Of a DNA stretch of 57,512 nucleotides, positions 1-57,512 are shown in pieces (the first letter of the stretch is position 1; every line of letters begins with the position of its first letter). The position numbers and the translations under genes were made by a program. Under the pieces are notes generated by a model. That model ran no database searches, was not told the origin of the DNA, and saw only the letters and a program-made list of their open reading frames with translations. Origin of the DNA: Acidimicrobiia bacterium (GTDB lineage: Bacteria; Actinomycetota; Acidimicrobiia; IMCC26256; JACDBD01); assembly GCA_035637335.1 (NCBI GenBank), contig DASPXI010000065.1, forward strand, positions 1 to 57,512, in the 5' to 3' direction.

Positions 1-736
1 CGGCGAGCAGGAGGTCGAGCTCGGCGAAGCGGTGGCCCTTGCGCTCGAACAGCTTGGCGATCCGTCCCCGGGTGGAGACCCGTTCGCCGTCGCTGACCAC
101 GCCGAAGTGGGTGACCTCGCTGACGACGTGCATCCACGGGCCGAGGCGGATGTTCGCGCCCAGGATCGTGTTGGCTGACAGCAGCAGGTAGCCCGGATGC
201 GCGACACCGTCGTCGCGGTAGAGCGCGAGGTCCTCGCCGATCTCGTCGAGGAAGGCGGGCGCGTGATCGGCCCGGAACGTCGCGGTCCACGAACCGAGGT
301 CGCCGAGCGCGGCAAGAGCCTCCTCGGTCGCGGGCGTGCGTTCGCTCGGCAGCGGAACGGCCGGGTAGTCATCGACCGCCGGCGGGGCGTGAGCGCGCGA
401 GGGGAGCGACGCGGTCGCAGTGGCGACGACCTCGTCGGGCTTGCGCCGGGCGACCAGCTCCACGACCCGGGCGTGGGCGACATCGCGCACGGTCGCGTCG
501 ATGGTCACGTCGTCGCCGTCGTAACAGGGCCGCACGAACCGCGCTGCCATCGTCCCCCGCTCGAGCCAGGAGCGGCCGAGCGCCGCAACGACAGGATGCG
601 TCATGTACGCGTAGACGGTGACTCCGGGTACGAGCCCACCCTCGAAGCCGTAGCTGCGGGCCACCTCGTCGTCGTGGATCTTGTTCTCCGACGCGGTCGC
701 GGCGTTGTGGGCACGTACCGCGTACGAGGTGTTCAC
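1..736 (-). CDS. Hotdog-fold (MaoC-like dehydratase-related) protein, 3' end truncated by window edge
   Basis: Absent from the ORF track. Manual translation from GTG 736 (GTGA overlap with the upstream CDF stop) gives MNTSYAVRAHNAATASENKIHDDEVARSYGFEGGLVPG..., resembling the MaoC N-x-I-H-x-D...A...GF...G motif. Confidence 0.7.
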   Translation of the reverse strand, partial: MNTSYAVRAHNAATASENKIHDDEVARSYGFEGGLVPGVTVYAYMTHPVVAALGRSWLERGTMAARFVRPCYDGDDVTIDATVRDVAHARVVELVARRKPDEVVATATASLPSRAHAPPAVDDYPAVPLPSERTPATEEALAALGDLGSWTATFRADHAPAFLDEIGEDLALYRDDGVAHPGYLLLSANTILGANIRLGPWMHVVSEVTHFGVVSDGERVSTRGRIAKLFERKGHRFAELDLLLA

Positions 737-1656
737 CGGTCCACCACTGCGTCGGACCGATAGACGTCGGGCTCGAGGTAGATCAAACGAGCGATCGGGA
801 CCGCCGCACGGATGCGTACTTCGACGGTGTCGATGGCGCGCGTCAGGTCAGGAACCGACGGTGAGTCGAGCTCGACCTTGGCCGCCACCAGAAGCTCGTC
901 CGGGCCGAGGTGGAGTGTGCGGAGGTGGATGATGCGCCGGACTTCGGGACCGTCCCTGATCGCGGCACGGATTGCGCTCTCGGTCTGCGCGGTCGCCGAC
1001 TCACCGATGAGCAGGCTCTTCATCTCGGCGGCGAGCACGATCGCGATCACGACTAGGAGGATCCCGATGCCAATGCTGCCCACCGCGTCCCAGCGTGGGT
1101 TGCCGGTGACCTCTGCCAGGCTGACGCCCACGAACGCGAGCCCCAGGCCGAGCAGCGCGCCGGTGTCCTCGAGGAGCACCACCGGGAGCTCGGGGCTCTT
1201 GGACCGGCGGATGAAACTCCACCACGACTCCTCGCCCTTCACCGCGGCCGCTTCGACGAACGCAGTCCGGAACGACAGCGACTCGAGCACGATCGCCACG
1301 CTCAGCACTGCGAGCGCGATGGCGACCGACTCGAGCTGGTGGGGATGGAGAAGCTTGTCGATCCCCTCGTACACCGCGAAGAGACCGCCGAGCGAGAACA
1401 GCATGAGCGCGACGACGAACGCCCAGAAGTAACGCTCGCGGCCGTAGCCGAAGGGATGCTCGGGCGTCGGCCGTCGTCGGGCGCGGGCGCCGCCGAGGAA
1501 CAGCAGGGCCTGGTTGCCGGTGTCGGCGACCGAGTGCAGCGCTTCGGCCAGGAGCGACGCCGCGCCGGTGATGGCGAAGCCGACGAACTTGGCGATCGCG
1601 ATGCCGAGGTTGGCCAGGAACGCGGCCACGATCGCCCTCCGGCTCCCCTCCTGCAT
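733..1656 (-). CDS. Cation diffusion facilitator (CDF) family transporter
   Basis: Motifs AEALHSVADTGNQ, HPFGYGRERY and LLEDTGA; hydrophobic TM segments plus a C-terminal cytoplasmic domain. Confidence 0.92.
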   Translation of the reverse strand: MQEGSRRAIVAAFLANLGIAIAKFVGFAITGAASLLAEALHSVADTGNQALLFLGGARARRRPTPEHPFGYGRERYFWAFVVALMLFSLGGLFAVYEGIDKLLHPHQLESVAIALAVLSVAIVLESLSFRTAFVEAAAVKGEESWWSFIRRSKSPELPVVLLEDTGALLGLGLAFVGVSLAEVTGNPRWDAVGSIGIGILLVVIAIVLAAEMKSLLIGESATAQTESAIRAAIRDGPEVRRIIHLRTLHLGPDELLVAAKVELDSPSVPDLTRAIDTVEVRIRAAVPIARLIYLEPDVYRSDAVVDR

Positions 1657-1760
1657 GTCCCTCCCTTGTCGCGCCGATTGGCGCCGTCGTCGCGTCGACC
1701 CTATTTCGTGGTCGGGTAGCGTCGGGCCGTCCGCGAGATCCCGCCCATCGGAGGCGTCCC

Positions 1761-2972
1761 ATGCCCGAGCCCGTGATCGTCGCCACCGCCCGCAGCCCGA
1801 TCGGTCGGGCGTTCAAGGGCTCGCTCGTCGATCTGCGCCCCGACGACTTCGCCACCACCATCGTGCAGGCCGCGCTGGACAAGGTGCCGCAGCTCGGCAA
1901 GTCCGATATCGACGACCTCATGCTCGGCTGCGGCCTTCCCGGAGGGGAGCAGGGCTTCAACATGGGCCGCGTCGTGAGTGTGCTCGCGGGCCTCGACGAC
2001 GTGCCCGGGACCACGATCACCAGGTACTGCTCGTCGTCGCTGCAGACGATCCGCATGGCTGCGCACGCGATCAAGGCCGGCGAGGGCGACGCGTTCGTTG
2101 CCGCCGGCGTCGAGTGCGTGAGCCGCTTCGGGAAGGGCAACTCCGACAGCTGGCCCGACACCCAGAACCCCAAGTTCCAGGACGCGGGGCTGCGCAGCAT
2201 GAAGCGCGCCGAAGGGGGTCAGGAGCCGTGGGAACCGCCCGAGGGCTACCCCGACATCTACATCGCGATGGGGCAGACCGCCGAGAACGTCGCCGAGCTC
2301 GAGAACGTCTCGCGCGAGGAGATGGACGAGTTCGCAACCCTTTCGCAGAACCGCGCCGTGCGGTCCCAGGAGCGCGGCTTCTTCGAGCGCGAGATCATCC
2401 CTGTCGAGCTACCCGACCGACGGGTGATCTCCAAGGACGACGGGCCCCGCCCCGACACGACGGTCGAGAAGCTGGCGCAGCTCAAGCCGGCCTTCCGGCC
2501 CGACGGGAAGGTCACGGCCGGCAACGCGTGCCCGCTCAACGACGGCGCGGCTGCCGTGATCGTCATGAGCGACACACGCGCGCGGGAGCTCGGCATCACG
2601 CCGCTGGCCCGCATCATCTCGAGCGGCGTCACGGCGCTGAACCCCGAGATCATGGGTCTCGGGCCAGTCGGTGCAAGCCGGCAGGCGCTCGCCCGCGCCG
2701 GTATGACGATCGACGACATCGATTTGGTCGAGCTCAACGAGGCGTTCGCGGCCCAAGTGATCCCGTCCGCCCGTCACCTCGGCATCGACCCGGAGAAGCT
2801 GAACGTGAACGGCGGCGCGATCGCGCTCGGTCACCCGTTCGGTCAGACGGGCGCCCGCATCATGACCACGTTGCTCAACGGCCTCGAGGACGCCGACAAG
2901 ACCATCGGACTCGAGACGATGTGCGTCGGCGGGGGCCAGGGTATGGCCATGATCGTCGAGCGCGTCTCGTAG
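1761..2972 (+). CDS. Acetyl-CoA C-acyltransferase (thiolase)
   Basis: RYCSSSLQ active-site Cys, NEAFA, GGAIALGHPFG and MCVGGGQG thiolase signatures. Confidence 0.96.
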   Translation: MPEPVIVATARSPIGRAFKGSLVDLRPDDFATTIVQAALDKVPQLGKSDIDDLMLGCGLPGGEQGFNMGRVVSVLAGLDDVPGTTITRYCSSSLQTIRMAAHAIKAGEGDAFVAAGVECVSRFGKGNSDSWPDTQNPKFQDAGLRSMKRAEGGQEPWEPPEGYPDIYIAMGQTAENVAELENVSREEMDEFATLSQNRAVRSQERGFFEREIIPVELPDRRVISKDDGPRPDTTVEKLAQLKPAFRPDGKVTAGNACPLNDGAAAVIVMSDTRARELGITPLARIISSGVTALNPEIMGLGPVGASRQALARAGMTIDDIDLVELNEAFAAQVIPSARHLGIDPEKLNVNGGAIALGHPFGQTGARIMTTLLNGLEDADKTIGLETMCVGGGQGMAMIVERVS

Positions 2973-2983
2973 CTCTCTCTTTG

Positions 2984-3030
2984 TTTTGGCGTCGCTGAGT
3001 TACGAGTAGCGGTACTCAGCGACGCCAAAA
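2984..3030. repeat. 47-nt REP-like stem-loop (copy A); may also serve as a bidirectional terminator
   Basis: Perfect 17-bp inverted repeat TTTTGGCGTCGCTGAGT / ACTCAGCGACGCCAAAA between convergent genes; related copies at 23707 and 56695. Confidence 0.85.
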
Positions 3031-3034
3031 TCAA

Positions 3035-3736
3035 TCAGGGTGCGACCGGGCGGACGTCCCACACGGTCGAAGCGCGGATGCGCATGGGACGTGCCGCGCC
3101 GCCGACGCGCACCTGCAGCACTGACGCGCCGCGCTCGTAGCCTTCGTACACGCCCGTGGTCGCGATCGGACCGCCGTCGCGCGCTCGGTAGAGGACGGCG
3201 AGCGTCTTGCCTTTCCCGAGACGCAGGCGCTCGTCCCAGCCGTAGTGGAGCCGCCGGTCGGGACCGAGCCTGGGCGCCCGCGCCACCTGCACGCGTTGCT
3301 CGCGGTACGACGCCCGCAGCGCCTCCGCGCGTCCGGCGCCGAGGAACTCCTCGGTGGCGTCGAGCAGGAGCCGGGCGAAGGTGCGGCCGTGCGACGGTAA
3401 GTCCTCGTCGTCGGCCAGCGCCCAGTGGACCAGCTCGTGCAACACGACACCCTTGGTGCGGTAGCGGCGGGGGAGCGTGATCGTGGTGCCGCGCTCGTCG
3501 GTCGAGAAGAACGCCTGCCGGGCGCCGTGGCCCGGCCGGAAGCGCGGCACCTTCGCGAGGCCCCGGTCCGGGAAGCGAGCCTCCCACCACAGCGTGCCGA
3601 CGACGCGGTCGGCGAAGGCCGCGCAGGCGTCGAGGCCCGGCAGCGGGCTGGTGGGCAGCGGGGTCTCGGCGAGGTAGAGACGCCGCCGTTGGGCGTCGCG
3701 AGGCGAGCGCGGCTCGTCCAGAGTCACCCCTCTCAT
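3035..3736 (-). CDS. HExxH metallohydrolase-like protein (resembles the TIGR04338/Rv0185 family) with C-terminal extension
   Basis: RDAQRRRLYLAE N-terminal motif, VVLHELVH and downstream HGRTF. Start is ATG 3736 or GTG 3727; the 535-aa track ORF is over-extended. Confidence 0.7.
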   Translation of the reverse strand: MRGVTLDEPRSPRDAQRRRLYLAETPLPTSPLPGLDACAAFADRVVGTLWWEARFPDRGLAKVPRFRPGHGARQAFFSTDERGTTITLPRRYRTKGVVLHELVHWALADDEDLPSHGRTFARLLLDATEEFLGAGRAEALRASYREQRVQVARAPRLGPDRRLHYGWDERLRLGKGKTLAVLYRARDGGPIATTGVYEGYERGASVLQVRVGGAARPMRIRASTVWDVRPVAP

Positions 3737-3765
3737 GTAGCACGTGGCGGGCGGCGAGCGGCGTT

Positions 3766-4542
3766 TTAGCCGTCCTGCGACCGCACCCGTGACCCCATGA
3801 TCCCCTGCTCCGCCCGGAGCGCCGCCATGCTCACGTTGCGGCCCGTGTACGACGAGGGCTGCCGGAGCATCCACACAATGCCTTCGGCCGGGACTTCGGT
3901 CGGCTCCCAGTCGGAATGATCGAAGCCCGGAGTGTTGGCGACGAAGCCTTCTGACGCCACGGGCACATCGATGCGGAACGTGTTTACCGCGATCCGGTGC
4001 GGTTGCAGCTGCGTGGCGAGCGAAACAGTGAGGTGCTCCAGCGCGATCTTCGACATCCCGTAGATCATGAGACCGGGGATGTAGTCGAGCGCGGCGGCGG
4101 ACGAGATGTTGAGGATCGCTCCCTCGCCCTGCTGCTTCATGTGCGGGATCGCCGCGTGCGCCACCACCAGCGGGGCGCGCAGGTTCACGGCCATCATGAG
4201 GTCGTAGCGCTTCATCGGCACGTCGATGTCGCCGGGGAACGTGATGGCGGCGTTGTTGACGACGATGTCGAGCCGTCCGAAGTGCTCGACGGTCGTGGTA
4301 ACCATGCGCTCGACGTCTTCCTCTTGCGCGAGGTTCGTGGGCACGGCGAGAGCGTCGCCTCCCGCGTCGGTGATGCGGCGGACCGTGGCGTCGATAGTGC
4401 CCGGAAGCCGTAGCGGACTCTCGTCGGTGGCCCTCGCCGCGCACGCGACCGCCACACCCTCGTCGGCGAGCGCGATCGCGGTTGCAGCCCCGACGCCGCG
4501 ACTGGCGCCGGTCACGATCGCGACTTTCCCATCGAGGTTCAC
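3766..4542 (-). CDS. SDR family oxidoreductase
   Basis: VTGASRGVG, NNAA and YGMSK motifs; GTG 4542 overlaps the ligD stop (GTGA). Confidence 0.92.
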   Translation of the reverse strand: MNLDGKVAIVTGASRGVGAATAIALADEGVAVACAARATDESPLRLPGTIDATVRRITDAGGDALAVPTNLAQEEDVERMVTTTVEHFGRLDIVVNNAAITFPGDIDVPMKRYDLMMAVNLRAPLVVAHAAIPHMKQQGEGAILNISSAAALDYIPGLMIYGMSKIALEHLTVSLATQLQPHRIAVNTFRIDVPVASEGFVANTPGFDHSDWEPTEVPAEGIVWMLRQPSSYTGRNVSMAALRAEQGIMGSRVRSQDG

Positions 4543-5465
4543 GCGCCGCGCTTTCCCGAGGTGCGCAACGCCGGCAGCTCTTGCTCGAGTTCGAGGTTCG
4601 GACGGTACAGATCTCCGAGCTGCTCGACCCGCTCGAGTACATCGCCGGCCTCGAACATCAGCGCGTCGGTGTCGGGATCGCCGGTATCGAGAGCGTCGCT
4701 GACCTCGTCCCAGGTCACCGGAGCCGACACGGTCGGCCGCGCCTTGCCGCGCAGTGAGTATGCGCACACGGTCGTCTTGTGCCGGTCGTTTTGGCTCCAG
4801 TCGACGAACACTTTCCCGGGCCGCTCGTCCTTCCTCATGATCACCGTCACACGGTCCGGCTCGCGCTTGGCCAGGAGCTGTCCGAGGGCGCGCGCGAACT
4901 CCTTCGTGTCCTCGTCGGTCACGTCGGTATGGAGCGGCACGGCGAGGTGGAGGCCCTTCGACCCCGACGTCTTCACGAGACACTCGAGGTCGAGCTCGGC
5001 GAGAACACCGCGCAGGTCCAGGCCGACCCGGCAGCAGTCGAGCACGGTGGCGCCGGGCCCGGGGTCGAGGTCGAACACCATCGAGTCGGGACGGTCGGGG
5101 CTCGACACCCGCGCCTGGGGCGTGTGCAGCTCGAGCGCGGCCATGTTCGCCGCCCACACGAGCGACGGAAGGTTGTCGAGCACGCACTGGACGAGGTCGT
5201 CGGACACCACGGCCGTGCGCATCCACTTGGGCGCGTGCGTCGGGCACCGCTTCTCGAAGAACGACTGACTGGCGACACCGTCGGGCCAGCGCACGAGCGT
5301 CACCGGCCGGTCGGCGAGGTGCGGCACCATCACCGCACCGATGCGGGCGTAGTAGTCGACGACCTGGCCCTTCGTGAATCCGGTCTCGGGGTACAGGACC
5401 TTGTCGAGGTTCGACAGGCGTAGGCGCCGGCCGTCGATCTCGACGTCGGTACCCTTGGGGCTCAA
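4539..5465 (-). CDS. ligD: NHEJ LigD polymerase/primase domain protein (stand-alone)
   Basis: LSNLDKVLYP, RWPDG, FFEK, LELH, FDLDPG, KTSGSKGLH and VFVDWSQN motifs; no ligase domain present. Confidence 0.9.
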   Translation of the reverse strand: MSPKGTDVEIDGRRLRLSNLDKVLYPETGFTKGQVVDYYARIGAVMVPHLADRPVTLVRWPDGVASQSFFEKRCPTHAPKWMRTAVVSDDLVQCVLDNLPSLVWAANMAALELHTPQARVSSPDRPDSMVFDLDPGPGATVLDCCRVGLDLRGVLAELDLECLVKTSGSKGLHLAVPLHTDVTDEDTKEFARALGQLLAKREPDRVTVIMRKDERPGKVFVDWSQNDRHKTTVCAYSLRGKARPTVSAPVTWDEVSDALDTGDPDTDALMFEAGDVLERVEQLGDLYRPNLELEQELPALRTSGKRGA

Positions 5466-5547
5466 GGTGCCCCTGTGAGAGATGTGCGCCGGCCCTTCAC
5501 ACCTGCGACGCTATAGGGGCCGGCGGGCGGCAAGGAGGTGGGCCGAC

Positions 5548-6441
5548 GTGCCCAACGCGATCTGGAGCGGGAACATCAGCTTCGGGCTCGTCACCGTGCC
5601 CGTGAAGCTCGTGTCGGCCGTGCGCTCGAAGGACGTGCGGTTCAACCAGCTCGAGGAGGGGACCGGCGCCCGCATCCGCTACAAGCGGGTCTCGGAGGCG
5701 ACGGGTGAGGAAGTTCCCCAGGAGCGGATCGTCCGAGGCTCCGAGATCGCCCCCGGCCAGTACGTCGTCATGGAGCAGGACGAGCTCGAGAAGCTGCGCC
5801 CGAAGGCGAGCCGCACGATCGACATCTCGGACTTCGTCGAGCTCCAGCAGATCGACCCGATCTACTTCGAGCAGCCGTACTACCTCGTGCCCGATCGCGG
5901 CGCGGCCAAGCCCTACAAGCTGCTCCTCGACGCGATGTCCGACCTCCAGAGGGTCGCGCTCGGCAAGATCGTGCTGCGCGGCAAGGAGCACCTCGTCGCC
6001 ATCCGCCCGCTCGACGGCGCTCTGTGCATCGAGACGATGCGCTACGCCGACGAGGTGATCGCGGTGGAGAGCCTCGAGGGGCTGCCCGGCGACGAGGTCA
6101 AGCCGGACGAACGGGAGCTCGACATGGCCCGCCAGCTCATCGAGGCGCTGGCCACCGACTTCGAGCCCGAGAAGTATCACGACGAATACCGCGAGCAGGT
6201 GCAGGAGCTGATCGAGAAGAAGGCCGCGGGCGAGGAGATCGTCGCCGAGCCCATGGTCGAGGAGCCGGCCAAGGTCGTGGACCTCATGGCCGCGCTCGAG
6301 CAGAGCCTCGCCCGAGCCGGCAAGGGTCAGGCTGCGGGCGCGTCCAGGCGCGCCGCGGCGCAGAAGCCGGCGAAGGCGGCCGCGAAGAAGACCAAGAAGG
6401 CAGGCGCCAAGAAGGCAAGCCGCTCCCGCAAGTCGGCCTGA
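5548..6441 (+). CDS. ku: Ku protein (NHEJ) with Lys/Ala-rich C-terminal tail
   Basis: AIWSGNISFGLVTVPVKL, IDPIYFEQPYYL, YHDEYR and VVDLMAALEQSL; GTG 5548 preceded by AAGGAGG. Confidence 0.95.
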   Translation: MPNAIWSGNISFGLVTVPVKLVSAVRSKDVRFNQLEEGTGARIRYKRVSEATGEEVPQERIVRGSEIAPGQYVVMEQDELEKLRPKASRTIDISDFVELQQIDPIYFEQPYYLVPDRGAAKPYKLLLDAMSDLQRVALGKIVLRGKEHLVAIRPLDGALCIETMRYADEVIAVESLEGLPGDEVKPDERELDMARQLIEALATDFEPEKYHDEYREQVQELIEKKAAGEEIVAEPMVEEPAKVVDLMAALEQSLARAGKGQAAGASRRAAAQKPAKAAAKKTKKAGAKKASRSRKSA

Positions 6442-6453
6442 CCGGCGACGCGG

Positions 6454-6654
6454 CTACGACGCTTTTCGCTCGGGTAGCGGCGCACGCCGACGCGGCAGCT
6501 CTCGTACGACCGCAACCGCGGTGACGGTGGCGTGATCGTCTGCCAGCCACCCGCACGCGTCGCACACCGGCCACGCCGCGGTGTGGTCGTCGCGGAACTC
6601 CGCGCACGGCTCGAAACGCACCGGCGGTGCGATATCGCCCAACTCTTGTGCCAT
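6454..6654 (-). CDS. Small hypothetical protein with Cys/His (putative Zn-binding) motif
   Basis: 66 aa; GGGAGG Shine-Dalgarno before ATG; C-x13-CxxC-GW-x4-H pattern. Confidence 0.6.
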   Translation of the reverse strand: MAQELGDIAPPVRFEPCAEFRDDHTAAWPVCDACGWLADDHATVTAVAVVRELPRRRAPLPERKAS

Positions 6655-6723
6655 CAGTCCTCCCGTGGTTCTGCTCCACCCGTCGGGAGCATCGAACCAC
6701 GGGGGTGTGACAACTACGCCGAG

Positions 6724-6939
6724 CTAGCCGCCGCCCTCGTACTTGAACGAGATGTTGACCTTGGCCCGATACGCCGACACGCGGCCGTTCTCGATGGTGA
6801 CGTCGAGCTCGGAGACCTCGGCGACGCGCAGGTCGCGGAGTGACTGCGACGCCTGCGCCACCGCGGCGGAGACCGCCTGCTCGAACCCCTCGGAGCTCGT
6901 CCCGACGAGCTCGATGACCTTGTAGACACTGTCCGCCAT
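6724..6939 (-). CDS. Dodecin (flavin-binding) family protein
   Basis: SVYKVIELVGTS...AV..A..SLR.LR...YRAKVNISFKYE; 71 aa; GAGGGGG Shine-Dalgarno. Confidence 0.93.
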   Translation of the reverse strand: MADSVYKVIELVGTSSEGFEQAVSAAVAQASQSLRDLRVAEVSELDVTIENGRVSAYRAKVNISFKYEGGG

Positions 6940-7038
6940 GTATCCCCCTCACGTCGTGCCAGGCCACGGCCGGATGCCGCTCGACAAACCCTTCCGGCCG
7001 TCGCGGCCGGCGTCAAGGGTCGGTCGTAGGATCCGGCA

Positions 7039-7506
7039 ATGACCGAGAGCTCGACCGTGCCGGTGGGAGCGCCGGCGCCGGACTTCACGCTGCCCCGGTC
7101 GGGCGGCGGCGAGGTGGCGTTGTCGTCCTTCCGGGGCCGGCCCGTGGTGCTCGTGTTCCTGCGCGGCTACACCTGACCGTTCTGCCGGCGGCACCTCGCG
7201 CAGTTGCGCGACGACTACGAGCGCTTCACCGCCTTCGGCGCCGAGTTGCTGGCGATCTCGGCCGAGCCGCCGAAGCGCTCCGAGGCCTACCTCCGGTCGC
7301 ACCCGCTTCCGTACCCGACGCTGATCGATCCCGACCACGAGGTGTTCGATGCGTACGACGTGACCAGCCGCCTGATCTCTCTCGGCCAACGACCGGGATT
7401 GTTCGTCATAGACGCCGAGGGGATCGTGCGCTTCGAGGAAGTCGGCGCGCAGCAGTACAACATCCCGCCCAACGAGAAGGTGCTGGGCGTGCTTGAGTCG
7501 CTCTAG
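7039..7506 (+). CDS. Peroxiredoxin-like (AhpC/TSA, thioredoxin-fold) selenoprotein; codon 46 UGA probably read as Sec
   Basis: ATG 7039 reads MTESSTVPVGAPAPDFTLP...PVVLVFLRGYT-(TGA 7174-7176)-PFCRRHLAQLRDDY..., in frame with the 100-aa track ORF. This gives a UxxC motif and a 155-aa product. TAGGAT -10 box lies 6 nt before the ATG. Confidence 0.85.
7177..7211 (+). promoter_or_regulatory. Putative bacterial SECIS element
   Basis: Hairpin TCGCGC-AGTT-GCGCGA (7196-7211); the apical loop starts after a 25-nt spacer from the UGA and has G in position 2 followed by U. Confidence 0.6.
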
Positions 7507-8558
7507 GTCGCGACCTGGACGGTCTTGCCGTCGCGCCATTCACGCAACACGAGGTACTGGCCCTTGAGCGCGGCGTGGTCGTAGTGGCCGAAGCCCATCG
7601 TGGTGCCCTCGACGCCCGAGGTGGCCGGAAGCTGCTTCACGCGTTCCAGTCCCTCCTTGAGCCCGGCGCGGGTGAGATGGTGGGCGCGGGCGATGGCTTC
7701 CCCCACGAGACGGCCCATGTCGTACGCCGCGCAGCCGATGGGCCCTGCGGCAGCGCGCTTCGACTTCTCTCGCAGGCGCTGCCGCATCGTGTTGTTGTCG
7801 GCGACGCCGTCGAGGTACTCCCAGCCGGCCCAGCCATCACGCCAATCGGGACGCGCGTAGCCGAACATCAGCGAGCTGTTGGCGAGGACGGGCACCGACC
7901 ATCCGAGATCGGCGAGCGCGACTGCGACCGCGCGCGAAGTCACGCCGAGACCGAGGTAGACGAGCGCATCGGGGCCCGTTTCACGTAACCGGGCAACGAC
8001 GGGCTTCACGTCCTCTGCCAGCGGCGAGATCGCGGCGACGCCGGTGGTGTCGAGGTCGTGCAGCGCCCGAGCGTCCTCGAAACTCTCGGCGTAGCCCCGC
8101 CCGACCGGTGACTGGTCGTGGATCACCGCCGCGCTCCGCAGCCCCCGCTCCGCCAGTCGGCGTGCGAGCAGCGGCGGCTCCTCCTCCAGCGAACCGATCT
8201 GGTAGTGGAACATGAACTCGCCACGCGTGCGCTCGCCGCCGGTGTAATTGATGCACGGAATCCCGCGGTCGTCGGCGAGCGGCCGGGCGATGAGCCCGTT
8301 GTCGCTGATCGACGGGCCGAGGATCAGCAGCACCCCCTCCTCGTCGAGCTCGCCGAACGCGGTCGTGACGTCGTGTGCCGTACCGAGCGGGAGACCCCGC
8401 GCAAGCCGCGTGACGAACTCCGCTGGCCGGTCGAGTCGGCCGGTGGCGGTGACCTCGTCGAGTCCGAGGCGGACGGCTTCCTCGAAGCTCGCGCCGCCAT
8501 CGGCCTGCGGGAAGTCGAACAGCAACCCGACCAGGATCGGCGCCGGGGGCGACTGCAT
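7503..8558 (-). CDS. LivJ/AmiC-type (type I periplasmic-binding fold) ligand-binding protein, no signal peptide
   Basis: GVLLILGPSISDN, AAVIHDQSPVG, GPDALVYLG and AYDMGRL patterns; no N-terminal hydrophobic signal. Confidence 0.75.
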   Translation of the reverse strand: MQSPPAPILVGLLFDFPQADGGASFEEAVRLGLDEVTATGRLDRPAEFVTRLARGLPLGTAHDVTTAFGELDEEGVLLILGPSISDNGLIARPLADDRGIPCINYTGGERTRGEFMFHYQIGSLEEEPPLLARRLAERGLRSAAVIHDQSPVGRGYAESFEDARALHDLDTTGVAAISPLAEDVKPVVARLRETGPDALVYLGLGVTSRAVAVALADLGWSVPVLANSSLMFGYARPDWRDGWAGWEYLDGVADNNTMRQRLREKSKRAAAGPIGCAAYDMGRLVGEAIARAHHLTRAGLKEGLERVKQLPATSGVEGTTMGFGHYDHAALKGQYLVLREWRDGKTVQVAT

Positions 8559-8608
8559 GGCGGGGGAGTGTTCTGGGTCGGGTCGGCTCGCGTCAATACA
8601 GTGCGTTC

Positions 8609-10093
8609 GTGACTTTGATTCCCGACGAGCTGCGTACAGTCGCAGCGCGGTTTCCGGAGCGCGTCGCGGTCGACGTCGTCGACGAAGACGAGATGACGTT
8701 CGGGGAATGGGATAGGCGGTCGAACGCTCTCGCCCGCAGGCTCGTCGACCTGGGCGTGCAGCCTGACGACCGGGTCATGCTGCTCCTCCCGCCGCCGATG
8801 GCGACGCGCTTCGGGGTCGCCTACATCGCGGCGCACCAAGCCGGCGCAATCGTCGTCCCCGTGAACCCCCGCTATGCCGCCCGCGAGCTCGAACACGTCG
8901 CTCGGAACTGCCAGCCGGCGCTGCTCGTCACCGGTGGAGACCAAGAGCAGCGCGCCCGGGCCTTGGGCGTCGCGCCGGTCATCGGCGACGACGAGTGGGC
9001 GGCTGCGATCGATGGTGATCGATCACCGTTCCAGGTGCCGCGATCGCCGTCAGACCTGGCCGAGATCCTCTACACGTCCGGAACCACCGGCCTCCCGAAA
9101 GGCGTGACCTCTACGCACGAGAGCGTGCTCGCCAACGACGCCGCCCCGCTCGACCGTCCGCTCACGCTGCTGCACTCGGCGCCACTGCCGACGACGTTCG
9201 GAAGCCTCGGAGCGCTGATCATGCCGCTACGCCTGGCGATGACGAGCCTGGCGCTGCCGCACTTCGACACCAGCCGCTGTGTCGCGCTGATTGAGGAGCG
9301 GCGGCCGGCATGGCTGCTCCTGGTACCGGCGCAGATCCTCTTACTGCTCGAGTCGGGCGCGCTCGATGGCCGTGACACGTCGTCCGTGCGGATGGTGATG
9401 TTCGGGAGCGCGCCCACGCCGCCGGATGCGCTGCGGGCGCTGGCTGAGGCGTTCCCGCGGGCGGCGCTCGTGAACGGCTATGGCCTCACGGAGGGCGGTG
9501 GCAGCACGTGCACGATGCCGCCGGGTGAGCTCCTGCGACGGCCGGGGTCAGTGGGCAAGCCCGTCGCCGGCGCGTCGGTGCGCATCGTCGACGACGGCGG
9601 TGACGAGGTGGCGCAGGGCGAGGTAGGCGAGGTCGCGATCAGGCTCGCGGCCGGGCAGCGGTCGTACTGGAACGACCCCGAGGCGACCGCCCGGACGTGG
9701 CGCGACGGCTGGGTCCACACCGGCGACCTCGGGTACTTCGACGTCGACGGCTTCCTCTATCTCGTCGACCGCAAGAAGGACATGATCAACCGGGGCGGGT
9801 ACAACGTGTACTCGATCGAGGTCGAGAGCGCGCTCTACGAGCACCCCGACGTCGTCGAGGCTGCAGTCGTCGGCGTGTCGCACGACGTGCTTGGTCAGGA
9901 CGTGTGCGCGGTCGTGCGTCTGCGCGACGGCGTCGCGACGCTCGAGCTCACCGCCGTGCGCGACTTCCTCGCCGACCGGCTCGCCGATTACAAGCTGCCG
10001 CGCCGCCTCGTCGTGCGCGAGTCCCCGTTGCCTCGATCGGGAACGCACAAGGTCGACAAGCGGGCGTTGCTGGCGGAGCTGGTCGCTACTTGA
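8609..10093 (+). CDS. Class I adenylate-forming enzyme (acyl-CoA ligase)
   Basis: YTSGTTGLPKG, NGYGLTE, HTGDLG, DRKKDMINRGGYNV and C-terminal Lys (THKVDK). Confidence 0.95.
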   Translation: MTLIPDELRTVAARFPERVAVDVVDEDEMTFGEWDRRSNALARRLVDLGVQPDDRVMLLLPPPMATRFGVAYIAAHQAGAIVVPVNPRYAARELEHVARNCQPALLVTGGDQEQRARALGVAPVIGDDEWAAAIDGDRSPFQVPRSPSDLAEILYTSGTTGLPKGVTSTHESVLANDAAPLDRPLTLLHSAPLPTTFGSLGALIMPLRLAMTSLALPHFDTSRCVALIEERRPAWLLLVPAQILLLLESGALDGRDTSSVRMVMFGSAPTPPDALRALAEAFPRAALVNGYGLTEGGGSTCTMPPGELLRRPGSVGKPVAGASVRIVDDGGDEVAQGEVGEVAIRLAAGQRSYWNDPEATARTWRDGWVHTGDLGYFDVDGFLYLVDRKKDMINRGGYNVYSIEVESALYEHPDVVEAAVVGVSHDVLGQDVCAVVRLRDGVATLELTAVRDFLADRLADYKLPRRLVVRESPLPRSGTHKVDKRALLAELVAT

Positions 10094-10430
10094 GGCCCGT
10101 GCGCGTGTACTTGACGACGTCGCGAATCTCGGACGCCCTGAGCGTGCCTTTGAAGGAGGGCATGCCGGCTCGGCCGTTCTCGACCACCCGGATCTCGTCG
10201 GCCTCATCGGGGAAGGCGTCCACCACCGCGCCGCCGGCAAGCTTCACTCCGATCCCACCCTCGCCCTCCTGCCCGTGGCACCGGGCGCAGTTGGAGACAT
10301 AGAGGTCGTAGCCCGGGCCGCTCTTGGCGGCCGCGCCGCCGCCCGGTTCGTTCGCGAAGAGCTCGACCACGAACACAACCACGCCGACCAACACCAGCAC
10401 CTCGACGACGTTGACGACGCGTTTGAACAC
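10086..10430 (-). CDS. Membrane-anchored monoheme cytochrome c
   Basis: GTG 10430 after AGGGGG; N-terminal TM helix, CARCH heme motif, distal Met in GMPSF. Confidence 0.88.
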   Translation of the reverse strand: MFKRVVNVVEVLVLVGVVVFVVELFANEPGGGAAAKSGPGYDLYVSNCARCHGQEGEGGIGVKLAGGAVVDAFPDEADEIRVVENGRAGMPSFKGTLRASEIRDVVKYTRTGLK

Positions 10431-10444
10431 CGTGCCCCCTGTCG

Positions 10445-11017
10445 TCAGAAGCTCGGGAACCCGAACTCTCGCCAGAACCACACGGCGCTCGTCGCCCAGA
10501 CCGCCACGAGGCCCGCGAAGACCGTGCCACCCACGATGGGTAGCACCCAGTTGGGGAGCCCGTGCGTGCGGACGCAGAGCACCTTGATCGTGAACGCGCC
10601 GAAGAAGAAGCAGCCGAGGATCGAGTGCAGCAGCACTCGTGTGTCGGTCGACTGGAATCCGAGCGCCCACAGACATTGATACGCGACGGGCAGCGTGAAC
10701 GCGAACGCGATCGTTCCGGTGAGGCGGTGGGCGTCACCGAGCCACGGCGGTTCTTCGCGTGGGATGTGGATCTTCCCGTACAGCCGCAGCGCGAGGAGGA
10801 CCTGTACGGCCGCGAGGAGCAGCGCCGCGCTCGCGAACCAGACCTTGAGGTTGATGGTGTCGCTGAAGAACAAGGTGTAGGGGCGCTCGCCAGTGGGGTC
10901 GTGGACCTTGCCGTACACGCCGAGCAGCACAGACACGAGCGCACCGGCGACGACAATGGCGAGCAGCTTGACGGGCACCGAAGCTCGCGTGCTGAGTGCG
11001 GCAGCTGGTGCGGTCAT
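10445..11017 (-). CDS. Multi-pass membrane protein, DUF6529-like
   Basis: About 5 hydrophobic helices; FSDTINLKVW, HRLTG and RVLLHSILGCFFFG resemble DUF6529. Confidence 0.7.
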   Translation of the reverse strand: MTAPAAALSTRASVPVKLLAIVVAGALVSVLLGVYGKVHDPTGERPYTLFFSDTINLKVWFASAALLLAAVQVLLALRLYGKIHIPREEPPWLGDAHRLTGTIAFAFTLPVAYQCLWALGFQSTDTRVLLHSILGCFFFGAFTIKVLCVRTHGLPNWVLPIVGGTVFAGLVAVWATSAVWFWREFGFPSF

Positions 11018-11086
11018 ACCCGCCCCTTCGTCGTCCGGCGCGGCGATTCTGACCGCAGTGCGGTCCCCATACAAGGGGCCGCACGC

Positions 11087-11133
11087 TTCTGCGTCGCGTG
11101 AGTATCGGAGACCGTGACAGATGTGACACGGAA
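11087..11133. repeat. Degenerate 47-nt stem-loop, possibly related to the REP-like family
   Basis: TTCTGCGTCGCGT ... ATGTGACACGGAA imperfect inverted repeat of the same span as copies A-C. Confidence 0.4.
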
Positions 11134-11165
11134 CACTCGATCGCCGCAGAACCTATTCTTACGAT

Positions 11166-12446
11166 ATGCATCTCGATGACATGATCCTCGTGAGCGTGGA
11201 CGACCACGCGGTCGAGCCGCCCGACATGTTCGAGGGTCGGCTGCCGGCCCAGTACGCCGACGTGGCCCCGCGGGTCGTGCGCAAGGAGGACGGCAGCGAC
11301 GTCTGGCTGTACGAGGGTCGCGAGATCCCGAACATCGGGCTGAACGCGGTCGCCGGGCGTCCGCCGGAGGAGTACGGCATGGAGCCGACCTCCTTCGACG
11401 AGATCCGCGAGGGTTGTTACGACATCCACCATCGGGTGCGCGACATGGACGCCAACGGCGTGCTCGGGTCTATGTGCTTCCCGTCGTTCCCGCAGCTCTG
11501 CGGGCAATTGTTCGCTCGTTCGCACGACAAGGACGCCGGGCTCGCGATCCTGCGCGCATATAACGACTGGCACATCGACGAGTGGTGCGGCACATATCCC
11601 GGGCGTTTCATCCCGCTGGCGCTGCCGCCGTTGTGGGATCCGCAGGCGATGGCCGACGAGGTGCACCGCGTAGCCGCCAAGGGCTGCCACGCGATCAGCT
11701 TCTCGGAGAACCCCGCGAAGCTCCGCATGCCCAGCCTCCACTCGGACCACTGGGATCCGTTCTGGGCCGCGTGCTGCGAAGAGGACGCCATCGTGTCCAT
11801 GCACATCGGCTCGTCCTCGCAACTCGTCGTCACCGCCGACGACGCGCCCATCGACGTGCTCATCAGCCTTCAGCCCGTCAACATCGTGCAGGCGGCGGCC
11901 GATCTCCTGTGGTCCCCGGTGCTGCGCAGGTTCCCCGACGTGCGCATCGCGCTGTCCGAGGGCGGGATCGGCTGGATCCCGTACTTCCACGAGCGCGTCG
12001 ACTGGATCTACACCCGGCACCATCCCTGGACGGGCCAGGACTTCGGCGTGAAGCTCCCGAGCGAGGTGTTCCGCGAGCGCGTCGTGACGTGCTACATCGA
12101 CGACCTCGCCGGCCTCGAACAGCGCCACCGTGTCGGCGTCGAGATGATCTGCTGGGAGAGCGACTACCCCCATTCCGACTCGACATGGCCCATCTCGCCC
12201 GAGTTCGCGATGAAGGCGTTCGAAGCCGCCGGTGTTCCGGACGACGAGATCAACGCGATGACGCACGAGAACGCGATGCGCCACTTCCGCTTCGACCCGT
12301 TCGCGACCCGGCCGCGCGAGGAGTGCACGGTCGGCGCGCTTCGCGCCCGGGCTGCCGACGTCGACGTGGCGCCCAGGAGCGTGGGCAAGCGCGCGACGAT
12401 GACGAAGGCGAGCGATCTGCTGTCCGCAGGGCCACGTCGCAGCTAG
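11166..12446 (+). CDS. Amidohydrolase family protein (Amidohydro_2 type)
   Basis: SVDDH, CFPSFP, AYNDW, MHIGSS, LSEGGIGWIP and WESDYPHSDSTWP motifs. Confidence 0.93.
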   Translation: MHLDDMILVSVDDHAVEPPDMFEGRLPAQYADVAPRVVRKEDGSDVWLYEGREIPNIGLNAVAGRPPEEYGMEPTSFDEIREGCYDIHHRVRDMDANGVLGSMCFPSFPQLCGQLFARSHDKDAGLAILRAYNDWHIDEWCGTYPGRFIPLALPPLWDPQAMADEVHRVAAKGCHAISFSENPAKLRMPSLHSDHWDPFWAACCEEDAIVSMHIGSSSQLVVTADDAPIDVLISLQPVNIVQAAADLLWSPVLRRFPDVRIALSEGGIGWIPYFHERVDWIYTRHHPWTGQDFGVKLPSEVFRERVVTCYIDDLAGLEQRHRVGVEMICWESDYPHSDSTWPISPEFAMKAFEAAGVPDDEINAMTHENAMRHFRFDPFATRPREECTVGALRARAADVDVAPRSVGKRATMTKASDLLSAGPRRS

Positions 12447-12461
12447 CTACAGTCCCGTGAG

Positions 12462-13252
12462 ATGCGGCGGGTTCGATGGGCGGCGGCGGGCGCGGCATTT
12501 GTCGTCGCGCTGGCAACAGGCACGCCCGCGATCACGGCCGCGCCGCCGCAGGCTCGGCTGACGGGCGAGGCGCAGCTCGACCCCGTCTACAACCAGGGCA
12601 TCGCCCGGGGGAAGAACGGCTGGCTCCTCTCGGGAACGCGCGTGCTCGCCCGCGTCGACGACAAGCTCCAGGACATCCAGCGGGTGAACGACGCGATACC
12701 ACCCGACTGGGCCGCACGTGGGTTCAACCACATCGGCGACGTCGACGTCGCCGGGAAGTACGTCTACGCGCCGTACGAGCAGCCCGAGTACGAGCGCGGT
12801 GAGCAAGCGATTGCCCGCTACGACGCCAAGACACTGGCATTCGTCGACGCCGTGACGGTCCCGCAGCACGAGGCCTCGTTCGTCACCGTCGACCCGAAGA
12901 CGATGATCGCCTATTCGATGGACCGCTTCGGTGGCGACGCCCTGCTGCGCTACGACGTGCGCAAGGGCTGGAAGCAGCTGAAGCCCCTGCGCATGTCGCA
13001 GTTCGTCGACCGAGTGCAAGGCGGCGAGTCGCCGCGGGTGCCGTGTGGCTGTCGACCGACGACGCCACCAACGGCCTCTATCGGGTCACGCTCCCGAGCG
13101 GCAAGGTCGAAGCACTCGGCAACGCCGGGCACGTCGACGGCGAGGGCGAAGGCATCGACGCCACGAAGCTGCGCAACAACCGGCTCCACATGCTGACGGT
13201 CGACGTGAACTTCACACCGGTGTGGCTAGGCAACCTGGCTGTATCCGGGTGA
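12462..13252 (+). pseudogene. Secreted hypothetical protein (beta-propeller-like) split by a 1-nt frameshift near 13026-13030 (pseudogene or sequencing error)
   Basis: Signal peptide, then coherent sequence to ...DRVQGGE. The natural continuation (V)AAGAVWLSTDD...GHVDGEGEGIDA lies in the frame of ORF 13043-13252. Confidence 0.65.
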
Positions 13253-13269
13253 CGCTACGCTCCTTCGCC

Positions 13270-13977
13270 GTGGCCGCAGACCACCTGTCACATTTCCTCG
13301 ACGTCGGTCGGCGCGTCCTCGGCGATCTCGTGCAGGCGGGATGGTCGGTGGCGGTCGACGTCGGCACCATCAGGCCGGGTCATCGGCGAGCGCGACGGTT
13401 CGCGCATTTCGGCGAGCGGAGCGCGATCTGTTTCCCGGTCGCGGCGCTGTTCGGCGAGGGCGCGATCCACATCGGCGACGGCTGCATCATCGGCCCCTAC
13501 GTGACGCTGTCCGCGGGCGTGTCACCCGAGCACGTGCTCGATGGGGACATCGTCCGCATCGGTGACCGGTGCGTAATCGGGAAGGGGAGTGGCGTCGTCG
13601 GCCACCAGCACATCGAGATCGGCGACGACGTCTGGACCGGCCATCACGTGTACGTCACCGACGCCAACCACGGATACATCGATCCCGACCAACCGGTCGG
13701 CAGGCAGTTCGCGGCGCCACGGCCGGTGCGAATCGGCTCGGGGTCGTGGCTCGGGCACGGGGCGCTCGTCCTCGGCGGCGCCACGATCGGCGAGCACGTC
13801 GTCGTCGGCGCCGGCGCCGTCGTCACCGGCGAGTTGCCGGACTACTCGGTCGCGGTCGGCAACCCGGCGCGCGTCATCCGCCGGTATGTGACCGGCAAGG
13901 GCTGGGTGCGCGTCGCCGACGAGGACGACGCCCACCCAGCCCCTCGTCGCTACCCGCCCGCGGCCGGCGACGGGTAG
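13270..13977 (+). CDS. Hexapeptide-repeat (left-handed beta-helix) acyltransferase
   Basis: IHIGDGCIIG, IEIGDDVW, TDANHGY, VVGAGAVVT and VAVGNPARVIR; alternative start GTG 13249. Confidence 0.9.
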   Translation: MAADHLSHFLDVGRRVLGDLVQAGWSVAVDVGTIRPGHRRARRFAHFGERSAICFPVAALFGEGAIHIGDGCIIGPYVTLSAGVSPEHVLDGDIVRIGDRCVIGKGSGVVGHQHIEIGDDVWTGHHVYVTDANHGYIDPDQPVGRQFAAPRPVRIGSGSWLGHGALVLGGATIGEHVVVGAGAVVTGELPDYSVAVGNPARVIRRYVTGKGWVRVADEDDAHPAPRRYPPAAGDG

Positions 13978-15662
13978 CTCGGCGGCGTGCTCTCCGGCGG
14001 CAGCTGCTGCTGGAAGATCGTCGCCGACGCCGCAGTGTCGAACAGCCCGGCTTGGCCTTTGGCCGGGAAGTGCCCGAGCGTGTATCGCTTCCCTCCATCC
14101 GCGTATCGGTACAGCCCGGTGCCGTTGTTGGAGGCCTCGTCCTCGCCGGGAGCGGTCGGGTCCCACCAGATGAGCGCGGCGTCGTCTGCTTCGTAGTAGT
14201 CGATGAACGGCCAGACCCCGTGCTTCCCCCAGGATTGCTGCGGGTTGACCGGGTCGCCGCCCGACGGCGGGTAGCGGAAGAGCCCGTCACGGAACGTCTT
14301 CGGCGTGAGCTTCGGCCCCGCCAGCATGACCCCCCGGGCGAAGATGTAGACGCCTGGGTTGATGACCCCGTAGATGTTGCTCGGCGGGGGCGTGCCGTGG
14401 AACCAGTCGTAGAGGAACCACGTCCCGCTGAGCTCCTTCTGCGCCCTTCCCGGGACCAGGCCGATGCCGAACGCGTGCTCCCACTGGCTCTGGTCGTAGG
14501 TTCGGCCGAAGATCGACGTGTCGGCGAGATACGTAGGGCCGATGATCCATTCCGGGAAGTAGTCCTGCGCCGTCGCCTCCTTTGTGAGCGACGCCGGCGT
14601 GAGCGGATCGCCCGTGTAGATGACGGTCGTGACGCCGGCGTCCTTCATCTTCGTGATGATCGTGCGGGCGTTCTCCTGCAGCTTGGCCGGGTCGAGGAAG
14701 AAGGACTGATCGACCTTGGGCGTGATCTTGTACTTCTTCAACTTGTCCTTCAGCGTGGTGAAGAGCCCCTGGTACTGGCCGTCAGGGGTGTCGTAATGAG
14801 CAACGCCGTACACCCGATTCTTGGCCTGGATCGCCGGGTCACCGGCGTGTTGGGCCTTGCCCGGCCCGGCTTGCTTGCCGATGAGCTCGGCCGTGAGCTC
14901 GGCCCCCTCTTCCGGCGACTGTGCGACCGGGAAGATGTACCCCGCGTTCCGTTCGACGATCTTCTGAGGTACTGCAGCCGCACAGAATCCGACGCAGAGC
15001 ACTCCTCTCGACGCCAGCTCGTCGGAGAACACAGTCGTCGACTGCTGTGGCGCACCGAGCACCGCGAATGGCTTCTTGTCGGCGATGGCGATGGCGTCGG
15101 CTTTGGCTGCGGTGGTATCGGCGCCGCTGCCAGTCCCGACGAAGAACTCGACTGAGATCTTGCGGCCGTAGAGTTCGAACAGCTTGTTGTAGATGTCGAC
15201 GTAACCTCTGAACGTGTTCTCGATCTCGGGGATATCAAGATTTGCCCCCGCGAGGCGGATCTGGGCGGCAAGCAGGGGGTCCTTGGCCGGATCGGCGACG
15301 TAGACGACGAGTTTGATCTCGTCACCCGTGACCCCTTCCGACGTCGCCCCACCGTTCTTGCCCTTGAACGGCTCGACACACGGCGGCGCGTAGACCGACG
15401 GCAGCTTCACCCGTCCCGTCGCCGTGTCGCAGTTCGGGCCGAAGTCGATGTTGGTCTTGCCGAGCAGCTTCGCCTTCTGCGGCGTCATCGGACCGGCCTT
15501 GACGAGCTTCTGGTTTCTCTGCGCGTCCGACTCGTCGCTGGCTGGAGACGCGGCCGCAGTCGCGGCGAGCATGCCTGCGACGAGCGTCATCGTCATGATG
15601 ACACCAAGGAGCGACAGAGCGCGAGGACCGGTTCCGCACCGCCGGTTGATGTTGGTGGCCAT
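13950..15662 (-). CDS. ABC transporter substrate-binding protein (type I fold)
   Basis: Signal-like N-terminus without lipobox; GATSEGVTGDEIKL motif; last gene of a Liv-type ABC operon; GGAAG upstream of ATG. Confidence 0.8.
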   Translation of the reverse strand: MATNINRRCGTGPRALSLLGVIMTMTLVAGMLAATAAASPASDESDAQRNQKLVKAGPMTPQKAKLLGKTNIDFGPNCDTATGRVKLPSVYAPPCVEPFKGKNGGATSEGVTGDEIKLVVYVADPAKDPLLAAQIRLAGANLDIPEIENTFRGYVDIYNKLFELYGRKISVEFFVGTGSGADTTAAKADAIAIADKKPFAVLGAPQQSTTVFSDELASRGVLCVGFCAAAVPQKIVERNAGYIFPVAQSPEEGAELTAELIGKQAGPGKAQHAGDPAIQAKNRVYGVAHYDTPDGQYQGLFTTLKDKLKKYKITPKVDQSFFLDPAKLQENARTIITKMKDAGVTTVIYTGDPLTPASLTKEATAQDYFPEWIIGPTYLADTSIFGRTYDQSQWEHAFGIGLVPGRAQKELSGTWFLYDWFHGTPPPSNIYGVINPGVYIFARGVMLAGPKLTPKTFRDGLFRYPPSGGDPVNPQQSWGKHGVWPFIDYYEADDAALIWWDPTAPGEDEASNNGTGLYRYADGGKRYTLGHFPAKGQAGLFDTAASATIFQQQLPPESTPPSYPSPAAGG

Positions 15663-15696
15663 GTGGCTTCCTTTCCCCCCTGAAAAGTCAGTCGTG

Positions 15697-18675
15697 TCAG
15701 TCTGAACGAGGATCGGCGCCCAGCAATGCGCCCTGGGTGCCGGAGCGAGCGATGGTGGCCTCGGTCGTGCCGAGGTACGACGCGATGACCGCCGGATGGC
15801 GAACGACCTCGGCCGGGCTGCCCTCCGCGATGATCTCACCCAGGTCGAGCGCGATGATCCGGTCGGCGATCGAGGTGAGCAGCGCGATGTCGTGCTCGAT
15901 CACGAGGAGCGTCGCTCCCAGCGTGTCGCGGATTCGTGTGAGCAGTGGCCCTAGCGCCTCGGCCTCGCGCTGGGCGATGCCGCTCGACGGCTCGTCGAGC
16001 AGCAGCACACTCGGCTCGTGCGCGAGCACGCACGCGATGTCGACGATGCGGCGACTGCCGGTCGAGAGCTCGTGTACGAACTTGTCACGGAACGCGCCCA
16101 AGCCCATGAGGTCGACGAGCTCGTCGACCCGGTGGCGGACGCGCGCCTCCGACTTCTTGACCGTCGGTAGGTGGAGTGCCGCCGCCAGCGGGTCGCGCAC
16201 CGAGACGTGCGTCTCGAGCGCCACGGCGATTGTCTCCTGCACGGTGAGCGCGGGGAACAGCCTGCCGTCCTGGAACGATCGACCCAACCCGAGACGCGCC
16301 CGGGTCTGCGCCGACTTGCGGTGCAGCTCGGAGCTGCCCTCGTCGGTGCGCAGGACGATGGTTCCCGCGTCATCGGGCAGGAGTCCGCAGATGACGTTGA
16401 AGAGCGTGGTCTTGCCTGCGCCGTTCGGACCGATGAAGCCGAGTATTTCGGCCGGCGCGACGGAGAAGGAGACGTCGTGGAGCGCGGCGATGCCGCCGAA
16501 CCGCTTCGACACGTCACGCACCTCGAGTCGCGTCTGCGCCGCGCCGCCGCTCTCGGGCCCGACGCCGCGGTCGCCGTTGGGTGCGAACCTCGGCGTGCGC
16601 GGCCCGCCGGCGCCTTCGAGGAACACCGAACGCAGCACGTCGGGTCGCTCGAGGAGCTCGGCCGTCGGGCCGTGGAAGCGGATCTCACCCTTCTCCATGA
16701 AGAAGGCCTCCTCGGCGAGCGTAAGCGCGAGGTTGACGGACTGCTCGACGAGGATGATCGTCGTGCCCCGATCGCGTAGCGCCTTCACGATCTCGAGCAG
16801 TTGCGCGATCACCGTCGGGGCCAACCCGAGCGAGAGCTCGTCGATCATCAGGAGACGCGGCCGGCCAATGAATGCCATCCCGAGCGTCAACATCTGCTGC
16901 TGCCCGCCCGAGAGGTTCCCTGCCGGCTCCTGGAGCCGGTCGCGCAAGACGGGGAAGTAGTCCAGCACGCGATCGGTCGCTTCCTTGACCTCGTCCGGCT
17001 CCCGGCGCTGGAGCCAGCCCGCCAGGCGCAGGTTCTCGGCCAACGTGAGCGACGGGAACACGCCCTGCCCGCCCGGCACCTGCGTGACGCCACGCGCCGC
17101 GATCTCGTCCGGGGGCGTGTGCGTCATGTCGCGACCGTCGAAGATGATCGCGCCGCCGCTCGCCTCGACGAGGCCCGAAACGGCCTTGAGCAGCGTCGAC
17201 TTACCGGCGCCGTTGGTCCCGAGGAGCGCCACGATCTCGCCCTCGTCGATCTCGAAGTCGACCCCGAACAGCACCTGGACGCCGTCGTAGTGGACGTCGA
17301 CACCGCGAACGAGGAGCAGCTTGACCTTTCCTTGCCGCCGCTCGTACGCGACCTCGGACTGCGCGGCCGCCGCCGTCCACACGCGGGTGATGTCGCCCTT
17401 CACCTTTGACCCGCCCGAGGCGAGGATGAGGCCGCCGATCACGAACACCGGCGCGGCCGCCAACAGCGCCAGCCGAATGCCGTACGCGTCGGCGATCCCG
17501 CCGACGATGGGAAGGACGAGCAACCCGGGCACGATCCAGATCGCGGCGACCGCGAACCCGAACGCGCGCACCTTCGGGGGAATCGTCAGCGACAACACGC
17601 TGTAGATGCCGGGCACGAGCAGGCCGAGCGATCCCGAGATCACGAGGTTCGACGCGATCGCGACGGCGAGGTTCGGTGCTTGGGAGAATACGATCCAGGC
17701 GACGGAGACCACGACGGTGACGGCGAGGAGGAACTTCAGCACGAGGCCGGGATCGCGCGCCAGCAACTTGGTTGCAATCGGGATGCCGATGAGGAAGCCC
17801 ACGATCGAGGCTGGCTCGGCGATCCCCGCGACGAGGCCCCGCTGCAGCTCGTTGAGGCCGAAGGTGTCCTGGTAGAAGAGCGAGCCGAGCGTCAGCAACC
17901 CGACAACTGACAACGCGAGAAACGGCAGTGACGCGAAGAGGCGCCGCAGCGTGCCGACTTGCCACACGATCCGCCACGACTCGGACCACGACGGCGGCGC
18001 CTCCTCCGTGGCGATCGCCTCCTCCGAGGCGCCCATCGCCCGCCGCTCGTACGCGCCACGCACCGGTTCGCGCAGCCGGAGCGCCAGGATCACGAAGATC
18101 GTGGTCGGGATGCCGAACAGGATGAAGGGCGTCCGCCAACCGAAGAAGTGCGCGATCACGCCACCGAGGACCGGGCCGAGGAACAGTCCGATCGCGTTGC
18201 CCGACCGGTGGACGGCGTACACCTTCGGCCGGACCGGGACGTCGTAATAGTCGGGGATCAAGGAGTTGTGGACCGGGTCGTTGAAGGCGCGTCCGAGGCC
18301 GGATCCGGCGCGCACGATCGCCAGCATGACGACCGTCACCGCCAAACCGGTGAGCACGGAGAACACGCCCCACAACACGCCGGCGAGGACGACGATGTTG
18401 ACGCGGTTGAAGCGGTCGGCCCAGAACCCGATCGGCAGCGCGAGGACGAGGGCGGCGATGAACGACAGCGAGACGACCGTGAGGATGCCCTGGGTGTTCA
18501 GGCCGAAGTCGTCGCGGATGTTCGGGAGCAGCACGCCGAATGCGGTGCGGTCGAGTTCGTCGGCGGCGTTGAGCCCGAACAGCACGACGAGCGGGAACAG
18601 CGCGGCTCCGCCGGTCAGGCTGTCACACCACCTGGCGAACCTGTTGGTGCGGGCTGGGGCGGCCGTCGCGGTCAC
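15697..18675 (-). CDS. MFS transporter fused to two ABC ATPase domains (LivF-like and LivG-like)
   Basis: About 12 TM helices with MFS motif A-like GFWADRFNR. NBD1: GTNGAGKST / LSGGQ / LMIDE / VEQ. NBD2: GPNGAGKTT / LSTG / LLLDE / IEH. Confidence 0.88.
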   Translation of the reverse strand: MTATAAPARTNRFARWCDSLTGGAALFPLVVLFGLNAADELDRTAFGVLLPNIRDDFGLNTQGILTVVSLSFIAALVLALPIGFWADRFNRVNIVVLAGVLWGVFSVLTGLAVTVVMLAIVRAGSGLGRAFNDPVHNSLIPDYYDVPVRPKVYAVHRSGNAIGLFLGPVLGGVIAHFFGWRTPFILFGIPTTIFVILALRLREPVRGAYERRAMGASEEAIATEEAPPSWSESWRIVWQVGTLRRLFASLPFLALSVVGLLTLGSLFYQDTFGLNELQRGLVAGIAEPASIVGFLIGIPIATKLLARDPGLVLKFLLAVTVVVSVAWIVFSQAPNLAVAIASNLVISGSLGLLVPGIYSVLSLTIPPKVRAFGFAVAAIWIVPGLLVLPIVGGIADAYGIRLALLAAAPVFVIGGLILASGGSKVKGDITRVWTAAAAQSEVAYERRQGKVKLLLVRGVDVHYDGVQVLFGVDFEIDEGEIVALLGTNGAGKSTLLKAVSGLVEASGGAIIFDGRDMTHTPPDEIAARGVTQVPGGQGVFPSLTLAENLRLAGWLQRREPDEVKEATDRVLDYFPVLRDRLQEPAGNLSGGQQQMLTLGMAFIGRPRLLMIDELSLGLAPTVIAQLLEIVKALRDRGTTIILVEQSVNLALTLAEEAFFMEKGEIRFHGPTAELLERPDVLRSVFLEGAGGPRTPRFAPNGDRGVGPESGGAAQTRLEVRDVSKRFGGIAALHDVSFSVAPAEILGFIGPNGAGKTTLFNVICGLLPDDAGTIVLRTDEGSSELHRKSAQTRARLGLGRSFQDGRLFPALTVQETIAVALETHVSVRDPLAAALHLPTVKKSEARVRHRVDELVDLMGLGAFRDKFVHELSTGSRRIVDIACVLAHEPSVLLLDEPSSGIAQREAEALGPLLTRIRDTLGATLLVIEHDIALLTSIADRIIALDLGEIIAEGSPAEVVRHPAVIASYLGTTEATIARSGTQGALLGADPRSD

Positions 18676-20876
18676 AGTCCGACCTCCGCGGGCGCGCGTT
18701 CGGCGGCTTCCTCAGCCGCCTCGCGCACGGGCTCCGGCACGGGTTCCTCGGGCGCGCGCACATCGGCCACCAAGCTGGGGACGACGAGCCGGCGGCGCTC
18801 GGCGACTTGACGGAGGAGCCAGTCGCGTACGTCGTAGAGCACCGAGCCGAGACCGCCGGGCAGGACCATGAGGATCAGCAGCACTCCGGCTCCGGTCGCC
18901 AGGAACTGCCATTGCCCGGGCAGGAAGTACTCGGTGCCCCAGATGTACGCCGCGCCCAGCAGCACCCCCGGCATCGAACCCAGCCCGCCGATCACGACCA
19001 TCGAGAAGACGCGGAGGCTCTCCGCGGGGAGATAGAGATTGCCTGCGCCGACCTGGAGCCCGGTCTGCTGGTGCACGAACAGCACGCCTGCCACCGCGGC
19101 CAGGAAACCCGAGAGCGCGAAGCCGGCGAGCTGGGTGCGGGTCGCGTTGACTCCGTAGGAGCGCGCGGCGGCGTCGTTCTCGCGGATGGCGATGAGGACT
19201 CGCCCGGTGCGGCTCCGGCGCACACCGCGGACCGCGATGAGCATCAACCCGAGGACGACGAGGCAGAGGAAGTAGAAGCGGGTCTCGGTTTCGATGTCGA
19301 ACCGACCGAAGAGCGGCAACCGGTCGATCCGGAAGCCTGGCAACCATTGCCCGGGGAGGGACAGCGGAGCAGTGCCGTTGTCGCCGAAGAGCTCCTGGTT
19401 GAGTACGAACGAGGAGACGAACAGCGCGAACGCGAGTGTGCTGACCGCGAGCGTGAGACCCCGCCGGCGCAGCGCCGGGTAACCGACGACGATCGCCGCC
19501 AGCGCGCCGGCGGCGCCGCCGGCGAGGAGCCCGATCGACAGGTCGGAGTTCATGTGGTCGGTCATCGCGCCGCCGACGGCCGCGCCCACGCCCGCGAAGC
19601 CCATCTGGCCGAGGCTGACCTGCCCCGCCCAGCCGGTCAGCACGACGAGCGACAAGCCGATCATCCCGAAGATCACGATCACGGCCGCGAGGTTGATGCG
19701 GCTCTCGTCGAGCCACAGAGGGAGCGTCACGAGGAACGCCGCGACCGCGGCGCCGAGCGCCCACTTCGCTACGCGGACCTCGGGGAGCCGGACCAGCTCA
19801 CGCGGGATCGGCCGCACCTCACGAGCCGCCTGCCACGTGGAGACATCCTCAGGCCCGACGCGGCCGCGACCAGCACGCCGGGCCATCAGCAGCGCCCCGA
19901 GAATGACGAGGAACAGGATGGCGTCGTTGTACGCGGGGCTGTTGCCGGGCTGGAATGTGATGGCTTTGTCCAGGATCCCGAGCCCGACCGCGGCGGCGGC
20001 GATGACACCGAACCGCTCCATCCGGCCGATCACGACCGCGGCGAGCGCCTGGAGCAGGAACGTCGGGCCCAGGACCGTGCCGATGGGCAGCCCGACTGCC
20101 CCCGCGCGCAGCCACATCCCCAAGAACGCGAGCACGGTTGCGACCGTCCACACGATCGTATGGAGGCGCCGCACCGGGATGCCGAGCGTCGCCGCCCGGT
20201 CGGCGCGCTCGGCGCTCCCTCGCACGGCTACGCCGATGTTGCTGAACCGGAGCCAGACCGCCAGTGCCACGAACGCGATCGGGATCGTCACCATCGCGAT
20301 CACGTCGTTGCCGTTGAAGATTGTGCTCCCGACCTGGAACTTGACCGAGAACGGCGGTTCGAGGCGGTTGCTCTGGAAGTCCTCGCCGAACGCCTGCGCC
20401 AGGAACAGGCCACCGCCGATAAGGACCTGGGAGAGCCCGATCGTCGCGACCGTCAGGATCAGCCGGGGGGCGCGGAAGAAGCGCCGGATGATCAGGGTCT
20501 CCACCAGCACCCCGAGGACGATCGCGGCGACGAGTCCCGTCGTCAGGGCGAGGAAGTAGTTGACGCCCAGGCTGATCACCAGCAGCGCCCCCAGCGTGGC
20601 CGGGACCTGGCCCAGGTCGCCCTGGGCGAAGTTGATGATCCGGTTCGCCCGGTAGATCAACGCGATGCCGAGCGCGATGAGCGCGACACGGCCACCGCCG
20701 ATGGCGCCGTCGAGGATCACGCCGTTGGGGGCCGGGAACGGCTCGACGCGCACCGCGAGGATCAGCAGCCCGATGGGTAGGGCGTAGGCGAGCAGGTGAC
20801 CGAGCCACTCGAAGTCCGAGAGCCGGGTGCGGACAGGCAACGACGCGCCGGTCGTATCACTCATCGGAGCACCCAT
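18672..20876 (-). CDS. Fused LivH-LivM type ABC permease
   Basis: IINFAQG, GWAGQVSLGQ, TGRVLIAIREN and VIGGLGS motifs; alternative start ATG 20864. Confidence 0.9.
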   Translation of the reverse strand: MGAPMSDTTGASLPVRTRLSDFEWLGHLLAYALPIGLLILAVRVEPFPAPNGVILDGAIGGGRVALIALGIALIYRANRIINFAQGDLGQVPATLGALLVISLGVNYFLALTTGLVAAIVLGVLVETLIIRRFFRAPRLILTVATIGLSQVLIGGGLFLAQAFGEDFQSNRLEPPFSVKFQVGSTIFNGNDVIAMVTIPIAFVALAVWLRFSNIGVAVRGSAERADRAATLGIPVRRLHTIVWTVATVLAFLGMWLRAGAVGLPIGTVLGPTFLLQALAAVVIGRMERFGVIAAAAVGLGILDKAITFQPGNSPAYNDAILFLVILGALLMARRAGRGRVGPEDVSTWQAAREVRPIPRELVRLPEVRVAKWALGAAVAAFLVTLPLWLDESRINLAAVIVIFGMIGLSLVVLTGWAGQVSLGQMGFAGVGAAVGGAMTDHMNSDLSIGLLAGGAAGALAAIVVGYPALRRRGLTLAVSTLAFALFVSSFVLNQELFGDNGTAPLSLPGQWLPGFRIDRLPLFGRFDIETETRFYFLCLVVLGLMLIAVRGVRRSRTGRVLIAIRENDAAARSYGVNATRTQLAGFALSGFLAAVAGVLFVHQQTGLQVGAGNLYLPAESLRVFSMVVIGGLGSMPGVLLGAAYIWGTEYFLPGQWQFLATGAGVLLILMVLPGGLGSVLYDVRDWLLRQVAERRRLVVPSLVADVRAPEEPVPEPVREAAEEAAERAPAEVGL

Positions 20877-20946
20877 TCCCCCCTCTGCGCGCTCGCGGAA
20901 ACGTTAGGTTTTCCAGGTCGAGCGCATGCCGCGCCCGACCTGGGTG

Positions 20947-21864
20947 TTACCCGCTGCCCGGTGTGTACCCGACGAAGTCGACTATCGCCCGTGCGAGCTC
21001 CTCGCCGCGGTCCTCTTGCAAGAAGTGCCCGGCGCCGCGGATGGTCGTGTGCGGCCTTCCGCCCGCCCCCGGGATGTCGGACTGGAGCACGCTGTCAGCG
21101 CCCGCGGAAATCCGGTCCGAGTCGCTGAACGCGGTCAGGAACGGCTTGTCCCAGCGGCGCAGCACCTCCCACGCCCGACGGTTCGGCTCGGCCGCCGGGT
21201 CGTCGGGCGCGGTCGGCACGAGCACAGGAAATTGGCGAGCGCCCCCCTTGTAGGTCTCGTCCGGGAAAGGCGCGTCGTAGGCGGCGATCACTTCGGGGGG
21301 AAGGTCGGTCGTGCAACCGCCGTTCACGATCCGACCCACGGGGAACGTCTCGGTCTCCTGCGAGAACTTCTGCCACGCGAGGAACGCGTCGCCCGGATGG
21401 CGGTCGCCGGTAGGGAGGAACGTATTGGCGGCGATGACGCGCGCGAACCGGCTTTCGTCCTCGGCGACAAGGCGCAGCCCGATGAGGCCGCCCCAGTCCT
21501 GACCGGCCAGCGTGATGCGATTGAGACCGAGCTGCTCGACCACGGCACGCATCCAGTCGACGTGGCGCTGGTACGTGTAGTCGGTTCGCTTGGCGGGCTT
21601 GTCGGAGCGGCCGAAGCCGACGAGGTCGGGCGCGACGGCCCGGAGGCCGGCGTCGACGAGAATCGGGATCATCTTGCGGTACAGGAAGCTCCACGACGGC
21701 TCGCCGTGCAGCAGGAGTACCGGTTCGGCGTCTCGTGCGCCCTCGTCGACGTAATGGACACGAAGCGAACCACGCTCGGGATCGGGGACGTTGACGTAGT
21801 GGGGCGAGAAGGGGAAGCCGGGCAGGTCGGTGAAGCGCTCGTCGGGCGTGCGGAGCGCGTCCAT
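20947..21864 (-). CDS. Haloalkane dehalogenase (alpha/beta hydrolase)
   Basis: LRTPDERF, LLHGEPSWSFLY, GQDWGG nucleophile elbow and AGHFLQED; ATG 21864 overlaps the TetR stop. Confidence 0.93.
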   Translation of the reverse strand: MDALRTPDERFTDLPGFPFSPHYVNVPDPERGSLRVHYVDEGARDAEPVLLLHGEPSWSFLYRKMIPILVDAGLRAVAPDLVGFGRSDKPAKRTDYTYQRHVDWMRAVVEQLGLNRITLAGQDWGGLIGLRLVAEDESRFARVIAANTFLPTGDRHPGDAFLAWQKFSQETETFPVGRIVNGGCTTDLPPEVIAAYDAPFPDETYKGGARQFPVLVPTAPDDPAAEPNRRAWEVLRRWDKPFLTAFSDSDRISAGADSVLQSDIPGAGGRPHTTIRGAGHFLQEDRGEELARAIVDFVGYTPGSG

Positions 21865-22460
21865 CAGCCTTCGCGCAGGCAGGCCCGGAGCGTATCGGCG
21901 ACGATCTCGCGCGCCCCGTCCGCGGACTGGTCGTAGTGGAGCCGCAGCGTTTCCCACACGGCCGCGCTCGACAGCAGGTCGAGCTCGACGACGAGGCGTT
22001 CACGCTCGGCGCGCTCGCGGCGGGCGAGCTCAGCGCCGAAGACGAGTTCGATCTCGGCGCGGGACAGCTTGCGCGCCAGCGCGAGCACCTCGGCGAGCGC
22101 GGGCGAGAACGGCTCCTGCAGCACGGCCGCCCGCCGCACCTGCGCCGACGCCTCGTGGATGCGCGCCCGCTGCCGGGTGAAGAGGTCGAGCCGAGTCTCG
22201 AGCGGACCGTGGTCGGGGATGCGCTCGATGAGGTCGCGCACGCGCTCGAAGTGGCGGTGCGCGGCCGCGGTGAAGAGGTCCTCGAGGTCGTCGAAATGGA
22301 CGTATACCGACCGAAGCGAGACACCAGCGCGCTCGGCGACCTGGCGCGCCGTGGGCCGGAAGTTGCCGTCGTCGAGGAGGGACAGAAGCGCTTCCACCAC
22401 GGCGTCACGGGTGCGGGCGGCGCGCGCCGAGCGCCCATCGGTGAGACTGGTGGCCGCCAC
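21864..22460 (-). CDS. TetR/AcrR family transcriptional regulator
   Basis: DGRSARAARTR...PTARQVAERAGVSLRSVYVHF helix-turn-helix. Confidence 0.92.
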   Translation of the reverse strand: MAATSLTDGRSARAARTRDAVVEALLSLLDDGNFRPTARQVAERAGVSLRSVYVHFDDLEDLFTAAAHRHFERVRDLIERIPDHGPLETRLDLFTRQRARIHEASAQVRRAAVLQEPFSPALAEVLALARKLSRAEIELVFGAELARRERAERERLVVELDLLSSAAVWETLRLHYDQSADGAREIVADTLRACLREG

Positions 22461-22480
22461 GAACGCGAACGATATTGTTC

Positions 22481-22497
22481 TTTCACTAGGTGTGCAA
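22481..22497. promoter_or_regulatory. Candidate TetR operator between divergent tetR and serine hydrolase genes
   Basis: TTTCAC-TAGGT-GTGCAA imperfect palindrome in an AT-rich intergenic patch. Confidence 0.4.
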
Positions 22498-22539
22498 TAC
22501 AGGGTTCAGAGCTACGCCGCCGCGCGGGGGAGAGCGGGA

Positions 22540-23700
22540 ATGGCCGACGGTACGTGGGAGCCAGCGTTCGACGAGGTGGTCTCGACCCTCGAGGCGCAAG
22601 TCGTGGAGAGCGGCGGCGGCGCCGCCCTGTGCGTGTACCACCACGGACGGCCGGTCGTCGACGCGTGGACGGGCGTGACCGACACGTCGGGATCACCGTG
22701 GCGGGAGGACACCCTCGCCGTGTCGTACTCGACGACCAAGGGCGTGACGTCTACTGCCCTCCACCTGTGCGTGGACCGGCAGCTCCTCGACTACGACGAT
22801 CGCGTCGCCGAGCACTGGCCCGAGTTCGCGCAGAACGGCAAGGACACCATCACGGTGCGCCAAGTGCTCTGCCACGAGGCCGGCCTGTACGACGTGGCGT
22901 CGTTCCTCGAGCGGCGCGAGCAGATCTTCGACTGGGACGCGATGGTCGCCGGCCTCGAGCGGATGACGCCCGCGCACGAGCCCGGCACCAACAACGGTTA
23001 CCACGCCGTGACGTTCGGGTTCATCGTGGGCGAGATCATTCGGCGAGTGTCGGGGCTCGGCATCACCGAGTTCGTCCGCACGGAGATCGCCGAGCCGCTC
23101 GCGCTCGACGGCTGCCACATCGGGTTGCCGCGCGAAGAGTTCGGACGGCTCGCGCAGACCGTCTCGGCGCCCGACGCCGGCGAGCTGACGCGCGACCCCA
23201 CCGCGATGCTGCGCGTCGCCGAGCGCCTCGGGCTCACGCTCCATCCCGAGCTCATCGCGGCCGCGCTGCCGCCGTCGATCCTCGCGCCGAGTGATGATCA
23301 GGCGTGGCTCGAGCAGCCGATGCCGTCTGGCAACGGGTGCTTCACCGCGCGCTCGCTCGCGCGCATGTACGCGTGCCTGGCTGGCGGTGGCGAGCTCGAC
23401 GGGGTGCGCCTGCTGTCCGACAAGACGATCGCGCGCGCCATCGAGCCGCAGAACAACCGCCCCGACCTGATCCTCGGCTTCCCGATGCAATGGCGCCTCG
23501 GCTACCACGGCGTGCTCACGTCGGCGGGCGTGCTCGAGCGCGGCTTCGGTCACAACGGTTACGGCGGCTCGGGTGCGTGGGGCGACCCGGATCGCGAGCT
23601 CGCGGTCGGCTACACGATCAACGCGCTCGGCAAGAACCTCGCCGGCGACACGCGGTTCATGGACCTGGGCGGCGAGGTGGTGCACGCGGCCGGGAACTGA
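22540..23700 (+). CDS. Serine hydrolase, beta-lactamase/family VIII esterase type
   Basis: SxxK (YSTTKG), VLCHEAGL, GYHAVTFG and FGHNGYGGS motifs. Confidence 0.92.
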   Translation: MADGTWEPAFDEVVSTLEAQVVESGGGAALCVYHHGRPVVDAWTGVTDTSGSPWREDTLAVSYSTTKGVTSTALHLCVDRQLLDYDDRVAEHWPEFAQNGKDTITVRQVLCHEAGLYDVASFLERREQIFDWDAMVAGLERMTPAHEPGTNNGYHAVTFGFIVGEIIRRVSGLGITEFVRTEIAEPLALDGCHIGLPREEFGRLAQTVSAPDAGELTRDPTAMLRVAERLGLTLHPELIAAALPPSILAPSDDQAWLEQPMPSGNGCFTARSLARMYACLAGGGELDGVRLLSDKTIARAIEPQNNRPDLILGFPMQWRLGYHGVLTSAGVLERGFGHNGYGGSGAWGDPDRELAVGYTINALGKNLAGDTRFMDLGGEVVHAAGN

Positions 23701-23706
23701 TTCAGG

Positions 23707-23753
23707 TTTTGGCGTCGCTGTACCGGCTATATCCCGGCGCAGCGACGCCAAAA
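23707..23753. repeat. 47-nt REP-like stem-loop (copy B)
   Basis: TTTTGGCGTCGCTG ... CAGCGACGCCAAAA; outer 14 bp identical to copy A, different paired interior, 7-nt loop. Confidence 0.85.
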
Positions 23754-23815
23754 CCCCGAGAACCGGTGACCATCGTCACCTCGCCGGCCCGGTCTGACCG
23801 GGCCATGATGCGTAC

Positions 23816-24511
23816 ATGGCTTCGGAGCTGACCCTCGAGGCCCCGCCCAACCCGACCGTTCGTGTCACGTCCCGGTCGGGCAGCGTGTCGGTGACGGGGG
23901 AGGAGCGGACCGACGTCGTCGTCAGCGGGGCGCGGCGCGCCGAGGTTGGCTCGGACGGCTCGGTCGAGGTCAAGGCGGGGTCGGGCTCCGTCGCGGTGCG
24001 CTGTCCCGAGGGCAGCGACGTCATCATCGGCGCCGGCTCCGGCAACGTCGAGCTCCGCGGGCGGCTCGGCCACGCACGCGTGACCGTGGGCAGCGGGAGC
24101 ATCTCCGTCGATCATGTCGAACGCCTCGACGCCCGCACGGCTTCGGGCTCGTTCAAGGTCGCCGAGTGCACGGGGGAGTGCCGGCTCAAGACCGGCAGCG
24201 GCGGGATCAGCGTGATCCGAGCCGGCGCGGCCGACCTCGCGACAGGTTCCGGGTCGGTGGAGGCCGACCTGGTCGACAGCGCGTCCGTGAAGGCGGGCAG
24301 CGGCAACGTCGACGTCGGACTGGCCGGCGCGGGCCACCTCGACGTCAAGGCCTTGTCCGGATCCGTCACCATCAGCGTGCCTCGGGGCGCGCGACCCGCG
24401 ACACGGCTCAGGACCTTGAGCGGGAAAGTCGACAGCGAGCCCGCCGCCGGTCACGACGGCGAGATCCGGGTGAAGACGCTGAGCGGGAGCGTCCGGGTCA
24501 TCGAGCGGTGA
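23816..24511 (+). CDS. DUF4097-like beta-strand repeat protein
   Basis: Repeated (T/A/G)-x-SG-(S/N)-V motifs along the whole protein. Confidence 0.82.
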   Translation: MASELTLEAPPNPTVRVTSRSGSVSVTGEERTDVVVSGARRAEVGSDGSVEVKAGSGSVAVRCPEGSDVIIGAGSGNVELRGRLGHARVTVGSGSISVDHVERLDARTASGSFKVAECTGECRLKTGSGGISVIRAGAADLATGSGSVEADLVDSASVKAGSGNVDVGLAGAGHLDVKALSGSVTISVPRGARPATRLRTLSGKVDSEPAAGHDGEIRVKTLSGSVRVIER

Positions 24512-25032
24512 GCGCATCACCTGCCGGCACGGTCGTCTTCACGGACATTGTCGGCTTCACCGAGTTCACCGCCGAGCACGGTGACGAGCAGGCGCTCGCG
24601 CTGCTCGAGCGCCAGGAGCGCGTGGTGCGCGACGCGCTCCCGCGCGACGCCCGGGTCGTCAAGGATCTCGGTGACGGCTTCATGCTGTGGTTCCCGGAAG
24701 CCGTGAGCGCGGTGCAGGCGTGTCTCGCACTGTCGGAGCGGTTCGAGGAGGACGCCGCGACCGACGTGCCGCTGTGGGTGCGCGTCGGCATGCACTGGGG
24801 CTGCCCGACTCGACGGGGCGACGACCTCGTCGGCCACGACGTGAACATCGCATCGCGCATCGTGGACGTCGCCGGGCCCGGCGAGGTCCTGTTGTCGGAC
24901 CCCGTCCGGGAGCTCGTTGACGGACGGGTGCCGGACCTGCGGCTCGACGAGCTCGGCCCCGTCGTCATGAAAGGCATTCCGGACGCGGTTCGGCTGTACC
25001 GCGCCACCCTTCCGGAGTTCGGCGCTCGGTAA
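24508..25032 (+). CDS. Stand-alone class III adenylate cyclase domain protein
   Basis: FTDIVGFT, VKDLGDG, RVGMHWG and DLVGHDVNIASRI; GTGA overlap with the upstream gene. Confidence 0.9.
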   Translation: MSASPAGTVVFTDIVGFTEFTAEHGDEQALALLERQERVVRDALPRDARVVKDLGDGFMLWFPEAVSAVQACLALSERFEEDAATDVPLWVRVGMHWGCPTRRGDDLVGHDVNIASRIVDVAGPGEVLLSDPVRELVDGRVPDLRLDELGPVVMKGIPDAVRLYRATLPEFGAR

Positions 25033-25043
25033 CCTTCGCCCCG

Positions 25044-25556
25044 ATGCGCCGGTCTCGAGGCTTCGCGCTCGTGCTCGTGTGCACGGTGGCGGCGGTCGTG
25101 GCGTGCAGCGGCGGGCCCGAGACGCTCGACGGCAAGGATGTCGAGAAGACGATCGGCAAGCAGCTGCACAAGGACTTCGCCGGCGCGCCCATCGGCGCGA
25201 CGAAGTGCCCGAAAGAGATCAAGAAGAAGTCCGGGAAGCAGTTCGAGTGCACGGCCACCGTGGGTAGCGAGCCCGTCCCGTACACGGTGACACAGACAGA
25301 GAGGGACCCCGGCTACCGGGCCGTGCGTCAGGTCGCAGTCCTCGACGTGAGCAAGATCCAGAACTTCGTTCAGACGCAGTACGACCAGACCGTGGGCGTA
25401 CAGGTGACCGCGGCGTGCGCGCCGGGCAAGACGGTGCTGGCGGCGAAGCCGCAGACGACGATCCCGTGCACCGTGACCGACGCCGTGGGAACGACCGACA
25501 CCGTTCAGGTGCAGGTCAACGACATCAGCGGCAACATCTCGATCGGCACGATCTAG
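25044..25556 (+). CDS. Lipoprotein with two DUF4333-like repeats
   Basis: Lipobox VVAC; two C-P-x(n)-C-T repeats. Confidence 0.7.
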   Translation: MRRSRGFALVLVCTVAAVVACSGGPETLDGKDVEKTIGKQLHKDFAGAPIGATKCPKEIKKKSGKQFECTATVGSEPVPYTVTQTERDPGYRAVRQVAVLDVSKIQNFVQTQYDQTVGVQVTAACAPGKTVLAAKPQTTIPCTVTDAVGTTDTVQVQVNDISGNISIGTI

Positions 25557-25573
25557 CGCCCGGATGAGGTGCG

Positions 25574-27196
25574 CTAGCGGTTGACGAGCTTGGCGCCCCG
25601 GTCGCGGAGCTCGTACTTGAGCACCTTGCCCATCGCGTTCAGCGGCAGGGCGTCGACGATCTCCACGTAGCGCGGCGCCTTGTAGTTGGCCATCTCGTAG
25701 CGACACCAGGCCATGAGCTCCTCGGCCGTTGCCTGCACATCCGGCCGCAGCACGACGAAGGCCATCCCCACCTCGCCCATCCGGTCATCGGGAACGCCGA
25801 CCACCGCCACCTGGGCGACGTTCTCGTTGCGGAGCACGAGGTTTTCGATCTCGGCCGGGTAGGCGTTGAAGCCGCCGACGATGAACATGTCCTTCGTGCG
25901 GTCGGTGATGCGCAGGTAGCCGCGCTCGTCCATCACGCCCACATCACCCGTGTGCAGCCACCCGTCGGCGTCGAGGGTCGCCGCCGTCTCCTCGGGCTCG
26001 TCGAGATAGCCGAGCATGACGTTGTAGCCGCGGATCACGACTTCACCCGGTTCACCGCGCGGCACCTCCGTGCCTTGCTCGTCGACGACGCGCACCTCGA
26101 CACCCGGGATCGCCCGGCCCGATGTGTTCGCGATGGTCTCGGGATCGTCGTCGTACCGGCACATCGTGGCGATGCCGCACGCCTCGGTGAGGCCGTAGCC
26201 GGTGATGATCGTCTCGAACGTCAACTCCTTCCGCATGCGCACGATCAGCTCGACGGGGATCGCGGCCGCGCCCGTCACCGAGAGCCGCAGGCTCGACAGG
26301 TCGTGCTCGTCGCGTGCGGGATGGTTGAGGATCGTCTGGTACAGCGTCGGCGGGCCGGGCAGCACGGTGACGCGGTCGCGTGGTACGCGCGCCAGCACCT
26401 GCTCGGGGTCGAATACCGCCTGCGGGAGCACGGTGGCTCCCATCATCAGCGATGCCAGCCACCCCGCCTTGTACCCGAACGCATGGAAGAAGGGGTTGAC
26501 GATCAGGTAGCGATCGCGGTCGCGCAGCCCGACGACCTCGCTCCAGTCCCGGTACGCCCGCAGTGTCTGCGCGTGCGTGAGCATGGCTCCTTTGGGGTTC
26601 CCCGTAGTGCCCGACGTGAACAGGATGTCGGACAGGTCCTCCGGCTCCACCGAGAGCGCGCGCACACCCGCCTCCGCGCTGCCGACGGCGGAGCCGGCGG
26701 CGAGGAACTCGCGCCACGACCGAGTGCCGTCGGGCGCGGCGCCGCGCAGGACGACGGACGTCTCCAGGTCGGGGAGCTCAGAGGCGACGTCGACGGCGTC
26801 GCGCAGCAGCGCCACGTAGTCGGTGTCGAGAAACCCGGTGATTGTCACCAGCGCCTTGGCGCGCGACTTGCCGAGGATATACACGGCCTCGCGGCCCTTG
26901 AACCGCGTGTTCAGCGGGACGAGCACCCCGCCCGCCGATTGGAGCCCGAGCGCGGCGACGACCCACTCCCAGATGTTGGGGGCCCAGATCGCGACCCGGT
27001 CGCCCCGCTCGATCCCCACTGACATGAACGCGCGCGCGGCGTCGTGCGCGGCCGCCGCGAGCCCGGTGAACGAGAGGGACGTGCCATCGCTCACGTCTAC
27101 GATCGCCTCCCGTGCCGAGAAGCGATCCGCAGAGCTCCGGAGGAGATGGGGAATCGTGCCCCATTCGAGGTCGCCGCGGATGCCCGTCTCGCTCAC
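25574..27196 (-). CDS. FadD3-like acyl-CoA ligase
   Basis: FTSGTTGNPKG, NPFFHAFGYKAG, GYGLTE and KDMFIVGGFNAYPAEIE, typical of FadD3-family enzymes. Confidence 0.88.
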   Translation of the reverse strand: MSETGIRGDLEWGTIPHLLRSSADRFSAREAIVDVSDGTSLSFTGLAAAAHDAARAFMSVGIERGDRVAIWAPNIWEWVVAALGLQSAGGVLVPLNTRFKGREAVYILGKSRAKALVTITGFLDTDYVALLRDAVDVASELPDLETSVVLRGAAPDGTRSWREFLAAGSAVGSAEAGVRALSVEPEDLSDILFTSGTTGNPKGAMLTHAQTLRAYRDWSEVVGLRDRDRYLIVNPFFHAFGYKAGWLASLMMGATVLPQAVFDPEQVLARVPRDRVTVLPGPPTLYQTILNHPARDEHDLSSLRLSVTGAAAIPVELIVRMRKELTFETIITGYGLTEACGIATMCRYDDDPETIANTSGRAIPGVEVRVVDEQGTEVPRGEPGEVVIRGYNVMLGYLDEPEETAATLDADGWLHTGDVGVMDERGYLRITDRTKDMFIVGGFNAYPAEIENLVLRNENVAQVAVVGVPDDRMGEVGMAFVVLRPDVQATAEELMAWCRYEMANYKAPRYVEIVDALPLNAMGKVLKYELRDRGAKLVNR

Positions 27197-27215
27197 CGCG
27201 CGTCACCTCCCCCGT

Positions 27216-27233
27216 ATCTGACGGGTCGTCAGG
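27216..27233. promoter_or_regulatory. Palindromic operator ATCTGAC-N5-GTCAGG (site 1)
   Basis: ATCTGACGGGTCGTCAGG in the 55-bp gap between the divergent ligase and enoyl-CoA hydratase genes; motif recurs three more times. Confidence 0.7.
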
Positions 27234-27251
27234 CTATCGCCGGAGCACCAG

Positions 27252-27917
27252 GTGAGCGACCCACTCGTGCTGCGGACCGGCCCGGAGAACGGCGTCGCGA
27301 AGCTCACGCTGAACCGCGCCGAGAAGAAGAACGCGCTGTCGATCGCGCTGCGCGACGAGCTCTCCGACGCCCTGGACGCCCTCGCCGGCGATGAAGCGGT
27401 GAAGACCGTCGTGATCACCGGAGCCGGCGACGTCTTCAGCTCCGGCTTCGACCTGCGCGAGTTCCAGCAGCCCGAGCTGGCCGATCAGCTATGGGCCTCG
27501 AGCGATCGGTTTCACGCAACGGTGCTCCACTTCCCGTTACCGCTCGTCTCGGCCGTCAACGGCCCGGCGATCGCGGGCGGCTTCGACCTTGCGGTCATGT
27601 GCGACCTGCGCGTCGCCGCTGACACAGCGCGCTTCGCGCATCCCGAGATCGAGTTCGGCGACGTCGTGTACGGGCCATTGCACGACCTCGTCGGAGGGGC
27701 GGTGGCGCGTGACCTGTGCTTCACCGGCCGCGCCGTGGAAGCGCGGGAAGCCAATGCGCTCGGGCTCGTATCGAGCGTCGTGCCGTCCGGCGAGTTGATG
27801 GACGAGGTGACGCGCTTCACCGACCAGATCGTGCGGGCGCCCCGCGACGTGCTGCTCCGCACGAAGGCCAAGGCGACCCGGCGCGCCGGTGTCGTGGGCA
27901 AAACGCTCGACCTGTAA
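27252..27917 (+). CDS. Enoyl-CoA hydratase/isomerase family protein
   Basis: LTLNRAEKKNAL, FSSGFDL, AVNGPAIAGG and FAHPE motifs. Confidence 0.92.
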   Translation: MSDPLVLRTGPENGVAKLTLNRAEKKNALSIALRDELSDALDALAGDEAVKTVVITGAGDVFSSGFDLREFQQPELADQLWASSDRFHATVLHFPLPLVSAVNGPAIAGGFDLAVMCDLRVAADTARFAHPEIEFGDVVYGPLHDLVGGAVARDLCFTGRAVEAREANALGLVSSVVPSGELMDEVTRFTDQIVRAPRDVLLRTKAKATRRAGVVGKTLDL

Positions 27918-27957
27918 ATCCCCGCGCCGCCCCCTCGCCGCGAGTGAGGATGAGGCG

Positions 27958-28794
27958 ATGGGCGACTTGGCGGCCGACACGGCGATCGAAGGGTCCGACG
28001 GGCGGTACCAGGCGCAGCTGTCGCGCGACTGGGAGATCTGGGGACCGAACGGCGGGTACCTCGCCGTCATCGCGCTCCGGGCCGCCGGCGCCCGCACCCC
28101 CCTGCGCCGGCCGGCGACGTTCTCCTGCCACTTCCTCGGCGTGGCGGACTTCGACGTCGTCGACCTCGATGTTCGCGTGGTGCGCGAGTCGAGGCGGGCG
28201 GCGTCGATCGCGGTGTCGATGACCCAGTCCGGCAAGCCCATACTCGAGGCCCTGGCGTGGATCGTCGGCGACGTCGACGGGCTCGAACACGACGCCGCGC
28301 CGATCCCGACGGTTGCGCCTCCCGATGAGCTCCCTAACATCGAGCAGCTGATGGCGAGTCAAGACCGCGGCCCGTACCACCTCTTCTGGAGCAACTTCGA
28401 GCAGCGGCCCCTCGAGTGGGTGAAGAACTGGGAGGAGCGGGAGCCGGGCGACCCGAGCTTCCGATCGTGGTACCGCTACGCACCTCGCGACACTTTCGAC
28501 GATCCGTTCGTCGACGCCGGCCGGTCCCTGCTGCTCGCCGATACGGTCGGTTGGCCCGCCGCGGTGCGCGCGTACCGAAGCAACCTGTCCTACTACGCGC
28601 CGAGCATCGACGTCACCGTGCGGTTCCACGCGTGCCCGCCCCACTCACCGTGGCTGCTGGTCGAGGGGCGCTCGCCCGTCGCGCGCGACGGGCTCGTCGC
28701 GAGCACCGTGTCGGTGTGGTCGGGCGACGGCGCATTGCTCGCCAGCGGCGGCCAGCAGATGCTGTGCCGTCCGGCGGTGCTCCTCGACGCCTGA
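27958..28794 (+). CDS. Acyl-CoA thioesterase (TesB-like double hotdog)
   Basis: WEIWGPNGGYL, APSIDVTVRFH and LLASGGQ motifs. Confidence 0.85.
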   Translation: MGDLAADTAIEGSDGRYQAQLSRDWEIWGPNGGYLAVIALRAAGARTPLRRPATFSCHFLGVADFDVVDLDVRVVRESRRAASIAVSMTQSGKPILEALAWIVGDVDGLEHDAAPIPTVAPPDELPNIEQLMASQDRGPYHLFWSNFEQRPLEWVKNWEEREPGDPSFRSWYRYAPRDTFDDPFVDAGRSLLLADTVGWPAAVRAYRSNLSYYAPSIDVTVRFHACPPHSPWLLVEGRSPVARDGLVASTVSVWSGDGALLASGGQQMLCRPAVLLDA

Positions 28795-28870
28795 GCGGCG
28801 CGCAACCCATTCGGCGCTCCCGCCCGTAGTCCATACGGGCCGGAGGATCTGAAGCGATCAGGGGGGAACC

Positions 28871-29365
28871 GTGAAGAAGCTGCTGACCGCCGCCACCGTG
28901 CTGCTCGCCGCCATCGTCGTGTTCGCTGCGTGCGGCGGCGGAGGCGGCGGCAAGAAGGAGACGAAGAAGCCGACCACGACGAAGAGCACGCCGGCGACCA
29001 CCGCGGCGCCTACGGCTGCCGCGACGGTCAAGACGGCGCAGACAGGTATCGGGACGGTCCTCGTCGACCCCGATGGCAAGACCTTGTACCTGTTCGCCAA
29101 CGACCAGGGCACCACGAGCGCAGTGCCGGCGAACATCCGTCAGGCGTGGCCTCCGCTCACCGTGACCGGAGCGCCGGTTGCCGGCGCGGGTCTCGACAAG
29201 TCGAAGCTCGGGACGGCGCCGCAGCCCGACGGTCAGACCTGGGTGACCTACAACGGGCACTTGCTGTACCGGTTCTCCGGGGACGCGAGCGCCGGTCAGA
29301 CCAACGGCCACAAGCTCGGCAACGTGTGGTACGCGGTCACCGCGGCAGGGGAACGGGCGCCGTGA
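28871..29365 (+). CDS. COG4315/Lipoprotein_15-type lipoprotein
   Basis: Lipobox FAAC; GKTLYLF..D, WPP, TYNGHLLYRF.GD and WYAV. Confidence 0.85.
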   Translation: MKKLLTAATVLLAAIVVFAACGGGGGGKKETKKPTTTKSTPATTAAPTAAATVKTAQTGIGTVLVDPDGKTLYLFANDQGTTSAVPANIRQAWPPLTVTGAPVAGAGLDKSKLGTAPQPDGQTWVTYNGHLLYRFSGDASAGQTNGHKLGNVWYAVTAAGERAP

Positions 29366-29378
29366 CGGGAAAGCAGCG

Positions 29379-29645
29379 TTAGGCGGGCTCGAGCAGGATC
29401 TCGTCGAAGTAGCACCACGCCCAGTTCTCGCCGGGCTGGAAGGATTCTGCGATTGCATGCTCATCGCCGAAAGCGTGCTTGCGCGCGTGCTTGTTCTTCG
29501 AGGAGTCGCAGCAGCCGACGTGCCCGCAACTCAGGCAGAGGCGCAGATGCACCCACGTGTCGCCGATCGCCAGGCACTCCTCGCACCCGTTCGGAGTGCG
29601 GGGTTGCACGTCGTGGATCTGGTCGAGGTGGGTGCAGACAGCCAC
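29379..29645 (-). CDS. UBP-type zinc finger domain protein
   Basis: CTHL...GCEECL...WVHLRLCLSCGHVGCCDSS...HA..H...WAWCY. Confidence 0.9.
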   Translation of the reverse strand: MAVCTHLDQIHDVQPRTPNGCEECLAIGDTWVHLRLCLSCGHVGCCDSSKNKHARKHAFGDEHAIAESFQPGENWAWCYFDEILLEPA

Positions 29646-29701
29646 CGCGCTGACAACGCGGTTGGCCTCGGATTCCTTCCCGTAGGCGCCCCGTCGTTTC
29701 G

Positions 29702-30784
29702 CTACGGGATGTATTGCTGGTGGATCACCCACCAGGCGCAGACCGCCTGGCCCACGACGGCCGACGTGAAGGCGACCGCCCGCAGCGAGCGATGCACGCG
29801 GTGGAGCAGCTCGCCGGCGGCGACGAACGGCGGGAAGCATTCGTTTGCGTACCGGCCGAGACCCACCATCCCGAGACCGAGTGAGGGCAGCAGGTAGAGC
29901 ACCGTGAACACGGTCCACGCCACCGGGAGCCGCCGCCGCATGAGGAGAAGCACCCCGAGCGCCGCGAGCGCGAGAAAGACGTGCGGGAACACGTAGTCGT
30001 AGCGCCACGGCTCGCTCGCGAACGCCTTGATGGTGACCTCGGGCCACCCCTCCTTCGACGAGAGGAACACGAGCGCGTCACCGGTCCAGTGGTAGCAGGT
30101 CACGCACCACAGCGCGACCGCGACAGCCGACGGTGCGCACACGAGGAGCACGCGTCGCCACGAGCGGAGGACGAGCACGAGCGCAACCGCGAGCACGATG
30201 CCGTTGGGACGCACGAGCGCGGCGCCGGTGACAAGCACGGCTGCGGCGAGGTCGCGGCGCTCGTCCACGAAAATGAAGGCCCAAACCGAGAGCGCGAGCC
30301 AAATTGCCGACGGGTACACCATTGAGAAGATGAACGCGCCCGGGAACAGCGCGAGCGACCACACGGCAAGTCGGGCGGGGCCGGCGCGCGTATAGCGACG
30401 TGCAATTCGCCACACACCGGCCAGCGCGATCAGGAAGATCAACTGGTTCAGGACGAGGACGGTCCCGCGGTCCGGAAGACCGATCTCACGGATCGCGCGA
30501 ATCACCGCCGGAAACGCGGGGAAGAACGGCCACCGTGTCTGGACGCCTTCGACCGGCTCGGGTCCGTACCCGGCGTGAGCGATTGCGAGGTACCACTGAC
30601 CGTCCCATTTGGCGAATCCGGTGGCACGAATGCCGCCGCTTCCGATCGACGCCGCGCCGACAATCAGCGCGACCGAGTAGAGGCGGGAGACGAGCCAGGG
30701 CCGAACGACCTCGCGCCACGGGAGCAGCGCCAGACGTTCGGGCGCGCGCGTAGCAGGTGCCGCAGGTGCGTCGGCAACGGCCAT
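29702..30784 (-). CDS. GT-C membrane glycosyltransferase (PIG-V/mannosyltransferase-like)
   Basis: KWDGQWYLAIA..GY, FFPAFP, FPGAIF-like segment and LVRPNG; multiple TM helices. Confidence 0.85.
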   Translation of the reverse strand: MAVADAPAAPATRAPERLALLPWREVVRPWLVSRLYSVALIVGAASIGSGGIRATGFAKWDGQWYLAIAHAGYGPEPVEGVQTRWPFFPAFPAVIRAIREIGLPDRGTVLVLNQLIFLIALAGVWRIARRYTRAGPARLAVWSLALFPGAFIFSMVYPSAIWLALSVWAFIFVDERRDLAAAVLVTGAALVRPNGIVLAVALVLVLRSWRRVLLVCAPSAVAVALWCVTCYHWTGDALVFLSSKEGWPEVTIKAFASEPWRYDYVFPHVFLALAALGVLLLMRRRLPVAWTVFTVLYLLPSLGLGMVGLGRYANECFPPFVAAGELLHRVHRSLRAVAFTSAVVGQAVCAWWVIHQQYIP

Positions 30785-30830
30785 GCGGCCGCCGAGGGTA
30801 GGCGAACCCGTCGCGCTACGGTCTCCGCCC

Positions 30831-31592
30831 ATGCGATCCCGGTCGCTCGTTCTCGGACTCGGCGCACTGTTGATCGCGGCTTGTGGTGGCAGCAGCGGCG
30901 ACGGAAAGGAATCGACGCCCAAGTCCGCGCCCACGACCGCTCCCGCCAGCCCCGCGGACCTGAAGGTCGGGGACAAGGTGACTGCTCAGGGAACGAAGCT
31001 CGCCGAGCCGCCGAATCCGGATACCCGTCAGATCGACCCCGAGCAGGCATGCCGCACGTTCCTCGAAACCCCCGACGGCAGCTGCGAGATCGTGATGATG
31101 GCAGGCGGCAACGCCCTGTGGACCGTTGACCCGGTCCCGGGCAGCGGTTTCGGCGAGCGGGCTTGGCACGTGCGCATCCGTGTGCGGTCGAAGACGATGC
31201 CCGACGGCGGGTGGGACGTCGCCCTCCAGCTGCCGGAGAACGCGCTCTTCGCCAGCGTCGGGGTGAACGCGGCTGACGTGAACGGCGACGGCAAGCCCGA
31301 AGTCCTCGTCGGCTATCGGTCTGGTGGCACGGGCCAGTTCGAGTCCTACGACGTGATCACGTACGAGTCCGGCAAGGCCCTGCAGGTTGCCGCGCACCGG
31401 GAGGGTCTGCACAAAGGATCGGTCTCGCTCGACGGCACCAACATCATCGACTATTCGGCGGACCAGCAGTCACCCGAGTGCTGCCCTACCCAGGCGCGCC
31501 GCACCGTCATCCAGGGTGCGCAGAGCACGTTCCGCGTCACCGCAGTGAGGGACGTACCGATCGATCTGGTGCCGCCGGACCTGTTCGCCTGA
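30831..31592 (+). CDS. Hypothetical lipoprotein
   Basis: Lipobox IAAC; DVNGDGKPE Ca-binding-like motif; C-terminal CCP as in LppP/LprE-like proteins. Confidence 0.7.
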   Translation: MRSRSLVLGLGALLIAACGGSSGDGKESTPKSAPTTAPASPADLKVGDKVTAQGTKLAEPPNPDTRQIDPEQACRTFLETPDGSCEIVMMAGGNALWTVDPVPGSGFGERAWHVRIRVRSKTMPDGGWDVALQLPENALFASVGVNAADVNGDGKPEVLVGYRSGGTGQFESYDVITYESGKALQVAAHREGLHKGSVSLDGTNIIDYSADQQSPECCPTQARRTVIQGAQSTFRVTAVRDVPIDLVPPDLFA

Positions 31593-31607
31593 TCTTCGCC
31601 AAGGCCT

Positions 31608-31970
31608 TCAATCGCGCCGGCGGACGTCTTCGAGACGATCGTCGACCTTCTCGATGCCCTCGGTACGCTCGGCGATCTTCACCGCGACGTCATGCACCTC
31701 GGAGTCGACGATTCCCTTGAGCACCGCTATGCCGTCGCGCACTATTACCTCGAGCCCGGGCGCATGACGGGTGCGCCGGTCCTTGGCGAGCGCCATTCGT
31801 AAGCGCGCTTCGGTCTTGACGTCGTCGGTGTTGCCACTCACGAGGCTCTGGGCCGAGCGAACGCCGAACGCGGCCCAATCGACGACATCATCGCGGTTAC
31901 GCCACGCCCACAGGGCGAGCGCAGAGCCGCTCAGCGGCAAGTAGGTCCTGAGACGACTCGTGAGACCCAC
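31608..31970 (-). CDS. BON domain-containing protein
   Basis: LEVIVRDGIAVLKG.V...A..IA....GI..V.DRL BON pattern; start uncertain. Confidence 0.72.
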   Translation of the reverse strand: MGLTSRLRTYLPLSGSALALWAWRNRDDVVDWAAFGVRSAQSLVSGNTDDVKTEARLRMALAKDRRTRHAPGLEVIVRDGIAVLKGIVDSEVHDVAVKIAERTEGIEKVDDRLEDVRRRD

Positions 31971-31996
31971 AGCGTGAGCGTATCTACCCGCGGGCT

Positions 31997-33325
31997 TCAG
32001 CCTTGATGCGCGGCGACCGCCGCGATCAGCGCATCGAGCGGCTTCTCGGCAGCCGCCGCACGGTCGCCGTTCACGAGCACAGAGAAGATGATCCCGCGTC
32101 CACCAGCGGTCGTCCCGTACCCCGACAAGGCGATGCCGCCGATGATCGTCCCCGTCTTCGCGTGCACCGAGCCCTCGGCCGCCGTGCCGCGGAAGCGCGA
32201 CGCCAGCGTGCCGCTGCGACCGGCGACGGGCAGGGCGTCGCGCAGCTGTGGCCACCACGGCTGCGCACGCGCCGCCTGAAGGAGCTCCCGCCACTCGCGC
32301 GCTGACCGACCGTTGGCCCGGCTGAGACCGGATCCGTCGTCATCCGCGCCCGCCAACGGCACACACAGTTGCTTCAGCGCGGCGCGCGTCGCCGCGAGCC
32401 CACCCTGCGTGGAGCCCGGTGTGCCGGTCGAGTGGCCGACCTCCTTCAGCAAACCTTCGGCCTCCGTGTTGTCGCTCCGCATCAGCGTGTCGGTGAGGAG
32501 CGCAGACGCCGGCGCCGACGTGAGCGACGCGACGACGGTGCTGCCGTCCGGCGCCGAGCCGTGCACCGTCGGGCCGGCGACGTGCACGCCGTGTGCAGCG
32601 AGCGCGACGTGAAGCAGTTCCGCGTCGGCGACGGCGGGATCGGCGACGAACGCCGGGTCTCTCCGATCACGGTTCCGATCCACCATGAGCGCGGACAGCG
32701 GCCCCACATACGCGGGGAACTGCCAGTCCTGCCAACCCGCGGCGCGGCGCATCGTGTCATAGCGCGAGTCGTCGACCACGAGCGCGCCCGGCACCGCGGT
32801 GATCCCGGCCGCCCGCACCTGCGCCGCCAGCGCCTCGAGCGAGTTCGGCCCGCGGGCCGTGAGCGAAGGGTCGCCGCCGGCGACGATCACGAGGTTGCCG
32901 TCTGGCGCCGACCGCACCTGAGTCGTGAAGCGCGCGTCCGGCCCGAGCACTGCGAGCACGCCCATCGCCATGAGCAGCTTCTGGTTCGATGCCGGCAAGA
33001 GCGGGAGGTCCGGCTGGTACGCACCGACCTCGCCGATCCCGTCGATCGAGATCGACAGACCGAACCGATTGGCGGTGACCCGCGGATCGGTCGTGAACCG
33101 TTGCAGCGCCAGCGCGAGGTCGGGCGGGACGGCGGCCGGAGGCGCCGCGAGCGCGGGGTCGGGCGTGCACGGCGCGGTGGTCGGCGGCGGCGCTGGTGTG
33201 GCGGCGGTCGGGGACGGGGTGGGGGCGCGGCCGTGCGATCGCGTCGTGGTCGTGTCGCCGCTGCGGCAGGAGGCGAATGCCGCCAGCAAGGCCAGGGCGA
33301 GCGCGGATGTGAGTATGCGTCTCAC
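31997..33325 (-). CDS. dacB: D-alanyl-D-alanine carboxypeptidase/endopeptidase (PBP4, peptidase S13)
   Basis: PASNQK (SxxK), SDN, DGSGLSR and KTG motifs; N-terminal signal with Cys. Confidence 0.93.
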   Translation of the reverse strand: MRRILTSALALALLAAFASCRSGDTTTTRSHGRAPTPSPTAATPAPPPTTAPCTPDPALAAPPAAVPPDLALALQRFTTDPRVTANRFGLSISIDGIGEVGAYQPDLPLLPASNQKLLMAMGVLAVLGPDARFTTQVRSAPDGNLVIVAGGDPSLTARGPNSLEALAAQVRAAGITAVPGALVVDDSRYDTMRRAAGWQDWQFPAYVGPLSALMVDRNRDRRDPAFVADPAVADAELLHVALAAHGVHVAGPTVHGSAPDGSTVVASLTSAPASALLTDTLMRSDNTEAEGLLKEVGHSTGTPGSTQGGLAATRAALKQLCVPLAGADDDGSGLSRANGRSAREWRELLQAARAQPWWPQLRDALPVAGRSGTLASRFRGTAAEGSVHAKTGTIIGGIALSGYGTTAGGRGIIFSVLVNGDRAAAAEKPLDALIAAVAAHQG

Positions 33326-33350
33326 GGCACCGATAGCCTCACACGTCGGC

Positions 33351-33977
33351 ATGCCCGTGGACGTTCACCAGCTCGTCGCGCCCGACCACACCGCTCTCGT
33401 GCTGCAAGAAGTGCAGAACGGGGTGGTGGGGGAGGACTCAGCCCTGCCGATGCTTGCGGCCGAAGCGGCCAAGGTCGGTGTCGTGCCGCACTGTGCCGAG
33501 CTGGCGCGCGCCGCACGAGCCGCCTCGGTGCCCGTCGTCCACTGCACGGCCGAAACCCGCGCCGACGGCAAGGGCGCCAACCGCAATGCCCGGCTGTTCA
33601 TGGGCGCGCGCAAGTCACCGGTCGCACTCACGCCGGACTCCGACGCAGTGCAGCCCCCGGCTGAGATCGGTGTCGACCCCGGCGACCTCGTGTTGCCGCG
33701 CCATCACGGCCTCGGCCCGATGACGGGCACCGAGCTCGATCCGATCCTGCGCAACCTCGGCGTGACGACCATCGTGGGCGTCGGCGTTTCCGTGAACGTG
33801 GGCATGACGAACTTCGCCTTCGACGCTGTGAACCGGGGCTACCAGTTCGTGCTGCCACGGGACGCGGTCGCGGGCGTCCCCGCGGAGTACGCGGACGCCG
33901 TCATCGAGCACACGCTGAGCCTGGTCGCGACGCTCGCGACGACAGCCGAGATCGTCGCCGCGTGGGGCGGGTCGTAG
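33351..33977 (+). CDS. Isochorismatase-like family protein with altered catalytic triad
   Basis: TALVLQEVQNG, ARAASVPVVH, GTELDPILRNLGVTTIV and DAVNRGY. Confidence 0.88.
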   Translation: MPVDVHQLVAPDHTALVLQEVQNGVVGEDSALPMLAAEAAKVGVVPHCAELARAARAASVPVVHCTAETRADGKGANRNARLFMGARKSPVALTPDSDAVQPPAEIGVDPGDLVLPRHHGLGPMTGTELDPILRNLGVTTIVGVGVSVNVGMTNFAFDAVNRGYQFVLPRDAVAGVPAEYADAVIEHTLSLVATLATTAEIVAAWGGS

Positions 33978-33987
33978 CATCCCGGCC

Positions 33988-35376
33988 ATGACTGACACGC
34001 CGTGGCTCGGCGACGCATGCTCGTTGGTCGACGCGTTCCGTTCCGGGGAACGAACCCCGGTCGACGAGCTCGAAGCCAGCCTCGAGGCCATCGAGTCCTC
34101 CGAGCTCAACGCGTACTCGTTCCTCGACCCCCAGGCCGCGCGCGAAGCCGCGGTGAGCGCCGACGTGCGCGCGCCGTTCGGCGGCATCCCGGTCGGTGTG
34201 AAGGAGCTCGACTCGGTCAAGGGTTGGCCCAACACGCAGGCCAGCGTGCCACTGAAGGATCAAGTTGCGACGCAGGACTCGGCGCTCGTGAGCCGGCTGC
34301 GGGACGCGGGCGCCGTGCTCGTCGGGCTGACGACCTCGAGCGAGTTCGGCGGCGTGAACCTGACGCGCACCAATCTCAACGGCGTCACGCGCAACCCCTG
34401 GGAGCTCGCGCTCACGCCCGGCGGCTCGACGGGGGGTGGCGCGTCCGCAGTCGCAGGCGGGCTCGTGACCATCGGCACCGGCGGCGACGGAGGCGGTTCC
34501 ATTCGCATCCCGGCCGGCTTCACCGGTCTCTTCGGATTGAAGTGCACGTACGGCCGCATCCCGAAGGGTCCCGACATGCTCGTCGGTTCGCTGACCGCGG
34601 TGCTCGGGTGCGTCAGCCGATCCGTACGCGACACCGCCCGGTTCATCGACGTCACGAACGGGTTCGACCATCGCGACCCGTACAGCCTGGCGCGCGTCGA
34701 CGGCTGGGAGCGCGGCCTCGGCACGCGAAATCTCCGTGGCAAGCGCGCCGTGATTGCACCTGATCTTGGAGTTGCGGTCGTCCACCCCGAGGTCACCGCG
34801 ATGGTCGTCGAGCACGGCGAGGCGCTGGCGCGTGACGCCGGTCTCGAGCTCGTCGACGTGCCGGTGAAGCTGCCGGAGCTCGGGTACGAATGGGCGCTGG
34901 CGGGGCTGTCCGAGGTGCTCGCCCTCCTCGGCGACCGGTACCCCGACTGCGAGCCCGACCTGACGCTCGAGATCGGCTTCGGGCTCAAGGTCGCCACGGA
35001 GATCTACAACCTCGAGGCGAGAGCCCGCATCGAGAACCGCCGCACGGCGATGAACGAGGCGCTGGCCGACGTCTTCGACCAAGTCGACTTCGTCATCGCC
35101 GCCGCCAATCCTGACGTCGCGTTCGCAGCGGAAGGCCCGCTCCCGACGACGGTCGGCGAGCAGCAGGTCGACCTGGGCAACAACGGCGCGCTCACGATCC
35201 CGGCCAACGTCTTCGGCAGCCCGGCATGCTCGATCCCGATCGGAACCAGCCGCGGCCTTCCCGTCGGCCTTCAGGTCATGGGACGCCACCACGAGGAGCC
35301 GCTGCTGCTCGATCTCGCGCTGGTGGCCGAGCGCGAGCGCCCGTGGCCGCTCGTCGCGCCCCGATCACCCGTGTGA
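33988..35376 (+). CDS. Amidase (amidase-signature family)
   Basis: GIPVGVKE (Lys), TPGGSTGG and DGGGSIRIPA (Ser) motifs. Confidence 0.93.
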   Translation: MTDTPWLGDACSLVDAFRSGERTPVDELEASLEAIESSELNAYSFLDPQAAREAAVSADVRAPFGGIPVGVKELDSVKGWPNTQASVPLKDQVATQDSALVSRLRDAGAVLVGLTTSSEFGGVNLTRTNLNGVTRNPWELALTPGGSTGGGASAVAGGLVTIGTGGDGGGSIRIPAGFTGLFGLKCTYGRIPKGPDMLVGSLTAVLGCVSRSVRDTARFIDVTNGFDHRDPYSLARVDGWERGLGTRNLRGKRAVIAPDLGVAVVHPEVTAMVVEHGEALARDAGLELVDVPVKLPELGYEWALAGLSEVLALLGDRYPDCEPDLTLEIGFGLKVATEIYNLEARARIENRRTAMNEALADVFDQVDFVIAAANPDVAFAAEGPLPTTVGEQQVDLGNNGALTIPANVFGSPACSIPIGTSRGLPVGLQVMGRHHEEPLLLDLALVAERERPWPLVAPRSPV

Positions 35377-35381
35377 CTGAT

Positions 35382-35425
35382 CGATGCGTGCGCTCGGACC
35401 CAATAGTCCCCCTATGCACGCATCG
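35382..35425. repeat. 44-nt stem-loop between convergent genes (terminator or second REP-like type)
   Basis: CGATGCGTGC ... GGAC-CCAATA-GTCC ... GCACGCATCG. Confidence 0.6.
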
Positions 35426-35429
35426 TGGG

Positions 35430-36206
35430 TCAGCGGATGTACTCGCCCGCGTTCACGAGCAGGGTCTGGCCCGTGACCATGCGGGCGCGATCGGAGGCGA
35501 AGAACACGACGACCTCGGCGACGTCGCCGTCGCTCGGGATCTCTCCGAGCGGCATCTGCGCGGTGATCCGGCCGACGATCGTCTCGGGATCGACGTTCTG
35601 CGCCTTGGCGGTCATGCTGACGTAGGCCTCGACCGGCGGGCCCCACATCCACGACGGCACGACGGTGTTGACCCGGATCTTGTACGGCCCGAGTTCCCGC
35701 GCGAGATGCGCGACTGCGCCGAGGATGGCGGACTTCGACGCCGCGTACGCGGTCTGCGGTACCTGGGACCAGTACATGGCCTGGCTGCCGATGAAGACGA
35801 TCGATCCACCGCGCTCCTTGAGGTGCGGGATCACGGCCTGGGTCATCTGCATGGTGCCGAAGAGGTTGATCTCGAGCGCCTGCCGCCAGCTGTCCCAGTC
35901 TGCGTTCTCGAGCCCGCCGAATACGGCGTCGAGCGCGGCGCAGTTGACGAGCGCGTCGACCCGGCCGAAGCGGTCGATCGCAGTGGCCGCCAGCCGCTCG
36001 CACTGCGCGGGGTCGGTGATGTCGGTCACCGCCCACGCCACGCGCTCGCCCGACGGGTCGATGTCGGCGGCGGCCTTCTCGAGGTTCGTCTCTGTGCGCG
36101 CGCCGAGAACGGTGTTGGCGCCGTCTCGGGCGGCCGCGGCCGCGATCTCGCGGCCGAGGCCAGGGCCGACACCCGACACCACCACCGTCTTGTCTTCCAG
36201 GATCAT
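35430..36206 (-). CDS. SDR family oxidoreductase
   Basis: VSGVGPGLG, VNCA and YAASK; ATG 36206 overlaps the IclR stop. Confidence 0.92.
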   Translation of the reverse strand: MILEDKTVVVSGVGPGLGREIAAAAARDGANTVLGARTETNLEKAAADIDPSGERVAWAVTDITDPAQCERLAATAIDRFGRVDALVNCAALDAVFGGLENADWDSWRQALEINLFGTMQMTQAVIPHLKERGGSIVFIGSQAMYWSQVPQTAYAASKSAILGAVAHLARELGPYKIRVNTVVPSWMWGPPVEAYVSMTAKAQNVDPETIVGRITAQMPLGEIPSDGDVAEVVVFFASDRARMVTGQTLLVNAGEYIR

Positions 36207-37210
36207 GACGCGGTCCTTCCCGACGCTCGGCGCGTCGCTCGAGGGGCAATTTCGGGCTTCGTACCTCCGCGCGGCGACGCGTTCAGCCCGACCCGGCACT
36301 TCGGGGCGCGTTGTCCGTCCCAGGGGTTGCGTCCTCCCGCTTGCGCGGTGACGCGGGCGGCGGCCGCGTGCACGGCCGCGCCGTAGCCGATCAGCTCGTC
36401 GTAAGGGACATGGCTCCTGAAGACAAGCAGCCCGAGCAGCAGATCGGGTCTGCCTTCGGCGTCGAAGCTGGGCGACGTTACGAACGTGACGGCGTAGTCC
36501 CGACCCGGTCGTAGGTGACGAGCGACGTAGTGCCGCCCGGCGAGATTCGAGACCATGTTGGCGAGCGCATCGGCCGCGGGTGCAGAGATGTCGTGGCCGT
36601 CGAGGCCCGCGAGCAGCGTGAGCGCGCCCACGGAGACGTCACTCATGCGCTCGACGATGTATCCGCGCTCGCGAGCGGTATCGACGAGCGCGCGCAGGTG
36701 CTCGAGGCTCGCGTCCATCGAGACCTCGGGATAGTCGGCGAGCCACTGCGCGATTGCATCGTCACTCAACCAAGCGGCAAGCACGAGGCCACTCGGTGGG
36801 GTATAGGGATAGCGCTGGCCCGGCTGGAGCATGCGATCGAGCTCGCCCTGCGGTCCTGTCCGGTCGAGCAGGACGATCTTGTCGCCGACCAACGTCGCCA
36901 CGCTGGCCGCCAACCCGACTTCCTGGTTCAGCCGCCGCAGCTCCGGGCGCACGAGCGCGAGCGACGAGAACGCCTCCGAGGCGGCGCGGCCCAGACCGAT
37001 GAGGGCGGGTCCGAGCGTGTACGTCTTGGTGTCCTCGGCCCGCACGAGGTAGCCGGCGCGCGTGAGTGCGCCCGCGATCCCCAGGCCGGTCGCCTTGCTG
37101 ATGTCCAGGCGTCGGGCGAGCTCGGAGAGCGAGAGCCCCTCGGCGGGCTCGCGGGCGAGCAGGTCGAGCAGGCCGATGACACGCTCCGTGGGTGGCGATT
37201 GCCGTTCCAT
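36203..37210 (-). CDS. IclR-family transcriptional regulator
   Basis: SPPTERVIGLLDLL, LSELARRLDISKAT helix-turn-helix, YTLGPALIGLG; effector domain follows. Confidence 0.88.
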   Translation of the reverse strand: MERQSPPTERVIGLLDLLAREPAEGLSLSELARRLDISKATGLGIAGALTRAGYLVRAEDTKTYTLGPALIGLGRAASEAFSSLALVRPELRRLNQEVGLAASVATLVGDKIVLLDRTGPQGELDRMLQPGQRYPYTPPSGLVLAAWLSDDAIAQWLADYPEVSMDASLEHLRALVDTARERGYIVERMSDVSVGALTLLAGLDGHDISAPAADALANMVSNLAGRHYVARHLRPGRDYAVTFVTSPSFDAEGRPDLLLGLLVFRSHVPYDELIGYGAAVHAAAARVTAQAGGRNPWDGQRAPKCRVGLNASPRGGTKPEIAPRATRRASGRTAS

Positions 37211-37225
37211 GCCGGGCCCCTTGAC

Positions 37226-37244
37226 TTCTGACGGCCTATCAGAA
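37226..37244. promoter_or_regulatory. Palindromic operator, CTGAC-N5-(G/A)TCAG type (site 2)
   Basis: TTCTGACGGCCTATCAGAA abutting TTGACT in the divergent iclR/LLM gap. Confidence 0.6.
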
Positions 37245-37253
37245 ACCCTTTCA

Positions 37254-37276
37254 TATTGGAACGTCGCGTTGCAATA
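37254..37276. promoter_or_regulatory. Candidate IclR operator
   Basis: TATTGGAACG-TCG-CGTTGCAATA inverted repeat (9/10 match) in the same divergent gap. Confidence 0.55.
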
Positions 37277-37317
37277 GTGCACCCGCGCAAGTGCACCGGC
37301 GTTCGATGGGGGGAACA

Positions 37318-38445
37318 TTGGAGTTCGGGATCTTCGTGCAGATGTTCCTGCCCGGGGGCAAGGCGCACGATCCGGCGTCCGAGCACCAGGCCGTGCGCAA
37401 CGAGCTCGAGCTGATCCGCGAAGCCGATCGGAACAACTGGAAGTACGTGTGGTGCACCGAGCACCACACGTTGACCGAGTACTCGCACCTCTCGGCGAGT
37501 GAGTCGTTCATCGCGTACGCGCTCGCGCAGACCGAGCGCATCCACGTCGGGTCGGGCATCTTCCCGCTGAACCCGATCACCAACCACCCCGTCCGCGTTG
37601 CCGAGCGTGTGGCCATGCTCGACCACCTTTCCGAGGGTCGCTTCGAGTTCGGGTCGGGCCGGGGCGCAGGATCGCACGAGCTCGGCACGTTCAACATCGA
37701 CCCGTCCGAGACCAAAGCGAACTGGGACGAGGTGATCTGGGAGTTCACCAAGATGTGGGACTCCCTCGAGTACTCGCACGACGGAGCCGCGTTCTCGACG
37801 CCACCCCGCAACGTTGTCCCGAAGCCCTACGGCGGTGGCCGTACGCATCCGCCGATGTGGGTGGCAGCCGGCAACCCGCCGACGTACGAGAAGGCTGCCC
37901 GCCACGGCATCGGTGTGCTCGGCTTCAACGTTGCCGCCATCCATGACATGAAGGAGCACGTCGACGCGTACAAGTCGGCGATCGGCGAGGCGACGCCAGC
38001 CGGGCGGTTCGTCAACGACAACGTGATGATCACGAACGGCCTTGTCTGCCTCGAGGACGGCCGCAAGGCGCGTGAAGCCGCATGCAACATGCAGATCTCG
38101 TACCTGCAGTCGCTGGTGTTCCTGTACCACGACACGTTCCCGGTACCCGAGGGCTTCACGGCCTGGCCGAACGTGATGCCCGAGCCGACGCTGGACGACA
38201 TCGAGGGCCGCATCGAGGCCGGTTTCCTGCTGTGTGGCGATCCCAACGAGGTCACCGAGCAGGTGCGCCGATACCAGGCCGTCGGCTGCGACCAGGTCGC
38301 GTTCGGCCTCCCTGTCGGCCTGCCCCAATCCCTGGCACTCGAGACCCTCCGGCTCTTCGGCCAGGAGGTCATCCCCAAGTTCGACCAGGATCCGGTGCAC
38401 CGCAGCACGCGGATGCGCACGGGCGAACGGGCGCTGACCTCGTGA
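37318..38445 (+). CDS. LLM class flavin-dependent oxidoreductase
   Basis: WCTEHH, HPVRVAERVAMLDHLSEGRFEFGSGRG and HPPMW; TTG start after GGGGGGA. Confidence 0.92.
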   Translation: MEFGIFVQMFLPGGKAHDPASEHQAVRNELELIREADRNNWKYVWCTEHHTLTEYSHLSASESFIAYALAQTERIHVGSGIFPLNPITNHPVRVAERVAMLDHLSEGRFEFGSGRGAGSHELGTFNIDPSETKANWDEVIWEFTKMWDSLEYSHDGAAFSTPPRNVVPKPYGGGRTHPPMWVAAGNPPTYEKAARHGIGVLGFNVAAIHDMKEHVDAYKSAIGEATPAGRFVNDNVMITNGLVCLEDGRKAREAACNMQISYLQSLVFLYHDTFPVPEGFTAWPNVMPEPTLDDIEGRIEAGFLLCGDPNEVTEQVRRYQAVGCDQVAFGLPVGLPQSLALETLRLFGQEVIPKFDQDPVHRSTRMRTGERALTS

Positions 38446-39251
38446 CCACGGTCGAGAGCGCGCACGCCGGCGGCACCGCGACTCACGGGATCGTCCTGGC
38501 GCTCGATGGCGTGAGCGTGCATTTCGGCGGCATCGCCGCCCTCACCGACGTGCACCTCGCCGTCGACGCCGGAGACGTGTGCGGGCTCATCGGCCCCAAC
38601 GGCGCCGGCAAGACGACACTGTTCGACGTCGTCTCGGGCGTCCGAATTCCGGACACGGGACGGGTCATGCTCGACGGCAGCGAGATCACGCGCTGGCCGG
38701 CGGCACGCCGAGCCCGGGGCGGGTTGCGCCGCACCTTCCAGCGCGTCCAGACGTACGGCTGGCTCTCGATCGAGGACAACGTGCTCGCCGCGCTCGAGTG
38801 GCGCGGAGGCGGCGGCGGTCTGCCGGCCGACCTGCTCGGTTCTCCTATCCGTCGTCGCCGCGAGCGTGAGCGGCGCGAGCGCGTCGCCCACGTGCTCGAG
38901 TTGTGCGGCCTGACCGCCGTGGCCCGGCAGCCCGCGGGTTCACTGCCGATGGGACTGGCGCGGATGGTCGAGCTGGCGCGAGCGATCGTCGACCCGCCGC
39001 GCGTACTGCTTCTTGACGAGCCGACATCTGGGCTCGGCGACACCGAGATGACGCGACTGGGGGAGCGGATCCGGGCCATCCAGGCCGAGGAGTCCTGCGC
39101 GGTGCTGCTGGTCGAACACGACGTGGGATTCGTCATGGAGCAGTGCGACCGCATCGTCGTGCTCAACCTGGGCGAAGTGATCGCGGTCGGGACGCCGAAG
39201 GAGATCCAGGCCGATGCCGGGGTGCGTACTGCGTACCTCGGTGAGCAATGA
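38442..39251 (+). CDS. LivG-like ABC ATP-binding protein
   Basis: GPNGAGKTT, RTFQ, LLLDEP, VEHD and AYLG motifs. Confidence 0.92.
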   Translation: MTTVESAHAGGTATHGIVLALDGVSVHFGGIAALTDVHLAVDAGDVCGLIGPNGAGKTTLFDVVSGVRIPDTGRVMLDGSEITRWPAARRARGGLRRTFQRVQTYGWLSIEDNVLAALEWRGGGGGLPADLLGSPIRRRRERERRERVAHVLELCGLTAVARQPAGSLPMGLARMVELARAIVDPPRVLLLDEPTSGLGDTEMTRLGERIRAIQAEESCAVLLVEHDVGFVMEQCDRIVVLNLGEVIAVGTPKEIQADAGVRTAYLGEQ

Positions 39252-39254
39252 CAA

Positions 39255-40505
39255 ATGGGGGGAGTTGACGTGAAGCGAAACAAGCTGGTGGGCGCGACCG
39301 TTGTGCTGGCGCTCGTGCTCGCCATGAGCAGCATGAGCGCCGCGAGTTCGTCCGGACGTCCTGATCGACCGACGCGCGGCGTGACGGACACCACGATCAC
39401 CCTCGGTGGTCTCGGGTATGCGGGCTTCTATCAGGATTCAGCCGTGGGGGCCCAGGCCCGCTTCGACAAGGCGAACAACAACAACGAGATACCCGGTGGC
39501 CGGAAGATCAACTTTCTTGGCTTCCGCGACGACGGCAGCGACCAGAGCAAGGACCTCGACGAGGGCCGGAAGCTCGTCCAGGAAGACCAGGTCTTCGCCG
39601 TCGTCCCGGTGATCACACCGTTCCTCGGCGCGAGCGACTTCTTCGCGCAGAACAAGACGCCGTTCATCGGATGGGGCATCTCGTCCGGCTTCTGCGAGAA
39701 CCCGTTCGGCTTCGGGTTCAGCGGTTGCCTGACGCCCGAGGATCCGAAGACGGCCGCCTCCACCTGGGGGGACTTGATCAAAAAGGGCAATTTCAACGGC
39801 AACGCGAAGGGCAAGACGGCCGCGGTGATCGCCGAGGACAACGATTCGGGCAAGGCAGGTGTGAAGGTCATCACTGCGTCGGCGAAGGCGGGCGGATTCA
39901 AGGTCGTCTACAACAAGAACCCGATTCCGCCGGCGCCAGCGACCGTGAGCGACTTCACGCCCTTCGCCAACGAGATCATGACCAGCAACAACGGTCGCCC
40001 GGCGGACGTCGTGTTCCTGACCCTCGCCGTCAACAACGTGACGGGGCTCAGCAACAAGCTGCTGGAGCTCGGATACCAGGGCGTGCTGACGAACGCCGTG
40101 GGTTATGACCCGCGGCTCGCTTCGCAATTCGTCGGGTCGTCGGTGTTCATCCAGTTCAATGCGTTCGAGTCTGCACAGCGGGGCAACACGGCCATGCAGC
40201 AGATCATCGACGAGATCCGGGCGGTCAAGTCTGATCAGATGCTCACGCAGCCGGTGCTCGCGGGCTACCTGTCAGCCGACATGTTCGTGCAGATGCTGAA
40301 GAAGACAGGGAAGAACCTGACGGAGACGAATTTCGCGAAAGCTGCGAACAAGAACTTCAAGTACGAGTACAAGGACATCGCGGGCGCGATTTCGTTCCCC
40401 GCCGGTCACCGGATCGGGAACACGTGCGGGACGCTCGTCGAGAGCGACGGCACCAACTACACCATCAAGGTGCCGTTCGCCTGCTACAAGAGGGTGAAGG
40501 TCTAG
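39255..40505 (+). CDS. ABC transporter substrate-binding protein (type I fold)
   Basis: Signal peptide without lipobox; RGVTDTTITLG and LVQEDQVFAV; alternative start GTG 39270. Confidence 0.88.
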   Translation: MGGVDVKRNKLVGATVVLALVLAMSSMSAASSSGRPDRPTRGVTDTTITLGGLGYAGFYQDSAVGAQARFDKANNNNEIPGGRKINFLGFRDDGSDQSKDLDEGRKLVQEDQVFAVVPVITPFLGASDFFAQNKTPFIGWGISSGFCENPFGFGFSGCLTPEDPKTAASTWGDLIKKGNFNGNAKGKTAAVIAEDNDSGKAGVKVITASAKAGGFKVVYNKNPIPPAPATVSDFTPFANEIMTSNNGRPADVVFLTLAVNNVTGLSNKLLELGYQGVLTNAVGYDPRLASQFVGSSVFIQFNAFESAQRGNTAMQQIIDEIRAVKSDQMLTQPVLAGYLSADMFVQMLKKTGKNLTETNFAKAANKNFKYEYKDIAGAISFPAGHRIGNTCGTLVESDGTNYTIKVPFACYKRVKV

Positions 40506-40550
40506 ACAGGAGAGACGAGGAGCCGCGCCCGAGATCACGAGGGGCCACCA

Positions 40551-43394
40551 TTGGAGAAGTTCCTCAACCTCGTGATCTCGGGCGCGGTGTCAGGCGCCAT
40601 CTACTCCGTGATGGCGTCGGGGCTCGTCCTGACGTACCAGAGCTCGGGCATCTTCAACTTCGCGCACGGAGCCGTTGCGTTCGCGACGGCATACTTGTTC
40701 TTCCAGTTGCACCAGGCGACATCGGCGGGCGGCCTTGGTTGGCCGATCGTCCCGTCCGCCATCGTGGCGATCCTCGTCTTCGCGCCCTTGCTCGGCCTGC
40801 TGCTCGATCGGATCCTGTTGCGGCGACTCGCCGACGCGCCCGTGTACGCCCGCATCGTCGGCACGATCGGGCTGCTCGTGGCGCTTCCGGCGCTCGTGCT
40901 GTGGCTCGTGGAGACAGTGGGGAACTCGGTCCTCGAGTTGGGCCTCCCGACGAACACGGCCGGCTTCCAACCGCCCGGGTTGGGTCCATACCCGCGCGAA
41001 GTGGTCTGGCGACCGTTGAGTGGCGTCGCGATCAACTCGGACCAGCTGGCGGTGTTCGTTGCCGCCGGCGGCGCGGCCGTGGTCCTGTGGTTGGTGCTGC
41101 GGCACACGCGCATCGGGCTGGAGATGCGCGCCGGCGTCGATCGCCGGGACCTGGCAGGGCTCCGCGGCGTGAACGCAGGCAAGACGTCCGCGGTGACATG
41201 GGCGCTGTCGATGGCGCTGGCGGGGTTGGGCGGCGTGCTGATCGCCCCGCTCTTCGGCCTTGCCGACGTGGACTACACGCTCGTGGTCCTCGGCTCGCTG
41301 GCCGCCGTGGTGGCGGCCGGATTGCGCTCGATCCCGATCGCGTTCGTCGCCGGACTGCTGCTGGGCGTGCTGCAGAACCTCGTGTTCGGGTACGCGCCCG
41401 GCTTCCTGACCGACATCTCCGGCTTTCTCTCCGCTATCCCGTTCATTCTCACCGTCGTGCTCCTCTTCTTCCTCGGGTTCGACCGGGCGCGTGCCGCCGG
41501 GTCCGTTGCGGACGAGTCGCCGCCCGAGGATCACCGCGCCGGGCTGCCCGCGTGGCGCCGGATCCTCCCGTGGGCGATCGCCGTCAGCGCGCTCGTTGTG
41601 TACGAGCTGTGGTTCGCGAGCGAGTTCTGGTCGAGCTTGATCGCGAAGGGCATCGTGCTCGGCATCGTGTTCTTGTCGTTCGTGGTGATCACCGGCCTCG
41701 GCGGCATGGTGAGCCTCGGACAAGCGACGTTCGTCACCGCCTCCGCCTTCACCGTCGGCTATCTCGTTAACACCAAGTTCGGCTTCACGATCCCGTTGGT
41801 GATGCACAACGGCCGGGTGGGGTTCTTCTTTGCCGTGGTCGCGGGCGCCGCGGTCGCCGCCGCGGTCGGGGCCCTCATCGCCATACCAGTACGACGCCTC
41901 GGTCCGCTGGCGCTCGCGCTGGCGACGCTCTCGCTCGCGTTCGTGGCCGAGCTCACCGTGTTCCAGCTCGAGGCCGTACGCAACGGATCGCGGGGCTGGC
42001 CCGTACCGCCCCTCAACCTCGAGACCTTCGAGGCCGAGCTGCCGTTGGGGCCGTTCGACTTCACCAACCCGCGCACGATGGCGATGCTCGCCTTGGTCGT
42101 CTTCGGGCTGATCACGCTCGTGATCCGCAACTTGCAACGCTCGCCATCAGGACGGGCCATGCTCGCGGTCAGGAGCTCCGAGGTCGCTGCCCGCACGTCG
42201 GGTATCGGCGCCGACTGGGCCAAGGTGTCCGTGTTCGCGGTGTCAGCCGCGATCGCCGGTATCGGTGGAGGGTTGCTCGCCGTCGTCAGCAGCCCGGTCA
42301 ACAATCGCACTGCGCCCGCGTTCATCGGCCTGATCTGGCTGGCGGTCACTGTCACCTTCGGGATCCGGCGCCCAGGCGGCGCGCTGATCGCGGGCTTGGC
42401 GTTTGCGACCTTCACCGACCTGCTCCAAGTCGTGACCGGATGGGGTTTCATGCCCGCGTGGGCCGCGAGCCTCACGAACACCACGCAGCTCGCGGCGATC
42501 CTGTTCGGCATCGGCGCGATCAACCTCGCCAAGAACCCCGACGGGGTCCTCGCCCTCGTCGGGACGCAGCGGCTCGAGCGCCGCCGCCGGCGCGAAGAAA
42601 GGGCGGCCGCGCGCGCGGCGAGGCCGGTCACGACCGTCCCCGCAACGACGCCCCTCGAGGCAGCAACGGCCGACGGCGCCGGCGGCCCGAAGGAGACCGA
42701 GCCCGCCGCGCTGCGTCTCGAACGCATCGTCGCTGGCTACGGCGAAGTCGAAGTGATCCACGGCGTGGACCTTTCCGTTCCGACCGGACAAGTGGTCACG
42801 CTGCTGGGTGCCAACGGCGCCGGTAAGTCGACGCTGTGCGCGGTGGCAGCCGGATTGCTCGAACCGACGTCCGGCCGCGTCCTCCTGCAGGGCGACGACG
42901 TCACGGCTGAGCCCGCGTCCCGGCGCGCACGGCGCGGGTTGATCCTCACGCCCGAGGCGCGCGGCATCTTCCCGGGACTCTCGGTCGACGAGAATCTGAG
43001 CCTGTTGCTGCGGTCGTCGGCCGAACGCGCCCAGGCCTACGAGCGGTTCCCGCTGCTCGCCGATCGACGACGCCAGCCGGCTGGCCTGCTGTCAGGTGGC
43101 GAGCAGCAGATGCTGGCGCTGGCGTCAGCGCTGGTACGGCCGCCGAAGGTGTTCATCGCTGACGAGCCGTCGCTGGGCCTCGCGCCACTCGCCAGCGACG
43201 CCGTGTTCGGCGCGCTGACCGAGCTCCGCGAGCGTGGCACCTCCCTGCTGCTGGTCGAGGAGAAAGCGCGCGAAGCACTCGAATTGGCCGACGTTGTCGT
43301 CGTGATGGAGCTTGGACGCATTGCGTGGACCGGTCCGCGCCGCGACGCCGACGCCGATCGCTTGGCCGCCGTGTACCTCGGTGTGCGGGTGTGA
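40551..43394 (+). CDS. Fused LivH-LivM permease plus LivF-like ATPase
   Basis: GIFNFAHG, GMVSLGQ, SGRAMLAVRS, then GANGAGKST / LSGGEQQ / IADEP. Confidence 0.9.
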   Translation: MEKFLNLVISGAVSGAIYSVMASGLVLTYQSSGIFNFAHGAVAFATAYLFFQLHQATSAGGLGWPIVPSAIVAILVFAPLLGLLLDRILLRRLADAPVYARIVGTIGLLVALPALVLWLVETVGNSVLELGLPTNTAGFQPPGLGPYPREVVWRPLSGVAINSDQLAVFVAAGGAAVVLWLVLRHTRIGLEMRAGVDRRDLAGLRGVNAGKTSAVTWALSMALAGLGGVLIAPLFGLADVDYTLVVLGSLAAVVAAGLRSIPIAFVAGLLLGVLQNLVFGYAPGFLTDISGFLSAIPFILTVVLLFFLGFDRARAAGSVADESPPEDHRAGLPAWRRILPWAIAVSALVVYELWFASEFWSSLIAKGIVLGIVFLSFVVITGLGGMVSLGQATFVTASAFTVGYLVNTKFGFTIPLVMHNGRVGFFFAVVAGAAVAAAVGALIAIPVRRLGPLALALATLSLAFVAELTVFQLEAVRNGSRGWPVPPLNLETFEAELPLGPFDFTNPRTMAMLALVVFGLITLVIRNLQRSPSGRAMLAVRSSEVAARTSGIGADWAKVSVFAVSAAIAGIGGGLLAVVSSPVNNRTAPAFIGLIWLAVTVTFGIRRPGGALIAGLAFATFTDLLQVVTGWGFMPAWAASLTNTTQLAAILFGIGAINLAKNPDGVLALVGTQRLERRRRREERAAARAARPVTTVPATTPLEAATADGAGGPKETEPAALRLERIVAGYGEVEVIHGVDLSVPTGQVVTLLGANGAGKSTLCAVAAGLLEPTSGRVLLQGDDVTAEPASRRARRGLILTPEARGIFPGLSVDENLSLLLRSSAERAQAYERFPLLADRRRQPAGLLSGGEQQMLALASALVRPPKVFIADEPSLGLAPLASDAVFGALTELRERGTSLLLVEEKAREALELADVVVVMELGRIAWTGPRRDADADRLAAVYLGVRV

Positions 43395-43440
43395 CCGGGG
43401 GCTACCGTTTGCGATCGGCAGCCGAGGCTAAGGAGGCACG

Positions 43441-44013
43441 ATGAGCACGACTCCACCGCCGGCCGATGCCCGGGTCACGGCGATCGATCTGCGTCGCAGC
43501 TGGGGGTTCGTGCTCGCGCTCGGCATCGCGTGCGTCGTCGCAGGCGTGCTCACACTCGTGTGGCCCGGTGTCACGATCCTCGCTCTGGTCATTGTGCTCG
43601 GAGTGTTCCTGCTCTTCGCCGGCGCGTCCGAGATCGGCTGGGCGCTCGCAGAGCGTCAGACCGAGGGATGGAAGGTCATCCTGGCGCGCGGGATCATCAA
43701 CGTGATCACCGGGCTCATCGTCCTCATATGGCCCGACGTGACGGTCCTCGCGCTCGCGTTGATCCTTGCCGCGTGGTTGTTCGTGTACTCGGCGATGACG
43801 CTCTGGTACGCGTACCAACATCGAGGCGAGCAGCCGCGCCGAGGCCACTTCGTGGTCAAGGGATTCGCCGCACTGATCGCCGCCATCATCACCGTCGCGT
43901 GGCCGGGCATCACCGTGCTCGTAATCGCGATCGTGATCGGTCTCGAGCTCATCTTCTACGGCGCGGTCTTGATCCAGTTGGGGCTGCGCATGCGCCGTCT
44001 GCCGGCCACGTGA
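43441..44013 (+). CDS. HdeD/DUF308 family membrane protein
   Basis: Repeated TM hairpins ending in WPGVT / WPDVT / WPGIT; AAGGAGG Shine-Dalgarno. Confidence 0.85.
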   Translation: MSTTPPPADARVTAIDLRRSWGFVLALGIACVVAGVLTLVWPGVTILALVIVLGVFLLFAGASEIGWALAERQTEGWKVILARGIINVITGLIVLIWPDVTVLALALILAAWLFVYSAMTLWYAYQHRGEQPRRGHFVVKGFAALIAAIITVAWPGITVLVIAIVIGLELIFYGAVLIQLGLRMRRLPAT

Positions 44014-44053
44014 GGCCTCGCCACCGTCGCCATCGTGGTGACGGCGCCGAGCA

Positions 44054-44866
44054 TTGAGCCGCGGGGCCCTCATCACGCTGCTGCTCGTCGTGGCGGCGTT
44101 GCTCGTCCCGTTCGCGCTCGTCGGTCTCTGGACACACCAGGTCCTCCTCGATCGCGAGCGGTTCACCAACCTCTCTGACGACCTGCTCGATCGCTCGGCG
44201 GTGCGTCGGGGCTTGGCCGACGAGACCGTGGCCCAGCTCGAGCGTGCGCGGCCCGGGCTCAGGGCCGGCGAGCCGGCCTTGCGGGCCGGCATGGAAAGCG
44301 TGTTGACGTCGCCCGACTACCGAGCCGTGTTCAAGCAGACGCTCGGTGACGTGCACGACCAGCTCACCAACGACGAGGACACGCTCCGGCTCAACCTCGG
44401 TCCGACCGTGGATTTCGCTCGCGCCCGGCTGCCGGGCGGCCGGGCGTTGCCGCCGGGCTCGCAGGTGCCCCCGGTTGTCATCGCCCGGCGCAGTGAAGTG
44501 CCCGTGCAGTGGGGCGCGGTCGACGCTGCGAAACGAATCGCGTTCCTTACGCCGCTGGTCGTGCTCGGACTCCTCGCCCTCGCGGTCGCGATGGCCCGGC
44601 GGCGGTGGCTCACCCTGGGCATCGTCGGGAGCGTGGTGGCGGGTGTTTCGCTGCTCCTGCTCGGGCTCATGGCGCTGGCGAAACAGGTCGTCGGTCGCCG
44701 TCTCGACGCGGTCGTTTCTCGCGACGCGTTCGATGCCGCGTGGGAGGTGATCGCCCGCAGCCTCACCAACACCACGCTGATCATCGTGCTCGGCGCGCTC
44801 GTCGTGGCCGCCGGCGGCTTCGTCGTCCACCTGATCCTGACGCGCCGCCCGTCGCCCGCGCATTGA
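44054..44866 (+). CDS. Hypothetical integral membrane protein
   Basis: N-terminal TM helix, soluble domain, three C-terminal TM helices; start uncertain. Confidence 0.7.
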   Translation: MSRGALITLLLVVAALLVPFALVGLWTHQVLLDRERFTNLSDDLLDRSAVRRGLADETVAQLERARPGLRAGEPALRAGMESVLTSPDYRAVFKQTLGDVHDQLTNDEDTLRLNLGPTVDFARARLPGGRALPPGSQVPPVVIARRSEVPVQWGAVDAAKRIAFLTPLVVLGLLALAVAMARRRWLTLGIVGSVVAGVSLLLLGLMALAKQVVGRRLDAVVSRDAFDAAWEVIARSLTNTTLIIVLGALVVAAGGFVVHLILTRRPSPAH

Positions 44867-44913
44867 TGCGCTCCTCAACTTCGGATAGCGAAGCTCAGGA
44901 GCGCATCGTGTCG

Positions 44914-44931
44914 ATCTGACCGACCGTCAGG
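44914..44931. promoter_or_regulatory. Palindromic operator ATCTGAC-N5-GTCAGG (site 3)
   Basis: ATCTGACCGACCGTCAGG immediately before a TATGCT -10 box upstream of the amidohydrolase. Confidence 0.7.
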
Positions 44932-45009
44932 TCTATGCTCCGCGGCGACGGCGGCTTTGCCGACCGTCGCCGCAAAGCCGGAGCTTGCGACGGCGACAAG
45001 GAAGAGGCC

Positions 45010-46206
45010 ATGACCGAGATCCCGAAGATCATCTCCGTCGACGACCACGTCGTGGAGCCGGCCGACGTCTGGCAGAAGCGCCTGCCGAAGAAGTACCTCG
45101 ACGTCGGCCCGCGCGTGGAGCGAGCCCCGCTGGGGGAGATGACCTTCGTCGGCGGCAACTTCTCGTATGAGAAGGGCGAGGGCCGTCCGTGCGACTGGTG
45201 GCACTACGAGGACAAGAAGATCCCGCAGACGCGGCTCAGCGCGGCCGTTGGATTCGACCGCGACGAGGTCAAGATCACCGCCATCACCTACGAGGAGATG
45301 CGCCCGGGCTGCTACGACCCGAAGGCGCGCCTCGAAGACATGGACGTCAACTGGGTCGAAGCGTCGCTCTCGTTCCCGACGTTCCCGCGCTTCTGCGGGC
45401 AGACGTTCATGGAAGCCAAGGACATGGAGCTCGCCGACCTCTGCGTCAAGGCGTACAACGACTGGATGTTCGACGAGTGGTGCGCAGGCTCGAACGGTCG
45501 GCTGGTCCCGCTGCCGATCATCCAGCTGTGGGACTCGCAACTCGCCGCCGACGAGATCCGCCGCAACGCGGCGCGGGGCGGGCACGCGGTCGCGTTCACG
45601 GAGATCCCGCCGTTCCTCGGGTTGCCGTCGGTCCACGACGCCGACGGCTACTGGGACCCGTTCTTCCAGGCATGCGCGGAGACGGGCACCGTCGTGTGCA
45701 TGCACATCGGGTCGTCCTCGAAGATGCCGTCCACGTCGAAGGACGCGCCGCCGGCCGTGGGATCGACACTCACGTACATGAACGCGGCGATGTCGCTGAC
45801 CGACTATCTCATGTCGGGCGTGTTCGAGAAGTTCCCCGACCTCGTGATCGCGTACTCGGAGGGGCAGATCGGCTGGATCCCGTACGTGCTCGAGCGGGCC
45901 GATGCGGTCTGGGATCACAACCGCGCGTGGGGCGGCGTGGCCGACAAGGTGAAGAAGCCGCCGAGCCAGTACTACCGGGAGCACGTCTACGGCTGTTTCT
46001 TCGACGACCCGCACGGACTGCGTTCACTCGAGGACATGGGCGTCGACACGATCACCTTCGAGACCGACTACCCCCACAGCGACTCGACCTGGCCGAACAG
46101 CAAAGAAGTTGCCGAGCGGCAGATGAAGGACCTCGACGACGAGACGATCCGCAAGATCGTGCGCGGCAACGCGATCCGGATGCTCCAGCTCGACTTCGCC
46201 GAGTAA
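45010..46206 (+). CDS. Amidohydrolase family protein (Amidohydro_2 type)
   Basis: ISVDDH, FPTFPRFCGQ, MHIGSSS, YSEGQIGWIP and ETDYPHSDSTWP. Confidence 0.93.
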   Translation: MTEIPKIISVDDHVVEPADVWQKRLPKKYLDVGPRVERAPLGEMTFVGGNFSYEKGEGRPCDWWHYEDKKIPQTRLSAAVGFDRDEVKITAITYEEMRPGCYDPKARLEDMDVNWVEASLSFPTFPRFCGQTFMEAKDMELADLCVKAYNDWMFDEWCAGSNGRLVPLPIIQLWDSQLAADEIRRNAARGGHAVAFTEIPPFLGLPSVHDADGYWDPFFQACAETGTVVCMHIGSSSKMPSTSKDAPPAVGSTLTYMNAAMSLTDYLMSGVFEKFPDLVIAYSEGQIGWIPYVLERADAVWDHNRAWGGVADKVKKPPSQYYREHVYGCFFDDPHGLRSLEDMGVDTITFETDYPHSDSTWPNSKEVAERQMKDLDDETIRKIVRGNAIRMLQLDFAE

Positions 46207-46216
46207 CGGCGACTCG

Positions 46217-46663
46217 CTATTTCTGGTCCGAGCCCTTCGGCCGCATTACGAGCACCGTGCCCTGCGCGATGCACACCTGGCGGCCGTCGTTGTCGACGTC
46301 GATGCGGACGACGGCGGTGCGCTTCGTGAGCGAGACGATCTGCGCCACAGCCGCGAGCGTGCCGGTGGTGACCGGCGCCAGGTAGTTGAGCTTGAACTCG
46401 GTTGTTGCCGCCCACGCGCCTTTGGGCATGACGGGGTAGCAGACGGTGCCGAGCACGTGGTCGCACAGCGCGGCCAGCACGCCGCCGTGCAGGTTCTTGA
46501 ACGGCGTGAGCAGCTCGTCACGCACGGCGAGCTCGGCCCGCATCCCGCCCGGCCAGGTCTCGGTCAGGCGAATGCCTAGGTAGCCGGGGAGACCCTCGGC
46601 CTTCTCGTGCGCTCGCACGAGCCCCTCGGCAACGCGCTCGTCGTAGGTCTCGAAATCGCCCAC
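46217..46663 (-). CDS. PaaI family thioesterase
   Basis: NLHGGVLAALCD and TTEFKLNYLAP motifs. Confidence 0.92.
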   Translation of the reverse strand: MGDFETYDERVAEGLVRAHEKAEGLPGYLGIRLTETWPGGMRAELAVRDELLTPFKNLHGGVLAALCDHVLGTVCYPVMPKGAWAATTEFKLNYLAPVTTGTLAAVAQIVSLTKRTAVVRIDVDNDGRQVCIAQGTVLVMRPKGSDQK

Positions 46664-46674
46664 GGCTGCGGAGG

Positions 46675-47553
46675 CTAGAGCAACGCCGGCGCGAGCTCCC
46701 GCCAGTCGTCGAGCGGAACCGCGGTGCGTTCAGGCTTGAGGACCTGCACGGCGACGTGGTCGGCGCCGGCGTCGAGATGGGCCTGCACGCGGGCGCGGAT
46801 CGCGTCAGCGTCGCCCCACGCCACGAGGGTGTCGACGAGCCGCTCGCTGCCGCCGTCGGCGATGTCGTCGTCGGTGATGCCGAAGCGACGCAGGTTGTTC
46901 ATGTAGTTCGGGAGGTCGAGATACGTCGCGACGTGCTTGCGCCCGATCCGGCGTGCCTCGGCCGGATCGGTCTCGAGCAGGACGGCCTGCTCGGGCGCCA
47001 ACAGCTTCTGCGGGCCGAGGATCTCGCGGGCCTGGGCCGTGTGCTCGGGCGGCACGTTGTAGGGGTGCGCGCCATCTGCGCGCTCGGCCGCCAGCCGCAG
47101 CATCTTCGGGCCGAGGGCCGCGAGCACGCGCCGCGGGGGCTCGGGCGGTTCGGCGGCGAGATACAGGGCTGCGTCCATGCGGTCGAGGTACTCGCGCATC
47201 GCCGTCAGCGGGCGAACGTACGTCTGGCCTCGCAGTCCTTCCACCATTGGCTGGTGGCTCACGCCGAGCCCGAGCACGAACCGGCCCGGGAACGCCTCGC
47301 TGACTGTCTTCCAGCCCGCGTTCATCGTCATTGGGTCGCGTCCCCAGATCTGGGCGATGCCTGTTCCCACGGCAATGCGTCGCGTGCCACCGAGCAGGAG
47401 CGTCGCGTGGACGAGCGGATCGCGCCCGACGGCGTCGGGCACCCAGATCGCGCCGTACCCCAGCTCCTCGATCTCGGCCGCCATCTCGCGGCCACGCTTC
47501 ATCGGCTGGAGGTCGAGGACGAAGCTCCAGATCCCGACGCGCCCGAGATCCAT
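46675..47553 (-). CDS. LLM class, probably F420-dependent oxidoreductase (TIGR03620-like)
   Basis: EELGYGAIW, GRFVLGLGVSH, LAALGPKML and HLDAGADHV. Confidence 0.88.
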   Translation of the reverse strand: MDLGRVGIWSFVLDLQPMKRGREMAAEIEELGYGAIWVPDAVGRDPLVHATLLLGGTRRIAVGTGIAQIWGRDPMTMNAGWKTVSEAFPGRFVLGLGVSHQPMVEGLRGQTYVRPLTAMREYLDRMDAALYLAAEPPEPPRRVLAALGPKMLRLAAERADGAHPYNVPPEHTAQAREILGPQKLLAPEQAVLLETDPAEARRIGRKHVATYLDLPNYMNNLRRFGITDDDIADGGSERLVDTLVAWGDADAIRARVQAHLDAGADHVAVQVLKPERTAVPLDDWRELAPALL

Positions 47554-47579
47554 CAGGTCACCACCGCTGGACACGAAAT

Positions 47580-47593
47580 AAGAACACGTTCTA
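47580..47593. promoter_or_regulatory. KstR-type operator
   Basis: AAGAACACGTTCTA matches the KstR consensus TnnAACnnGTTnnA except at position 1; lies between divergent genes. Confidence 0.65.
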
Positions 47594-47621
47594 GATTGGC
47601 AATCGTACCGGAGGAAACGGC

Positions 47622-49088
47622 ATGAGCGTGACGACGGACGAACGGCTCCTCATCGGCGGCGACTGGGTCGCGGGCGGGGACGGCGGCTACGACATCGTCA
47701 ACCCCGCGACCGAGGACGTCGTCGGTGTCGCGCCCGAGGCGTCGGCGCAGCAGGCCCACGACGCAGCCCGCGCCGCGCGCGACGCGTTTGCCTCGTGGTC
47801 GCAGACGACGCCGCAACAGCGCGCCGAGTTGCTGAAGGCGGCGGCGAATCGTGTGCGCGAGCGCATCGAGGACCTCGTGCCGCTCGTCATCGCCGAGACC
47901 GGCTGCACTGCGACCGTGGGGCGTTCGATGCAGGTGCCGGTGGCGGCGAGTCGCTTCGATCGCTACGCGTTAGGGGCACTCGAACCTTCGGTCATTCCGT
48001 TGCCGCCACAAGAGATGCCGTCCACGCCGCTCGCGCCAGGCGGGCTGATGGGCGCGCTGGCGCGCCGGGCGCCCGTCGGCGTCGTGGCGTGCGTCACCCC
48101 GTACAACTTTCCCATCGTGAACATGGCCGGGAAGATCGGTCCCGCCCTCGCCATGGGCAACACCGTCATCGTGCGGCCGGCGCCGCAGGATCCGCTCGCG
48201 GTGATCGAGCTCGTGCGCATTCTGGAGGAGGTCGGCTTCCCGCCTGGCGTCGTCAACGTCGTCACGGGGTCGAGCCCCGCGACCGGTGAGGCGCTCGTCG
48301 AATCGCCCGACGTCGACATGATCAGCTTCACGGGAAGCACGTCGGTCGGGTTGCGTATCGCCGAGACGGGCGGGCGCACGATGAAGCGTCTCCTCCTCGA
48401 GCTCGGCGGCAAGGGCGCGTGTCTCGTGCTCGACGACGCGGACCTCAACGGGGCCGTGACCGCGGTCGGCTCGGTGTGGACGTTCCACTCGGGTCAGATC
48501 TGTACCGCGCCGACACGTGCGATCGTGCACCGGTCGCGGTACCAGGAGTTCGTCGAGCGGCTGAGCAAGATGGCGACCGTCCTGCCGATCGGCGATCCGC
48601 TCGACGCCAAGACGGTCGTCGGGCCGCTCATCACCGGCGCCCACCGCGAGCGGGTGGAGGGGTACATCCGCGCCGGCGCCGACGAGGGCGCGGAGGTCGT
48701 CGCCGGCGGCGGCCGACCCGCGCACCTCGAGCGCGGCTTCTACGTCGAGCCGACCTTGCTCGCCGAGGTACGCAGCGACATGCGAGTGGCACGTGAAGAG
48801 ATCTTCGGACCGGTGATCGTCGTCGAGACGTTCGACGACGACGAGGAAGCCATCACCCTCGCCAACAACAGCGACTTCGGCCTCTACGACTACGTGTTCA
48901 CCGGCGACTCGGCTCGCGGGATGCGGACCGCCCGCCACCTGCGCGCCGGCAACGTCGGCATCAACACGATCCAGCGCAACCACGAGACGCCGTTCGGAGG
49001 CACGAAGTACAGCGGCGTCGGCCGCGACGGCGGGTCGTTCGGCCTGCACGCGTACTCGGAGCTCCAGAGCGTCGTCTGGCCCGGGTGA
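47622..49088 (+). CDS. Aldehyde dehydrogenase
   Basis: PYNFP, SFTGST, LELGGK, GQIC and EEIFGPV motifs. Confidence 0.96.
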   Translation: MSVTTDERLLIGGDWVAGGDGGYDIVNPATEDVVGVAPEASAQQAHDAARAARDAFASWSQTTPQQRAELLKAAANRVRERIEDLVPLVIAETGCTATVGRSMQVPVAASRFDRYALGALEPSVIPLPPQEMPSTPLAPGGLMGALARRAPVGVVACVTPYNFPIVNMAGKIGPALAMGNTVIVRPAPQDPLAVIELVRILEEVGFPPGVVNVVTGSSPATGEALVESPDVDMISFTGSTSVGLRIAETGGRTMKRLLLELGGKGACLVLDDADLNGAVTAVGSVWTFHSGQICTAPTRAIVHRSRYQEFVERLSKMATVLPIGDPLDAKTVVGPLITGAHRERVEGYIRAGADEGAEVVAGGGRPAHLERGFYVEPTLLAEVRSDMRVAREEIFGPVIVVETFDDDEEAITLANNSDFGLYDYVFTGDSARGMRTARHLRAGNVGINTIQRNHETPFGGTKYSGVGRDGGSFGLHAYSELQSVVWPG

Positions 49089-49098
49089 GCCGTCGAAG

Positions 49099-50076
49099 AT
49101 GAGCGTCGCCGACGAGCGCACAGACGTGAGCGACGAGGTCGTCTCGGTCGTTCCGGCGGGCAAGCTCGTGTTCGGCATCCAGCTGCCGACGGTCGCGCTG
49201 AGCACGATGGTCGCCGCGCCGTGGGAACGCGCGAACGGCGCCGGCGTTCCCGAGCTTGTCCAGGCGGCGCAGGCTGCCGACCGCGCCGGCTTCTTCTATG
49301 TCGCGGTGTGCGACCACGTCGCGATCCCTCGCCAGCTCGCGGCGGCCATGTCGACGACGTGGTACGAGCCGATCTCGACGCTCGGGTTCCTGGCCGCACA
49401 TACGACATCCACGCACCTCATGACGAACGTGTACGTCGGCGGGTACCGGCACCCCCTCCAGACCGCGAAGGCGTTCGCGACGCTCGACACGCTGTCGGAC
49501 GGCCGGGTGATCCTCGGGATGGGCGCCGGCCACGTGGAGAAGGAGTTCGACGCGCTGGGCCTGCCGTTCGCCGAGCGCGGTCGGCTGCTCGACGCGGCAA
49601 TTGACGGCGTGAAGGAGGCCTGGCGCGAAGAGTTCACCGGTGTCGGTGACGATGCCGTCGGGATGCGGCCGCGCCCGATGCAGCAGCCCCGCCCGCCGAT
49701 CTGGATCGGCGGATCGACCCGACCTGCGCTGCGGCGCGTCGCCGAGCGGGGCGACGGCTGGATCCCCCAGGGGACGCCGCGCAAGAAGATGCCGGAGTCG
49801 ATCGCGTACCTGCGCGCCCATCGGGACAAGGTGCGGCCGGGCGCCGAGCCCGAGATCGGCGTCATCACCGAGGCGATGTACGTCGGCGAGCCGAGCTGGG
49901 ACGTTGCGCGGGGCACGATCACGGGCCCGCCGGAGAAGCTGGCCGAATCGATGAACGGGTACGGCGCGATGGGCGTCTCGCACCTCCAGGTGCGCTTTCA
50001 ATCTCGCTCGATCGACGAGTTGTGCGACCAGATCGAGCGCTTCGGCGCCGAGGTCGGGCCGCACCTCACCCGCTGA
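49099..50076 (+). CDS. LLM class, probably F420-dependent oxidoreductase (TIGR03619-like)
   Basis: VCDHV, YRHPLQTAKAFATLD.LS.GRV and PPIWIGG. Confidence 0.88.
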   Translation: MSVADERTDVSDEVVSVVPAGKLVFGIQLPTVALSTMVAAPWERANGAGVPELVQAAQAADRAGFFYVAVCDHVAIPRQLAAAMSTTWYEPISTLGFLAAHTTSTHLMTNVYVGGYRHPLQTAKAFATLDTLSDGRVILGMGAGHVEKEFDALGLPFAERGRLLDAAIDGVKEAWREEFTGVGDDAVGMRPRPMQQPRPPIWIGGSTRPALRRVAERGDGWIPQGTPRKKMPESIAYLRAHRDKVRPGAEPEIGVITEAMYVGEPSWDVARGTITGPPEKLAESMNGYGAMGVSHLQVRFQSRSIDELCDQIERFGAEVGPHLTR

Positions 50077-50091
50077 CACTGGAGTCGCGTT

Positions 50092-51087
50092 ATGGCGATG
50101 CTCGGACTTCGTTACGACCTGCGAGCCCCGACGTGGGGGTCGGCATCACACGCCGAGTTGTATGCCGCCTGCCTCGATCAGGCGGCGTGGGGTGACAAGC
50201 TCGGTTTCGATTTCGTCGTCCTGTCCGAGCACCACGCAGCCGAGGATGGCTACATCCCCGCCCCCGTCACGATGGCGGCCGCGGTCGCAGGACGCACGAA
50301 GCGGATCGGCATCAACATCGCAGCCATCCTCGTGCCGCTGCACGACCCCGTGCGGCTGGCCGAGGAGCTCGCGGTGCTCGACCTCGCCAGCGGCGGGCGC
50401 GTCAGCTTCGTCGCCGGGACGGGCTACCGGTACGAGGAGTTCGAGATGGCGGGCGTGGACCGCAAGCAACGCGGCAAGTTGCTCGAGGAGTACGTCGACG
50501 TCATGCGCAAGGCGTGGACGGGCGAGCCGTTCGAGTGGCGGGGCCGGACGGCGCAGGTCACGCCGACGCCGATGACCAAGCCGCACCCGATGATGATGAT
50601 CGGCGGCTCGACAGAGGTCGCGGCGCGGCGCGCGGCGCGTCTTCGGCTCCCGATGTTCCCCGCCGTCGGCGACCCGGCGCTGGCCGAGATCTACAACGAC
50701 GAATGCGCCAAGGTCGGCTTCGAGCACGGTTTCATCAGCCTTCCCGCCGGTCCCGGCTTCGTGCACGTTGCGGAGGACCCGGAGGCGGCGTGGGCGAAGA
50801 TCGGCCCGCACGCGCTGCACGAGGCCCAGGTCTACGAGAGCTGGCAGACCCCTGGGCAGCGCTCGGCCGTCGACGTGCACGCCAAAGACGTCGACGAGGT
50901 GCGCAAGAGCGACGTCTACCGCGTGGTGACGCCCGACGAGTGCGTCGCGCTGGCCGAGGAGCTCGGCGACTTCGGCACGCTTCTCCTGCACCCGTTGATG
51001 GGCGGCATCCCACCCGACGTTGCGTGGGACAGCCTCGAGCTGTTCGAGCGCAAGGTACTGCCGAGGCTGCGGCCCGCCGCTGGTTGA
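50092..51087 (+). CDS. LLM class flavin-dependent oxidoreductase
   Basis: LSEHH and PLHDPVRLAEELAVLDLASGGRV motifs. Confidence 0.9.
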   Translation: MAMLGLRYDLRAPTWGSASHAELYAACLDQAAWGDKLGFDFVVLSEHHAAEDGYIPAPVTMAAAVAGRTKRIGINIAAILVPLHDPVRLAEELAVLDLASGGRVSFVAGTGYRYEEFEMAGVDRKQRGKLLEEYVDVMRKAWTGEPFEWRGRTAQVTPTPMTKPHPMMMIGGSTEVAARRAARLRLPMFPAVGDPALAEIYNDECAKVGFEHGFISLPAGPGFVHVAEDPEAAWAKIGPHALHEAQVYESWQTPGQRSAVDVHAKDVDEVRKSDVYRVVTPDECVALAEELGDFGTLLLHPLMGGIPPDVAWDSLELFERKVLPRLRPAAG

Positions 51088-51097
51088 ATGTGGCTCG

Positions 51098-51331
51098 GTG
51101 GGCACCGCACCGCTGCCCGACGAGCTGCGCACTCCGCACCCGGCTCGGCTTGCGCCGTCGACTCCCGGTTACGAGGAGATCATCGCCGCGCACGAGAACG
51201 CGCTCGTCAAGGGCGAGCCGGGCTACCTCGACCCCGTCACCGGCCTGTTCGTCATGACCGCCGCGTATCTCTGGGAGCGCGGCGAGTGCTGCGACTCCGG
51301 CTGCCGCCACTGCCCGTACGTAGGGCGCTGA
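51098..51331 (+). CDS. Small Cys-rich protein, DUF5522-like
   Basis: YLDPVTG..V.T...L..RG.CC.SGCRHCPY motif; start uncertain. Confidence 0.8.
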   Translation: MGTAPLPDELRTPHPARLAPSTPGYEEIIAAHENALVKGEPGYLDPVTGLFVMTAAYLWERGECCDSGCRHCPYVGR

Positions 51332-52141
51332 TTACCTCAGCTCGTCCGCGTAGCGGTCGGTGCCGGGGACGGTGGCGAGGAACGGCGAGACGAACAGGAT
51401 GCGACCGAGGCCGCTCGCGTCGAACTCCTTGCCCAGACCGCCGAAGCGGTCGTCGAACACGTCGACCGGGTCCTCGTCGAGGAAGTAGAGCTGGAGGAAA
51501 CGGTCGGCCGCCTCGTTGCGGGGCACGTCGCTCGGCGCGTCCTGGAAAAGCGGCACCGGGGTGAACGCCACCATCACCTCGGCCGGGCAGGGACGGGCGC
51601 GGAACCACGCGACCACGTCGTCGTGGGTCTTGCCCTCGGAGACCTCGCCGATGACGGCGACGACCCCGCGGAACGGATGGTCGAGCGCGAGCTCGGCGGG
51701 CACGCCGTCCGGGTCGGCGCGCTGCTCGTCGAGGAACCGGTACATCAGCGTGTGGATGTGGTCGCGATGCGGGAACATCCGATCGTTGGCGTGCAGCCAT
51801 TTCACCTGCTCGGTTCCCCACTGCATCCACTCGCCGAAGCGGCCGGCGAGGATCCAGTAGAGCGCGAGGTACGAGCCGGTCATCGGGTCGGGCGTGATCG
51901 GCGAGTCGGACGGATACCGCTTCTCCTTGCCCGCACGCGTCGCGACGTACCGCGCGCCCGAAAGCGTCCAGGCGCCGATCATGCAGCCGGCGTAGAAGTG
52001 GTCGCGCTCGTACCAGCGGTTGTACGCGACCTCGTGACCCGGGTGCGGCTCGACCATCGTGAACAGCGCGCCCCCGACCTTGATCGGCTTCTCGCTCGTG
52101 TCCCCGGTCCCGAGGGGCTGGATCGTCGCTTCGGTCGTCAT
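51332..52141 (-). CDS. Conserved hypothetical protein (possible EthD-like dimeric alpha+beta barrel)
   Basis: GGAG Shine-Dalgarno; ATGA overlap with the ligase stop; EVAYNRWYERDH and YLALY patterns. Confidence 0.7.
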   Translation of the reverse strand: MTTEATIQPLGTGDTSEKPIKVGGALFTMVEPHPGHEVAYNRWYERDHFYAGCMIGAWTLSGARYVATRAGKEKRYPSDSPITPDPMTGSYLALYWILAGRFGEWMQWGTEQVKWLHANDRMFPHRDHIHTLMYRFLDEQRADPDGVPAELALDHPFRGVVAVIGEVSEGKTHDDVVAWFRARPCPAEVMVAFTPVPLFQDAPSDVPRNEAADRFLQLYFLDEDPVDVFDDRFGGLGKEFDASGLGRILFVSPFLATVPGTDRYADELR

Positions 52142-53643
52142 CGCTCCTCCGTTGTCCGCGCCGCGAGCGCACGCTTGTCGACCTTGAGCATGGACGTCAG
52201 CGGCAGGTCGTCGACCAACTCGAGGCGGTCGGGTGCCTTGTAGTCGGCGAGGCGATCGCGGCACCAAGCACGCAACGTTTCCAACGTCGGCTCAGCCGCG
52301 CCCGCGACCGCCACGACGAACGCGACGCCCACCTCACCCAGGACCGGGTCGGGGACGCCGACGACCGCCGCACGCGCCACCGACGGTTGCTCGGCGAGCG
52401 CCGCCTCAACCTCGGCCGGGTACACGTTGTACCCGCCGCGGATGTACATCTCCTTGAGCCGACCGACGATACGCAGGTTGCCGTCGGCGCCGACGACCCC
52501 CAGGTCGCCGGTGTGCAGCCACCCGTCGGCGTCGATGACCTCGGCCGTGCGCTCGGGGTCGCGCCAATACCCGCGCATCATGGCCGGCGACTTGCAGCAC
52601 ACTTCGCCGACCTCGCCCACCGGTTGTTCAGCCCCGCCGGCCGGATCGACGATGCGCACCTCGACCTCGGGCGCAGGGCGGCCGACCGTGGTGGCCACGA
52701 CCTCGTCGTCGTCACCGACGAGCGTGCTCGTGCACACGCCCGCCTCGGTGCTCGTGTAGCGCGTGACCACGGGACAGCCGAGCACCTTACGGATCTGACG
52801 CACGAGCTCGGGCGGGATCGATGCGCCGCCGAGCGCCGCCACCCGCAGGCGTGAGAAGTCGGTCCGCTCGATGTCGGGATGGGCGAGCACGAGCGACCAC
52901 TGCGTGGGCACGCCAGTTGCCATCGTGATGCTTTCGTCGCGGATGAGCCGGAGCGACTCTTGCGCCGACCACGGCTCGCCGACGAGCACGATCGTCGTGC
53001 CGTTCGCGAGCTCGTCCCACATGCGCGTCATGTAGCCGACGTGCGCGAACGGCAGCGCGAGGAGCCGGCGGTCTCCGGGGCGCGTGAGCTCACCGATGTT
53101 GCGCGAGATCGCCGCCATCGTCTCATGGTCGAACACCGCGCCCTTGGGCTCACCGGTAGTGCCGCTCGTCCAAACCACGCACGCCGGATCCGTCGGTGTC
53201 AGTGGAGGCAACGACGCCGGCGGGTCAGCGGCGAAGGCGTGGCCAAGCTCGGAGACGTGAATGGTTCGGCCGGCGTCGACGCCCTCGGGGACCTCGACGC
53301 CGTCGCCGACGACCGTGACGGTCGGTTCGGTGCGCCCGAGGATGCTCGCCTTCTCGGCCGGACCGAGCCGAAGGTTCAGCGCCGACGTAATGGCGCCGAC
53401 CCGGAGCGCGCCGAGATAGCAGGTCGCGAACTTGATCGTCGACGACAGCAGCAGGGACACGACGTCACCTGGCTGCACGCCGTGATCGACGAGCGTGGCC
53501 GCGAAGCCGTCAGTAGCCCGGTCGAGCCACCCGTAGGTGACGCGCTTCTCACCGTGGACGTATGCCTCCCGATCGGGATGCGCGGCGGCGGCGTCCCGCA
53601 GCAGGTCGGCCGTCGTGCACGGGGTTGCGCCGGCTGTCACCAC
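52138..53643 (-). CDS. Class I adenylate-forming enzyme (acyl-CoA ligase)
   Basis: WTSGTTGEPKG, YTSTE, HTGDLG and KEMYIRGGYNVYP; TACGGT -10 box 7 nt before GTG. Confidence 0.94.
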   Translation of the reverse strand: MVTAGATPCTTADLLRDAAAAHPDREAYVHGEKRVTYGWLDRATDGFAATLVDHGVQPGDVVSLLLSSTIKFATCYLGALRVGAITSALNLRLGPAEKASILGRTEPTVTVVGDGVEVPEGVDAGRTIHVSELGHAFAADPPASLPPLTPTDPACVVWTSGTTGEPKGAVFDHETMAAISRNIGELTRPGDRRLLALPFAHVGYMTRMWDELANGTTIVLVGEPWSAQESLRLIRDESITMATGVPTQWSLVLAHPDIERTDFSRLRVAALGGASIPPELVRQIRKVLGCPVVTRYTSTEAGVCTSTLVGDDDEVVATTVGRPAPEVEVRIVDPAGGAEQPVGEVGEVCCKSPAMMRGYWRDPERTAEVIDADGWLHTGDLGVVGADGNLRIVGRLKEMYIRGGYNVYPAEVEAALAEQPSVARAAVVGVPDPVLGEVGVAFVVAVAGAAEPTLETLRAWCRDRLADYKAPDRLELVDDLPLTSMLKVDKRALAARTTEER

Positions 53644-53659
53644 AAATCGGGACCGTACC

Positions 53660-54218
53660 CGAGAGCCTGCTGCCTAGTTGATGGGCCTGAGCGCGTCGAC
53701 GACGACCGCCAGATTCAGCCAAAGAGAGGGGAACAGCACCGTCGTCGTTGTCCGCTCTTCGCCTTACGAAGGCGGCTTAGGAAAACGGCGTACGCGAACC
53801 AAGAGCGCCGCCCGGCCCCCGTCCTGCTCACTATTGGCCAGCGGCGGCAGGTGGTGGGCCAGTTTGGGTGTGCCTCTCTTTCGGTAAGGCTCAACCGCGA
53901 GCGGAACGACGTTCAAGCCTCCCAGGCTCCGCTCGCTTCGTTCCGCTGGAGTGCCCCCGCCGGTCCACCCCTTCGGGGGCACTCCGTTTGCGCGCGGAAG
54001 GCGGGAGGCCGGTCCGTTCGACTGGCCTCCCGCTCTTCCCCCATCCCCCGAGAGCCGCGGATTTTTAGGGCGGTTTGGGCGGTCTCGAGAGGTACAGGTA
54101 GTGTTTGCCGGGAACGAGACGAGATAAACGTCTTTGACTGCAGGCTTAGGCTCGGCTGAGAGCAGGCGGTAGAGGACGAACGGGCACCCCGGGGCTTTTT
54201 GCTCCCGGGGTTCTCTCT
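53660..54218 (+). ncRNA. Candidate large structured non-coding RNA of unknown family
   Basis: No credible CDS. Nested long-range helices 53665-53704/54129-54167, 53705-53725/54062-54083, 53743-53757/53899-53911, 53761-53772/53878-53890 and 53787-53799/53862-53874, with G-U wobbles on the + strand. Local hairpins 53948-53985 and 53996-54039; terminator-like 3' hairpin. Ends approximate. Confidence 0.6.
54187..54218 (+). terminator. Intrinsic terminator-like hairpin
   Basis: CCCCGGGGC-TTTTT-GCTCCCGGGG followed by the pyrimidine tract TTCTCTCT. Confidence 0.55.
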
Positions 54219-54339
54219 CACGTCACGGCAGAGAGCTCCTCAGCGACCGGATGGAAACACGGACGGCGTCCGTGGGACCGTGAATCCCGTATGAAACGAC
54301 GATGCCGCGGACGGTGCGGACGAGCCCGGATGGTGCTCG

Positions 54340-54357
54340 CCTGACGGAGCGTTAGAT
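54340..54357. promoter_or_regulatory. Palindromic operator, CTGAC-N5-GT(C/T)AG type (site 4)
   Basis: CCTGACGGAGCGTTAGAT; reverse complement ATCTAACGCTCCGTCAGG has one mismatch to the ATCTGAC-N5-GTCAGG consensus; upstream of the SDR-ligase-cyclase operon. Confidence 0.62.
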
Positions 54358-54398
54358 TCTCGCCAGGGCGCCCGATCGAGAGCCCAGAAGGGGGATGC

Positions 54399-55148
54399 AT
54401 GCCGCGATTCGCGGACCACGTCGCCGTCGTGACCGGGGCGGGCTCGGGGCTCGGGCGCGCTACTGCGCATCGCTTCGCCGACGAGGGAGCGGCAGTCGCC
54501 GTGGTCGACGTCGCCGCCGACGCCGCCGAGAAGACCGCAGCGGAGATCGGGGAGCGCGGCGCCACAGCACGCGCATACACGGTCGATGTCACCGCCCGCG
54601 CGGCGACGAAGGCAACAGTCGACGCCGTCGCCGGGGACCTCGGCCGCCCGCAGGTACTCGTCAACTCGGCCGGCATCGGCGGCTTCGCGCACACGCTCGA
54701 CGAGACCTTCGAGCGTTGGTCCGCGATCATCGGCGTCAACCTCACCGGGACGTTCCTGATGTGCCAGGCGACCCTGCCGTACCTCCTCGACGGCGGCGGC
54801 GCGATCATCAACGTCGCATCCAACGCCGGTCTCATGGGCCAGCCGTACTCAGCCGCGTACTGCGCGTCCAAAGGCGGTGTCGTGAATCTCACCCGGGCAC
54901 TCGCCGTCGAGTACGTGAAGCGCGGCGTGCGCGTGAACGCCGTCGCTCCCGGCGGGATGAACACGCCGATGATCGCCGGGTTTTCCATGCCCGAGGGCGT
55001 CGACCTCAAGGAGTTCGCGCGGGTGACGTCACCGCTCGGGTACGCGGAGCCGGAGGAGCTCGCCGGACTGATCGCGTACATCGCCTCTGATGACGCCAAG
55101 TACATGGTGGGCAGCATCGTGTCGATGGACGGTGGGATCACCGCGTGA
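54399..55148 (+). CDS. SDR family oxidoreductase
   Basis: TGAGSGLG, VNSAG and YCASKGG motifs. Confidence 0.94.
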   Translation: MPRFADHVAVVTGAGSGLGRATAHRFADEGAAVAVVDVAADAAEKTAAEIGERGATARAYTVDVTARAATKATVDAVAGDLGRPQVLVNSAGIGGFAHTLDETFERWSAIIGVNLTGTFLMCQATLPYLLDGGGAIINVASNAGLMGQPYSAAYCASKGGVVNLTRALAVEYVKRGVRVNAVAPGGMNTPMIAGFSMPEGVDLKEFARVTSPLGYAEPEELAGLIAYIASDDAKYMVGSIVSMDGGITA

Positions 55149-56692
55149 TTACGGACGCCAGGAGCCTCTGGGAGCTGATCGGGCGACGGGTCAGCGAGAC
55201 GCCGGATGCCATGCTGGGCATCGACGAGGACGGGCGAACGTTGACGTACGCCGAGTACCGCGATGCTGCCGAGCGCGCCGCCGCCGGCCTGGCCGAGCTG
55301 GGTATCGGAGAAGGCACGCCGGTGTCGTGGGCGCTCCCGACATGGTTGGAGTCGCTCGTCCTCGTGGGCGCGCTCTCTCGGCTCGGCGCGGTCCAGAACC
55401 CGATCCTGCCGATCTATCGCCACCGCGAGGTCGGCTTCGTGACCAAGCAGACGGGAGCGAAGCTACTGATCGTCCCGTCGACCTGGAAGGGGTTCGACTA
55501 CGAGGGCATGGCGCGGGAGATCGCCGCTGCACAGCCAGGGCTCGACGTCCTGATCGTCGATCGCAAGTTGCCCGACGGTGATCCGGCGTCGCTGCTGCCA
55601 CCGGCGGCGCCACCGTCGTCCCCGCAAGAAGCACCGGTGCGGTGGGCCTTCTACACCTCGGGCACCACCGCCGATCCGAAGGGCGCCCAGCACACGGACC
55701 GCACGATCATGGCGTCGGCGTACGGCATGACGAAGGCGCTCGCGCTCGAACGGGACGACGTCAGCGCGCTCGTCTTTCCGTTCACGCACATCGGCGGCAT
55801 TGGCTGGCTCTTCAGCTCGATGATGGTCGGGTTCAAGACCATCGTCATCGAGGCGTTCGATCCCGCGACGACGATCCCGGTGCTGCAGCGCGAGGGCGTC
55901 ACGCTGGCCGGCGCGGGCACGCCGTTCCACATGGCGTACCTGGCGGCGCAACGACAGAACCCGGGGGAGAAGCTGTTCCCGAACGCGCGCGCGTTCCCGG
56001 GCGGCGGCGCGGCCAAGCCCGTGCAGCTGCACTACGACGTGAAGAAGGAGCTCGGCGGCGTCGGTGTCGTCTCGGGCTACGGGCTCACAGAGTGCCCGAT
56101 CCTCGCCATGTCGACGGTCGACGATCCCGACGTGAAGCTGGCCGAGACCGAAGGCCGAACCACGCCCGGGGTCGAGGTCAAGGTCGTGAAGCTCGACGGC
56201 GCGGTCGCGCAGCCGGGCGGAGAAGGCGAGATCCGCGTCAAGGGGCCGATGCTGTTCCGGGGATACATCGACTCGTCGCTCGACGCCGAGGCGCTCGACG
56301 AAGACGGCTGGTTCCGCACCGGCGACCTCGGGTTCCAGGACGTAGACGGCTACATCGCCATCACCGGCAGGCTCAAGGACGTGATCATCCGCAAGGGCGA
56401 GACGATCAGCGCCAAGGAGGTCGAGGACCTGCTCTTCACGCACCCGGGGATCGGCGACGTCGCGGTGATCGGGCTGCCCGACGACGCGTCGGGGGAGCGG
56501 GCGTGCGCGATCGTCGTGCCCGCCGACAAGGAGGCGCCGCCGAACCTCGAGGACGTCTTCGACTTCTGCACCCAGGCCGGGCTCATGACCCAGAAGATCC
56601 CCGAGCAGCTCGAGATCGTCGACGTCCTGCCGCGCAACGCAACCGGCAAGGTCCTCAAGCACGAGCTGCGCAAGCAGTACGCGGCGACCTAG
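55145..56692 (+). CDS. AMP-binding acyl-CoA ligase (cyclohexanecarboxylate-CoA ligase-like)
   Basis: YTSGTTADPKG, SGYGLTE, RTGDLG, KDVIIRKGE and TGKVLK. Confidence 0.94.
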   Translation: MITDARSLWELIGRRVSETPDAMLGIDEDGRTLTYAEYRDAAERAAAGLAELGIGEGTPVSWALPTWLESLVLVGALSRLGAVQNPILPIYRHREVGFVTKQTGAKLLIVPSTWKGFDYEGMAREIAAAQPGLDVLIVDRKLPDGDPASLLPPAAPPSSPQEAPVRWAFYTSGTTADPKGAQHTDRTIMASAYGMTKALALERDDVSALVFPFTHIGGIGWLFSSMMVGFKTIVIEAFDPATTIPVLQREGVTLAGAGTPFHMAYLAAQRQNPGEKLFPNARAFPGGGAAKPVQLHYDVKKELGGVGVVSGYGLTECPILAMSTVDDPDVKLAETEGRTTPGVEVKVVKLDGAVAQPGGEGEIRVKGPMLFRGYIDSSLDAEALDEDGWFRTGDLGFQDVDGYIAITGRLKDVIIRKGETISAKEVEDLLFTHPGIGDVAVIGLPDDASGERACAIVVPADKEAPPNLEDVFDFCTQAGLMTQKIPEQLEIVDVLPRNATGKVLKHELRKQYAAT

Positions 56693-56694
56693 CG

Positions 56695-56741
56695 GTTTGG
56701 CGCCGCCTACATACCTCATGCGTATGTAAACGGCGCCAAAG
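56695..56741. repeat. 47-nt REP-like stem-loop (copy C)
   Basis: TTTGGCGCCG-CC-TACATAC-(7 nt)-GTATGTA-AA-CGGCGCCAAA; same span as copies A and B, with a compensatory T-A to C-G change in the stem. Confidence 0.75.
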
Positions 56742-56750
56742 GAGGGAAAC

Positions 56751-57512
56751 ATGCCCCTGCCCGACGAGCTGAAGCAGCTGGCGAAGCGGGTCTCGAATTG
56801 GGGCCGGTGGGGCGCCGCCGATCAGCGCGGCACGCTGAACTTCATCACCCCGGAGGCGGTGCAGCGGGGTGCAGCCGCGGTGCGGCGCGGGGCCACGTTC
56901 CCGCTGTCGATCCCGTACGACGAGGACGGCCCGCAGACGGGAGCGATCCCGGGCCGGATCAACCCGAAGCGCACGATGATCATGGCCAACGCCGCGTTCA
57001 CGGGTGACCCGAGCGACTTCACGACCAGCGACGACCTCGTCGAGATGGGCGTGCAAGCCGCGACGCACTGGGACGCCCTCGCGCATGTCGGCTACGAGGG
57101 CGTGCTCTACAACAACACGTCCGACTCGGCCGTCACGCAGGAAGGTGGCGCGGCGAAGCTCGGGATCGAGCGTTACGGGCCGATCGTCACCCGCGGCATT
57201 CTCCTCGACATCGCCCGCCTGATCGGCGTCGACGTGTTCGAGGACAACTACGCCATCAGCGGTGACGACCTGGCCGCCGCGGAACGGCAGGCGGGCGTCA
57301 CGGTCGAGTCGGGGGACGCGCTGCTCGTGCGCACCGGGCAGATGGAATGGCTGCGCCGCGGCGACAAGCAACGGTTCAACGACCCGAGCCCGGGGCTCGG
57401 CGTCGGCGCGATCGAGTACCTGCACGACAAGGAGGTGGCGGCCGTCGCCACCGACACCCTCGTCTTCGAGGTGTGGCCGTGCGAGGACCCGGCCGTCATG
57501 CTCCCCGTACAC
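56751..57512 (+). CDS. Cyclase family protein (kynurenine formamidase-like metal hydrolase), 3' end truncated
   Basis: Absent from the ORF track. GGAGG Shine-Dalgarno, ATG 56751: MPLPDELKQLAKRVSNWGRWGAADQRGTLN...QAATHWDALAH...GDALLVRTG. Confidence 0.9.
   Translation, partial: MPLPDELKQLAKRVSNWGRWGAADQRGTLNFITPEAVQRGAAAVRRGATFPLSIPYDEDGPQTGAIPGRINPKRTMIMANAAFTGDPSDFTTSDDLVEMGVQAATHWDALAHVGYEGVLYNNTSDSAVTQEGGAAKLGIERYGPIVTRGILLDIARLIGVDVFEDNYAISGDDLAAAERQAGVTVESGDALLVRTGQMEWLRRGDKQRFNDPSPGLGVGAIEYLHDKEVAAVATDTLVFEVWPCEDPAVMLPVH

Follow-up and report, generated by a model that had tools for sequence, protein, structure and literature searches.

A plain list of open reading frames places a gene of 100 amino acids, beginning at a TTG codon, at position 7204 of the window, the whole 57,512-nucleotide stretch of contig DASPXI010000065.1 analyzed here from an Acidimicrobiia bacterium (assembly GCA_035637335.1). 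The same frame is open upstream of this start, interrupted by a single TGA, which raises the question of whether that triplet ends a gene or encodes selenocysteine (Sec) within a longer one, and of what kind of enzyme the longer gene would encode. A preliminary description, made from the sequence alone, had argued for the longer gene, namely a hidden peroxiredoxin-like selenoprotein with its UGA at the first Cys of a CxxC motif and a hairpin of the bacterial Sec insertion (SECIS) type downstream.

Translation with TGA read as U yields one frame from ATG 7039 to the TAG ending at 7506, 155 amino acids in length, whose sole internal stop is the TGA at 7174–7176. The extent of the frame, its single interruption and the TTG start of the listed gene are thus all as the preliminary description had them. 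The recoded motif reads GYT-U-PFC, or U46-P-F-C49, placing the UGA at the first Cys of CxxC as proposed, and homologues carry Cys in this column. The Pfam domain PF00578 spans the TGA, matching residues 9–132 of the read-through product with an E value of 3e-33 and 114.7 bits against a cut-off of 26. The features of the locus are collected in the table. A promoter scan returned 0 sites, and a terminator scan returned one terminator-like site, located within the coding sequence and at chance level. Two metatranscriptomes contained 0.16 and 0.06 of the words, the pieces listed giving only short or partial cover of the gene, with contigs as the only material compared.

Table. Features of the predicted selenoprotein locus and its neighbors, in window coordinates.
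Feature	Position	Strand	Basis
Shine-Dalgarno-like AGGA, ending 7 nt before the ATG; putative function	7028..7031	+	sequence
Predicted AhpC/TSA-fold UxxC selenoprotein coding sequence, 155 aa	7039..7506	+	translation with TGA=U; PF00578 match; pLDDT 88.2; 25 full-length orthologues
Arg42 codon, at the Pro of the peroxiredoxin PxxxTxxC motif	7162..7164	+	R in 80/80 loci; alignment to 2ywn and 2cx3
Predicted Sec46 codon, in-frame TGA	7174..7176	+	TGA in 25/25 orthologues and 78/80 GTDB loci
Cys49 codon, likely resolving Cys	7183..7185	+	C in 77/80 loci; G, A or S in three TGA loci
Hairpin of bacterial SECIS type; stem of 6 bp, loop AGUU (7202-7205)	7196..7211	+	covariation; low synonymous diversity; consensus
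TTG Leu codon, loop and first 3' stem base; false start of gene callers	7204..7206	+	conservation; database fragments
Arg118-Pro119 codons; Pro119 at the thioredoxin cis-Pro and peroxiredoxin catalytic-Arg place	7390..7395	+	P in 79/79 and R in 77/79 covering rows
Dodecin gene, divergent neighbor	6724..6939	-	PF07311, E 5e-25
Periplasmic-binding-protein-6 family gene, convergent neighbor	7503..8558	-	PF13458, E 2e-22

Conservation of the TGA was assessed in two sets of relatives. Both were drawn from one genome collection, with overlapping and related members, and their counts are therefore not independent. A full-length orthologue (52–99% identity) is present in 25 of 61 genomes searched (the organism's own and 60 relatives), and TGA occupies the identical codon in 25 of 25, with one internal TGA in each. 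One of the 25, the unpublished genome G012, accounts for a single row in the counts, in alignment A1 and in the selA and selD tallies, and none of the claims depends on this genome by itself. From 153 relatives confirmed in a GTDB scan, the best 80 were retained for locus counts; by their record titles these 80 of 153 loci belong mostly to Acidimicrobiia and other Actinomycetota, and also to Dehalococcoidia, Anaerolineae and single other groups. Within this best 80 of 153, codon 46 is TGA in 78 loci, TGC in 2 and a Trp codon in none.

More distant full-length proteins carry Cys at the Sec46 column, as in P0124, which contains both FLRGFGCPFC and SLGQRP; a CxxC motif is found in 102 of the best 150 representatives, and W stands at this column in 2 of the best 150 distant representatives. 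The UGA therefore aligns with the Cys of homologues, and the alternation of Cys and UGA at codon 46, put forward in the preliminary description as a check, is seen both among the 80 loci and against the distant proteins. In a quick protein tree both TGC loci fall among other Cys proteins and away from the majority of TGA loci; the tree has long branches and a midpoint root, and we draw from it no claim on the order of events or on transfer. Three Chloroflexota orthologues (L118:3130, L127:3133 and L130:3139) have the second Cys replaced, reading UPFG, UPFA and UPYS, and keep the TGA and a hairpin. The loss of Cys49 with retention of both suggests that the essential residue is Sec.

The hairpin downstream, TCGCGC-AGTT-GCGCGA, has a loop that begins 25 nt past the TGA. 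The bacterial SECIS consensus, as given in the available text of PMC13188914, comprises a loop of 3–9 nt with a G among the first two positions, a stem of 4–16 bp, a spacing of 16–37 nt and an energy of at most −7.5 kcal/mol. Judged by a proxy that we built ourselves in place of bSECISearch, the hairpin conforms to it, with its AGUU loop, 6 bp, 25 nt and −9.4 kcal/mol. The strict form of the proxy is passed by 58 of 78 TGA loci and by 0 of 2 TGC loci, and the consensus-hairpin proxy is also passed by 357 of 5000 random TGA triplets from the same 69% GC genome. The folding energy of the hairpin in one genome gave no signal against shuffles (z −0.62, 0.47 and 0.88), and an Rfam scan of 6900–7600 returned three chance matches far under gathering scores and no SECIS family. 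In its single-genome form the hairpin is at chance level, and it is significant only through conservation and covariation.

In 79 sequences, 70 of them distinct, the stem is paired in 98.6% of 420 cells compared with 78.6 when shuffled, and two-sided changes fall in 68 cells compared with 22.0. The covariation score, computed on a structure taken from the window sequence, is 0.485, against 0.103 for shuffles and 0.018–0.104 for slid controls; the number of pairs that change on both sides, 4, does not exceed that in shuffles (93 of 500). Without prompting, RNAalifold arrived at the same six pairs. Synonymous diversity in codons +6 to +13 falls to 0.075, compared with 0.27–0.34 in the flanking stretches and 0.31–0.34 at a distance from the hairpin. 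The loop reads AGTT in 74 of 78 TGA loci and its Leu codon is TTG in 76 of 78, while TTG makes up 6.8% of Leu codons genome-wide. Judged by eye, both TGC loci, with loops GCTT and AGCT, still have a complementary stem, and the TTG is kept in one of them. Compensatory changes in the stem often alter amino acids, giving AQLR, SQLR, TQLR or RQLT, and the alignment shows cleanly how compensatory changes that also alter the protein maintain a bacterial SECIS. The SECIS-like hairpin with its 25-nt spacer, as first described, is thus borne out by its fit to the published consensus and by its covariation across relatives.

The genome (2.14 Mb in 110 contigs, 59.88% complete) encodes selA on contig C78 (473.6 bits, cut-off 267.9), selB on C94 (261.9 bits, cut-off 242.25) and a tRNA-Sec with anticodon TCA on C49 (68.5 bits, cut-off 47). 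The first residues of selB follow selA immediately, where C78 ends, and the contig ends of C78 and C94 have 34 bases in common. Neither selD (best match 25.5 bits against a cut-off of 125) nor fdhA (TIGR01553) was found in this 59.88%-complete assembly, a negative that carries no information at such completeness. The earlier suggestion that the organism decodes Sec is accordingly supported by selA, selB and tRNA-Sec, all above curated cut-offs, with selD as the one gap in an assembly that is 60% complete. Same-genus genomes contain selD in 14 of 18 cases and a selA match in 17 of 18. Of the genomes bearing the orthologue, 24 of 25 have a selA match (one of these partial) and the 25th has selD; conversely, the orthologue is missing from 20 of the 21 genomes in which selA has no match. 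We conclude that the UGA is very likely decoded as selenocysteine. By the known bacterial pathway, SelB carrying Sec-tRNA would bind the AGUU hairpin 25 nt downstream and insert Sec at codon 46, and when selenium is absent the ribosome would stop after 45 residues.

Sec machinery has been reported in Actinomarina, another Acidimicrobiia lineage, in the accessible part of a preprint (bioRxiv 10.64898/2026.04.03.716425). The selD matches in relatives contain no internal stop in any of the 41 listed, so that SelD in these relatives would seem to carry Cys, in contrast to the Sec form that has been reported for Actinomarina.

To what enzyme does the recoded frame belong? The predicted structure is a single domain (mean pLDDT 88.2) in which the motif sits at the start of helix 47–58 and Pro119 lies just ahead of strand 120–124. 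Aligned with the solved peroxiredoxins 2ywn and 2cx3, Arg42 takes the place of the motif Pro, Sec46 that of Thr/Ser, Cys49 that of Cys and Pro119 that of the catalytic Arg. The peroxiredoxin motif PxxxT/SxxC(U) is absent, as the protein has R42-G-Y-T-U46-P-F-C49 where 2ywn has P-A-A-F-T-Q-V-C, and so is the catalytic Arg, with Pro119 in 79 of 79 rows and an Arg one residue earlier. According to the available text of PMC2757866, thioredoxins (CxxC) and cytochrome maturation proteins (CMPs) have a cis-Pro at this place where peroxiredoxins have Arg, and the N-terminal Cys is the typical nucleophile. Among the best 150 representatives CxxC is paired with Pro at the Pro119 column in 72 rows and with Arg in none; Arg at this column accompanies only T/SxxC, in 4 rows. 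By inspection there is no N-terminal signal or membrane anchor. From the missing peroxiredoxin signature, the pairing of CxxC with Pro, the losses of Cys49 and the lack of a signal we infer a cytoplasmic thiol-disulfide oxidoreductase, and we consider it probable, on these sequence grounds, that the protein is one, in which a UGA-encoded Sec is the nucleophile and a Cys resolves. From its place where helix 47–58 begins, the Sec46 selenolate would attack a substrate disulfide or other oxidized thiol, Cys49 would resolve the intermediate as an Se-S bond, and a cellular reductant would reset the enzyme. Of the label "peroxiredoxin-like" in the preliminary description, the fold has stood and the chemistry has not.

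The most serious competitor is a recoded selenium peroxidase in which Sec46 would attack a hydroperoxide as in glutathione peroxidases, aided by Arg42 and Arg118, with Cys49 as an optional resolver. The best structural matches are the peroxiredoxins BCP and AhpE (TMq 0.82–0.88), with ResA lower at 0.75, an order that would suit a peroxidase too; the closest solved folds are indeed the BCP/PrxQ and AhpE peroxidases. R42 (80/80), R118 (77/79) and H52 (80/80) are near-invariant, Cys49 is absent in 3 of 78 TGA loci, and a Sec in the first position agrees with the UxxT of GPx-like proteins in the available text of PMC13188914. Against this, the peroxiredoxin signature is absent and the cis-Pro position is kept, and the NCBIfam models for PrxU (38.4 bits, cut-off 270) and BCP (47.7 bits, cut-off 140) fall far short. 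We regard a peroxidase as possible, with the evidence leaning away from it. A broader form of the idea is more doubtful. It holds that the gene belongs to an unnamed, widespread and nearly always Sec-containing subfamily of soil Acidimicrobiia and Chloroflexota that bridges thioredoxin-like and peroxiredoxin chemistry on a BCP-like scaffold, with a thioredoxin cis-Pro and a first-position nucleophile, Arg42 and Arg118 activating Sec46 for peroxide reduction and the second Cys being optional. If true, an abundant soil selenoperoxidase would be hidden in databases as 100-residue fragments.

That such fragments exist is plain from a protein search, which gave 237 matches. The best 120 of these are all 99–104 residues long, none has a CxxC, and 119 of the 120 start at the TTG of the hairpin; the named entries among them are peroxiredoxin and the others are unnamed. 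The recoding signal contains this TTG, so the signal itself supplies the false start. Standard annotation was expected to truncate the gene, and all 120 of these best matches are indeed fragments. The rival reading takes them at face value, as products of a pseudogene or split gene in which translation really ends at the UGA and a protein of 100 aa begins at TTG 7204. It can cite the annotation of the best 120 of 237 matches, the high conservation of the TTG, and TGA as the commonest stop in the genome, ending 420 of 747 long coding-like frames. However, in two phyla both halves stay in frame with no other stops, the interrupting codon is TGA in every case and falls each time in the Cys column, and the presence of the orthologue tracks that of the Sec machinery. 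The TTG-start fragment would, in the predicted structure, be without the active site and the first core strand, and the loop of the hairpin accounts for the TTG. A pseudogene or split gene is therefore very improbable. The gene is real, well supported and systematically mis-annotated, and an error repeated in all 120 best database matches is here corrected.

Still less credible is a genome-wide change in the meaning of UGA, to Trp or some other amino acid, or a read-through that inserts Cys or Trp. The W in 2 of the best 150 distant representatives is in its favor, but close homologues alternate with Cys only, and of the 30 tRNAs found by ARAGORN the tRNA-Sec alone has a TCA anticodon. With TGA still the most frequent stop codon, the genome uses no reassigned code. 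That the TGA is a misread or misassembled TGC or TGG, conceivable in a fragmented assembly of 110 contigs, has next to no chance of being correct and is refuted by the TGA of orthologues in 24 other genomes, and contigs of four soil DNA runs cover 6900–7218 with 0, 0, 4 and 3 differing letters, none listed at 7174–7176, in a comparison that used contigs rather than raw reads and in which the best-matching runs may be the source sample.

The protein fits the known "Prx-like" UxxC class, and as a case it is real but ordinary. As defined in the available text of PMC1088965, this class, then of 22 sequences, has UxxC in place of TxxU; "Prx-like 1" (pfam00578, UxxC) counts 225 sequences in the accessible part of PMC2398784, and Table 1 of PMC13188914, in the text available, ranks a Prx-like UxxC/UxxU thiol:disulfide oxidoreductase class as a high-confidence prediction. 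The class has been catalogued since 2005 and is predicted, not biochemically characterized. Our protein shares with it the PF00578 domain, UxxC for TxxU, Cys homologues and a downstream bacterial SECIS, a likeness of domain and motif. The gene's own group, mostly from Acidimicrobiia and Chloroflexota assemblies among the best 80 of 153 loci, carries the signature F-L-R-G-x-x-U-P-F-C-R-R-H, S-L-G-Q-R-P and G-x-Q-Q-W/Y.

The read-through protein reached the cut-off of no NCBIfam family. The best match, the SelL-related redox protein NF040769 (E 6e-24, residues 12–109), resembles it in fold and first-position Sec but scores 84.7 bits, under the cut-off of 120, and leaves the C-terminal third unmatched. 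BCP/PrxQ, AhpE and PrxU (PxxxTxxU) are the closest solved folds and have the APDFTL N-terminal extension in common with it, but differ where it has Arg42 for Pro, Sec46 for Thr/Ser and Pro119 for the catalytic Arg; Sec is first in the motif here and last in PrxU. ResA/TlpA proteins likewise begin a helix with C/UxxC and have Pro in the cis-Pro column (ResA at the TMq given above), but the N-terminal anchor or signal is lacking here by inspection, and NF002854 scores 58.1 bits against a cut-off of 170.

Our literature search, to which subscription journals were mostly closed, found no paper on this specific subfamily, and neither "actino" nor "acidimicrob" occurs in the available text of PMC13188914. 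BSepDB holds 57,630 selenoproteins, with at least 181 Acidimicrobiia rows in its input list (PMC13326102, as far as its accessible text goes), so members of the gene's group may already be catalogued there, and related families may be among the supplements of the Actinomarina preprint. Current models are unchanged, the class, the recoding mechanism and the use of Sec in Acidimicrobiia being already in print.

The surrounding genes were considered as a functional clue and set aside. The stop codons of the selenoprotein gene and the convergent binding-protein gene overlap at 7503–7506 in the palindrome CTAG. The binding-protein gene is retained in 21 of 80 loci, Ku in 19 and LigD in 19, all in closer relatives, and the best 80 of 153 loci show no conserved operon around the selenoprotein gene. 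Dodecin, binding protein, Ku and LigD are kept among close relatives only and give no clue to a substrate. The Ku gene and a divergent gene for a LigD primase-polymerase domain, both of non-homologous end joining, lie at 4539–6441.

A genome-wide scan for further UGA codons was noisy, with 239 coding-like sites and then 360 after a frame filter, and the six additional candidates reported here were chosen by eye, as a list neither complete nor unbiased. All six read-through products match families across the TGA, two of them above curated cut-offs: a WAxxUGC selenoprotein (L136:1263-2336, minus strand, G000:C30; NF041054, 520 bits, cut-off 300) and a UGSC selenoprotein (L137:1327-1851, minus strand, G000:C72; NF041046, 156.7 bits, cut-off 125). 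Two rhodanese and CBS proteins with the motif C-H-D-x-x-U-D-M (L133:974-1621, minus strand, C38, and L134:927-1616, plus strand, C86, both in G000) reached no NCBIfam family, and their genes have near-identical 8-bp hairpins with a GUG loop. An AhpD/CMD-family protein (L135:1476-1958, plus strand, G000:C50) has C-P-I-U (CxxU) and a hairpin with an AGUUG loop. The sixth candidate is a SelL-related paralogue with RHFG-U-LLC (L132:1429-1968, plus strand, G000:C103; 109.8 bits, under the cut-off of 120), which has the same AGUU hairpin as our gene, likewise 25 nt after the TGA. With seven candidates in a 60%-complete genome, soil Acidimicrobiia join those lineages in which selenium goes mainly into small redox proteins.

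Numerous other AhpC/TSA paralogues with one TGA occur among the matches listed, all of them in genomes where selA or selD is present. Contigs of other soil organisms match the window from the TGA through the hairpin and diverge upstream, at 7173–7174, which suggests that a near-identical UGA-to-hairpin sequence is in use by other families.
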